A stretch of 62,796 bases of DNA, counting the filler, from Globobulimina sp. (Eukaryota), in assembly GCA_003354225.1 (NCBI GenBank). It is 38 parts of 38 records of this genome, joined end to end, with 100 filler letters (N's around TTAATTAATTAA, not from the genome) between each part and the next. Parts side by side here need not be neighbours in the genome. Positions count along the whole stretch, not along the records: positions 61,243 to 62,796 come from PIVH01014900.1; 37 more parts are not named here. One strand, written 5' to 3'. Shown here piece after piece: positions 1-62,796 of this stretch. The first letter of the stretch is position 1, and each line of letters begins with the position of its first letter. The notes beneath the pieces were generated by a model, which saw only the letters and a list, made by a program, of their open reading frames with translations, did not search any database and had not been told where the DNA came from. Made by a program: the position numbers and the translations under genes.

Positions 1-71
1 CATAATGATTCAGATATATTTCTACATTGCTACGATTGTTTAAAAAAATTAATTACCGAAAATGATGGAAA

Positions 72-1285
72 ATGTCCCATAACCAACCATTCCGAACCAA
101 TAATTGCACGCAATCGAGCCACACGACGCTTAATCGCCAAATCAATCATTTTCTGTCCATATTCCGTGCAAATAATGCCGATATTGATGACGACGAGAAA
201 ACCGGCTGTAATTTTAAAGGACAAATTGATAATTTATTACAAAATCATTTATCAGAATGCAAACTCACATATTCTAAAAATGTCATTGTCAATAAACTGA
301 AACATGAAAATGAAAAATTAAAATTACAAAATCGACTCTCCTCCGAAAAATGCAACGAATTACAAAGTAAATTCAGCAAAAAAACCAAGAAATTATCCCA
401 CGAAATAAAAAAATTAGCAAACAATAACAACGAATTACAAACAAAATTAAATCAACAACATTCTAAACATATAAAATTACGAAAAGAATTATCAAATGAA
501 CTCCTTGTGGCAAAGGACAAAATTGCGGCTTTGCAGCTGGCGGCAAAACATAACGAATATATTGACAGTGATAACGAAGAGAAACATGTAAATGTGCGAA
601 GAAATGTGGTTGTTACTAATTTTTGGGGGAAATGTGGCAATTATATGACCATAAAAGAGTCCATTGTCAGTTTCCAAGCATCGTTCGGGAACAACACTGT
701 TTATTCTGCGTCGCCATTATCTGCGGGCAAACATGAAATGAAATTTAAGGTCACATTCAAACGTCTTTTATCATTGAAAAACGGCATTTTTATGCGTTTC
801 TTCTGTACATATTGTTGAGAAACATATTGTTTTTGAATAATATGTACAAACATAAGCAGTATATGCCATATATTCCACTTTGCAGTGATAAAAAACGTTT
901 GGGTGTTTGTTAAATTTGTGCCTATGATCAGGTGATAAATAAAGATGATAATTGTACCATGTACATAGGAATTGCCTCAACAACAGATTTTGTGAATGAT
1001 TTATGTTTTGGAAAGAATAAGGATCCATGCAATTATGCGTACAGATCGGATGGGTATAAATATAGCAACGAATATAATCCAAAAAAATATGCAACGAGTT
1101 ATTCAACGGGTGATATTATTACAACGTGCTTAGATTTTAATAATTGTACCATATCGTTTGATAAGAATGGAATGGAAAGTATTTTAGTACGGATTAGGAA
1201 AGGAAGGTATTTTGTTGCTGTTACTATGAAAGGTGGCTATGGCACGCAAGGATCCATTGACATTTTATCATACACAATAAAATAA
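72..1285 (+). CDS. Coiled-coil + SPRY/B30.2-like domain protein (intron 750-931)
   Basis: Phase-0 GT..CAG intron joins HEMKFK to VINKDDNCTMYIGIAS; SPRY-like YIGI, YSTGDIITTCLDFNNCTISFDKNG, YFVAVTM. Confidence 0.75.
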
Positions 1286-1557
1286 ATAATCTGTTTGTTT
1301 ATTTTCTGAGTGAGTGTAGTGTATTAATTTTAACTTATAATGTATTTTATTTTCATATTCTGATTGCAAGAGCATCATCGATGAAATACTTGTGATGTTT
1401 TATCATTTAATATGATACATCGGTCCAAATGCATTTTACATTTGAAATATAAACAAAACCACAAGCAATTTAAAACAGAACATGTGGGAAAAAGGAAAGA
1501 AATAATGAGTGATTATAATTATATAAAAATATATGAGTGGATGGAAAACGAACAAAA

Positions 1558-1657
1558 NNNNNNNNNNNNNNNNNNNNNNNNNNNNNNNNNNNNNNNNNNN
1601 NTTAATTAATTAANNNNNNNNNNNNNNNNNNNNNNNNNNNNNNNNNNNNNNNNNNNN
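1558..1657. other. Artificial contig spacer N44-TTAATTAATTAA-N44 (first of 37; last at 61143-61242)
   Basis: Identical 100-bp linker with six-frame stops recurs every ~1655 bp; contig lengths fall from 1557 to 1554 bp. Confidence 0.99.
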
Positions 1658-2247
1658 TTTTTTTTTTATTTTATCATTGTATTTGTTCAATCATCCGTGT
1701 AATTAACAACATCATTCTACGTTGTCCTCCTCCTCCCACTCCACCGCCAATACACAAGCTTTGTTGGATTCCCTCCTATCAACCTCCAACACTTCACCCA
1801 ACAATTCCAACGACAGTATCTCATCAAACAACACATGGAATCTATGCAATACGCCGTCTGCCGCTGGCCCTTCGCCGTCCAAATCTGACTCATTTGTTGA
1901 TTGGAATTTGCGTGCTTTCGCCTCCCAGCCCGATACATAATTGACATATTGTTTTTTCTTTGTTGTCAATGCTAATTTTAGTAATAAATGTCTCTTTGTA
2001 CGGCCTCGAACAGAAATCGCATCGTACTTTGTTGATCAATGATTTATCTTTTCCTTATTCCCCTGCATAATGATAAAACGCAGATACTTATACAACAAAC
2101 ATCCTTCCAAACATTCTTACGACCCGATTGAATTTTGCACCACTACTAGTACTACAACTATCTAGAAAACTTCAAGCTGTGTCCGAAATTTAGCAATGAG
2201 CATAAACTAGAATAGAAACACTTTCCGTCTAAAAGAAACAATATAAA

Positions 2248-3213
2248 ATGTCATCACATGGTCGTAGCAGACATTCTCACCATGCACATCATTCACATCA
2301 CTCGCACGTCCAATCGAGACCACACAGAAACGCCAATAATCATAACACTAAAAAATGGTCATGTGTGGAGTGCACATTTCTAAACTCAGCCTCTAAAACA
2401 CGATGTGATATGTGTTTAACCGCAAAACCAGGACAGATTCAAAACACCACTGATCCCATGCTCCCAAATGGCAATGCGCATAGCAACGCTCATAGCAACT
2501 CTCATAGCAACGTATCCAAAGCAGCAGCCAAAAAACCAGAGATCAAATTTACATATAGTCCACACCATCCATCCCCACATAAAAATGGCTACAAGCACAA
2601 GAATCACAGCAAAGACGACCCAGAAATAGGTCGCAAACCGTCGCATAGCATGATCCCACAACACGTCGTCTTCAACCCTAAAAAACCCACCTTCAAACAA
2701 TCCATCTTCGAGCGATGGATGGTTGCCCAAATCGAACGGCAATCCGGCCAACAACCCGCCATACTCATCACCAACAACATCATGCTCACCAATTTACGCA
2801 GAGTTCGCGCACCGACCACCTATCATACCCTACAGCAGCAAATCAACGCAAATACCGATGCTGTGAGCCATGCCAATAACTTGGACGCTGGCGACTTCAC
2901 CGACGACGAAGAGGAAGAAGTTAAGTATCAAATTATCATTATAACCTTCGCAAATTCGCACAATAACAACATAACAACATACACACAGTTTTCCTCATGT
3001 CGTCCCACACATTCTCCACGTTCCCAAAACTCACAAAACGGTTTTGGTTTTTCGCCCACACCCTCTGACAACGAAGACGATTATGCGCTCTTTCACCCTT
3101 CGCATAGAAACAAAGCAAAACACGCATCGCAACACCACTTATACGGCGGTAACAAAACGAGCCGCAATGATGAGCCCCAGCCACAGCCACACAAACAAAG
3201 CAGACATATACAA
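2248..3213 (+). CDS. His-rich low-complexity protein with RanBP2-type zinc finger, 3' partial
   Basis: WSCVECTFLNSASKTRCDMC fits W-x-C-x2-C-x3-N-x6-C-x2-C; possible in-frame intron 2920-2988. Confidence 0.75.
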
Positions 3214-3313
3214 NNNNNNNNNNNNNNNNNNNNNNNNNNNNNNNNNNNNNNNNNNNNTTAATTAATTAANNNNNNNNNNNNNNNNNNNNNNNNNNNNNNN
3301 NNNNNNNNNNNNN

Positions 3314-3527
3314 TTTGTGGAAACAATTTAACAAATACAGAGCAATAATCTGGAGATGCATCTCCGTTACCATTTGGATAAAATATAATACTTCCTCTTA
3401 AATCAGAAAATTGAACTCGCCCAATAACTATATGATTTTCATGCGCAATATTCCATACAGTAGGTTCAAGTCGAATTTCTTGAGAAATTTGTATAAAGCC
3501 ATATGAAACATCTGACATATCTGACAT
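3314..3527 (-). CDS. MATH/TRAF-like domain protein, N-terminal fragment
   Basis: IIFYPNGNGDASPDYCSVFVKL resembles the MATH YPxG...YxSxFL motif. Confidence 0.5.
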
Positions 3528-3726
3528 TATGTTTTCTATTTCACTACAAGTTTTTATTTATCTTGCTTTGACTGACAATGGCTTGGAATACATCACAAGG
3601 TAAATTTACGTACGAATACAACCCACTTTCAGACCATATTAAAAATCCCTGGAATATATTTGCTTCTCCATTTTCACCATCTTCATCGTTATTAACTCAA
3701 AATAAACAATAATTGGCATTCGTACC

Positions 3727-4869
3727 ATGAATATAAACAATAATAATAACAATAATCAACAATTCAAATACTGGACATCGCAATATATTCATATTAATGA
3801 ATATAATAAAATATTTAATAATAACAATAGTAATTATTACAACGAATCAAAATACTGTGATTATAATAGATTGTTATTATTAAAACAAAAACTTCAGCGG
3901 ATTGGTTTACAAATTGTTGAAATTGAACCAAGCAAAGATTGTTTATTTAAATGCTTTGCAGAATATCAATATCCAAATGATGTAAAACATACAAAATGGA
4001 TCGAAATCAAACATCAATGTCAAAAACATGCAAATAAATCTAATAATATTATTAAGTTTTTATGCACAAAATTTAATGCAAATGTTAAAATTTATTATTT
4101 AGATAGAAATACAAACGAATTACTCTTTAAATATTTGGATTTTCATCCAAATCAAAAATACAATGTAATGCATTTAGCAAAATATAATTTTTCAATGTAT
4201 TTTTTAGTGAAACCTTATTCAAATTATTCCGCTCAATCAAATAATAATTTATTTTTAATCAATAAACTAGCAAACTTACACAAAGATATTTGTAACAATG
4301 ATATTAATGCGAAACAATCAGAATTACAAGCTTTAAAACGTATTTTTGATGAATTACAATGTAAAATACCATTTATTATCCAACCGAGATATGACAGAGT
4401 TAGCATGCATATGCTTGAAAACGACAATAATAACAATAACGTTTTTATAACCAGTACAAAAATTAATTTTTTACGCAATTTAATAAAATCAAAGTATATA
4501 AATCATAAACAAGATGTAATAAACATGGATAATGAGAATAAGCAACATTTACAAGCAATAAATAAATATTTAAGTTCGAATGCATTAAATGAACCAGTAC
4601 CAAATATTCAAGTGAATGCAAACAAAAGTTTGTCATTAAAAAATGTTGTTTGTGAAAACAATGAAAATAAATGCACCTTAAGCTGTACGTATGATATTGA
4701 TAAAAATGTGATAATTGGACAGTATTTTGGTTGCATTGTGACGGAGAGTGAATATGACCAAATTTATGATCAAACCACAAATATTAATGATTATGATTTG
4801 TTTAGTTTTAATGCTAAAATTAATGTTAATGTCGATTCAATTATTTCTAATCAAAAATTGCTAGTACAA
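3727..4869 (+). CDS. OTU-like domain followed by the start of a SET domain, 3' partial
   Basis: LQIVEIEPSKDCLFKCFAEYQY (OTU Cys box-like); LSCTYDIDKNVIIGQYFGCIVTESEY (SET N-terminal motif). Confidence 0.55.
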
Positions 4870-4969
4870 NNNNNNNNNNNNNNNNNNNNNNNNNNNNNNN
4901 NNNNNNNNNNNNNTTAATTAATTAANNNNNNNNNNNNNNNNNNNNNNNNNNNNNNNNNNNNNNNNNNNN

Positions 4970-6387
4970 CTGTCACCGTGCAAAATGAAGCTATTATTGC
5001 TATGAAATAGATCATTGTCTTCAAATTCTAATTGGATACTTGGTTTTTTTTCGTCGTTGTCATTATTTTGGATTTCTTCTGTGAACCATAGCCGTACCAA
5101 ACCAGCAGCACATTTTGCGAGATTGTCGACTAAGTCATTCATTTTCGACTCCGAATGGCTGTGGACCCAATAGAATTTGATGAAATTTATTACATATTTA
5201 TCGAGCGCGATTTTGGCAATCTCAGCATCGACTTTTTTGTACATAGCAATTATTACATCATCTTTTGGCGAGTGTTTTTGTGATATGATATTCAAACAAT
5301 TCTGGCTGTCCGTTATGATTGATATTCCTTCGCATATTTCTGCATATTTACGCCAATTATTACGATTATTTATCCATTCTAATGAACATAATATCACATA
5401 AAATTCCATGACATTAATGTGTGTGCGAATTGTTAGTGGGAGCGATATCGTGTCAATTATTTCATTGCCAAAGTAAATAACCACCGCACAGCCACCAATT
5501 CCATACATTCGACTTTTCGGGTCTCTGTTATATGGATATACCGACCCATCCGGAACAAAGTACAAATTATTTGATTTTAACATATTATCCTTCCACATAT
5601 TATCGTAATTTATAAATTGAATGGATTCGGGAATTGTTTTTGGCACAAAATTGTATACCGATCGCATTGCATAATTACCACAAATAAATGTTTTTGTATC
5701 CATGGTATTCAACTCAATCGAATCCATATACCATTGCCATAAAATGTTATTTTGTCTCATTTCCATTGGGATTTTCCTGATTTTTGCCTTAAAATCGCAT
5801 CCATTATTGATCTTATTGTAGAATGGCTTTATTTCATCAATGAATTGGCATTTTTTTTGATATAATCCATTATTTGCATTACATCGTAATAATTTTGAAA
5901 ATGATTTCGCATTAAGCCGCTTCATGAATGATTCAAATGTATTAAATCCATTAAAATTATTACGTTCCATAATCGATAGTGTATACAATTTATTATTAAA
6001 TATCCGAATCATATTATTATACTCCACTTTTATACAATTATCATTTATCAAATTAATATAAGTGGAACCGGCATAGTTTAATAGGGACATTGCAGTTGCT
6101 TCAATGTAGAATTTTGTTACTCCCGCACCAATTTTATTATGTTTACTATTCATTAATTTATAACAGCTGCGTCTAATTAATTGTATATCACTTAATATCT
6201 TCGCGGAATGTAGGTTGAATGTCCATTGATTATCGAGTTCCATCCCCAAAATGACGAAACTGTCTGAATGATTATGATCGGTTATACCGTCCATCGTAAA
6301 TTGATAATTTCTATATTTTTCTAACCAATCAAATAATTTTAATTTAATCATACTCTGAGTGTCAATAAATTGCTTATATTCATCCAT
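4970..6387 (-). mobile_element. Non-LTR (LINE-like) retrotransposon ORF fragment: RT C-terminus/thumb + RNase H
   Basis: FVILGMELDNQWTFNLH (RT domain 7/thumb), FYIEATAMSLLNYAG; RNase H motifs FVPDGS, NVMEFYVI, IITDSQNCL, FYWVHSHS..NDLVDNLAK. Confidence 0.8.
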
Positions 6388-6402
6388 ATTAAGTATTGCA
6401 AC

Positions 6403-6525
6403 GTATAAAAGTGGAGTATAATAATATGATTCGAATATTTAATAATAAATTGTATACACTATCGATTATGGAACGTAATAATTTTAATGGATTTAATACA
6501 TTTGAATCATTCATGAAGCGGCTTA
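6403..6525. repeat. 123-bp inverted copy of 5913-6035 at the contig end (probable amplification fold-back chimera)
   Basis: Near-identical reverse complement (one mismatch seen) running to the contig end. Confidence 0.85.
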
Positions 6526-6625
6526 NNNNNNNNNNNNNNNNNNNNNNNNNNNNNNNNNNNNNNNNNNNNTTAATTAATTAANNNNNNNNNNNNNNNNNNN
6601 NNNNNNNNNNNNNNNNNNNNNNNNN

Positions 6626-8144
6626 AACAACATAACGCAAAGTACACCATCCATAATGACCATATACTGGACGCATAGTTGTAGTTAAATGTGTGTGCGT
6701 TGCTTATGAGCACAGCGCGAATAATCATAAAGGTTATGACCATTGCTGTTAATATCAGATTGCTGATCGATATCATTGCTGGTTTTAGTATTTTAAATTG
6801 ACGGCATTTCTTATCGTTGACAACAATCAACAAAAATATATTATACACGCCCAGATTGCCGCATTGTAAGCCAAATATCACTTCGATCTGCCATAACCAC
6901 ACTGTATTATCTGAGACTAAACCAACACAGCACAAATATATCTGCATCAGGAAGTTGCCCAACACAATCGAGGCATAAAAGTACTTCTCGTAATCTGTAT
7001 ATCGTTGGCATTTTGGCGCAAATCTAGCGGAGCGGCATAATGGTAAAATATATCCACCAAATAACAACAATAAATACAACGATAACAATATCGCCCAACG
7101 CGTTTTGTCCAATGCTGTAAATTCATATTTTTCTGTTTGCAGTATGTCAAATACATCACCTTCGATATCCACTGTTAAGCCATAGGTTTCTCCGCCATTT
7201 CTACCATTGGTTTCGCATTGACATTCAAAATTTATTTTTTCCCCTCCATTCTCATCCAACGATGATAACAAATCTCGTAAATCCGTAATAGATTCGCATT
7301 TATCAGCGGAGAAACTGTTGTCAGCAATGTCAAATTGCTGACAATAAATATCGAAACCTGTACCATTTGCTTGTTTTAATTTATCCATCGTAGCATTCGA
7401 TAGCTTCCACGAAAAGAAAACATTCATAAAACCAGTGAGTTGAGCATCAATTATATGCTCAATAGACACATGGACCAGTTTTGTTTTGCTGCTGCTGTTA
7501 TGCTGTTTGTTCACTGTATTCTCTGTGAAACATTGTTCTGTAATATACTGAGGATTGAATGCCAACAATTTCAATTCCACAGCATTCCCAGGTTCAATAT
7601 CACTGTTTGATATCGACACTGTTTCCAGCGTATTGTCATTTTGTGTGGCGTTATCTGTATACCTTTCTGTCAAAACAAAGGGTCTGTACTTTTGTGTATC
7701 CACTGTAAACTCAAAGCGCCGCGCATATACATAAACGGCCGGCGCGCCGTATTGGATAATTGCAGCCTCATCCAGCCGTGCTAGCAAATCGGCGACAGCA
7801 TCAGATACATCGTGGATAATATCGTATATATTATCTTGTACAATGGAGTGGGATGAACTGCATTGCAAATCAATACCATCCAGCAATGAGAGCACCGCAT
7901 GATAATAGGACACGGAGTGGATAACAAAAGAGACGTTCCATTTGGAATAATTGTGATCGGAGTATGGAAAGTAATATGTATGCGATTGAGATGGATATGC
8001 ATGAGATATCTGGTCATAAATGTCAATAAAGTATGTGTGTGTATTTGGTGCAAGCAAATTGTTTTCAGAGATTAGATATAAAATTTGTAGGATATGGAAT
8101 GGATAATGTATAAAATATTCGTCTGTTAGGAGGTGTTGGTGCAT
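6626..8144 (-). CDS. Multi-pass membrane receptor-like protein with a GPS/GAIN-like Cys motif before the TM region, partial
   Basis: YCQQFDIADNSFSADKC...FECQCETNG..TYGLTV followed by at least five hydrophobic helices. Confidence 0.55.
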
Positions 8145-8371
8145 GTAATGGAGTATTGTATGGATTAATGGTTCAATGCAGNNNNNNNNNNNNNNNNNNN
8201 NNNNNNNNNNNNNNNNNNNNNNNNNTTAATTAATTAANNNNNNNNNNNNNNNNNNNNNNNNNNNNNNNNNNNNNNNNNNNNATTTGCTTTGATTTTGCAT
8301 TCGTATCTATTTCATCGGTCTTTTCCTCTCGTTCTTTTCTTTTAAACATTGCAAGAAACTTTCTTCTCGCT

Positions 8372-8977
8372 TTGGTTGCTCTTTCTTTTTTATTTTACAC
8401 TGTCAATGATTTGGTGGACCCTTTGGCGTATTATCAAATTGTAACAAATGATGTCACTCAAATATCGCCAAATTGTGTTGAATATGTCAGAGCCGCATAT
8501 ACTTCATTGATGGCATCATCAACGCAGCAAATTACTGCAGCAATACCGCTTTGTGAGCCGCTGAGTGATAATAAAGAAGATGGTATGGACGAGTTACAAG
8601 CATTGTTATATGAATTGTGGGCCGGCTATGCAATGAGTAATTATCCGGCAACTAACTCCCCAATGAAACGAGCATGTGATCGCATTTTAAATGGCTCACA
8701 ATCTGACGGTTTAGCAATTTTGCATCGTTTCTTTGAAGCAAATATGAATCAAAATGGATGTTTGAATATGTCGAGCTATGTTGCTGAAGGAGTGCATGGT
8801 AGAATACATTGTAGTGATTTAACGGGCTGTGGCAGTGGATATGATGGGGAAAGTTGGGATTACCAGGCATGCTCACAAAATATGGCACCATTTGCAACAA
8901 ATGGCATGCAGTTCCTACACATTCATAAGAACTGTTACAATATTGCTCAGCTAATAACAACACAACTTGTGTGGTGA
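8372..8977 (+). CDS. Serine peptidase S28 family (PRCP/DPP7-like), internal fragment
   Basis: YYQIVTND..SPNCVEYVR, AMSNYP, GCGSGYDGESWDYQACSQ. Confidence 0.8.
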   Translation: MVALSFLFYTVNDLVDPLAYYQIVTNDVTQISPNCVEYVRAAYTSLMASSTQQITAAIPLCEPLSDNKEDGMDELQALLYELWAGYAMSNYPATNSPMKRACDRILNGSQSDGLAILHRFFEANMNQNGCLNMSSYVAEGVHGRIHCSDLTGCGSGYDGESWDYQACSQNMAPFATNGMQFLHIHKNCYNIAQLITTQLVW

Positions 8978-9077
8978 ATAAAATAAAGATGCTGCTTTGT
9001 ATCATGTGGAGACATGTTTCAGTCACTAACAGTTTTCGAATGTTTTGAGTTAAAAAAACGCCAATATTAATTTAAAC

Positions 9078-9791
9078 ATGCTGTTTATTCAAATCGCTGC
9101 GTGCGTTAATGTCTTTGTATTCATTGGAATATTTTTCCCATTGAGTACTTACGCAGTCTCACAGCTATACAAACATAAAACACAAATGTTCATTCAGAAA
9201 AGACATAATATGATTACAGTATCGCTCTGTATATTTTTTATTATTTATCATCCATGTGTATCATTGGTGATTTTATCGGGTGTGTTTTTCGGTGTCACTA
9301 CATACTTTTGGGCACTCTCATTATCCCTCACATGGATATGTTTATGGTTTTTATTTTACTCGTTAATATGTAGAAGTTGGCTAAGATATTTTAATTACAA
9401 ATGGACATATTTTACATTACAACAAAAATGGCAATCCATCATTGCCCCGAATAAAAAACCAAATTGGTATTTATTACATTATTCTAACTATGGTAATTTT
9501 AGATTTGTCACCAAAAACATTGCGATTATATATGTAAACTGTACAATATTGTCAGTATTAGTTACGTTTACATCGCATTTTTACGAATTACATATATGGA
9601 GTGTTGCATTTCCAATATGCACAATGTGGATATTTGCAGTAGCTCCAATATGTTTAGTTATCTTTACAACATATTATCATAATGCAAAATATTATTTTTC
9701 TGATACATTTTTTATTTCGTGGGAGTCTAAAATGCAGCTTCGCACATTATTTGGAATGGGGTGCTGTGGAGGTATGGAAACAAAAAAATAA
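9078..9791 (+). CDS. Multi-pass (7TM-like) membrane protein, N-terminal part
   Basis: Five to six hydrophobic helices; FIQKR, RSW..YFNYKWTY, W...YGN motifs shared with 25839-26396. Confidence 0.6.
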   Translation: MLFIQIAACVNVFVFIGIFFPLSTYAVSQLYKHKTQMFIQKRHNMITVSLCIFFIIYHPCVSLVILSGVFFGVTTYFWALSLSLTWICLWFLFYSLICRSWLRYFNYKWTYFTLQQKWQSIIAPNKKPNWYLLHYSNYGNFRFVTKNIAIIYVNCTILSVLVTFTSHFYELHIWSVAFPICTMWIFAVAPICLVIFTTYYHNAKYYFSDTFFISWESKMQLRTLFGMGCCGGMETKK

Positions 9792-9937
9792 GTACAGCAA
9801 CGTTGCTTGTCTCTGAAAGAGTAAACAAAGAATTAAGNNNNNNNNNNNNNNNNNNNNNNNNNNNNNNNNNNNNNNNNNNNNTTAATTAATTAANNNNNNN
9901 NNNNNNNNNNNNNNNNNNNNNNNNNNNNNNNNNNNNN

Positions 9938-10672
9938 CTCGATTTAAAGGTATTAAATTTGAACAAAAAATGGGAAATCTCAGAAACGATCAGTTTGCAT
10001 GTGATTTGCTTAAGGTTTGCTAACTTTATATATCGTTTTCAATTGTATTTATATGCAAATTATATTAATTCAGAAAATGATAGTTTTAGATCCGCAAAAT
10101 AGATGGAATGCGATACGACTATTAAAACATGAATGGTTTCATATTGTAACAAAAAAGAAAAATGATAAAAATTATATTTTTAAACAAGTTGGGAATGAAG
10201 AAATGGATGAAAAAAACATTTCAAAATGGAATGAATATTCTGATTTGCTTAATACACCAAAATCAAACAAAAAAAGAAAAGCATCAGGTCCTCGATTGCA
10301 AGCAATCAATATTTTTATTTTTTTTGTGTCAAATTTATACATTTGAATTGGTTGCGTTTTGTGTTTGTTTGTTTTTAAGGATTTGGTTTTAGACAAAGGT
10401 TATCACAAAATACGAATAAATTGAAGAATATCGATGAAGAAGATACTGGATATCATTACGAAAAACGAGTAAATAATGGATCGTTAATTAAAGATGAATT
10501 GGAAGATAAAAATAAAAATAGAAAAAAAGCGAGCGCAATTTGGGATTCATTTTTTGATATTAATGAGGATAAATCAAAAAATACAAAAAAAAGAAGTAGG
10601 GGACAATATAATGACAATGATGATTATGATAATGTGGAAAATGTTAATCCTGTGAAGAAGTCACGAACTTGA
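9938..10672 (+). CDS. Protein kinase (CMGC/CDK-like) C-terminal fragment; introns 10015-10073 and 10288-10379
   Basis: Spliced ACDLLK|KMIVLDPQNRWNAIRLLKHEWF is kinase subdomain XI; the second intron restores the frame to the 10421 ORF. Confidence 0.7.
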
Positions 10673-10825
10673 TTTAAACCTGAAAAAATCGCAAAAACAT
10701 TTCATTTTTTCAAAATTTCAAAAAAATATTACAAAGTTGAAAGTTTGCAGTCAGTTTCGTCAACATTAAAAACACTCCTTTTCAGACAAACATATCAATC
10801 CATACAACCTTTGATATCCGTACGA

Positions 10826-11493
10826 ATGGCTGAGGAAAAAAAAGACGTTAACTTCTGTAAATTCCACCTGCGATATACATTGAAATATATACATATAAAT
10901 ATACCAGAACACATCCGCAGTATTTGGAGATGTAGAGACATTACCACCGGACGCAATATTTTTTACCAAAACCAGATATAAACAAGACACAGATCCAAAA
11001 AAAATAAATTTAGGAATTGGTGCCTATCGCGATGATAATGGCAATCCAATGCCGCTAAAAATAGTGCGAAAAGTTGAGAAATATCTGATCATGCATTGCC
11101 ACACATATATATATATTATATAAATAGGTCGAGAAAGAAATGGCCAACGATGAGAAACAAAACAAAGAATATTTACCAATCTCCGGAGATGCGGAATATG
11201 TCCGTTTGTCGCAGACCCTGATATTGGGGGAATGTGCCCGTTTAAAAGGTGGCTGCGTAGCCGGCGTACAGGCCATATCTGGCACCGGTTCCTTGCGATT
11301 ATGCTTCAATTTTATCAAAAACAATTTTGCTGCAAAAAATGAGAAATGCAAAATATTAATCTCCAATCCAACCTGGGGGAATCATAAGAAAATCATCAAA
11401 AAAGCCGGCTTACCATTTGATACATATACTTATTGGAATCCGCAAGAAAGAAATTTAAATTTGAAACGGATGTTGGCAGATTTGAACAACAAA
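10826..11493 (+). CDS. Aspartate aminotransferase (GOT/AspC family), 3' partial; introns 10847-10907 and 11073-11127
   Basis: Spliced PPDAIF...KINLGIGAYRDDNGNP...KEYLPISG...VQAISGTGSLR...ISNPTWGNH. Confidence 0.95.
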
Positions 11494-11593
11494 NNNNNNN
11501 NNNNNNNNNNNNNNNNNNNNNNNNNNNNNNNNNNNNNTTAATTAATTAANNNNNNNNNNNNNNNNNNNNNNNNNNNNNNNNNNNNNNNNNNNN

Positions 11594-12161
11594 ATTTTAC
11601 CATATTTTTTATTCTGTTCTCTCTCCTGATTTTTCTATGTGTAATATATAACATATTAATATATAATATATCTGATATACAATGTAGTATTAATTTAACT
11701 AGAATGTTATAATACGTTTTTGCAATATCTTGGGAAACAACATAATCATTTAATTTTTGGATCCATTGATTTCTTTTCATTTTGCTGAATGTTTTTCCAT
11801 CAATTTTAAAATCCATGATACATTTTTGTATTTTCAATATATTATGTTTAGCTTTCGCATCAATGCCATTATTGACATTCGAGTGTTTCACAGCATAATC
11901 ATATAAGAATTGGCATAGGTGATCCCGTGAATAATCATTAAATTTATATTCTGGATACTTTAATATAGGAAGAATGATGCTGGCAAACCGATGTTGTACT
12001 CCTTCTATTGGTGGATTCTGATAAGTGCACCATTTAAGTAACTGCATAGCTGTTGGATATTTAGTATTGTTTTCCATGTATTTCTTCACCGCTATTATGG
12101 CTGCTTCAAATCCGTTCTTTTGTGCTTTTGCTGTTCGGTACATGTTTGCTAAATCATTCAA
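11594..12161 (-). CDS. Hypothetical protein fragment
   Basis: About 190-codon ORF with protein-like composition; no family recognised. Confidence 0.4.
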
Positions 12162-12396
12162 GACGACTTATACTATCATTCGTTTTACATTAAGTCAGTA
12201 ACGTGATTTTCACATACATTTATCGTTGGTTTTGTCAAACATGCTCGATGATTCTGACGGAAAAAATCTACAAAACTAATTTATAACGATCAGAATAACA
12301 ATCAATAGAAGGAGTACAACATAATTATATATATATATATCCGTCACTTTATATGAAATCCGAATTTGTATACAAACAATTAACGGTTTGATAATG

Positions 12397-13017
12397 TCAC
12401 TTTATCAGCAACGTTTGTGTGGAAGTTTTCGATACATTCTGGCATTTTTTATTCTGGTTCATTTGACCATATACATACAAACAATCCAACAGAAGTGCTC
12501 TGTCCTTAATATTATGATTATTTGATAACAATTTCTCCAAATCATTGAGTGCATTCTTATCATATGTATATGCTTCGTGTCCTGATGATTTTATTATTGT
12601 TTCCTTGCGTTTTTGTCTGGAGAATGCATGACTTGGTGGTTTACCATTTTCATAGCAATGTAGAATCACTTGAAACATTGCATATTTACGTATTGATTCA
12701 TTTAAATGCTCATCAGCATATAACATAGGTAATGGAAAGTCAACATCCATTTTGCCCAATATACAATTATTTATATCCTCCAATCCACCTGCAACTGCAA
12801 CTGCAAGTATTTGGTCCAGGTTGCTATCATCGAACAGATTCTCTGCCATAAATTCAACAAACTTGCCGTTTTTATGTTCATTTAAATAATCATCTCGAGC
12901 ACAATTGGCATAATATGTAGCCAGCGCAGAATCAATTCTCAGGATTTTAGAACGACGTTGCGGTGCTGAATCTCTCCTTTCTTCCTGTATTTTTACGCTA
13001 CAAGCAAAAGCACCCAT
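12397..13017 (-). CDS. Hypothetical protein with possible N-myristoylation/palmitoylation start (MGAFACS)
   Basis: 206-aa ATG ORF; Gly2 plus nearby Cys. Confidence 0.5.
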   Translation of the reverse strand: MGAFACSVKIQEERRDSAPQRRSKILRIDSALATYYANCARDDYLNEHKNGKFVEFMAENLFDDSNLDQILAVAVAGGLEDINNCILGKMDVDFPLPMLYADEHLNESIRKYAMFQVILHCYENGKPPSHAFSRQKRKETIIKSSGHEAYTYDKNALNDLEKLLSNNHNIKDRALLLDCLYVYGQMNQNKKCQNVSKTSTQTLLIK

Positions 13018-14957
13018 TAATTGTCAGACAGATTGCTAAATATAAAAATGCTAAACATAGAAAGTTTTTCAACTCCGAGCATGGCAGATGAGGAAAGTGA
13101 AGTGCCCCAAGTGGAACCATCTCATTTAAAGCAAATCTCCAATGAAGAANNNNNNNNNNNNNNNNNNNNNNNNNNNNNNNNNNNNNNNNNNNNTTAATTA
13201 ATTAANNNNNNNNNNNNNNNNNNNNNNNNNNNNNNNNNNNNNNNNNNNNAAATTTAACCGAATTTGCCAAAAGTCAAAAAATCGGTAATTGTAGCGCTTT
13301 TTCCTTCGAACATTGTCGAAATTTCCGTTGCAAACGCTGTCCGGTTGGAAATTTTGTTGCTAAAAATCAATATGGCCAAAATCGAACTGAATTTAAAGAA
13401 AAATTTGGTCAATCTTTGTTGCCGAATGTGACCATATTGTATGTAGATTGAATTTGAACTACAAAATTAGCTGCCATATCTTTGATCTTGCCGAAAACTG
13501 TATTTTTTCGATTTTGCCGAATTAGCCGAAAACCGGTTTTCCGATTGCTGAATTCTTGCTAAAAAATCCCGTTCAAAGAATAATAGACTAACCACATAAA
13601 TCGAGTGAAATCCAAGTACAATCCAAGCCAAGATCCAAGTAAAATCCAAGCAAGTGCAATCAAAACGAAGGAAAATAAAATGAAGTGAAATAAAGATTAA
13701 TCCAAGTCCAATAGAAATAATACAAAGTCATTAATTGAAGTCCAAGTCCATTAAAAGTTCGATTTCAATAAACATCCAAGTAGAAAGAAAATCCAAATAT
13801 ATATCCAACCAACAGAATAGCACGCTAAAGAAATACAACACAAGAACATGACGGGCCGCTTCGCGCGCCCAAAATCACAGAGCAAGAAGGAAACAACAAC
13901 AACACAAAAATCGAAGAAGCGTCTTTGCCGTAAAGAAAAGAATAAATTTGGTATAAAGGCGCCTGTTAAAATCACTAACATGCGCAGCCTGGTACAGCTG
14001 GAGCTGGGCGCCTATAAAACTTACTAAAAGGATAATAATATATAACTAAGTTAAGCAACAACGAATCAAGCGCAATATTTATTGACGCCTGACACTATTA
14101 GAACAGCAAAGTTGAATTTCCACTATTTCATAAAGTGTAGATATTTGTATGTTTTCCTTCAAAATTTCACTTTGTCTAATTAAGGATCTTATATGGCGAT
14201 TCGTATACAAATTTATTTTCCTCGTGCGCTTAAATTTGTTGTTATTTTTGCGTTTTATTTCTTAATGGAATTTTTTGATCAATCTTTGACGAGTCCCACC
14301 ATATTTTCTGTTTGCCCACCACCTTCAACTTTTTGCATGTAATTAGGCCATGGGGAGTTTATTAATATTTTACAATAACATTTTTTTGAGAAGTATCATC
14401 AGTTTTTAAAAAATATTTTTTTCCTTTTTTATTGTTCATTACTGTTTTTTAACGTATTTAATATAAAATAATAATGTATTGTTTATAATTTCTGTTAACA
14501 ATGAAGATAAGCATTTTGTTGTGCTGTTGTTGGTTTATAATAACCGCTTAATTGCCATTAAGAAGGATTTATTTGCGTTCCGAAATTTTCTCTAAGCGAC
14601 AAAATGAAATGTGGCGCATGTGCGTCGATGCGTAATCCAACTATTCTGCAGCACGAGTTCGGTGGCGCCACCTGTGTTGTCGACGAATATTCAAGCTTCC
14701 ATTTATTAGCTAGAAAGACGTTTTTATCCAATTTTTCGCCACATGTGTGTTAATTCTTCACTATTAATCCCAAAAAACACAAAAACTTTTAAATAAATTT
14801 TATTTNNNNNNNNNNNNNNNNNNNNNNNNNNNNNNNNNNNNNNNNNNNNTTAATTAATTAANNNNNNNNNNNNNNNNNNNNNNNNNNNNNNNNNNNNNNN
14901 NNNNNTATTTTAATTAAAATGGCAACATCCATAAACCAAAAACATCCATAAACCAAA

Positions 14958-15067
14958 TTTTGTTGTATACCGAGTATGAAGAAGGAGCTGCAAAATATGG
15001 ATCTCTACTAGAAGCAATCAACATTCATATTTTGCAGCTCCTTCTTCATACTCGGTATACAACAAAA
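14958..15067. repeat. Perfect 42-bp inverted repeat (14958-14999 / 15026-15067) with 26-nt loop
   Basis: TTTTGTTGTATACCGAGTATGAAGAAGGAGCTGCAAAATATG and its exact reverse complement. Confidence 0.9.
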
Positions 15068-15519
15068 AATCACGATTGATGTATTTGGTTTATGGACAGT
15101 GCCAAATTGACAAACATTTTATCGGATTTGCCCAATGAATAAACAAACTCATCACCGATCATTAACAAACAACAAATGAATGCTTTTCATCATAAATATC
15201 GTATTTGGAAATCTGTAATATTGTTTGTTGTCATATACCCTCCAATATTCATTCATATGATAGTACATCAAACATATAAAAATGTCAAATTGGCTAAAAA
15301 AGACCATACGAAATCTCATGGACAATAAATGCGAACAATGACATCAATACGAAATACCATGTACCACTTATACTATAGGTACCAGTGACATGAAAAAAGC
15401 TTTATGGATTTATTTTTTTTGCTCCACACTGCTGTTTCACAAGTAAGAAAACTCCACAATTCTGTTCCGCAAAAAATGAGCCGATAAATATTGGATTTAT
15501 AATAGTATTAATAGATTAC

Positions 15520-15868
15520 ATTATATTATTGTCATATTAATGTCATATTAATGAGATATTAATGCCATATTAATGTCATATTAATGTATATATTAATGCT
15601 ATATTAATGCGAAATTATGTATTAATATAAAATATAATATATAAGCATTAACATGTAGCATTAATATGACATTAATATAAACGATTAAACGCTATAAATA
15701 GCATTAACATATCATTAATACTACATTAATATAAAAATAAAAACATATTAATGCTATAAATATAGCATATTAGGATTTTGAAATTGGAAAATATTGCATT
15801 AATATGTCATTAATATGATGATAGAGCATTAATACTGCATAATATAGCATTAATATCGCGTTAATATG
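15520..15868. repeat. AT-rich fold-back array of ~11-nt units (CATATTAATG.. in the left part, GCATTAATAT.. in the right part)
   Basis: Unit orientation switches near 15630; the two motifs are reverse complements. Confidence 0.7.
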
Positions 15869-16209
15869 AATGCTTTCTTAAATACCTTCATAATATCAAT
15901 ATTTTGTGTAAAAATAATTGAGTATCTCATGAATGACCAATAGAATAAACCTATACAAATTGTAGTCACTGAAAAACCAATGTGGTATATTGTAGTCTCC
16001 GGTTCTCTGCAGCTTAATAATGATATTTCTGGCATCCATAACCATAATGGAATGTGTTTTTTATAAACAAACATCGCAATAACATAACATACGAAAACTG
16101 TCACAAATCCACAGATTATTGGTTGCAATGCCAGTAATCCAAATCTCTGCAATATGATTGTTGTAACTCTGTCTCTATTTGTATGTGTTTTACAGGTTGT
16201 AACTAACAT
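15850..16209 (-). CDS. Frag1/DRAM/Sfk1-like membrane protein, N-terminal part running into the AT-rich array
   Basis: TM helix then HIPLWLWMPEISLLSCREPETTIYHIGF, similar to the DRAM PxIS..G..PE motif. Confidence 0.55.
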   Translation of the reverse strand: MLVTTCKTHTNRDRVTTIILQRFGLLALQPIICGFVTVFVCYVIAMFVYKKHIPLWLWMPEISLLSCREPETTIYHIGFSVTTICIGLFYWSFMRYSIIFTQNIDIMKVFKKAFILTRY

Positions 16210-16342
16210 GTACGTGTTTGTTAGTTAATATAAGTTAAGTTTGACTAGTAGTAGTGTGACAAAATCCGATTCTAGACTCACAAACTCACAGATTCATGGA
16301 CAGATTGCTGGAACTTGTCGTTAAGATACTTTATTTTCAAAA

Positions 16343-16461
16343 TATTTTAATTAAAATGGCAACATCCATAAACCAAAAACATCCATAAACCAAATTTTGT
16401 TGTATACCGAGTATGAAGAAGGAGCTGCAAAATATGGATCTCTACTAGAAGCAATCAACAT
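16343..16461 (+). repeat. 119-bp direct terminal repeat identical to contig start 14906-15024
   Basis: Direct comparison of the two contig ends. Confidence 0.9.
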
Positions 16462-16577
16462 NNNNNNNNNNNNNNNNNNNNNNNNNNNNNNNNNNNNNNN
16501 NNNNNTTAATTAATTAANNNNNNNNNNNNNNNNNNNNNNNNNNNNNNNNNNNNNNNNNNNNAATATGAATTTCCAAA

Positions 16578-17543
16578 ATGTTCTCATTTTATGATGGCCA
16601 TAATTACAGCAAATCTAAGAAATATTTCTCATCACAAAAGCACAACGAACCCTATATTACCGTGTACAGATTACGTCGTCAGCCTCCACAAAACATGACA
16701 CGCAATAATTCCAATTCCAGCACATCAGGCTCTGATACTGAAACGGAATCAGATACGCAATTTTTTAAGAACATAAAAACGTTTTCGTTGCAGCATAACT
16801 ATAATGAAAGGATGCAGTTTGGATGTTTGTGGTATAAAAAGAAACATTTATTAGCTATGAGTGCGGCTGTTATGGGCAATAAACCGACGATATTGCAGTT
16901 TGGAGTGGATGCACATATCAATGTATATGATATAATGAATTGTGACACTGTTTCATGGCCAAAAACTGCAGGCCATGGCCATGGAATATATTATCATAAA
17001 GATAGTAAGTGTTGGTTCTGCATTGCACCGGTTATAAATGAAGAAGTAAAAGGGACGGATAAATTGTTTTGGATGCAATTTCAGTTCGATAAAGAGAGGA
17101 AAAATATTATTTTGCGTCGATTGATAGCGATACCATGTGACAGAGATGAAGATGAAGGGGAAGGTGAATGGTTGTATTATGATGAAGTGCGTGATGTATT
17201 GGTTGGTTATAAAAGGACGGATATTGATAACAATGAATATATTTTTAAATATTTGCCCGATATCTCCAAATATTTATGTTTACCCGATTCGGTTCCAATT
17301 ATGCATCGAATACAAAATAAGCAGAAAAAACATGGCAATAAAAATAAAAATAATGGAAGTTCAAATTTGAATAAATCGAATTCGAAGAAAAATATTGAAA
17401 CATTTTCATTGAAGAAGAAAAAAAAGAAAAGAAAAAATGTTGATCATACTTCAAATATTCGACCATCATTAACACGTAAAAATTCACCAAAGACAAAGAA
17501 AATATTAATGGAAAAAGTTGCTGAAGATGGTGCTATGGATTAA
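16578..17543 (+). CDS. Hypothetical protein with Lys-rich C-terminus
   Basis: 321-aa ORF; no family recognised. Confidence 0.5.
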   Translation: MFSFYDGHNYSKSKKYFSSQKHNEPYITVYRLRRQPPQNMTRNNSNSSTSGSDTETESDTQFFKNIKTFSLQHNYNERMQFGCLWYKKKHLLAMSAAVMGNKPTILQFGVDAHINVYDIMNCDTVSWPKTAGHGHGIYYHKDSKCWFCIAPVINEEVKGTDKLFWMQFQFDKERKNIILRRLIAIPCDRDEDEGEGEWLYYDEVRDVLVGYKRTDIDNNEYIFKYLPDISKYLCLPDSVPIMHRIQNKQKKHGNKNKNNGSSNLNKSNSKKNIETFSLKKKKKKRKNVDHTSNIRPSLTRKNSPKTKKILMEKVAEDGAMD

Positions 17544-17801
17544 TGTTATTGTACGTTTTACTCTTATTCGCGTTTTTTGTGTGATAATATTGAATTATTT
17601 TGTGTTTAAAGTCTTATACTGTGCTTTTACTTTTTTTTTGTATGAATATTAAAATCTGACAAACAAATGTTTTTCTTCTACTCATTAAGGAGTTGGTTGC
17701 GGTAATTATTAATGCGGTATAATAATAATAAATCCTCATCAAACGTTTTTTACATTTGGAAAGTTTTTAATTAAAAGGTGCAAAAAACTTCACAAGGAAT
17801 C

Positions 17802-18117
17802 ATGGGAAATATACTTTCAAAAGAACTACACGAAGGTATGTATGCAAGCAAATAAATGAGTCATCTAATTACTAAACACAAAAACAGGTTCTTTGTCAAT
17901 TTACCAACAACTTATAAATATGGGATTCGATGAAACAATGTCATTGGAAGCAACACGTAAATATAAAACCGATATTAATAAATGTATCAATTATATGGCA
18001 GCAAAGGAAGAGAAGAAAGAGAATGTTGCTATTTTTATTGAATGTGAATATATGGTCCGCTTAAATCAATTGTTAGAATTGCAATTAGTGCGTGTTTGCG
18101 CAGCCGAGATAATAAGA
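17802..18117 (+). CDS. UBA-domain protein with MG start, 3' partial; intron 17836-17887
   Basis: MGNILSKELHEG|SLSIYQQLINMGFDETMSLEA (UBA LxxMGF). Confidence 0.65.
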
Positions 18118-19379
18118 NNNNNNNNNNNNNNNNNNNNNNNNNNNNNNNNNNNNNNNNNNNNTTAATTAATTAANNNNNNNNNNNNNNNNNNNNNNNNNNN
18201 NNNNNNNNNNNNNNNNNCTTTTGCTCATTCCAATGTCGGGATGCACCTGTTTCAAAACCTTAAAAATATAAATGTTGAATGTCTCCTTTCTTTTTCTGTT
18301 ATATTTTCTGTCTGTTGCTGTTTTGGCCGACATTCTCGCGATGGATCGATGGATCGATGGACGGACGGAATTAATTCAATTAAAGTTGTTGTTTGTGTTT
18401 GTTTTGGTGAAGATTTAGAGATTGGATTGGATTGATAATATTATTCGATTCTGATTCATTATCTTTATTCATCAGATTATTGCTCTATGCTTGCGGCTTA
18501 TTGGTCGCTCAAATAATAATATAATATTATAAATAAAAAATGAAATGAAATGCATTCCATGCCATCTCATCTCATCTCATCTCAGACCAGGCTCATTGCT
18601 CAAACTCATATTATATTAAATTGCGCCCATCAAAAGTGGTACAAAAACTGAATGGAGAAACATTTCTTGTTTAATTTTTATGAAATTATATTGTTCAAAT
18701 TCATATTGGTTGACAGATCACAGATGACAGATGAATGATATCTCAATTTATTAATCAAAAATCAAAATGAATAGGCATTCCATGAATAGGCATCAAACGC
18801 AAACATAACCATTCAATAATGCATAAATAGCTAGCTACAATATTTGATAATCGAATCGGTGGCATATTAAAATAAGCTGGTATTGATATTGTGAGTTGAG
18901 TTGAGTTGAGTAGTGTTGTGATCCAATGCTTGACATTTATAAATGTTAAGATTAAAAAAGCTTTTTGAACTTTGAAGCTAGTCGAAACATCATCATATAT
19001 CATGCCACGCTTTCCATTAATTGTATTCTATTCGAATTAATTCTATGCCGACGTACAGCTAGTTATTCTTTGCAGTAATATTGTGTGCATAGATATTGAT
19101 TTCATTGTCATATCGATCGGATCGATCATTTTTAAATTGCACCACAAATTGGCGCATCCACGTGGACGGCGCGCGTGATCATGATGTCAGTTTTATGCAA
19201 TACAGGATCTATATTAAATAAAGACATTGAAAGAATATAGACATGCAATATGCATATTTATTTCATATTGATATTGCAACTCAAACAGCAAATTAATATC
19301 ATGTAAACAACGCAAATGTATATGCTTTCGTACAGATCGAATATCAGATTTTCAATGTACTTAATTATTAACGTTTGGT

Positions 19380-19395
19380 GGTGTTGAAAAACACC
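19380..19395 (-). promoter_or_regulatory. Histone-type 3' stem-loop, distal copy
   Basis: Minus strand GGTGTT-TTTC-AACACC followed by ACCAA. Confidence 0.65.
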
Positions 19396-19607
19396 TGGTA
19401 AAAAACAAAAAATTAATGTATGAAATATGTATGAGATATAGATTTAGTTTATAATTAATTTTAGGATTTAAAGATAAAAAGATAAATTTGTGAATATGCT
19501 TTGTTTGATTGTTTTGGTGAGGAAAACAAAGAAAAAATGCACATTTTGTTTGTGAAAATTAATTATAAATAATGAATAATGAAATAAATAATTATTTATT
19601 GATTGGT

Positions 19608-19623
19608 GGTGTTGAAAAACACC
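19608..19623 (-). promoter_or_regulatory. Histone-type 3' stem-loop, proximal copy
   Basis: Minus strand GGTGTT-TTTC-AACACC-ACCAA, 38 nt after the stop of an H1-like tail. Confidence 0.75.
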
Positions 19624-19661
19624 TGGTAAAAAATAAAAATATATATTGGATCTTAAATTAT

Positions 19662-19773
19662 TTATTTCTTTGATTTTCTTGCTGTTTTTTTCTTTTTGGT
19701 TGTTTTCTTTTTTGCCGATTTTTTAGCTGCTTTCTTTTTGGTGGCTGGTTTCTTTTTTTTTGTTGTTTTTTTC
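19662..19773 (-). CDS. Histone H1-like Lys/Ala/Thr-rich C-terminal tail, 5' partial
   Basis: Translates to approximately KKTTKKKKPATKKKAAKKSAKKKTTKKKKTARKSKK-stop; followed by histone stem-loops. Confidence 0.65.
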
Positions 19774-20039
19774 NNNNNNNNNNNNNNNNNNNNNNNNNNN
19801 NNNNNNNNNNNNNNNNNTTAATTAATTAANNNNNNNNNNNNNNNNNNNNNNNNNNNNNNNNNNNNNNNNNNNNATTATGGAGCCGCAGCCTGAGCCGGAT
19901 CTAGATCCCGGCTGAATGTTTTCCCACTGTACTAGGCCTACAAACAAGTTCGTATACAAAAGTGTTTCAAAATCTGTAATCTTAAATATTATATTTATAT
20001 AATTGATGTCTTTAGAATTTTATTTATAGAAAGCAAAAA

Positions 20040-21429
20040 TTAATTATTTTTTGTAATAGATTTTGACCATAAAATATTCCGTTGTGTATCACGTATTTGT
20101 AATGTGAGTTTTTTTCTGGTAATATATACTGTGCCAAATGCGGGCACACGAGATCCGTAACCAACTGTCCAAATCATATCAGAATCTTCTCTCGAATTAT
20201 ATTGTGTATTAATATCGCGCTGATCGCCACAAATCATATCATTTATTCTGCCCTGTCTTCCTATCACAGTTTGAAACATTTGAGACGATCCATGCCATTT
20301 CCTATATCCTTCAAATGCTTCTGTTGTATGTCCGTGACCTAAATATGAAAGGAAAGAGTTTACAAAAAGTATACAAATTAACAAATTGGTTGCAAATGAC
20401 CTGCCAAATGTAGTTGAACATTATCATATTCTGCAATAATATTTGCAATTTCCCTCATTTCAGCAATGCCGCCATAATAATCACCTCCCTGAATGCAAGA
20501 ATATTTGCCAGTATCTTGATTATAGACTGCTTTCTTTAAATGCACGCCATCCTCGCTTCGGGATACTAAGAAATGGTGACCAAACACAACAATATAATCA
20601 TACGACTTAGACTCTTCCAATAACTTCTTTAACCATTTTAATTGTTTCCTTTTATCCGGCACAGAACCACCATGACACCAATCATGCACATCTCCCGTGT
20701 CTGGATGGGGCTGACAACCGCCATATACATATCCCACAATAGACATAGTATCGATTGCGATGAACCTAACTCTAAATTTATTATTCACGTTATACGAGAA
20801 CGTATAATAATAATTTGGCAAACACCAATTCTGTACACATATTTTTGTATTTTATTTTGCATTCGGTCATTAATCAGAAAACGGTTTGTAGTAAAAGTGC
20901 TAAACTTTGTTTTTGTTATATTCGGATGAAGTGAATTCAATTTCTGCTGTGGTGCCAACATCATCCAATCCGTCTGTATTGCCTTCATAATCATGGTTAC
21001 CTAATACGCTGTAAACATACTTTGGTATATTTTGCAAAGGTTCGTTAAATGTTTCATCCCATCGGGGATCTGAGACAGATCTAATTCCTGAGGAATAAAA
21101 ATTATCGCCAACATTGATTACAAACTGCAGTGGAATAGCGGAGTCTTCCTCATTTTCCCTAAACTCATCTAATGCCTTTCCAATTAAAGCTGGTATGTTG
21201 AAATTCGATTTCTCCAAAACAACCAAATCACCCAAGGCGCCAAAATCGCCAATCAATCCAAATAATAATCCTGATTTTTTGCATCTTTTAGGGGTTTTGA
21301 TAAACGTTTCGCCCAAATCGATACCATAACTTGTATTGGATGCATCTTCAGTACAAAATGATGTTAATTCACCTGCTACACATAATAATAAAACATAGAC
21401 TGTCAGCAATGTCAAGAAGTTCTGTCGCG
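20040..21429 (-). CDS. Purple acid phosphatase (ACP5/TRAP-like metallophosphoesterase); introns 20831-20905 and 20339-20400
   Basis: GDFG, GDNFY, GNHDY, VFGHH and spliced LAGHGH metal-binding motifs; signal peptide-like N-terminus. Confidence 0.9.
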
Positions 21430-21809
21430 NNNNNNNNNNNNNNNNNNNNNNNNNNNNNNNNNNNNNNNNNNNNTTAATTAATTAANNNNNNNNNNNNNNN
21501 NNNNNNNNNNNNNNNNNNNNNNNNNNNNNAATATTATATATTTTTAAAATGTTAATTTATTCTTGAACAAAATAATAGCAATTTGATTTTAATAACCCAA
21601 AAGATTTGTAGTTTGAAGTTTTTAGCATACTCTGAACATCTTATTTTATTTCCATGTCAGCATGCTAGCTGACACTTCAAGCATTAATCGATGCATATCC
21701 TTGGATTTTACTTATTATGTGATTTAATGGATGAATGAAGTTGTTGTTAAAGTTGGGAATTATTTGAATTGATCCAACAAAAGCAAATAGAAATAAAAAC
21801 AACCATTAT

Positions 21810-21879
21810 GTACGCATAGCTCAATGTAGAGCACTGGTTTATTTAAATCATGATACAGGTTCAATTCCTGTTGCGTACA
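21810..21879 (+). pseudogene. tRNA-like sequence with irregular anticodon arm (pseudo-tRNA or SINE head)
   Basis: Acceptor GTACGCA/TGCGTAC, D-arm GCTC-AATGTA-GAGC, T-arm ACAGG-TTCAATT-CCTGT; the anticodon arm cannot form 5 bp + 7 nt. Confidence 0.65.
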
Positions 21880-22388
21880 TTCATGCTATCGACAGGTTTG
21901 TAATTCTATCTTTTATATCGATCTCTTTTTTTTTGTTTTTTTTTTCTATTCGTTGATTTGATTTTGTTTGCAATTAATTTTATTTATTATGTATGTTATT
22001 GTGTTTTATTATATTATTCTGTGTATTTAACACTTTATGTTGTTGTTTTTATTATTTTTGTTGGGTTGTGTTGTGTATTTTTGTTAGTGCAAGGATGATA
22101 TAAAGATAATTTGATTATTAAGCAAATAATTTGATTATTAAGCAAATATTCTTATTAAGCAAATAATCTTTCGCATAATGTTCGAATCTCAGATTCAGAA
22201 TTTCAAAGTAACGTTTTCAGAGTCAGAAACTTCTTTCTGTTTTAACTTTGCAAAGTTTTTTCTCATTTAAAATCTGTGATCCTCAACTAATAACATAAAT
22301 CTGGACCTCTAGTCACTCAACACCTTACTTGAATCTAGAAAACTTAGATCATTCTAGATCATGAATGATCTAAGTTTCTAAATTTGAA

Positions 22389-22467
22389 GATTCTGATTCT
22401 GAGATTCTGATTCTGAGATTCTGATTCTGAGATTCTGATTCTGAGATTCTGATGCTGAGATTCTGAG
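22389..22467 (+). repeat. 14-bp tandem repeat GAGATTCTGATTCT, ~5.5 copies
   Basis: Direct reading. Confidence 0.9.
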
Positions 22468-22741
22468 TATGAAGACTCCAAGCATTGTATACAATCTCAT
22501 GATAAAGACTGGTGATCACTACAAAACGTCAGTGTAACTGCTGGAAATCTGAAGTGTTTTTAATCCTGTTTTTATGTCGCTGGTGATCAGGAAACGTACT
22601 GCCGTAACTCACGTTCGAATTAACGCAAAGGTAATAACACAATGGTAATATATAAACAGCGATAACTCAATGGTAATGACTCATCGGAGATCCCACAGTG
22701 GTAACAACGCAATGGTGATAATTTAGTGGTGTTCCATCAGA

Positions 22742-22860
22742 GGTACGCCAATTTTAACAAATATTAAAGTAGAATAAATGTCAAACATTACATCATTGAC
22801 AACCACACAGTTTGGTTCATTATATTATGGAAACGATATTATTATTTGTGGCCGTTATCA
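22742..22860 (+). pseudogene. Degenerate fragment of an ITIH/VIT-vWA family gene
   Basis: GTPILTNIKVE*MSNITSLTTTQFGSLYYGNDIIICGRY resembles the post-vWA ITIH segment; in-frame TAA. Confidence 0.45.
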
Positions 22861-23185
22861 TATAAACGACGAACAAATAAAAAAAAGATCTAGATTATGT
22901 TGTTTTAAATGTGATGATAGCTCAATTAATTGTGATGCTACACTGCGTCTACTTAAAGAAGATTTGGGTTCAGATCCCAATCATCACATTTTATTGTTCA
23001 CATTATTAATCATAAAAACTGTGGGTATGGTAACTTTTGCACGAGAAAATGCCTAGAAATATGAAGTAGATATATTGTAGAAATTNNNNNNNNNNNNNNN
23101 NNNNNNNNNNNNNNNNNNNNNNNNNNNNNTTAATTAATTAANNNNNNNNNNNNNNNNNNNNNNNNNNNNNNNNNNNNNNNNNNNN

Positions 23186-23332
23186 TTTACAATTATATCC
23201 AGCAAAGCAGCCTGGATCGATGCAAATTTGATTGATATTCCTTACATTGTGTCATTGCGACGGCCCACTGGTGGACATTTCTGTGGTGGCAGCATATTAA
23301 GCAAAGATCAAAATGGTAAAGGCGTAATTTTA
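23186..23332 (+). CDS. Trypsin-like (S1) protease N-terminal fragment, truncated before the TAAHC motif
   Basis: IPYIVSLRRPTGGHFCGGSILSKDQNGKGVIL. Confidence 0.7.
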
Positions 23333-23333
23333 G

Positions 23334-23777
23334 ACCTATGCAGTAGAAATCAGAGTGACGCAATCATCGATAATTATATTGGTGAATGGTAATGTTGAAT
23401 ATCAAAATGATGTCTATACCACACATGCCACAAGAGATGATGTACCGTGTTATGTGTCAGATCCATGGTATAATGCCGCTGATGTCGTGCTTAGTAATAT
23501 TGAAATTGCGGGAAACGAAGATGATGGCACCTGTGGGGAGACGCAAAATGTTATTCCTGTTTATGATCCAATTGATTATTATAAACCGCCTCAAAAACCA
23601 TTTGTTAATGATTATCCGGATTTTGAATTTTCAACCTCGGCCGTTTTGTTACTTGGTGGCTTATTTGCAGCTGTTTTATTAATGAGTTGTTTGATGATGG
23701 GGAGATCAAGAAAATCCAATAAAAAATATCAAGCGGTAAAACAGTTAGATTCTGAAATTGAAATTGAAAGTTTTTAA
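23334..23777 (+). CDS. C-terminus of a single-pass membrane protein
   Basis: Beta-rich segment, TM helix AVLLLGGLFAAVLLMSCLMM, basic juxtamembrane tail. Confidence 0.55.
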   Translation, partial: TYAVEIRVTQSSIIILVNGNVEYQNDVYTTHATRDDVPCYVSDPWYNAADVVLSNIEIAGNEDDGTCGETQNVIPVYDPIDYYKPPQKPFVNDYPDFEFSTSAVLLLGGLFAAVLLMSCLMMGRSRKSNKKYQAVKQLDSEIEIESF

Positions 23778-24025
23778 TCTCTGTTAAAATGTAATAATTA
23801 TTATATACTACTTTATTTTATACAATTTATTATTTATATAATTATAAATCCGTCAAACTCCGACTTTCTTTCAGGAAGAGAATCTGCGCAAATATCAACT
23901 TGACAAAAGATACAAAAGTAAATAATAAACTTGAACTACATGCAACACACAGAAAGCAAATATATTTTATTAAATATCAAATCAAATAAATATAAAAATA
24001 ATGAAAAGAAAAGAAAGTAAAAATA

Positions 24026-24741
24026 TTAATAATCAGCCGTGAAACTTGAAGGCTGAGTGGCAATCACACCATTATTCGACTTAATTTTTTGTGCAAAGCC
24101 ATGCACTAAATTTTTAACTTTGGTCTTTAAATGTTTTGGCGCATTCTTTAGTTTGTCATGAATGTATTTGCTCGCAATCTCATCATCGATAATGTCCAAT
24201 TTCAACGACTGTCGCAAATACATTTCAATTTGGTTCGTCTGATACAAAAAAGCAAACACACAGCGCGCATAATCGATGATTTCGTTTGCATTCTTGCGCA
24301 AAATCAACCAGCTTTGTATGCAAATATGAATAAAGTCATTCCAGCCATTATGATAAATATCAAATATGTTTTTCAAGCCAGAGGTAATGGCCAACTTCGC
24401 AGTGTCTAACGGCACTCTGTCCCCAAACATGTATCCAAAATCAATGTGAAATAAATGGAACCCGATCCTCCGATCTTGTGTGGATATATTAATCAAGATA
24501 TTGTCGTCGTGGCGGTCTCTTATACCCATTATGAAGGCCGATATGAAAGCACCAGCCGACGACGCCACTAATCTGTTCCATAAATCTATGTTCTTCTCTT
24601 GCGACAATATCTGCCGTAACGACATGACTTTATTCAGCTCGATGCAGTTTGGGATGGCTTCGATAATCCCCACGTCCGGGCCGATGGGGATGCACTTATA
24701 GGTCAACGAGGAGATGAAACTGTCTTTGTACTTCAAATCAT
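24026..24741 (-). CDS. Phosphatidylinositol 3-/4-kinase catalytic domain, 5' partial
   Basis: YKCIPIGPDVGIIE, GIRDRHDDNILI, LFHIDFGYMFG. Confidence 0.9.
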
Positions 24742-24841
24742 NNNNNNNNNNNNNNNNNNNNNNNNNNNNNNNNNNNNNNNNNNNNTTAATTAATTAANNN
24801 NNNNNNNNNNNNNNNNNNNNNNNNNNNNNNNNNNNNNNNNN

Positions 24842-25770
24842 AAAAACGTATACATGTAATGACAAAACCTCGAAACGCTTTGGTAGTTTTCATGGCTTTG
24901 TTCTCCAACAAAACCAATTTGTCCCTACTGAATTTCTGCAGCACTCCCAAGGAATTGGTGGGTAATTTTATCATTAATATTACTGCAAATAATTTGGACA
25001 ATGCTTGACTCCATTTTTTAATCTGTTCATTTTGATCAAATAATATCATATTTGATATCATGTCAAAAGATAAGAAATCTGCTGTATATAACTCAAATTG
25101 CAACAGATTTTTAATAAAGTTTATAATATATCGCAAGTTTTTCATTTCTTTTAAGGTCATTTCGTATTTTGCGACATCTGAGTTGGAGTATAAATGCATA
25201 TTGCTTTGAATGATTATAATTTGTGACAGTAAGAAGGTGCATAATGTTATGAGGGATGGTTGGTTTATCATTAATAAATATGGGCCACGGATACGTAATT
25301 TAGTGGACACAATGTTTTCATCAAACATTTGAGTTAAAAGTGACAAGAAATGCAGGAATTGATTGTAAAAAGAGAGTAAAAATGGTTTATTTGAGGATAA
25401 AGGTAAAATATTATTGATGGGGATGATTGATGTCGAGGTTTGATTGTTTAGTATTGATTTAAAATCATCATTGTTGTGGATTTGAGATATTATGATGCAG
25501 TCTGAGAGGAATGCATGCAATGTAATGTGGTGGTGTTCAGTTATACGAATATTTAATGAGGATTCTAATTTATGTATGTGAATTTGTGAAAGAGTGCAAG
25601 GAGATAAAATATTTTGGTATACCATTATTTGGTGCTTGTGATTGTAAGATTATTGTGGATTGATCAAAATTATCAAATGTTTTAATAGATTGCAAATAGG
25701 TTAGGAATTGTTGTGGTGTGTAATTAATTGAGTGAATACTGGATGAGCTTCGCGAAGAGGAGTGTGCCAT
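24842..25770 (-). CDS. Hypothetical helical protein (two overlapping ORFs), 3' partial
   Basis: 66-aa and ~260-aa ORFs; junction unresolved. Confidence 0.4.
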
Positions 25771-25838
25771 TACAATTGATTAGCTGCTTCCGTGTTTTTT
25801 TGAAAATTTAAATTTGTCAAATCTTAACGATCAAAATA

Positions 25839-26396
25839 ATGGAACCTATACTACTTTATCTCACATATATCATATGTGTCATCGCATTTACAGGTGATTT
25901 GGGGTCAATATACTTCATCAATCACCTCTGGTCCTATCGCAAGCACAAATTCATTCAATCTCGCTCGCCAACTTTAACCTATTCTGTGTTATGGATTTTC
26001 TTTAGTTTCTTATTGTTAGCAATTACGAATGCGTTTATCTACATCTTTGTAGATGTTTGGGACGCGACCTATTTCTTTGTCATCAATGATTTTATACAAT
26101 ACGGCAGCACATTTGCATACGCTACGAGGTATATTGATAACTGTATAAATAATTAAACCTAAACCTCTGTTATAAATATAGAGCATGGATATTATTCTAC
26201 CACGTCCAATGGAGCTACGAATCTGTGAATCATGTCTGGCGGACACAATTGGCGGACGTTAAAGACGTGGAAGCATTGCAAAGTACTTCGGTGGATAATT
26301 CCTTCTCAGATGCTTCATTATTTTGGATAAATTACAGAGACTCGTTAGGAAATTGGAAGAAAGTGTTTCCAATGACAATGGGTTTATTATTGCCGT
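25839..26396 (+). CDS. Multi-pass (7TM-like) membrane protein, paralog of 9078-9791; intron 26129-26181; 3' partial
   Basis: FIQSR, spliced ATR|AWILFYHVQWSY, FWINYRDSLGN. Confidence 0.6.
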
Positions 26397-26734
26397 NNNN
26401 NNNNNNNNNNNNNNNNNNNNNNNNNNNNNNNNNNNNNNNNTTAATTAATTAANNNNNNNNNNNNNNNNNNNNNNNNNNNNNNNNNNNNNNNNNNNNTTTA
26501 ATTGCAATTGCAAGCATTGAAATCATTCGGAATTTGATACATTATTACGGAGCGCCAAAATTGTTCACCGCATTTCAAGCACGATTTTATAACGGCATCT
26601 TACCGCCAATTAAAACAACAAACGATGGTTCTCATTCTCAGCGTATCTGTCCAGATTCAAAAGTTTATTCTAAAATATTTGCATTCAAATTCCTGAAATT
26701 ATGCAATCGAAGACAAGAGCCACAGCGGCGGGAC

Positions 26735-27688
26735 ATGGAAAAAGTGTCATTATTATCCAACAACAAACTGCAAATTGATATTCATAAACAAGAAGAGGCT
26801 GACATCGAATTGGGAGTACTGTCATCGTCAAAATTAGAAAACAAGTTATCGCAGCAACACGTACATACATCGTCGGACAAGAAACAATTAATTAAACCGA
26901 AAACAAACATGAACTCATTAAATACCTATGACGTGTTCAAAATATTGGGCACTATGACTATGTTCGTTGACCATTACGCGTACTTCGGACTGCCGGGCTT
27001 GTCCGCAACGCAAAGTGGTTGGAGCCGTGTCATTGGCAGGTCAGCAGCGCCAGGTTTTTTCTTCTTAGCTGGCTTTTCATCTAAAAAGTTTCGGATCAGA
27101 ACATGGAGCGCCGCGCTGTTCATATACCTGTTCACTTCTGTGCTGCCGCTGTCATTTGTCCATTCGCCATGGGAATCCATTATGAATATTGCATTGATTA
27201 ACTGCATATTTTATTACTTTCCGCCTCATCGATTTAGGCAACCAATCATACATTTATTTGCATTTATGGTGTTGCAGTATTATAGAAACTATTTTTCAAC
27301 AGTGCTAAATGTCGGATATGGAACAGTACCGTTTATGTTGGGAATTGCCGGCGATTTAATCAGAAATAAACATTGCATGGCCAAATTGTGGGTGGTTGCG
27401 GGACTGACAAGTTTTTGCCTGTCATCGCTTGACGTATTTGCCTCAACTTCTTCTCACAGAGTTGCTATAATTTGTGAGTGTGTCATCAATGCATTGTTGA
27501 TGTGCTTCTTTAGCATCATTGAAATTGCTGTGTTGAACAAATATAAGATAACCAGGTTTGTGCGGGATGGCTTGATCTGGATTAGTAGGACCGGATTGGT
27601 GGTGTATATTGGCCATCTGTCCCTGTTTAGGCTGATCCAAATTTGTTATTATTCGGGACAATTTGATGAATTATATTACCTCAAATAA
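26735..27688 (+). CDS. TraX-like (acyltransferase-3 clan) membrane protein, intronless
   Basis: YDVFKILGTMTMFVDHYAYF...RVIGRSAAPGFFFLAG and C-terminal VYIGHL match the TraX LK..A...M..DH / GR...P.F / Y..HL pattern. Confidence 0.7.
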   Translation: MEKVSLLSNNKLQIDIHKQEEADIELGVLSSSKLENKLSQQHVHTSSDKKQLIKPKTNMNSLNTYDVFKILGTMTMFVDHYAYFGLPGLSATQSGWSRVIGRSAAPGFFFLAGFSSKKFRIRTWSAALFIYLFTSVLPLSFVHSPWESIMNIALINCIFYYFPPHRFRQPIIHLFAFMVLQYYRNYFSTVLNVGYGTVPFMLGIAGDLIRNKHCMAKLWVVAGLTSFCLSSLDVFASTSSHRVAIICECVINALLMCFFSIIEIAVLNKYKITRFVRDGLIWISRTGLVVYIGHLSLFRLIQICYYSGQFDELYYLK

Positions 27689-28151
27689 CTGTTCTGTTGT
27701 ATGTAATTTGTCCATATGATGTTTGCATGAAACTATATAAAAACCAAAACTTTGGCATCATCGCTCCCAAAAGAAATTGATTGGTTTGATTTGTTTTCTT
27801 TTGCATTTTTTGTTAATTAAGTCTCGGACTTAAAAAATTTATGATTCTATGAACCGGTCTTTGTAAGTTGCTTTCAAGACTGCTCTGCGATTTATAGCAG
27901 TCCACCTTGTTCTATTTTTATCTTTGAAAAAAAAATAGTATTTCCCACCTTGTAATAATTAAAAACTCACAAACAAAAAATCTAAACACAAATTATTAAC
28001 CAATCCTCGTTCTTATTTGCTCCTTGTTTTGTTTTTAAATATACCCAGAAGNNNNNNNNNNNNNNNNNNNNNNNNNNNNNNNNNNNNNNNNNNNNTTAAT
28101 TAATTAANNNNNNNNNNNNNNNNNNNNNNNNNNNNNNNNNNNNNNNNNNNN

Positions 28152-29706
28152 TTTTTGAGACGGTCCATTTATTAGCTTCTTATTATTATCGCCGACGTGT
28201 TTACCATTGACATTGATTGGTTGCGTCTCAGTTGTTGGAAACTTTCGTTTTCGCGGATTTTTGGTACGATTAAATGCTGTGTTTAATGTAGCGGTTCGTG
28301 GTCTGATACCACTGCTATTATTTACATTATTTATATTATGATTAATACTTTGTTTCGATTGTCGCAATTTTACAAATTTATGTTTATACTCATTTACATC
28401 ATTGGTTAATTTCTTAATTATTTTGTCTTTTTTATCCACCTCTGCACTCAGCCGAGTGTGGTCTCGCTGTAAATTATTGAATTCCACTCTGGTTTGGTGA
28501 TGATTCGCATTCTTATTACTCTGTGCATCTCTGCTCACTGTTAATTTAGAAATATCTTTCTTGTAATTCCGATTATTCATTTTCAAATTATTTATTTCCT
28601 TCTCTTTCTCTTCCAAATCGCGTTTAATTTTCTTCAATTTCAGTTTGAAATCACTAAGTTTATTATTATTGTGGTTATTGTTATTATTCTGATTCGGCTC
28701 ATCATTCGGTTTGTCATTCTTCTGTGCTTCGCCCAACTGCACTCTCCGCACTCTATGCGCAAACTGCAACGTATTTAGCGACTCTTTTACATCAAATAAT
28801 TCACACGAAATATTGCAAAACATAGCGGCACGCGAATTACCACCCAAACAATCATACAATAAATATGTTAATTGGCTGTCTCGATATGGAATATGTTTCT
28901 GTTTGGTTTGCAATGAATTTATAACATTCCCCAACGCAGACAATGATTTATTTATACTCTTCGATTCGCCAAATGCCGCGCCAGTGGCACCCGTTTTTTT
29001 TACTCGCTCACTCCCCGCCAAATCAATTAATACTAAGCGCGATGTGCTCTTTTTCGAGATAATGTCAATGAATATTAAGGCATGCGACCGACTGGAATGA
29101 GCATTCATATCTGTTTTGCCCGTCGCGCGATTCTTATATGCAATGTTTATTAACATATCGCGTACATTGTGGGTATCCATCACCTCCGTTTTAGTTAAGC
29201 CCGGCACCAATACTTTCTTTCCACATTTACTTAATTTCGCTTTTAAATTGTGTGGATTTATATTATTTATATGTGAATTGGGATTGTCATTTGCATTCAC
29301 ATTTAAATTATTTAATAAATCGCGAATTTTCTCGTTGTAAATCTCCAAACAACTGAGATATAGCTTCATCTCTCTCTTATTATGTTCATTGTTTTGCTCA
29401 TTTTTTAATTTAAATAACATATCAAAGGAACGATAAATAACCCCGGGATTATTATGTGTCCCTTCCATCGTATACGTCTTCCCCGAACCCGTTTGTCCGT
29501 AGGCAAATATACACACATTATATCCATCCATGGCGCTATGAATCAATGGCTTTATATCTTCGAATATGACATCCTGAGAGGTGTTTGGTTTATAAATCTG
29601 ATCAAAATTAAATTCTTTGTTGTTCTGATCATTGCCATCTGCCACCATCAACGTCTCCTCATCCAAACACGTCGTGGCCATCAATTCCTGCCCACCATTC
29701 TTATTC
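28152..29706 (-). CDS. Kinesin-14-like motor domain followed by coiled coil, partial
   Basis: DGYNVCIFAYGQTGSGKTYTM, NAHSSRSH, LIDLAGSER, HIPYRDSQLT. Confidence 0.92.
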
Positions 29707-29874
29707 NNNNNNNNNNNNNNNNNNNNNNNNNNNNNNNNNNNNNNNNNNNNTTAATTAATTAANNNNNNNNNNNNNNNNNNNNNNNNNNNNNNNNNNNNNN
29801 NNNNNNTATACTTTACACCTTTTACTTTGAATTAGACAGTTATTGGAATTTGTATTTCTATTCTTTGCGGCTGT

Positions 29875-30900
29875 TTGTGTTTAATAATATTGCATTTATC
29901 ATATGTTCATGGCCGATCGCATAGAAATGGCACTGGTACAAAAAAACAAAAAGTGACAATGGATTTACATTCAATCCCAATTTATGAATTAGATTCAGAT
30001 GAAAATAAAAATTTAACTCGAATATATAGATACGATATACAACTCCCATTATTTTATTATCTCATTAAATTTATTCATTCCCTCTCCATTCTAATTCAAT
30101 ATCTTTTGATTATTTATTACATTCAACGGCCCATATTTTACATCTATATATTATTGTATTCTTATTTACTTTCAAATATATTATTTAATGTCTATGCATT
30201 TTGTCATATACTTATATTGTTGGCGCAAACTATTATTTTCGTATTGCTTTGCGATTTCTCCATGTTTGGCATTATTATATTTGTCTCAATATTCATATTT
30301 CAGCTTGCTACGCAATGTATTGTTGGTATAATAAGTGGCGATCTTTGTGATTTTAAGCAATGTCAAAGACATATCGACTACGGTGATAGCAAAGCGTTGT
30401 TCAAATATGTTGTTGAAAATCTTCGCTTTGGATTAATATTTGGTAATTTTGAATTATTTCCATTTTTAGTATATTTTGATGATGATTTATGGTATGGATA
30501 TGCAACATATTGGTATCATTTTGTGCTAATATTTGTGGTCTGGATGGCCTCATTGATGCCGGCTTATATAAAATATATGTTAAGGTTTGGTGAATATTTT
30601 AATCCACAAAAACATACTAATCATTTTTTGATTGCATTATATTTTCGAATATATGTGATAATATCTGTGCTTTTTAAATTTCTCACTATTTATTTGTCTT
30701 TATATGTTATATTGGATGCAAAATGGGATTCTAATTTATGGTCATTTGGATTTTATTATGCTATGTTTGTTGGTGTTTTTAATTTCATTTTGATATTAAT
30801 GCTTCCTTTTTGTCTATTAATATATAAAAATTGTTGCTTTGGAGAATTTAAAATATGTTGTTCTTGGTTTGTATGTTGTAAACAAATCTCGTGTGTCTGA
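29875..30900 (+). CDS. Polytopic membrane protein, unknown family
   Basis: 341-aa ORF with many hydrophobic helices. Confidence 0.55.
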   Translation: MCLIILHLSYVHGRSHRNGTGTKKQKVTMDLHSIPIYELDSDENKNLTRIYRYDIQLPLFYYLIKFIHSLSILIQYLLIIYYIQRPIFYIYILLYSYLLSNILFNVYAFCHILILLAQTIIFVLLCDFSMFGIIIFVSIFIFQLATQCIVGIISGDLCDFKQCQRHIDYGDSKALFKYVVENLRFGLIFGNFELFPFLVYFDDDLWYGYATYWYHFVLIFVVWMASLMPAYIKYMLRFGEYFNPQKHTNHFLIALYFRIYVIISVLFKFLTIYLSLYVILDAKWDSNLWSFGFYYAMFVGVFNFILILMLPFCLLIYKNCCFGEFKICCSWFVCCKQISCV

Positions 30901-31473
30901 TTTGCTTTGTATTTGCTCTCTTTCGTACTTACTTTTTTTTTCCCAAACTTTTTTTATATTTTGTATTATTTATTAACTTTATATTTAATTTGTATTATTT
31001 TATTAACTTTCTTTTTTTTCATTGCTAAAATACGTACAAAGGAGAAAACGAACAAGTATAAATTAATTTTTTTTTAGTATTAACAAACACCAAAACAAGA
31101 AAAAAAAAAAGAAATATACATTAAACAATGAATTTGAAAATATGTCAAACCAAACGTCTTTTCCTTGGATCACTTGGTATAACAATATCATTGCTGTTAT
31201 TATTACTCTCACTTTGATCAACACCAAAAAGTGAGGCTAAACCATCCAAATTACTGAAAAATTTATCATCCAAAACATTATTGTTTTCACCGGCACCATT
31301 TGCATTATTTTTTATTGTGGGACTTGTAGGCGAATCAGCAATGCTTTTCTTATTATTATCANNNNNNNNNNNNNNNNNNNNNNNNNNNNNNNNNNNNNNN
31401 NNNNNTTAATTAATTAANNNNNNNNNNNNNNNNNNNNNNNNNNNNNNNNNNNNNNNNNNNNAGGTCTATTTAG

Positions 31474-32600
31474 ATCAAATAAGTCTTTGTCGTTTATGAG
31501 TCAGAGTCAGAGCCGAGCCGAGCAGAGTCAGAGTGTAGTGATCGAGTTGACATGGTTTTAGTGATCGAGTCGAGCCGAGTTGGCATGGGTTTTTTTACTA
31601 TTATTATCAGCTAACCAAACCCATGGCACTCGATCACTAGACTCTACTCTGCTCGGCTCGGCTCTGACTCTGACTCATAAACGACAAAGACTTATTTGGT
31701 GTTACTATGTTTGGTGCGAATAGTACACATATCACGGTGCCGGATCATCAGATCTTTGCTAAACCGCATAATTTATCAATGTCGGAAGCAGCGTGTTTTT
31801 TAGGTACAGGTGTTACTGCATATTATGCCTTGTATCAACTTGCTGCACCGTTGGCACTGCCATATATTAAGGAGTCCATCATTAAACATACAAATACGTT
31901 CTTGGCCAATGATAATAAGCAATATAAGCCTCCAGCGCAATATGTATTAATTCATAGTGCTTCGGGTGGTGTAGGTTCGATGTTGTCGCAATATTGCAAA
32001 CATATATCGAATATGGAGTGTGTGGTTGGGATTGTCGGCGGACAGCATAAGATTGCGATGGCCAAAGAAATGGGCTGTGATGTTGTAATTGATCGTAAAT
32101 CGGACAAGTTGAAGAATGGCAATATTTGGGATGAGATTGGTGAGCGAATACCGGATTTTGCAGGCTTTGATATGATATTTGATGCAAACGGCGTAGCAAC
32201 GTTACGGAAAAGTTATCAACATTTGGCGCCGACGGGAAGAGTTATCATTTATGGCTTTCATACGATGCTGCCACATTGTGGGCGGATATCGGTGATGCAA
32301 TGGTTGAAAATGGGAATAAGTTTATTGAAAACACCATCGTTTGATCCAATGAAATTGGTGGAAGAGAATAAATGTGTGTTAGGATTCAATTTATCTTTTT
32401 TATTTGCGAGAACTGATGTATTTGAAGCTTTTCTCGCCAATGTTATTCCGTGGATTCAGAGTAATCGGATTAAAGTCAGTAAAGTTACTCAATATAAAAT
32501 GAAAGATGTAGCAATTGCACATAGTGATATTCAGAGTGGCAAAACTATTGGAAAGTTGGTTATGATCACGCCTCATCATGATAATTATGATAATCTTTAA
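31474..32600 (+). CDS. VAT-1-like NAD(P)H quinone oxidoreductase (MDR family), 5' partial, exon interrupted by the MITE
   Basis: DQIFGVTMFGA, TAYYAL, VLIHSASGGVGS, FDANGVATLRKSYQHLAPTGRVIIYG, GFNLSFLF, IQSGKTIGKLV. Confidence 0.88.
31482..31692. mobile_element. 211-bp MITE with 47-bp perfect TIRs and TA target-site duplication
   Basis: TIR AGTCTTTGTCGTTTATGAGTCAGAGTCAGAGCCGAGCCGAGCAGAGT; TA at 31480-81 and 31693-94; excision restores GAT CAA ATA TTT GGT GTT. Confidence 0.85.
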
Positions 32601-33116
32601 AATTCGACAGTACTCTCTTTTTTTAGTTAAGAGGATTAAAGACTCCGAGCAACAAATAATTAAATTCAGCGGCGTTGTTTCGTCCAATCATACACAAACA
32701 ACAAATACGAGCAACTTTCATGGGATAACAGTCATAACACTGAGTCAAATGGTATGCATTACTGTATTCACAAACAATCTAGGTTTGCATAGTGGTTATT
32801 TTTTGTTGTTGTTTGTATTTGTTCGTATTTGTTGTTTGTGTATGATTGGACGAATTTGTCTTTGTATCTGAATGACGTTTGAGTGAGGAATAGGGACTGT
32901 TGCTGTTGAGTGTTGGTGGTGGTGTATCTTCCATACCATCACCATTATTATTATTATTTCTCTGTGGAGATGCAAAGCTATCTGCTAATGCATCTAAATT
33001 ATCATTGGAATGCAATNNNNNNNNNNNNNNNNNNNNNNNNNNNNNNNNNNNNNNNNNNNNTTAATTAATTAANNNNNNNNNNNNNNNNNNNNNNNNNNNN
33101 NNNNNNNNNNNNNNNN

Positions 33117-34274
33117 TTTCCGCGCTTTGTGTTCTCTATTTAATGTTTCTATCGATTGTCTCAAATCTTTTATTTCCATTGGATTTGGATGAGAAACCCC
33201 AACATTTTTTGCTACATTCTGCGGTTTAATATCATTTAACATTCTCTCTGTTTCCTCGCTAAAAATACTTTTATATTTCATAAAATATGGAAACAATACA
33301 CTTAAAATGGCAAATGAATTTGTACTCCGTTGCGATAATACCATTCGATGTCCATTTATATCGTTTGCAATAAATATATAATATTGTAATATTAAAATAA
33401 ATCCATATCCAAATAATAAATGCCATAAACAATGTGCGGGAATATACTCAATTCCACTGTTTTCAATGCACGTCGATTGCATTAATATCCATGTAAACAC
33501 ACCAATAAATAGCAAAGATGTACCAGCTTGAAAATAATTAAATGCATTTTTTGCGATATCTTTCCCGTGGCTGATTGTACCAATTTGTACATCATATTTA
33601 CGTGAAATAAAATGAAAAATACCTACAAATATTAACATTATACCAATGGGTAAGACATATCCCAATTTATATGGCCACGTTCCCCATTCACAACCATTAA
33701 TATCACGATATAATAAAAAATATATACAAAACGTTGAAAACGTCCAATTTATACCTGTTGTGGCACAAAAACGTTATTCTTTTCATAATTATGCGATATT
33801 GCGACAAACACAAACAATGGAAGAACCTGTAAAAATTTGTGATTGAGTTTCAGTCATTTTATATTTAAATATACCTTCTTTCTGCAATAAAATTTGGATA
33901 TTTCTGCAATATTTCTCCATAACAATGGATAGAATCATATATTCAACGAGATACATTGTAAAATTTTCCAACAACATATATGTTCGAGTATTATGGAAAT
34001 GGTTTAAGAATGAGAATACACTGCAAAATATTAATAAAGCAGATATAAATCGAATAATGGATAAATTGTGGTTTTCCCACGTTAACTGATAGAATCCCAT
34101 TATACCAATGACCACTGATGATGCCATATTTAAATATTCTTTGCGCCAAATTAATTCCTCACAAAATGCTTCTGCACTGTTACTGTAATCATACCAACTC
34201 GGATCACGAAAACATACTGCATTTCCTGTGATTGTTGAGCTTACACTGCCATTAATTGTAGTGTTCAAAGCCAT
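33117..34274 (-). CDS. Alkaline ceramidase-like CREST-superfamily membrane protein; intron 33755-33826
   Basis: FCEE..EYLNMASS, SFLNH, LLENFTM, HCLWHLLFGYG. Confidence 0.75.
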
Positions 34275-34332
34275 TTTCCAGATATTTACACTGGCCGTGC
34301 TTGACCAAAACTATTTTTGATAAATACAAAAC

Positions 34333-34629
34333 ATGGCTCAAGAAGTTGATGAAACATTGATAGATCAACTTGTAATGTTGGGATATGATAGACAGCAATG
34401 TATAAAAGCATCAAAATTAGTGATCAATTCTAAAGATATCAATGAATTACAGGAGAAAGTGACAGAAATTGAAAAACAACAAACTCAACAACAATATGAT
34501 ATGGATGAACAAAAAGAATTGGAGCCATATAAAGTATGGGAATGTGACGAATGTTGTACTCTGAATATATTATACAAATCAATATGTGAATCATGCCAGA
34601 TTAAATTTGTTGCTATGGCCGCACACTGA
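34333..34629 (+). CDS. UBA-like + RanBP2-type zinc finger protein
   Basis: IDQLVMLGYDR; WECDECCTLNILYKSICESC. Confidence 0.65.
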   Translation: MAQEVDETLIDQLVMLGYDRQQCIKASKLVINSKDINELQEKVTEIEKQQTQQQYDMDEQKELEPYKVWECDECCTLNILYKSICESCQIKFVAMAAH

Positions 34630-34771
34630 CTGACTGAGTTGTGTAAATTTTTTAAAGTGCATGCCAATTCCNNNNNNNNNNNNNNNNNNNNNNNNNNNNN
34701 NNNNNNNNNNNNNNNTTAATTAATTAANNNNNNNNNNNNNNNNNNNNNNNNNNNNNNNNNNNNNNNNNNNN

Positions 34772-35144
34772 ATACTTTTTTAATATCTGCATGAGTGAAT
34801 AAATCAAAATTTGCATGTGTTTGATGGATGGAGACAAATGCATCCATTAACATATATTGACCCATTCTCCAAATAGGCGCAGTGGCAAATATTGGAGCGG
34901 ATAATCCCAACTTGGAATAGGCGTAAGGCAATGCTCCAATGTGGAGCAAATCTGGTTGGGATAGCAAGACAGCATCAATTGATGTTAGATCCACTGATTG
35001 TAAGGCTTCAATGTCGTATAGCTCGAATCGTGAATCCCATCCACAATCCAGTAGTAATCGGAATTCGTCAATTTTTAAAATAAAACAACGTGGTTCAAAG
35101 GCGTTAGAACCAAATACTGGGTAGAATTGAATTCGCGACGACAT
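34772..35144 (-). CDS. CPSF2: Cleavage and polyadenylation specificity factor 100 kDa subunit, N-terminal part
   Basis: LLDCGWD, IDAVLLSQPDLLHIGALPYA, IFATAPIWRMGQ (degenerate MBL motif typical of CPSF100). Confidence 0.85.
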
Positions 35145-35347
35145 TGCACAAGTTTAAGGGTTGGAGCAAGGGGAAAAATTTATATAAAAAGAAAAAAAAC
35201 ATCTCTCTCTTAGTTAATAATAGAAATCTTCGTAACAAACCTTTGTTGGCTCGTATTCTGTTTTGCAAGATAGCATACATTATTTCCACGGCATATATAT
35301 TTTCGGAGCAATAGTAAACTGTAGTTTGTAAATTTAATAAACACAGA

Positions 35348-35882
35348 ATGGCTATGAAAATGCAAAAAAAATTTCCTAAACGAATATCAAAAGAAATAGA
35401 AAGAATAAAAAAAGGATGTCCAACAGGAATATTTATCAAAGTTCACGACGAGAATTGGAGATATTTTGATGTAGTAATCGATGGGCCGCCAGATACACCA
35501 TATGAAGGTGGTGTGTTCCATTTAGAAATGTTTTTAGATCAAAAATATCCAATGCAACCACCAAAATGTCGATTTATAACAAGAATATATCATCCAAACG
35601 TTGATGCAGTGGGTCGAATATGTTTAGATATTTTGAAACAAAATTGGACGCCGGCTTTGAATTTACCAAAAGTTTGCTTATCAATTCAATCATTATTACA
35701 AGTTATAATCAATCATTGTTTTGATATTTTGATATACAATACACATATATTTAATGTTTGTATATAAACAGGAACCAAATCCTGACGATCCTTTGGATAA
35801 TAAGGTAGCGGATGTATTCAAAAAAAATCCAAAATTGGCTCACAAAAATGCTCAAGAATGGACCAGAATATATGCAGTTTGA
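35348..35882 (+). CDS. UBC13: Ubiquitin-conjugating enzyme E2 of the UBC13/UBE2N type; intron 35702-35771
   Basis: [31 protein letters not shown], spliced [19 protein letters not shown]. Confidence 0.85.
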
Positions 35883-36426
35883 CAATCAAACATTGAATGT
35901 ACAATTTGAAATGATCAACGACAAGTGTTAATTTTCTCATTGTATTAATAATATAATGCATGTGTGTTAATTGTTATTTTTCTTTTTATGATGACAACAT
36001 GCGTTCTTAATTAGGGGTTGTTATATATTATTTATATTTGCACATATAACAACAACCTAGTGAAGTGAACTTGAAGTACAGATAATGGGAAAATGTATGT
36101 CTGGAAGCTTAGAGCAAGACAATTTAATTGCGCCAAATACAATAAATGAAAGTGGTAGGAATAATACTAATAATGTTAGCATAGATGACCATAATCCAGA
36201 AACAAGAAAAACAAATAACATGAGCGCAGGCGCAGGGCCATTATCAGAATCAGATGATGATGAAACAGAACAATAGCAACCCAAAAAAGACATAGAACCA
36301 ATAGAAGAAAAGGAAAATGTAGAAACNNNNNNNNNNNNNNNNNNNNNNNNNNNNNNNNNNNNNNNNNNNNTTAATTAATTAANNNNNNNNNNNNNNNNNN
36401 NNNNNNNNNNNNNNNNNNNNNNNNNN

Positions 36427-37981
36427 GGCCCATTATATTTTGGCATGGCATTATTTAAAATAAATTCTTTGTTTAAACCATGGAATAATTTTACTGGAGA
36501 CTTTGATTTTAATTTCCAGCGAGCAATCGGTTTTGAATGAAATAACGATGTTTTATAAAGCTGTAATGCCCAAAAATAAACTAATTTATTTACCATGTTT
36601 TCTTTGGATTGTTTATCTTTTATTGTTGTCATAACATAATAATTAATACGTTTTATCCATTTATCATCCCATTCAATGTTAATTTTATTGAAAAAATCAG
36701 AGTCAAATTGTTCATCATTTACATTTAAATCTAATAGTATTTTTAAAAAATAATCCAATTCGAATTCATTCTTATTTTCTGTATCAGCATTAATATTGTA
36801 ATCAAATTGTTTAATAAGCACAAAATATCGACAATGAATGGGTTGAACATAAACTGATATTTTATTTGATATTGTTTGCATATTATTATTATACGGGATT
36901 AATAATTGCATACTTTCTATGTCTTTAAAATCACAAATATAATTTCCATCATTTATAATATGTTTTGTATCTATTTTTTGTGAATTATTATTCCAAATTA
37001 GTGTGTATTTTGAGTCTAATATTTGTGATTTATATTTTTGAGGAATAGTTGATGTATTTCTTAATTGTATTATAAATGCATTTATTCGGTTTAGATTATC
37101 ACAAAAAACATTTGTTTTCGGTTTGACTTTGATATGTGGTGTTTTTATGTTATTCAATAAAAAGTAACCATTTCTTGCAAACAATTGTTCATTTTTAATG
37201 GATATTTTATATGAAGAATGAGAAGAAACTTCATGTTTTGTGAAAATAATATTATCATCAAATTTAAAATCAATTGAATCTGATGCTTTATTATTGTTCA
37301 TAATATCCATTTTGTAGTCATTATGTTTAAAATTTTATCTGGTTTTTTAATTTTATATAATACACAATTAAATACATTATCTGAACGTTGTAATTTTGCA
37401 GAAAATACTTTGTTTCTCTCAATTAATTCACTATCATCAATTTGTAACTCATTTATTAATCTGCTTAAAATGGAAACGGACGAATCAAAACCAAACAAAT
37501 CAACCAAGTCATACAATATTTGATGTTGTTTACTAATATTAATTATTTGTTTTGTTATATGAAATCCTAAAATATTTTCAAATGATTGTTTATTTAAAAT
37601 AAGTTTTGTGTATTTTTTAATTGTAAATAAGAGATGATCCGTATTATTATAATCATCAGTTTTAAATCTTGTGATTGATGTTATTGGTAAATACTGATCA
37701 ATTAAAAGTACTTCATTTTCATTTGGATGCTGTGATATTGTTTGAACAGATATACCCAAACAACATTTAAATTTATTATTAAAACTTGCTTTAATTCCCC
37801 AAACTTCGCCAATTTGGTTACTAAATGAATGAGCAACGGACTCTTTGATGGTTGTACTTGTTGGCCCATTATATTTTGGCATGGCATTATTTAAAATAAA
37901 TTCTTTGTTTAAACCATGGAATAATTTTACTGGAGACTTTGATTTTAATTTCCAGCGAGCAATCGGTTTTGAATGAAATAA
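36427..37981 (-). CDS. ADP-ribosyltransferase-like domain protein, circularly permuted across the contig ends
   Basis: LFHGLN..PTSTT..ISQHPNENEVLL (H replacing R, STT, ExE); the frame is continuous across the 119-bp terminal repeat. Confidence 0.65.
37863..37981 (+). repeat. 119-bp direct terminal repeat identical to contig start 36427-36545
   Basis: Direct comparison of the two contig ends. Confidence 0.92.
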
Positions 37982-38422
37982 NNNNNNNNNNNNNNNNNNN
38001 NNNNNNNNNNNNNNNNNNNNNNNNNTTAATTAATTAANNNNNNNNNNNNNNNNNNNNNNNNNNNNNNNNNNNNNNNNNNNNTTTATATTTTTCACTAAAT
38101 ATATAATGTGTTATAAGAGAAAGAACCTCAGAAGTTTGCTTACAGATTTTTTATTTTTTTGTGTGGTTTAATCATGACCAAAGGGTACGTAATACGCTGT
38201 CAATATTGTTTTTATTATGATGACATATTTTTTTTTTATCTGACATGACCTTTTTTTATCATGATTGAATCATGACTTTTTTTTTTTCTTCGTGAATTTT
38301 TGATCATCATGATGAAGAAATTAAATTCCTATTTCTTTTTTGTGTAAACTGTAAAATATAAAATAAAATTATAGTTATATTAAAAGTTAGGGCGACTAGT
38401 TTACGGTTTAACAACTTTTTTG

Positions 38423-38929
38423 TTATTCAAAACAAGCAGCAAATTCATTAAAATCTATACTATCAGTTTCTTCTTTTTGTCTACAGACTGTTTCTAATTT
38501 TTCAACATTGACATTAAATTCTTTTAATTTTGCTAACGATTTTGTAACGCTTGCTATTGGGATTTTTTTTTGTTCGCCAGTTTCGTTTTGAACATTGCCT
38601 CCCAATGATTTAAATGCTGCGATTAAAATCGGGTTTTTTTGGGATTTGTTCCTTGCGTTTCTTAAAACAACTAGAAATTCATCGTAATGAATTTGTCCAA
38701 ACATGCCAGTTGGACAAGTATAATCTTTTAAGACCCCAAATATTTCGACCATACTTACTTTTAAATCCATTTCTTGCAATGTTTGTTGTATTGCCATTAC
38801 GTCGATTGACTTTTTTCTGGATCTTCTTCTTTGAAACTTTCTATCTGAATATTTATCAAATGCTACAGTCAAATAATTTCCTTTGTCATTTGATGTTTCT
38901 ATGGTTACTTTACGATCTCCACGTGACAT
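38423..38929 (-). CDS. Divergent EF-hand/calmodulin-like protein
   Basis: GQIHYDEFL, AAFKSLGG, DSIDFNEF. Confidence 0.6.
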   Translation of the reverse strand: MSRGDRKVTIETSNDKGNYLTVAFDKYSDRKFQRRRSRKKSIDVMAIQQTLQEMDLKVSMVEIFGVLKDYTCPTGMFGQIHYDEFLVVLRNARNKSQKNPILIAAFKSLGGNVQNETGEQKKIPIASVTKSLAKLKEFNVNVEKLETVCRQKEETDSIDFNEFAACFE

Positions 38930-39159
38930 TTTATATTTCTTTGCTGATCTAGAAACAAACAGTTATATACTCAGAAACTGTCAACGTTGATGTGTTTAGC
39001 ATTATGAGTAAATGATTATGAGCATTATCAAAACTATATAATTATGAAGATGTCCTGTGATCAAATATGTTTTTTATTTCAATATAATGATCCTTTCCAT
39101 TCTAAGATCTGATGATTTCAACAAAACAGTAGCAATCTTTTTAGTAGCTACATAATACC

Positions 39160-39561
39160 ATGGCAGATAGTATAAAAGTATTATGTCGTTTTCGACCGCA
39201 AAACTCACGTGAAAAAAAAGAGAACGCCTATATTGTGGTTCAAGTTTCAGATGATCACACATTGTGTGTGGTCACTCATCCGGACAAACAAAGACAACCA
39301 CAACCCTTAGCATTTAACTTTGATTGTGTATTTGATTGGACATCAACACAAACCGAAGTATATGAGCATGCCGCATCACATTTAGTGGAGCAAATATTTG
39401 AAGGCTTTAACGCCACAATATTTGCCTATGGACAAACGGGTGCTGGCAAGACCTATTCAATGGAAGGCAAATTAGGTTCTCCTCACCGAGGCATCGTGCC
39501 CCGTACAGTCGAACATATATTTGAAACTATCAGCGAATCCGAAGAAAACATGGAATACTTG
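39160..39561 (+). CDS. Kinesin heavy chain (kinesin-1-like) motor, first exon
   Basis: SIKVLCRFRPQN, FNFDCVF, GFNATIFAYGQTGAGKTYSMEG, GIVPR. Confidence 0.88.
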
Positions 39562-40080
39562 GTATACAACACAACACTCTGCACTCAAAAACATAATAAC
39601 GCACCGACCTATGTACATATATACATACACTATAAANNNNNNNNNNNNNNNNNNNNNNNNNNNNNNNNNNNNNNNNNNNNTTAATTAATTAANNNNNNNN
39701 NNNNNNNNNNNNNNNNNNNNNNNNNNNNNNNNNNNNGAAAGGATTGATGTGGAATATCAGTATTTGGGTCAATGGAAAGCATCGATACCATTAAATGCAT
39801 CATTTACAACGGAAATATTGAGATTAATATCATCAATGAAGACATCCTCATCATTGCGTTCAATAAATATTGCAAATCCATCATCAGATATTTTAGAGTT
39901 TATAAAAGAAAATAATAATAAAGTAAATAAATATGGATGGAATTTGAGTAAACAATCATGGAAAAGTGTGATTAATTCTGGTACGAAACCCTGTGATAAT
40001 TCATTATCCATTCAAAGACTATAAATATTAAATGTATTCTTTATTTTTTTATGTTGTTGTTGTTTTTTTTTGAACTGAAC

Positions 40081-41070
40081 ATGACTGCAAGCAATGGGAC
40101 TGGACAAGCAAAACAGTTAAAAGTCAAATTGATTCTCGACACAGAAATCCATCAATGGAGGTACCCAATTTCAAATCAGTACGAGTCACTAATTGCATTC
40201 GTCCAAACATCATTCCATATCAATGACTTCCTATTGCAATTCAGCGATGACGAGGTACCATATCCTCGCACACACAAAAAACAAACGAAACTGTCTAAAA
40301 ACTAACAGGGCGACAGATTAACCATAGCATCAGAACGAGATCTAAAAGACGCATTTTCTGCATGCAAGCAGCAATTCCGCCGATCACTTCGTATATTTAT
40401 CACAGAACAAAAAGCTACCAACAAAAGAGCAGAACCGTTATTCGATGATACCTCTGCCGATCCCATTGAATTCCATTGGGGTTCGGCCTGCAGCCAATGT
40501 CAAAGCAGTCCAATCCAAGGAATACGATATAAATGTTGCATTTGTTCAAATTTCGATCTCTGTCCACACTGCCAATCTATGCCAGATATCCACGACAAAT
40601 CACATCCGTTCATTCAACTAAACATTTATAAAAACAGTATGTCAAAATTTAAACACATCGATCCGTTTTTTGACATTTTTGCATAATTAAATCGGACGTA
40701 CACCATTCTACGCAGAGTTGAGTCGCTTCGGAGTCAGTGCACAGAACACTCAGTTTATGGGTTTGCAGCAGCTCTTAAACAACTTAGGTCTCTGCATCCA
40801 GCCACAAAACAGGGCCAATGCCGACCTGCAAAGACAGAGCAACGCAAAGAAAGTCAACAGACGCTTTGCCAACAAAACTGTGGCTCCAACCCGGACCTCT
40901 TCCTTATCCGCAGAGCTAATTTGCGATTTGTCACTGCCCGACGGAGCCGAATGCGTTTTGGAGAACATAGTGACAAAGAAATGGAGACTGCGGAATGACG
41001 GCAACACCGAATGGGGATATAACGTCGAATTGGCGTTCTTTGGCGGCGCAAAAGAAATGGTGCTAAATAT
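40081..41070 (+). CDS. NBR1-like autophagy receptor (PB1-ZZ-FW domains); introns 40255-40308 and 40637-40715; truncated
   Basis: Spliced FSDDE|GDRLTIASERDL (PB1), CSQCQSSPIQGIRYKCCICSNFDLCPHC (ZZ), DLSLPDG..TKKWRLRNDGNTEW (FW). Confidence 0.85.
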
Positions 41071-41086
41071 TGCTACTCTTTGTTAA

Positions 41087-41291
41087 AACATAAATCTTTA
41101 ATGGGCACTTTTGAATCATTGGGATATGTTAAAGGAGATTCTAATACGAGTTTTAGCAGGCAAGCATCCCAGCCGACCTCATGAAATACGCGATAGCCAA
41201 TATGATTCATGCATCAGTTATTTATCTAATTTTGAGAAAATATACAGTTTGAATTATGACTTGCTGCTTTACTGGACGTTGATACATGATA
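41087..41291 (+). CDS. Bacterial DUF4917/SIR2-like protein fragment
   Basis: LKEILIRVLAGKHP...IYSLNYDLLLYW. Confidence 0.6.
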
Positions 41292-42654
41292 NNNNNNNNN
41301 NNNNNNNNNNNNNNNNNNNNNNNNNNNNNNNNNNNTTAATTAATTAANNNNNNNNNNNNNNNNNNNNNNNNNNNNNNNNNNNNNNNNNNNNAACTGTTAA
41401 TTTCAACACTTTCAGAAAAAGCACACATGTCTGTTCTAACTAATCCTTCCTTCCTCCCTCCCTCACAACTAATTAAACTTGGTTTATAATTTTAACTATA
41501 TAAATATTAATAATTTGCTGTATAGAGTCGCAGCGTACATTTCATTTGTTTTTGGTGAAAATAGTGATCGAAATTATTGGATTTGAATTAAGGCCTTCAT
41601 CGAGATCAAGGTCCAAGTAATCAAATTTAATATATTAGTTAAGAAATGATTATGCAGCAAATTATATATTTAAAATAATTGCAATACACAGCAACCTACA
41701 TAACTGTCTTTGGTACATTGGTTTAACGACACTCGCTGCACCGATGATAGTAAAGCGTATTAAACCTAACTGATATACAATTTGTATATTTATGCTCGAA
41801 TGAGCTGCCCATGCTATTTGGTGCTTTGCTTTACCATTAAAATGGGATATGGACATTTTGTTCATCAACACATTTTTTCTAATAACTATCATCTATCCAT
41901 TCATTCATTCCTTCTCTTTTAATTTACAGTGTATCTGAGTCTAATATGTTGTTGCAGAGTGTACAGACTTTCAATGAGGGCTTGAGCTTTGCCGCTCGCC
42001 TACATTAAAATTTTGGTATTGCTCGCTCGCTCGCTCGCTCGCTCTGTCACAATGCTTATTTTACAGTATAATATGTTTGTTTTTTTATATGTATTTGATA
42101 TATTTTATTTGTTTTTTAATTTTGTTGCAATGTGTTTCGTTGTATTATAAATTATTCGATTCATAATATTAGTTTGTTATTTTGCTTCAAGTTGTGATAT
42201 TTTTGTTTATCTTTGCACAAAAGAGGAAAAAAATTATTTTGCATAATTCCAAAAATATTTCCCCTAAATTATTAGCAACGTTTGAACGTTTCTAGAGATT
42301 TCGGTCTCGGCACTTGTTGTGTTTCCCTCTCTCGTTTGATTGAAAGTAGTAACAAAAAATATATTGAGATTTAATATACAAAATAAAATGTTATAAAAAC
42401 TGAAAATGTAATATATAAGTTTATTAGTGGATATTTCCACATTGCTGCCCTTCAAACAAAATAAGGTTATAGTTTGTATACAATAGTTACAATCAAAAAA
42501 TAGTTACAATCCAATTTTGTTTGAAAAGCCTCAAATTGTTACAAATAAAAATATAAAAAAACATAAAATTGTTACAATAATGGTGTCGATGATTAAAATT
42601 AGTTAAATTACAATTTAATTTATACTAAAACGTGTATTTAAAATATCGTGACAG

Positions 42655-42946
42655 TTACTCTGTATCTGATATATTCAAATCAATATCAATATCAATATCA
42701 ATAGACATGGCTGGCGATTCTGTAATTTCTGTTTCTAAATGGATGTCCGTTGTTGGTGGCGTCTCAGTTTCTGGTTTTTTATTTTCTATACTTGTATTGT
42801 TATGTATTTGACTCTCAATTTGTTCCAATTCATTGCATTCTTTTTCTGCTAATAATTCACAAAAAGCCTGGCATTTTAAATGACAGCTACTGCAACATAA
42901 GTGATACACATTTGCATTTATAAAACCTAAATAAACACAAAGAATA
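42655..42946 (-). CDS. C-terminal tail of a probable 7TM receptor-like protein
   Basis: Hydrophobic end then YHLCCSSCHLKCQAFC and an acidic tail. Confidence 0.4.
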
Positions 42947-43046
42947 NNNNNNNNNNNNNNNNNNNNNNNNNNNNNNNNNNNNNNNNNNNNTTAATTAATT
43001 AANNNNNNNNNNNNNNNNNNNNNNNNNNNNNNNNNNNNNNNNNNNN

Positions 43047-43677
43047 ATCGTTTGAATATGCATTAATTGTGCGGGTGGTTGGTTGTGATAATTTAAAAGG
43101 ATCAGATTCTGCTGAAGCGGCAGAAGATAGTTTTTGGTTATTTATGCAAGGCTGGCTTGGATTTATTGTCTATTTATTGATTGGTGCAATGATATTTTCA
43201 TTTGTAGAGGATGCGAATTTTGGGGATATGTTATGGTTTGCAGTGGTGACCACTTGTACTGTGGGTTATGGTGACATTCATCCGGGGTCTACACTTGGGA
43301 GGGTATTGAATGCATTTTTTATTGCAGTGAGTGTGGTATTATTTGTGTCAGTGTTTTCTACTACTTTTGATTATATATATGCGCGGCAAGAAGCTTTAGT
43401 AAAACAGAAAGCGAAAAATAAGAAAACTATCGCGAATATGGTGAAAAAGTTCCCAATTTTGGAGGATGCGATCAAAAAAGGAAAATTAGAAGAAGATGAA
43501 ATTAAAAGGAAACAAAGTACATTAAAGGAAAAGTTGAGTGGTGATGTTGAAAATAATTTGTCAGATATTGATGAACATAAAGAAACTGAAATGGTTCCAA
43601 CATTGAAATTAAATACAGAAACAATGAGTGGATTGACTGATGGTGATGTACATAAAGCGTTTGATGAACAGAAATAG
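43047..43677 (+). CDS. Potassium channel pore domain protein, 5' partial
   Basis: WFAVVTTCTVGYGDIHP selectivity filter flanked by two TM helices. Confidence 0.9.
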
Positions 43678-43859
43678 AATGATTTGATATTGTGTACCTA
43701 TGCTAATGCTATCCTATTACAAATTGTTAAATGTTATACAGCAACATTTTTTGTGTTTTGTTAGTGTTGTTTGTTCACATTTTTAGCTTGAAGTAAACAG
43801 AAAATTTCAAGCTTGATCGATAAAAAAGTTTGTGTCACACATTTCAAGTTTGATCGACC

Positions 43860-44174
43860 ATGGCCAAGTTCATATCGCCGCGATATATCAATCAGAATAT
43901 CTCTATGCAAGTTGCATTCGATCAAGATTGGCAATGTGCGTGTAAATCACCATTGTGTTTAGGAAAATTATCAGCCAATTATGAAATTGATCATATTATT
44001 CCTGTGTGGAAAGGAGGAACAAATGACAGACGAAATCTGCAGGCATTAAATCCAAACTGTCATCGAGATAAAACAAATAGAGATAGATTGGGAGTGTATA
44101 ATTATAATACTAATAATGATAACGATACACAAAAGGAAGTGGTAAAATTAAAAGAAAAGGTTTTAAAGAAATGA
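43860..44174 (+). CDS. Small HNH endonuclease
   Basis: WQCAC..LC..YEIDHIIPVWKGGTNDRRNLQALNPNCHRDKT. Confidence 0.85.
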   Translation: MAKFISPRYINQNISMQVAFDQDWQCACKSPLCLGKLSANYEIDHIIPVWKGGTNDRRNLQALNPNCHRDKTNRDRLGVYNYNTNNDNDTQKEVVKLKEKVLKK

Positions 44175-44394
44175 ACATTAAAATTGGCCATCAACGTAAA
44201 ATTATCCAAGAAATAAAAATATTAAATCAACCGTAAATTATGCTTGATTGTTCCATTCGAACCACCCTTAGAATAAATATATTTTAATTTTGTTTACTTT
44301 CCCTGTAGACGGGTGCCAGTGTACGAGGATAATCTAAATTTCAGCAGTTTAAAAATCCTCAAATATTACAAAAAATTGGAAAAATACAAAAAAA

Positions 44395-44518
44395 AAATTG
44401 GCCAGGACAAGAAATAAATTGCTCGTGACATAAATTAAATTGGCCAGGACAAGAAAGGGTGCTTTTCCATGAAATAAATTGCTCATGACATAAATTAAAT
44501 TGCTCATGACATAAATTA
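44395..44518 (+). repeat. Degenerate ~21-bp tandem repeat (AAATTGCTCATGACATAAATT / AAATTGGCCAGGACAAGAAAT)
   Basis: Direct reading. Confidence 0.75.
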
Positions 44519-45748
44519 CTTTGAATATGACGGTAAGACAAAAAAAAAATTGAAAAAAAAAATGTATAATAATCTCTATGCCAAATAAATGTTGGGATTT
44601 ANNNNNNNNNNNNNNNNNNNNNNNNNNNNNNNNNNNNNNNNNNNNTTAATTAATTAANNNNNNNNNNNNNNNNNNNNNNNNNNNNNNNNNNNNNNNNNNN
44701 NATGTTTTCCAGAGTTCAAACCCTCAACACTAAATGGACGCACAAATAGTAACCTTTTTTTGCGCTTAAATGCATGAATAAAGTTGCAATTTTGTTTGAA
44801 ATTAGTCTAAAATGTTTATTTTATATACTTTCGACAATACAATGAATAAAATTGATTTTATGTGCATTGTTTTTCCTTTAAACAGTATATTAGCCATCTG
44901 ACGCTTCACGCTCCATGAAAACGACGCTTAAGCATAGGCTTATTTGATAGAAAATAGCTAATTTCTAATTAGCTGTGCATTTGGTGAACGTACGAATGTC
45001 ATAAATGGAATCCTCGGGTCCGATAACATACTATATCATCTTTTTATATACAATTATTGGCAAGAAGAGACGTTTCGGTGTTGCCGATCAGATTTCTCAC
45101 TCAAACCACATGAACCTACATTAGGATGTATACCGTTTGGCACCTGTCATACAAAAGTATATAACTTTTACCCTTAACATTTCGTAAAAAACATGATTTA
45201 TGCATAACTTTAACACGCTGAACAACGTGGGATAGTTTATTTGTCCAAAGAAATTCGCTAAAGACGTCTTTTTTAAGATTTAAATTTTTGTCACTGTGAA
45301 AATATGGTTTTGTTAATAAATTTGTCAGTAATTTCTGCAGCTTACAGCTTGTAATACTTTCATCCGCTATGCTGATGTTGTCGTACATGAAAGCCGACAT
45401 TCTAGCTTGTTTTTTGGTACCAGTACCCAGTAACTGTTTTGCATAAACTATTGTTAGGGCTAGCCAACCGAAGCCTTAGGTGACGCCAAGATGCGGTAAA
45501 TGTCAGTGTTCGCGCGAGGTTCAGACAGTGTAAGCTATAACATCATCATCATATGTGGACCGGAAACCGGAAATGCTTATTTGCATAATGCACGTTTGTA
45601 CGCGCAGACAGTTCGTTGATTTTGATTGTTGAAAAATAAGTTTTCTTGTGTACTATAGGGTTTCAGAACTGACGTACAAAGTTTTACCAAATCGGAATAA
45701 GCAAAGTTGAGTTAAAAATCGCTAAAAATTTGCCAAAGTTAAAAAAAA

Positions 45749-46086
45749 TTTCGGGCTGACCAGGAATTTTCGGCGATTTATTGCTCGGCTATTGGAAGGC
45801 TGTTTCCTTTGAATTTTGGTACTGCCATACCTTTGGTACGAATGTATAAGTGTGCCAAATTTCAGAGGAAACAGTCAACGCAACAACGGGTGAAAAATCG
45901 CCAAAGTTAAGTGACACTGACAAAAAAAGTTCGGCGATTTTTCACTTGGTGTTGCGTTGACCGATTTGACTCAAATTTGGCACACTTATACATTCGTACC
46001 AAAGGTATGGCAGTACCAAAACTCAAAGGAAACAGCCTTCCCATAGCCGAGCAATAAATCGCCGAAAATTTCTGGTCAGCCCGAAA
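45749..46086. mobile_element. Imperfect 154-bp inverted repeat pair (45749-45902 / 45933-46086), MITE/fold-back-like
   Basis: Arms are reverse complements with scattered mismatches and a 30-nt spacer. Confidence 0.7.
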
Positions 46087-46356
46087 AAAATTTAATTTTG
46101 GAAATTTTCGGCGATTTATTGCCGATTTGGCTGAAATTTCGCATTATACTTCTACTGAAAGGGTACCTGCATAAAAAGGTTTAGCCGAATCGGCAAAAGG
46201 AAGTAAGAGTAAAAAAATCGCCGAATGTTATCTTGTCAGCTAATAACTTTTCCACCNNNNNNNNNNNNNNNNNNNNNNNNNNNNNNNNNNNNNNNNNNNN
46301 TTAATTAATTAANNNNNNNNNNNNNNNNNNNNNNNNNNNNNNNNNNNNNNNNNNNN

Positions 46357-47910
46357 TTGTTTGATTATGCAGATAAGAATGGATGCAATGCATTGTATTA
46401 TTTATTATTAAATGGAAATATTAAATTTGTGAAAATTATATTGAATGAAATTGATAAAACAGATGACAAAGCCATTGGGAATTTAATTAATTATACAAAT
46501 TATGAGGGTAAAAATTTGATGCACGCTTCGTGTCAATCTACAAATATTAACTGTGCAAAATCAATAGTATCAATGTGTGAATATTTCCAAAATTTTAAGA
46601 ATCAACTTTTATTAAATACCGATAACACTGGCAACAATCCATTGCATTTATATTTAGCACGTGCAAACAGCAGCAAATCAGCTGAAATATTAGAATTTGT
46701 CACGTGGTATTTATCAAATATTAGGAAGCATAAAGATAAATTATCCTTGGTTTCACATTCAAACTTAAACAATAAAATACCTTTAGATCATGCAATATTA
46801 TCTTCTACCAATTTCGGTGGAAAATTATTTGAGACCATTGTAACAAATATTAATTGCATTGCGAATGATAACAACATGCCTTTATTTGCAAAGATTTTCC
46901 ATTTAACAATGCGATGTTCGCATAATTCGTTAAGATTAAGGCAATTGATTTTGAATAAATATCCAAATCCCTCTGATAAAATTAAATTGCTTTCCATGAA
47001 AGATCATTTCGGTAAAAATTCAGTTTATTTGGCGAGTAAAACAAACTCAGTTAGCAAATTACAACATATCTTATCATACATTGATGAAAGTAATCGAGAT
47101 TTATTAATGGAAGCAATTTGTGACTCGACCAAAAGTGGTGACACTGCATTACACGAAGCGATTAATAGTAATAAAATGGGATCGATAATGTTAAGCAAAT
47201 TTGATTCAATAAAATCCATCCTATCGATTAAAAATGATTCGAATAAAAGTGTTTTATATTTGGCGCGAAAGGCTCCAATGAATGTAATGCTTTTAAAAGA
47301 ATTAAATGAAAATGAATTAATACAATTATTTATTGATAATATATCTGATGGCTCATTATTTTGTTACTTTGAAGACCATGAACAAGAGTTACTGCCCAAA
47401 TTATTATGGGCCACCACCTCACAAACACATGAAACATTGCTAATGCTTATTCTTCAAAATTGTACAAATAAAAAATATTTATGGAACTGGGTTTTACCAT
47501 TTATTAAAAAATTGAACAAAACTGATTTGTTTAAACTGTTTAATGCGACCAATATTATCGGGGAGAGCTGGTGTCATATGATTGCAAAGCAAAGACACAC
47601 CCAATTTTTTAATATTTTATTATCATTATTTCCTACACAAAAATCGAAAGAAGAGGCGCTTTTACATTTGGACCATTTTGGAAAAACTGCATTTATGGCT
47701 AGTTTTTGGAATTCTGGTCAGGCGGGAATTGCAAATGCAAAGATAATGTTGGATAACATTGCAAATATCGAAACAAAATTAAAATTAATCACTCCTTCCT
47801 TTGATATTCTATCATTAGCATCGAAATCATATTTTTTTAATTGTAAAAATTGGTTTAACAATGCATTACACAATATGAGTGATAAATATATCGATAATAT
47901 TGAATTATTA
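46357..47910 (+). CDS. Ankyrin-repeat protein, internal fragment
   Basis: DKNGCNALYY, GKNLMHAS, DNTGNNPLHL, GDTALHEA, DHFGKTAFMA. Confidence 0.85.
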
Positions 47911-48218
47911 NNNNNNNNNNNNNNNNNNNNNNNNNNNNNNNNNNNNNNNNNNNNTTAATTAATTAANNNNNNNNNNNNNNNNNNNNNNNNNNNNNNNNNN
48001 NNNNNNNNNNAAAAAAAAAAAAAGTGACTGACTGTTGTAGATTGCTCAAATTTAATTAATTATATTTCTTGTGTATATGCATTTTTTCCTTGAGCGCCTA
48101 ACTCCGATTAAATGCACAGAAACCAGCAACGAGGTCTTTGTACATATGACTTTCTAAAGTGAGGCAAACTATGTATGAATAACAAAATTATTTTACAAGA
48201 ATTTTACAGATGTTTTAA

Positions 48219-49194
48219 TTAATTAGTATTTGCAGCCACTATTTTCTCATAATCACTGAGAAAATCGACAGCATTCTGTTTGTGAATAACATCCACTGTC
48301 ATATCATTTGGAATGTTTACTTGTTTGCCGTCAGCATCACAAACTGCACAAACTGGCATCTTTTCATAAATTGAAACATCGGTTTGGACGCATTGGAATA
48401 GACATAAAGTGTGATATTTATGTTTACATTCTTCAATCATCACTAAATCAGAAATCTCAATGTCGCCAAAACATATCGAACAAGATTCTAACTTATCCTC
48501 TTCTTCTTCATCTTCAGTATCTCCGTCATTTTCTTTCTGTTCATATTTCTCGTTCAAAATACCAATCATTGCAAACTGTTTTGTATATATTATATTAAGA
48601 TATATCAACACAGGAAATGCATACTGAATTGACCAAATCTTTTTGTAATTTGATATTTTGTTTCCGCAACGCGTCACTTGTTGTTTTTGACGCATTTGAT
48701 AATGCTTGCAACGCGTTACATAATTTCGCCAATGCATTTTTTTCTTTTTGTAATTTTTTAATTTCTGTGTCTTTGTTGCGAATGGTATCATCATTGACCT
48801 TTTTTTCGTTTTTTTCATCAATTTCTGCATTTTTAGCACTTTGTTTATGTGTTGATACAATATATTGAATATTTTTCTTGCTCATAATGTTCTTTTTGTT
48901 TTCATTGTGTTTGTCAACAACAAAAATATCCGGTTTGATAGCATCAAGAATAGATTCAAAATGGTCATTATCTGATAATAAGCGTGCATCGTAAACATAT
49001 TTGATTGACTGGATCATATATAATCGGTCAATTTCGTTAGTAATGACTGTTGGCGCAGTTTTTTTGTCATTCTCAACGCATACATATAGATCACCCATTT
49101 TCGCGGCTTCTTCTAAAAACTTAACAACATTATAACTTATCAAATCAAAACCCACTGTAATTAAAACCCTTTTGTTCTTTGAAACAACTGCCAT
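48219..49194 (-). CDS. Cytidylyltransferase-like domain + coiled coil + RING finger; intron 48576-48633
   Basis: VLITVGFDLI..DLYVCV..RLYMIQSIKYV..IKPDIFVV; spliced QKDL|FAMIG; CSIC..ECKHKYHTLC..CAVC. Confidence 0.7.
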
Positions 49195-49428
49195 GTATTC
49201 CTAGTTTTTGTTGAAAAGAGTTTGTAGTAAAAGTACTTTATCCTTGCACTAGAAAAACGTTTTAAACGTTGCTATCATCAACAAATATTGGCTCAAATTA
49301 TAGATTGTGTGCAAGGATAACATATTCATTCCTTAACTATGAACGAATTCAAATTATTCAATACACAGAACACAAAAATAATACAGAACACCCATATTTT
49401 ATGTAATTACATCTGATTTTACTTCCTT

Positions 49429-49564
49429 TCACATATATGCAGTGGATGACCCCTCATTTCCTTGTTTCAATTTTTGAAACTCTGCCCATAAATCTTTATA
49501 ATCTTTGAATTTGGTGATACCGCCTAATTGTTTGATATTTGCTTGATCCAAATCAGGTAAATCC
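49429..49564 (-). CDS. SAM-like C-terminal fragment
   Basis: DLPDLDQANIKQLGGITKFKDYKDLWAEFQKL. Confidence 0.4.
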
Positions 49565-51355
49565 NNNNNNNNNNNNNNNNNNNNNNNNNNNNNNNNNNNN
49601 NNNNNNNNTTAATTAATTAANNNNNNNNNNNNNNNNNNNNNNNNNNNNNNNNNNNNNNNNNNNNTTTTCTGGACATAAAATGATATTAGAATTATTTTCT
49701 GAGCAAATCGTTTTTCTGATCATTTTCTAACATTTACAGACCATTTTCAAATTCAAATTGTTTTCTGGTGATATTCTCAAATTTGTCTAATCATTTTCTA
49801 ATATCAGAAAAGTGATATTGATGTTAGACAAATTTTAGAAAAACGACAAAAACAAATCATGAATCTAGCTATTGAGAGAGCTTTTAATTCGTGAATAATC
49901 ATCAAAATACTGCCTAATATGATAATAATAATAATTATTGTTAATACCAATGTGATTAATATGATTTATGACATACAGCAATGTCTAAATAAACAAATTC
50001 ATGTTATGTTCTTGCTACTTGTTGTCCTTTACATGCATAAATAAATACGGCGCTACACACACACCGCTTGTCATAAAATAATGTAACAAACGCGGCAACT
50101 TCGTCCGTATTCCATACATAAATATGTGGTGCTCTGTACACACCGTTTGTCATAACAATCAATATAATAATACACGAATAACTTTAACAGATTGCCATGA
50201 TTTGACAATGGAAAATTGCTCCAAATACCATCAAAATCACATTTAAATCACACACTAACCCAAATCACATGAAATCACATTCAAAATATACATTTTAGTG
50301 ATTTTCAATGAGTCCAATACATGAAAACATCCGTTATTTTCAACAAAAAAATAATATAAAACATAATCAGATTATATAATTGTATCTATTTGAAAAGGAG
50401 GAATTGCTCCAAATACAGTCAAAATTATTCCATAATCACATACTAGCCCAAATCCCATGGAATTATATTCAATATATTCCATTCAATACATTTCAATGAG
50501 ACCAATGCATGCGGTAATATTAGGAAAATTGTGTAATAATTTCCATAAATAAATAAGGTGCCATGTACAGACAGTTTGCCATCAATATAATACTGCGATG
50601 GCACTGTATCATCCATCAATAAATCCGGTGTTTATGTACACACCGATTACCATCATTATAATGCTGCGATGACAATGTACATCCATAAATAATTGTTTTT
50701 TACTCTCAAGTGACCGAAGTTTAATGCAATTTGACTTTCCGTCTAGGAACGTAATAATATTGAAAGTTAGAAAAATGGATGCAATGGATTTATTTATGGA
50801 TCGATGATGCAGTACCATCACAGCATTATAATGATGGCAAACGGTGTGTACATAAACAGCGGATTTATTTATGGCATGAATATGCTGCCATTACTTGCAT
50901 ATTATTATGGTTATTATTGGCATTAATATATACATATGCATATGGAAAGAAAAACATATTCATTTGATATGTTTATTACACTGTGTTTGGTTTATATATG
51001 TTATACAACCTCATTTTACAGTGGATAATATAAAGTCTTTTAAAATATTAGGTTTTGTTTGGAAAATATTTCCAATATTTGATTTGTATCAGAAAACATT
51101 TCTGATATCAGAAAAAGAATATATTATATTAGGATAAAATTTGTCCATTATGTGGTGCGAAAAGGAATATATCCAATTACCATTTAATTTGGTTGTGTAG
51201 GGCCATCAGAAGGGATATNNNNNNNNNNNNNNNNNNNNNNNNNNNNNNNNNNNNNNNNNNNNTTAATTAATTAANNNNNNNNNNNNNNNNNNNNNNNNNN
51301 NNNNNNNNNNNNNNNNNNAAATGTTTTTATGTATAAAAATAAATAAACAGAACAC

Positions 51356-51836
51356 TTAACAATTGTGTATAGGTAAAGGTATATTCAAAACCACCGTCTC
51401 TGCAATCGCACCATGGCTATATATAATTTGTATATTGATATTTACATACATAGAAACGCAACAATATGAATACAAACACGTAACTTTCGAACCAGGAAAC
51501 TTGCCAATAGTTTGCAAAGCGTTTCTATCATTTGAAACTTGCGCTAATTCATAACTCCACGGACATGCATCATATGGACCAACCACTTTTACATCAAGCA
51601 AAGGTTGAGATTCCCAATGTGCGATATGAACTTCATAATCTCCTTTGATTTCATTTAAGTAATTGTATGCTTTTTGTGCCGATATAAATGATGCAATGCT
51701 CATTCCCATCGTAAATAATGCTCCAACGACCGCAACACACATCGATAGTTTTTGCTTAAATATATAAATTAAATGAAAAAAATAATACCAAAATGATTCA
51801 CAAAAACAATACCTTCGTTCTCTTGTTGAGCCCCAT
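51356..51836 (-). CDS. Membrane-anchored hypothetical protein with introns, partial
   Basis: Short MGLNKRTK exon, TM segment, Cys-containing ectodomain. Confidence 0.45.
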
Positions 51837-52006
51837 GATTTTCTATGTTAATTTCGCTGAAAAGTTTTTGGCTTCAAGTATCAGTGTCGAGTACAATTAA
51901 TATCATTATAAATAATTTGATGTCATGATGACGAGAGTCAGATGTAATTACAACCTCATTGTATACAAATCAGAGAGCAAACAAAAACGATGATATGTTG
52001 ATATGT

Positions 52007-52872
52007 TCAAAGAATTTTATTTTCATCAATAGTATCAAACATAGCACCGCCTTGATGCTCTCTCTCTGCTTTTTTTATTTTGATCCTCAATTTCCTTAAT
52101 TGTTCTGGTGAATAATCATCTTGCGAGAAACACACAGAATAAACCACAACAAGCCATAAACAAATATAAAATGCGATAGCCAGCCAAATGCCACTATGCA
52201 AAAATATATTTATCTGCATAGACTCACACAACGTGTCCGCGCCAAAGTGCATCGACAATGAGCGGCAATATTGCGCATATTGGTGCTGTACAATGTACTC
52301 AAAGGTTTGCGGCAATTCCTTCCAAATGAGAATACACGAAATGATAATCACATCAATAGCATTTAGCATATGGCTCCACCAAATTATCCCTTTCAATCGA
52401 ATGTGAATCCATTTCGGCATTGGTATGAGCCATAAAATAGTTAACAACAAAATCGTAATCAATGGGAAAACCACGCCAAATAATTCATAAATTATCCTTA
52501 ACAACTTCGTATTTCCGTCATTATTTTCGGTGTCCACACTCTGAACGAGACCGTCCAACGAATAGATACGTTTTGCCGGCGGATTTATCATAAATGAAGA
52601 TATCGCACCGACATATTCCACCTCAACGAATGCAATTTGCCCTATAAACAGCGCAATGGCACACATCACCACAAACACAAAACACACAAAACTCATCATC
52701 TTGACGCAAAACGTGCGAAAACTATAGTTTTTACTGAATAACAGCGGAGATTGAGGCTCGTTATAGGAGCTCGGAGATATACTATCATTTCGCGACTTTG
52801 TTTGTTGAATAATTGCGTCAAAACGCGATTTCATATCAAATTGCTGCGGCAAATCAGGTAAGCGATAGAAGG
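52007..52872 (-). CDS. PqiA (paraquat-inducible A)-like membrane protein, C-terminal part
   Basis: IYSL, FGVVFPL..LWLIPM, LNAIDVIIISC..ELP, LHSGIWL. Confidence 0.55.
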
Positions 52873-53012
52873 NNNNNNNNNNNNNNNNNNNNNNNNNNNN
52901 NNNNNNNNNNNNNNNNTTAATTAATTAANNNNNNNNNNNNNNNNNNNNNNNNNNNNNNNNNNNNNNNNNNNNGATTTAATTGCAATCATTGTAACATAAT
53001 AAAGCGTCATCA

Positions 53013-54526
53013 TCATCTGTGTCGCCGTGAGCTGACAGACCCTGCACTGTTCACAAAGCGCAAAGCCATCGAACTGTCTGAAACAACATCGACGTTTTTC
53101 CGTGTTTCGTTTTCAATTTCAATTTGTTTCTCGCCAATGTTAATACTGAAGCTTTCACGCAAATATGGATGCTGTTTATGTGCAATCCATAACAAAATAA
53201 CAATGCAAGACACGCCCACATTCATCAATGCGCAGATCAGCGCAATGGCAGTCTCCCCGCCCCATTGATACCACACCGTAGAGCCGATGGTGCCGATCAT
53301 TCCACCAAAAGCGCCATACGCTAACAACAACGTATTGACCGCAGGCAATAATTTAGTTCTCGGCGTTACTCCAATCATAATATCCAATATATTATTATAC
53401 CATATCTGGCAGCCACAAAAGTAGAAAAATATGATGACACAGGCCCCAAATAATCCGATTTGCTGTTCCATGCACAAGTAACTGATCGGCTGTATGCACA
53501 TTGACAAAACCTGCATGACCGAGCCCATAACGCATGTCATGTGGATAGAACACTTTATTTTGGTCACAATCACCGGAACGATGCCGGTGCCGACCAAACA
53601 GCCGCCGGCCACACACAACGTGATATAGCCAGCTTGCTGCGGTCCCAAACCATAAGAAGTGGACAGCCATTTACTGAAAGTATAATAAAACGCATTCCGT
53701 GCAATCTTGTTCAAGAGCACAGAGACAAAGACAAACTGCAAACGTTTATGCATCAAAGCTTCCTTTAAATGTAAGTAAGAATATTTCTTCTTTTTGTGCT
53801 TGTGGCCATCAGCAATATCAATGTGCCAAGCCGGCACAATCATGAATACACAGAAAGCGATGCATACGATCAATATGGCAGCGCCGATGAAGAAGATCCG
53901 CCAACCAAAGTGTTGTAAGACGACGCCAACGACCAAGAAACCCATTGCACTGAAACCAAACGACATTTCCACGATACCGATGGCGTGCGTCCTCCTCTCG
54001 CCTCGCGTAAAAGCACCGATCGTAGCATTCACCTCCGAGCGCGCCGCTGTTATGGCAAAGCCAGTGAGCAATCTGGCCACTAATAAGCCAGTCACTGTGT
54101 GCCAGGGTAAGATGACTAAGCAGGAGGCTGCCAAAAGGAATTCAAAGATCACAATGACGTATCGCACTTTGAATTGATTGTAATATGGCACTACCAAGAT
54201 ATTCAATAGATTGCCGGGGAAATTCATTACTGCGATCAAGGCAAATAATGTATAGTTCATTTTGAAATCTTGACTGAAATACCAGGAAAATGTTGTGAAT
54301 GCTTTGTATAAAACTAAGTTTACGCTGCGATTTATCATCAAGAAAAAGATGGTCCCATAGCCTAAACGCCGAGATATTGAATGACTTGGCGGAATTAAAC
54401 GAGTTGTTTCTGTGACAGTGTCACTGTTTTCAATGTTTCCATCTAATGGGTGGACCATTATTTTCGGTTTCTTCATTAACGTTGACATGATTGTAGGTAA
54501 TGTAGGTTTTTTTGCCAAGGCTTGCT
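53013..54526 (-). CDS. Major facilitator superfamily transporter
   Basis: About 12 TM helices in 6+6 layout; LLVARLLTG, ERRTHAIG, FGWRIFF. Confidence 0.85.
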
Positions 54527-54707
54527 NNNNNNNNNNNNNNNNNNNNNNNNNNNNNNNNNNNNNNNNNNNNTTAATTAATTAANNNNNNNNNNNNNNNNNN
54601 NNNNNNNNNNNNNNNNNNNNNNNNNNATAACAAGTATAACTGAACCAAATGTAAACAACTTATCGACCAGGGGGGCTGAGGGAGGGTTCTCTTTTGGAAT
54701 ATATCCA

Positions 54708-55925
54708 ATGGGATATCTCGCTCAGCTAACCATGACAAAATGTTGCCAGATGTTTCTCTTTATAGTGTTCATTGAAGTTGCTCAATCCCAGATAATCAAA
54801 AAAGAGGGAGGCTGCATTGAACAGCACAATGAATTGGACGTTGAAATTAATTCAAAAAAGCAACTTATTATAGATTTTAATGGTATAGAACTAGCAACAG
54901 AATTAATACAAAATATTGAATATGACACACAAAAATATACAAATGATAATAGAAAATCGGTCAAAGAATTAGCAGAATTGCTTCAACACAAAATTGAAAA
55001 TGATTCAGTATTATCTGGTTTGTATCAAAGAATAAAACATTTAACAAACAAGAATCAAGATTTGCAAACTCTTTTAGCACAAACTCTTTCATGCTGTGAT
55101 CAGGATTCATGCTCAAACGAAGAACATGAAAATAAAATGCCTCAAAATAATTTGATCCTTCATTTAGATGCTTCAAAGTGTGATAGTATTGATATTACAA
55201 AAGATTTGTGTGTGTTTACTGTTGCATGGCGACCACTAAAGGAAGCTTCACCATTTTTGTCTAATACAAATTCAGCACAAAGCCCACCAACATATCATAC
55301 TGATATTAACAATGAATATGGCTATTTACATTTTGATGGAGAACAGAAACAATGCATGCTTTCATCGAATACATTTAGTTTATTTCACAATGACGGTGTA
55401 ACAGTTATTTTATTATTTCGGCCAACAAAAAAACCAACAGGACACCAACAATTTATATTGAATTTAGGAAACGGATTTTCTAAACAAAATACAAACTTTG
55501 AAATTGGGATTGATGCCGGACATCCAAATGGCGCAGTTATTGGATGCTTTGGTATACATTCTGGATGTGGACATTCTACAGTTACGGATAAAATAATTAC
55601 TGACATAAATAAATGGTATTTAATTACTATGATAATGCATGAAAAAAATAATGTGGATATTTATGTGAATGGTAAACAAGAAGTAGAACAATTACACAGT
55701 GCAGATTGGAAAGGATTCAATGAAAAACGGTTTGCACCGTTCGATATAGGCTGTCGTATCGATGGTAATCATGTTCCAAATACGGTCAATGCACATGCCG
55801 CATCAATAGGAGATGAGCATTTTACTGGAGATATTTCATTTGTTACGGTGTATGATAGGATAATAAGTGAAACAGAAAAAGATCGTATTGAAGCACCTCT
55901 GTTGAAGAAATTTATTTATAATTAA
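54708..55925 (+). CDS. Coiled-coil + LamG/concanavalin A-like domain protein
   Basis: LILHLDAS, YLHFDG, NKWYLIT, IYVNG, FTGDISFVTVYDRIISETE. Confidence 0.75.
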   Translation: MGYLAQLTMTKCCQMFLFIVFIEVAQSQIIKKEGGCIEQHNELDVEINSKKQLIIDFNGIELATELIQNIEYDTQKYTNDNRKSVKELAELLQHKIENDSVLSGLYQRIKHLTNKNQDLQTLLAQTLSCCDQDSCSNEEHENKMPQNNLILHLDASKCDSIDITKDLCVFTVAWRPLKEASPFLSNTNSAQSPPTYHTDINNEYGYLHFDGEQKQCMLSSNTFSLFHNDGVTVILLFRPTKKPTGHQQFILNLGNGFSKQNTNFEIGIDAGHPNGAVIGCFGIHSGCGHSTVTDKIITDINKWYLITMIMHEKNNVDIYVNGKQEVEQLHSADWKGFNEKRFAPFDIGCRIDGNHVPNTVNAHAASIGDEHFTGDISFVTVYDRIISETEKDRIEAPLLKKFIYN

Positions 55926-55973
55926 TGATGTCCTGTCCGTGACGTTTTTGATAGAAACCTTTTTTTGTCTGCA

Positions 55974-56180
55974 ATGTCGATCATGTTTTCTGTGCTTATC
56001 AGCGTAATGTTGTTTGTTTCGTCGTCAGCATCCTTAAGCAAACCGTTAGCAGGGGAATTGTATGAAGATTTGCAAGCATTTGGCAATTTAGTGAGTGATA
56101 ATATGGTAGATTTTTTGAACAGAGATATAAAGAGTGTGGCGGCATATAGAAAAGCCGACGGTGGATGGAGTTCTTCATTA
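55974..56180 (+). CDS. Secreted protein N-terminus, partial
   Basis: Signal-peptide-like MSIMFSVLISVMLFVSSSA. Confidence 0.45.
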
Positions 56181-56280
56181 NNNNNNNNNNNNNNNNNNNN
56201 NNNNNNNNNNNNNNNNNNNNNNNNTTAATTAATTAANNNNNNNNNNNNNNNNNNNNNNNNNNNNNNNNNNNNNNNNNNNN

Positions 56281-57095
56281 TAGACATGACAATATGGCTA
56301 CTATTTAATTTTCTAAATTTACTCCCCATATTCAACTGGTCTGAAGGGAACTGCAGAGGACTCATAGTGTCCATAATTGTAATATATTCTGGCGCAAAAT
56401 TGTTTTTTTATTTATTGTTTTTGGAGCGATTATTTATTGTTTTTGAAACATCCATATATGCATTCAAACGATCTGAAATAATAATCTCTCGGATTGCATT
56501 TTTGATTTATGGAATAATTCAGAATGTAGAAATAATAATATTTGGGGATGCTTATTTCAATCAAGTTACCGGATCATGCAAATCAAAGCAACCATTTTGG
56601 TTAATGGCACAAGGCGCGTTGTTTGATGTTATTATTTGTGCAGTGATTTCGGTGCTATTTGCTCGTAGATTATTGATGAACACTTTGGTGATATCTGCAA
56701 ATCGCAGCAGTATGAAACACATAAATGATACTTTTGATCTGTTACGAAAATCTACCTTGTTAACATTCATTGCAATGCTTACCACTCCTTTTAGTATAAT
56801 GTTAGCAGCAATAGTTGGGATGGCCGGGTTTTTTATGAATATTGATAGTTTATTCAATATGTGGTGTCTGATGTTAATGTTTAGTGTTCATCAAAAATTG
56901 TTCAATGTTGTTTGTGGGACGTTGCAATCTTGTGTTACCATGCAATGCTTATCATGCTATTCCTGCGATATTTGCTCTCCAATGAGTTTAAATATGGAAT
57001 CTGACGTCGACAGTGAAAACAATGAAAACAATTCGAATGGGATTGGAACCGGAACCGGAACCGGAAAAAAACAAAAATCACAGATTGAAGTATAA
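56281..57095 (+). CDS. 7TM GPCR-like protein, 5' partial
   Basis: LFLERL after TM3-like helix, extracellular Cys pair, Cys-rich tail. Confidence 0.65.
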
Positions 57096-57934
57096 AGCAA
57101 ATATATAGTTAGTATCGACCATGAAACAATTACATTATATCTTTTTAATTATGTCGAAATTTGAGCTTGATGATCAGGCAGTTTTTCAATAAAATGAGCG
57201 TCTAAAAGTGTTTTTGCATGACACATCATTCAGATCAAATATTTCACAATGGACAATTTGTATGATCGATCATTTGAATTGAAAGTAAAATATCACTTGC
57301 ATGAAGATGAAAATCATGAGGATAGTATTTCTACAGAAAATGCCGCTGAAAAACATTTCAAATGGTTGAATAAATTGATATCATATTCTCCACCAAAACA
57401 ATATCAGGTAATTAATATCTAACCATTAAATATCTAACCATTTGTAAGGATTTCGTGTCAATAATTTATTCGTTTCTGCATTTATATATTCCACTACACG
57501 ACCTTCCACAGACTCATTGTTGCATAATACTTGCATAATACTTGCACAACATCACCAACATCAAATGGAATAAGTGTTACATTCGCCATGTTTAGTAAAA
57601 GTGTTACTGTAAACCCAAAGTTTTTTAAAAGATGCTCTCCAAATCCAATTACATGTATCATCCATATGCATCAGCATCAGCATCAGCAGTATCTGCGTTA
57701 ATGAACACGAGAAAGTGCAGTATTCGTAGGACAAAATTAGGCAAACCAGTCTCACCATCAATTACACTTTCATCAACCTTTGGATTTGACACTGTAAAGG
57801 ATTGTGTTGATGTTGCATTTGGGAAATCAGAGGGNNNNNNNNNNNNNNNNNNNNNNNNNNNNNNNNNNNNNNNNNNNNTTAATTAATTAANNNNNNNNNN
57901 NNNNNNNNNNNNNNNNNNNNNNNNNNNNNNNNNN

Positions 57935-57990
57935 CCTAGTATTCGAAGTTGACCTAGGTCATCCAATACTAGGTAACTTCGAATACTAGG
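57935..57990. repeat. 16-bp inverted repeat CCTAGTATTCGAAGTT / AACTTCGAATACTAGG at the contig start
   Basis: Direct reading. Confidence 0.7.
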
Positions 57991-58082
57991 TTGAAAACCA
58001 CTCTAGCTAACCCAAAAACATTGCCAATCGTTGAAATGAAATGAAACGAAACTAAGCCAAAAAAGTTAAGTGTAACTTTTTG

Positions 58083-59374
58083 TCAACGATCTGTGTCAAT
58101 ATTATATCCCCAAACATCTGCAGCAATTTTGAAGAATTTATCCATAGCACTTATATTTTTATCATAAATCAAATCGAATATATCCTGTACAGATTTGGAA
58201 AATGTATAATTTCTCCAATCTAAAGACATATTTCTTGGAACATATTCTTGTGCTAAATATTTATTTGCGGCTAATTTATGTGGAAACAATTCCTTTGGAA
58301 TCTCATCACAACCCAAAAATTGACTAATTTTTATCCATGGATTTACCTCACATTCTAAGCATAAAATTAACACATTTTTATCAATACTTTGACCAATTCT
58401 ATGTTTCCCGAAATATTGCAAAATATTCGCATGATGTTTTTCGTATAATCGAGCCATTGACATTATTAATTCCACCAATCTGTTATGTGCAGTTAATCTA
58501 TGTTCAAACGCACTGTTCCAAAATAATAATAATTCCAAATCTGTGTTTTGTTTTCGTTTCTGGTGCACTCTTCTCATTAAATGATATTTAATAACACTGT
58601 TCACGCGGTAATAGGTCGAGGCTCTTATGGTATAAATGTACTTTGAATGTGGGTACAATTTATCCCATAATGGATATAAAAATAACCAGGGCGAATCAGC
58701 AAATATTTGACTAACATTCGACATGAGATACAAATGAGTAAAATAGGAATAATTTGCAAAAGCCCATGTTATATCATCTGAGGAAAACGCTCTCCAATAA
58801 CTTATAGTAATTTGTGTCAAATGTTTCTGTGTCAAATTATTCATGAATTATTGAAATACCTCAATGGATATCTCAATTTATTTGGATACGGCGTGGAAAG
58901 CTCATGATATTGACATGTTTATCTTATCCATGATTGCCAATATTTAACACAATTATAACCGAATTTGTTTAATGCATAAACCATTGTCGTAGTGCCTGTT
59001 TTTTGCAGGCCAATGTTGAATATTTTACCCTGGTATTTGCAATATGGATTTTCAGCAAATTGGTTGGTTGCAATTTGTTTGATGTTAATATTAGGAATGG
59101 AATAATTATAAGCAGCAGATATATGGAGGAATGGATCAGTGGTTGTATTTGTTTGAGTAATGTTATAATGAGACCACCATTCTTGTTTATGGTACCATTC
59201 GCATTCATTATTAATGACAAGTGGTTGCACAGTTTTGTTTGGTTTATTTGTTTTGAATGTTATTGCGCTTGAAGTTGTAGTGTTGATTAGTAATAGTTGG
59301 GAGATAATTGATGCAATAGCAACAACCAGCAAAATGAACAAAGGGATTAACAAAACAAAAACTCTCTCACTCAT
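58083..59374 (-). CDS. Type II membrane sulfotransferase-family protein, split into two ORFs (junction 58845-58919 unresolved)
   Basis: N-terminal TM; IFNIGLQKTGTTTM (PAPS loop); FADSPW..YPHSKYIYTIR. Confidence 0.75.
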
Positions 59375-59588
59375 TTCAGTTTGGATGTAGTTTAGAAAAC
59401 TTTGTTAACAAAAGCTAGCTTTACAGATTGATGTGGTCTGCACATTTTACATAGTGTCAAATGAGAAAAAAAGTATAACCTATAAGTANNNNNNNNNNNN
59501 NNNNNNNNNNNNNNNNNNNNNNNNNNNNNNNNTTAATTAATTAANNNNNNNNNNNNNNNNNNNNNNNNNNNNNNNNNNNNNNNNNNNN

Positions 59589-60803
59589 CAACAGTTCTCT
59601 AAACAAAAATTAGTGTTGGATGATATGATTGAAATCGATGAGAATGAACAAAACCAAGATGATGCATTACCATTACAATTGGCCATGAAATATAAATTTG
59701 TTACTCCATGGACCTCTATGATTGTTGTTAAACAAAAAGAGGGAAAGAAAAAACCAAAAATAGTGGATGAAGATATTCAAAAATTGCATGAAGCACTACA
59801 ACTATTTGAAAGGAAAGAAGCACATTTAGAGAAAAAGATTTATATATGTTTAAATAACGCAAAAACAAAATCAAACCGCAGAGATAAAAAGGGTGCGTTG
59901 TTTGAAATAAAAAAGAAGAAACAGTTTGAAAAAGAAGAAACAGTTTTAATACAAGCTAAAAAGTTGAATATAGACAGTCAAATTATGGTTTCCGAAGAGG
60001 ATAATCACAACAATGGAACATTAAAAGCAATGAAAACTGCACTAAAAACAATGAAAACGGATGAATTGATAGAAGATATAAATGAAGCAAGCTCAATGCA
60101 GATGGAAATGAATGATGCAATGTCACAGCCTTTAGGAGATCTAGATGTGTATGATGATGATTTAGAAGCTGAATTAGCTGAGTTAGAAGAAACGGAAGCT
60201 GATGAATTGTTGAATGAAATGCCTGTACATGCTTATTATGCTTCGAATTGTAGCCAATTGCAAGATGATGGCATGATATGTGAGTTTGGTGTACCCTCTG
60301 TGCCACAAAAAATAATAAATACTGTGGATGAGGACAATGAATTGGCTGAGTTAGAGGCGATGATGAATGGTTCAACAGATCAGGATGAGAAAAGGCAAGA
60401 TTTGGTGTCGACGTCTAGATTCGTGGTTGAATCAGAAGAGAAAAAACAAGTAAAAAAAACAATTGAAGCATATAATGATAAGGAAATAAGAATAACATTT
60501 GAAATTATTAAATCATCGAAAGATTCGGATACATGTCGTGTGTTAGCTACGTTTTATAATAAAACATCAGAGGATATGGAAAATTTTAGTTTTATTGTGG
60601 ATATTCCAGAATATATTAACTTACAAATGCAAGCAGCGAATGGCACAAAATTGTTGAAAGAATCAAAGAATACAATAAGTCAAGAGTTTGAATTGGATAA
60701 TACCAAATATGGGGACAAACCATTTGTGGTGAATATGAAAATAACTTTTATACATAATTCTAAACAATGTGAAATCTTTACAACTGTGCAGATTTCTGTA
60801 TGA
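59589..60803 (+). CDS. Fusion ORF: ITIH/VIT-vWA C-terminal motif + Snf7/ESCRT-III domain + gamma-adaptin ear domain, 5' partial
   Basis: LAMKYKFVTPWTSMIVV; KKGALFEIKKKKQFEK..MSQPLG..DDDLEAELAELE; AYNDKEIRITF..ATFYN..NFSFIVDIPEYINLQMQAANG..ISQ. Confidence 0.75.
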   Translation, partial: QQFSKQKLVLDDMIEIDENEQNQDDALPLQLAMKYKFVTPWTSMIVVKQKEGKKKPKIVDEDIQKLHEALQLFERKEAHLEKKIYICLNNAKTKSNRRDKKGALFEIKKKKQFEKEETVLIQAKKLNIDSQIMVSEEDNHNNGTLKAMKTALKTMKTDELIEDINEASSMQMEMNDAMSQPLGDLDVYDDDLEAELAELEETEADELLNEMPVHAYYASNCSQLQDDGMICEFGVPSVPQKIINTVDEDNELAELEAMMNGSTDQDEKRQDLVSTSRFVVESEEKKQVKKTIEAYNDKEIRITFEIIKSSKDSDTCRVLATFYNKTSEDMENFSFIVDIPEYINLQMQAANGTKLLKESKNTISQEFELDNTKYGDKPFVVNMKITFIHNSKQCEIFTTVQISV

Positions 60804-61242
60804 AAAATCGCTGTCAAATTAGTAAAATAAGTATATTTATCTGTATTAATTAATTAAGTAATTATTAATAATTAATAGCATAGAAACTTCTTCAAAACAC
60901 TAAGAATAGCATAGAAACACAGTTGTGAAGTTTTGGAAATGTTCGGAACTTCAAATTTATCGAGATGTCGTACGACAGATCTCAAACCAACACCATAAAC
61001 CAGTCTCCTTATTGCTTTGAACGTATTCTAATGATTTTCGCGGGATTTGTCAACAATGAAGCATCGAAATCAAACAGGTATACAATGCTCGAATTAAAAA
61101 CAGATACAATAAATATTAATAAAAACGTAAATAGCAGTATTANNNNNNNNNNNNNNNNNNNNNNNNNNNNNNNNNNNNNNNNNNNNTTAATTAATTAANN
61201 NNNNNNNNNNNNNNNNNNNNNNNNNNNNNNNNNNNNNNNNNN

Positions 61243-61632
61243 ATTATTTAAAGAATTGTCCTTAGCCAAATAATGGGCGAAGTAGCAAACATATGCGCCA
61301 CAAACTAAACTCAGTTCACTTTGCAACCTAAAAGGTGAAGTTTTGTAAACTCCTAATTGGTTCATAAAATGACCGATTTCTTCGCCATAGAAGCCTGGAG
61401 ACTTCGCGAAACTATCCACAAACAATACTTCACCTGCACTAACATAGATCAATAACCAATGGCCCCACTTTTCATGACTCGAAGCGGAGTTGCAACAAAT
61501 TATGTTTGGCTTATTATAATCGATAAAAGTTTTAGCCAAATGCAGTTTGTCGCTGCTGTATGTACCACGAAAATATGGGGCTACCGATTTATCGATCGAA
61601 CCTAATATTTTATCAATCTGTTCTGTGTTCAT
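61243..61632 (-). CDS. Adenain-like cysteine protease (Maverick/Polinton PRO), 3' partial
   Basis: FRGTYSSD, GHWLLIY (His), FVDSF (Asp), LQSELSLVCGAY (Gln, Cys). Confidence 0.9.
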
Positions 61633-62796
61633 TATGATGTTCTTTGTTCGCCAGCCGATCCAGGAATATAACTTAGTTTCACGTTTCGTTCTTGATCGAT
61701 TTGAATTTGGCTTTGAAACACACAGATGAAGAAAAATCGATATGACGGTCGTTGTCCTGGTGTCAGTTCCAAATGAATAGACGTCTTTCCTTGGGATACT
61801 TCTTGACGATAAGCTCCAGATACAACATCGTTTGACAAAGGAAACACATGCACTGTGTAAGAACTGGCGAAATCTTCCATAGTTATATGTGGACCCAAGT
61901 TACTCTCCTCTGTCACACCCAAAGCTTTCATCAATTCCATATATTCGTGAGCGACATGATACTCGCTTCCACCTGCTGGGTCAAACTTTGGAGTATAGGG
62001 TACAGAGGGTATTCTTGTGCCTTCAAATTCGCCTGCAAAGTTTACATAATGTGAAACTAGGCTAACATTTAAATTATATTTAATTACATTGTGCGGACGT
62101 TATTCCTACAGATTCAAAGAAGAAAGGATTGTTGCTAGCCGAGCCTAGTGCGCCGGTAGTTTTCACTGCGAACATGAACACTTGCAAAGGCATTTGTCCA
62201 TTGCATATAGTTGTGTCGAGTCGGGTTTGTCCATCAGAGACTTCTATCGGTCCAAGAACTATAACCAAAAGTTTTATCATCGGTTAAGAGAGATAACAAT
62301 GTATGATTACTTTCGACTCTGTTAAAATTATATTTAGCTGGTATTCCCATGGCGAGTTGAGAATTATATGCATTCATCAATCCTTCTTGCATTTCTTTGC
62401 GCACCACTTTAATCTTACAGTCCAACAGTGTCAACTTAGGTAGTACCTCTTTTTGCGCAGCATTGTAACAAAGTCTAAAATGCATAGATGATTTGCCAAT
62501 ATTATTCTTTCTACGCTTAAATTTACCTGAATGTGTCTTTGGCGTGACGGAGAGTAATGCGCATTCCAACTTTATTGATCAGCATTTTTAAACTACGGCT
62601 CAATGGAAACGGAAATCGCCCATAAGTTTCCATTTCTCGTCCAGATAGTATCCATTTTCGACGAGACAGAAATCCTGTGTTTACAGCTTTAGTTTTATCT
62701 GTTTCGAGTGTATTAAATTGACCACTAGTATCTTTAGCGAAACATAAAGCTTCCGCGAGCCAAGAATTTTTAGAACTTGTCCCATAATTAAACAAA
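61632..62796 (-). CDS. Maverick/Polinton-type double jelly-roll major capsid protein, 5' partial; introns 62475-62526, 62259-62310, 62033-62087
   Basis: NYGTSSKNSWL..KDTSG, NTGFLSR, LINKVGMRITL, AKYNFNRVE, GQMP, NNPFFF, PYTPKF, YTVHVFPL, IQIDQERNVKLSY; three GT-AG introns restore one frame. Confidence 0.88.

Follow-up and report, generated by a model that had tools for sequence, protein, structure and literature searches.

Gene content of the capsid contig

The window, by which we mean the whole stretch of 62,796 nt that was analysed, consisted of 38 unlinked contigs of 1554–1557 nt that were ordered by size and joined by N44-TTAATTAATTAA-N44 linkers. Its entire last contig (positions 61243–62796, 1554 nt) was taken up by a fragment of two minus-strand genes, and the contig ended inside both of them. 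The upstream gene, a putative major capsid protein (MCP) gene, was divided by three candidate introns. Its first exon piece (62527–62796) was open at the contig end and was followed by intron 1 (62475–62526, 52 nt, GTAAAT..TTTTAG, phase 2, 27% GC), exon 2 (62311–62474, 164 nt), intron 2 (62259–62310, 52 nt, GTAATC..TTATAG, phase 1, 29% GC), exon 3 (62088–62258, 171 nt), intron 3 (62033–62087, 55 nt, GTAATT..TTGCAG, phase 1, 24% GC) and exon 4 (61632–62032), which closed with the stop codon TAA at 61632–61634. The downstream gene was an ORF for an adenain/Ulp1-like cysteine protease (61243–61632, 130 aa), which started with an ATG at 61630–61632 and was open at the contig end as well. The capsid product began at position 125 of the family profile described below, corresponding to about 124 N-terminal residues lying off the contig, so that roughly three quarters of the capsid gene were present together with 130 aa of the protease.

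Since the contigs are not physically linked, any feature spanning a linker would be an artefact, and the genomic context of the capsid and protease genes is absent from the window because the other 37 contigs are unlinked to theirs. The composition of the capsid contig (38.5% GC, GC3 0.33) fell inside the spread of the remaining contigs (GC 0.24–0.43, GC3 0.17–0.52) and is thus compatible with the same organism as well as with a different host. A kinesin motor ORF (28152–29705, minus strand), uninterrupted over 518 codons, shared 62% identity with a transcript listed under the name of the foraminifer Ammonia sp.; judged by this single gene, the assembly may be dominated by a foraminifer or another retarian. 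For Reticulomyxa filosa, about two introns per gene with a mean length of 87 bp are listed (table in PMC13746701). A search for the intron size of the dominant organism by means of ORF pairs in the other contigs returned 839 candidates, most of them spurious, and Pfam searches of ORF pairs gave no usable split domain. Two further ORFs were recorded in passing. An ORF of 489 codons on an unrelated contig (4972–6438, minus strand) contained an RNase H domain (E 6.6e-8) and is probably part of a retroelement, while Snf7 and adaptin C-terminal (Alpha_adaptinC2) domains occurred in one 404-codon ORF (59589–60800, plus strand), an unusual pairing.

Assignment of the capsid protein

Pfam searches with the four capsid pieces yielded nothing but a chance match to GlnR (E 0.031), and PHROG searches with the same pieces gave no match. 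Likewise, a word-indexed search retrieved no longer relatives of the last exon, and no closely related DNA for it was detected in the viral and metagenome contigs scanned. When the last exon (132 aa) was used as the query of an exhaustive phmmer search, 20 proteins were recovered at E ≤0.001, including proteins of about 437 aa that matched the exon with their C-termini (27–34% identity). One entry of a collection of 15 billion proteins, P0001, shared 96% identity with the final 99 residues and consisted solely of a 99-aa ORF. Using P0007, one of the proteins of about 437 aa, as the query of a word-indexed search, we obtained 98 relatives, which were mostly unnamed metagenome proteins; some, from oysters and a mealybug, carried the name 'uncharacterized protein F54H12.2-like', a designation (F54H12.2) for which our literature search found no paper. 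From 79 of these 98 relatives (alignment A1) a profile of 435 positions was built.

Four six-frame pieces of the contig matched this profile collinearly in frames 2, 3, 1 and 2, namely exon 1 at profile positions 125–208 (50.2 bits), exon 2 at 202–263 (13.6 bits), exon 3 at 271–315 (21.5 bits) and exon 4 at 320–433 (64.0 bits), all remaining pieces of the six-frame translation having negative bit scores. When the pieces were joined with an X at the split codons, they aligned over a single domain with a score of 180.5 bits (one-target E 2.4e-57), covering profile positions 125–433 of 435, with no indel at any of the junctions, which fell at profile positions 209, 261 and 318. This collinear four-piece match is far beyond chance. 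The product was 25–28% identical to every relative except P0001.

To assign a fold to the family, P0007 was modelled by AlphaFold2 with alignment A1 (pLDDT 93.3, pTM 0.90). When the model was compared with PDB structures by Foldseek, the matches included the major capsid proteins of Singapore grouper iridovirus (SGIV), PBCV-1, Sputnik and mavirus (E 8e-17 to 2e-12, TM about 0.5–0.65). Sequence searches of the PDB gave no significant match for P0007 or A1. Against BFVD, the top match was R9XLG5 of Cotesia sesamiae Mombasa bracovirus (30% identity, E 3e-33), followed by capsid proteins of virophages, adomaviruses, adintoviruses and giant viruses. The matches of the model to viral major capsid folds indicate that the family is a double jelly-roll (DJR) capsid family. 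By homology to the P0007 family, these results support the assignment of the window product as a predicted double jelly-roll MCP of the Maverick/Polinton type, and the match of the in silico spliced product to this protein family bears out what the original prediction had proposed. The C-terminal portion of the second jelly roll corresponds to exon 4, and a model of this last exon by itself, built with alignment A4, reached pLDDT 72.1 with almost no strands. An Atlas look-up pointed to DJR/NCLDV-capsid/Preplasmiviricota-flavoured clusters at 0.97, though with low recognition, and serves as a lead only.

Three probable short introns in the capsid gene

Removal of the three introns produced one open frame of 334 codons that ended at the TAA, and their boundaries and lengths on the minus strand turned out to be exactly as originally described. 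Each length was 1 mod 3, in agreement with the earlier statement that none is a multiple of three. A retained intron would bring in a stop codon at once in the case of intron 1 (TAA), 24 nt past intron 2, and in the second codon of intron 3 (TAA), and translation of unspliced RNA would end after about 90 visible codons. All three introns started with GTAA, ended with AG and contained 24–29% GC compared to 37–46% in the exons; branch-point and pyrimidine-tract signals were judged by eye alone. To assess the choice of splice sites, every stop-free GT–AG pair within 45 nt of each junction was scored against the profile. The proposed pair obtained the top score at each junction (of 6, 5 and 5 pairs, respectively), with 180.7 bits versus at most 159.7, 176.4 and 172.5 bits for the alternatives.

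We then compared the intron positions with those in homologues. The relatives P0003, P0017 and P0239, which belong to the same clade as the window product (see below), were single ORFs and contiguous over all three junction positions, the sole gap nearby being one residue next to junction 1 in P0017. The inserts thus have no counterpart in these homologues, and together with the codon-exact junctions this agrees with the claim that the inserts are introns rather than frameshifts. A wider set of 25 related loci, comprising an IMG/VR contig (L001) and 24 metagenome contigs found with alignment A3, was examined, as had been suggested along with the original prediction, and none of them carried an intron-like insert in the capsid gene. 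The three introns shared only chance matches of 9–17 nt with each other and with the other 37 contigs (62.8 kb searched). An origin as copies of one introner family was therefore not supported within the DNA searched. Taken together, the best-scoring GT–AG choice at each junction, the intronless relatives, the absence of an insert from all 25 loci and the uniform boundaries, lengths and AT-richness indicate that the three inserts are very probably genuine spliceosomal (GT–AG) introns that are specific to, or were gained in, this lineage. From these sequence features we infer that they are spliced.

In the related loci, the capsid gene was a single ORF in 20 of the 25 cases, some of them cut by contig ends, as expected from the assumption that the capsid genes of relatives are usually uninterrupted. 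Broken copies of the family do exist and would lend some credit to the idea that the window holds a dead capsid pseudogene, in which the inserts are frameshifting insertions that were never removed and the GT and AG ends are fortuitous. Two loci, otherwise full-length, contained one in-frame stop each at profile positions that are not conserved (L003, TGA at 883–885; L018, TAG at 1522–1524), which may have arisen by nonsense mutation or sequencing error, or may point to hosts with reassigned stop codons, and three loci were frameshifted (L013, L023 and L024). In these truly broken relatives, however, there was no inserted DNA at the shifts, whereas all three inserts of the window gene are 52–55 nt long, AT-rich and bounded by GTAA and AG, and their removal restores the family alignment codon-exactly and leaves 334 codons free of stops. 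We thus regard a pseudogene as very improbable.

Since the assembly has very low coverage and is shattered into contigs of about 1.55 kb, an artefact or a chimera was considered as well. Among the public sequencing runs listed, no RNA run contained the contig. One run, X1, contained 0.81 of the contig's words, while runs X2 and X3 contained next to none. The depth in X1 was low (about 3–4x), and its contigs were DNA-like in that the introns were kept, as DNA would keep them. Separately built X1 contigs covered intron 3 (61743–62142) and introns 1 and 2 (62182–62735) and showed no differences from the window, although X1 is possibly the window's own source and hence not independent. Moreover, a chimera would not match one protein family collinearly and codon-exactly. 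An artefact is therefore extremely improbable, and we continue with genuine introns as the preferred reading.

Protease and gene arrangement

The predicted protease was aligned to that of L001 (29% identity, E 1e-14), with the motifs HW, DSF, LQS and CG in register. The L001 protein passes the Pfam threshold for Peptidase_C5 (22.0 versus a cut-off of 21.3 bits), while the window ORF alone stays below the Pfam cut-off (Peptidase_C48, 14.8 versus 20.7 bits, E 0.026), and a sequence search of the PDB gave no significant match for the protease. Thus, the downstream protease was correctly described as keeping its His, Asp, Gln and Cys residues, as seen in alignment with a Peptidase_C5-type relative. 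The capsid stop codon and the protease ATG share one base (TAATG, 61630–61634). The same overlap was found in distant relatives (L010, 1922–1926; L011, 6487–6491; L012, 7429–7433), the gap between capsid and protease genes amounted to 0–3 nt in L003, L004, L020 and L023, and in 17 of the 25 related loci the protease gene immediately followed the capsid gene. Speculatively, the TAATG might couple translation of the protease to that of the capsid protein by termination–reinitiation.

Related loci and phylogenetic position

Two related loci revealed what such elements contain. In L001 (12.3 kb), an ORF with PolB motifs was followed by an IVa2/A32-type ATPase, an integrase with rve and chromo domains, the capsid gene and a Peptidase_C5 protease. 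The first of these ORFs (1146 aa) carries what we take, by motif definitions, to be PolB-type motifs; it had no Pfam match at E ≤0.01, no PDB match and no tblastn match to phage records. L011 (11.4 kb) contained rve and chromo domains, the capsid gene and the protease. A penton gene was not identified in any related locus. The gene content of L001 and L011 corresponds to the Maverick/Polinton gene set.

In a midpoint-rooted FastTree phylogeny of 85 sequences (profile columns 125–434), the window product grouped with P0003, P0004, P0017 and P0239 with an SH-like support of 0.999. All four database members of this clade were N-terminally short, P0003, P0017 and P0239 starting at about profile position 112–134 and P0004 at about 193. 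P0020, the 90%-cluster partner of P0239, was located on a contig of 40.6 kb. Outside the clade, P0014 was likewise a short ORF, starting at about profile position 208, on a contig of 3.86 Mb. Scans for the encoding DNA of P0003 (genome contigs and viral contigs) and of P0017 (viral contigs) gave no match. The short ORFs of the clade fit capsid genes that are often interrupted and may reflect such genes; pseudogenes would explain them equally well.

Nature of the element

The contig is best explained as a piece of a Maverick/Polinton-class element with a module of the Preplasmiviricota type, in which a double jelly-roll MCP would be followed by an adenain-like maturation protease. Such an element would most likely reside or replicate in the nucleus of a eukaryote. 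With three short spliceosomal (GT–AG) introns in its capsid gene, the capsid protein could arise only from a nuclear, spliced transcript. The final base of the capsid stop codon is also the first of the protease gene, a compact arrangement as seen elsewhere in the family. Overall, we consider it likely that the contig represents a fragment of a Maverick/Polinton-class element with nuclear residence or replication and a genuine spliced capsid gene. The second copy P0001 keeps the last exon open as well. The introns were probably acquired within this lineage, and the copy on the contig is probably still under coding constraint. That the latter copy is still able to form virions is conceivable, though somewhat less likely than not.

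The main competing explanation sees the locus as the remnant of a Maverick endogenised long ago, or as a pair of domesticated host genes derived from one; its introns would have accumulated slowly after fixation, as they do in ordinary host genes, and it would no longer be part of a virus or mobile element, nor give rise to a virion. Intron gain normally requires long residence in a nuclear genome, and the annotations of oyster and mealybug genomes treat family members as ordinary host proteins. Of the window's clade, only the N-terminally short ORFs are known, with P0020 on its 40.6-kb contig, and the short ORF of P0014 on a 3.86-Mb contig points in the same direction. Furthermore, the window is devoid of other element genes: neither pPolB, rve integrase, packaging ATPase, penton nor a terminal repeat was found within the 62.8 kb. 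On the other hand, the contig is too short for further genes to be expected, the TAATG overlap is the compact viral arrangement of the intronless relatives and would be odd for independent host genes, the frames of both capsid and protease are open, and a second copy with 96% identity exists elsewhere. A remnant or domesticated gene pair hence appears unlikely, and we retain a Maverick/Polinton-class element with a genuine spliced capsid gene as the preferred reading.

The window product belongs to a distinct and well-supported clade of Maverick/Polinton capsids. According to a more far-reaching interpretation, the genes of this clade would be routinely split by host-type introns and yet functional, the elements would have gained introns without losing mobility, capsid production would depend on transcription in the nucleus and on the spliceosome of the host, and ORF-based surveys of endogenous viruses would systematically miss or truncate such genes. 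This we regard as rather doubtful. In particular, the step from the introns to an 'apparently intact', 'intron-rich polintovirus lineage', as had been proposed, goes beyond a fragment of 1.55 kb and is not supported, as the fragment contains only part of the capsid gene and of the protease, with no other Maverick gene in the window.

Implications for virus surveys

Surveys of endogenous viruses commonly use prokaryotic ORF finders, and in excerpts of Bellas et al. 2023 (PMC10120064) the use of prokaryotic gene callers is justified by the premise that endogenous viruses 'do not contain introns'. If a capsid gene requires the removal of three introns, as proposed here, this premise does not always hold, which constitutes a practical warning for ORF-based surveys. 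Indeed, the best near-identical database entry was P0001, the 99-aa ORF of the last exon, in keeping with the earlier claim that ORF-based searches would miss this capsid. Splicing of the introns would imply that transcription of the element takes place in the nucleus, and the introns would provide a dated marker of the time for which it has co-resided with the splicing machinery of one host. The value of these considerations is limited by the tiny size of the fragment (1554 nt).

Comparison with known systems

The window fragment resembles Maverick/Polinton elements (polintoviruses, adintoviruses) in the DJR MCP family, in the adenain-like protease that follows immediately on the same strand and in the near-zero or overlapping spacing between the two genes. 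The fragment displays the MCP and the protease only, whereas genes for a PolB-like protein, for an A32/IVa2 ATPase and for an rve integrase are additionally present in its relatives. Unlike these relatives (0 of 25 loci), it bears three introns of the spliceosomal type in its capsid gene. In excerpts of two studies, the core genes of intact Mavericks are described as intronless (Barreat & Katzourakis 2021, PMC8097293; Widen et al. 2022, bioRxiv 10.1101/2022.07.12.499685), and a spliced capsid gene would thus run against the usual picture. Neither the adintovirus paper (PMC8502044) nor Krupovic et al. 2014 (PMC4028283) mentions spliceosomal introns or splicing. Our literature searches brought up no paper on short introns of the conventional kind within the reading frame of a Maverick/Polinton capsid gene; Kapitonov & Jurka 2006, Krupovic & Koonin 2015 and Pritham et al. 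2007, which lay outside the search, may mention introns.

Intron-bearing elements of the Maverick/Polinton-like class are already in print. According to excerpts of Gozashti et al. 2025 (PMC11957031), maverick-polinton-like proviruses of dinoflagellates bear introners and have retained capsid genes; the authors also state that elements of this kind can harbour introns without losing function. These proviruses and the window fragment are alike as Maverick/Polinton-like elements with capsid genes and insertions that form spliceosomal introns. As far as these excerpts go, the dinoflagellate introns are copies of repeated families of introner transposons, whereas the three introns of the window are mutually unrelated. 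Furthermore, the window introns are of minimal size (52–55 nt) and all lie within the capsid coding sequence, while the same excerpts do not give the placement of the introners relative to the MCP frame.

Within the protein family itself, the 'F54H12.2-like' proteins of oysters and mealybug and the bracovirus protein R9XLG5 belong together with the window capsid; these are main-family proteins of about 430–475 aa, whereas the window protein is placed in a separate clade. The capsid family is thereby shown to be widespread in animal genomes, where it usually goes unrecognised as a capsid. Mavericks are known to occur inside bracovirus genomes. Spliced structural genes are also known from other nuclear DNA viruses, for instance the late genes of adenoviruses and the intron-containing capsid gene of mimivirus, and introns occur in pandoraviruses. 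These viruses are similar to the element proposed here in that structural proteins need splicing, but they belong to different groups, possess much larger genomes and are not integrating elements of the Maverick type.
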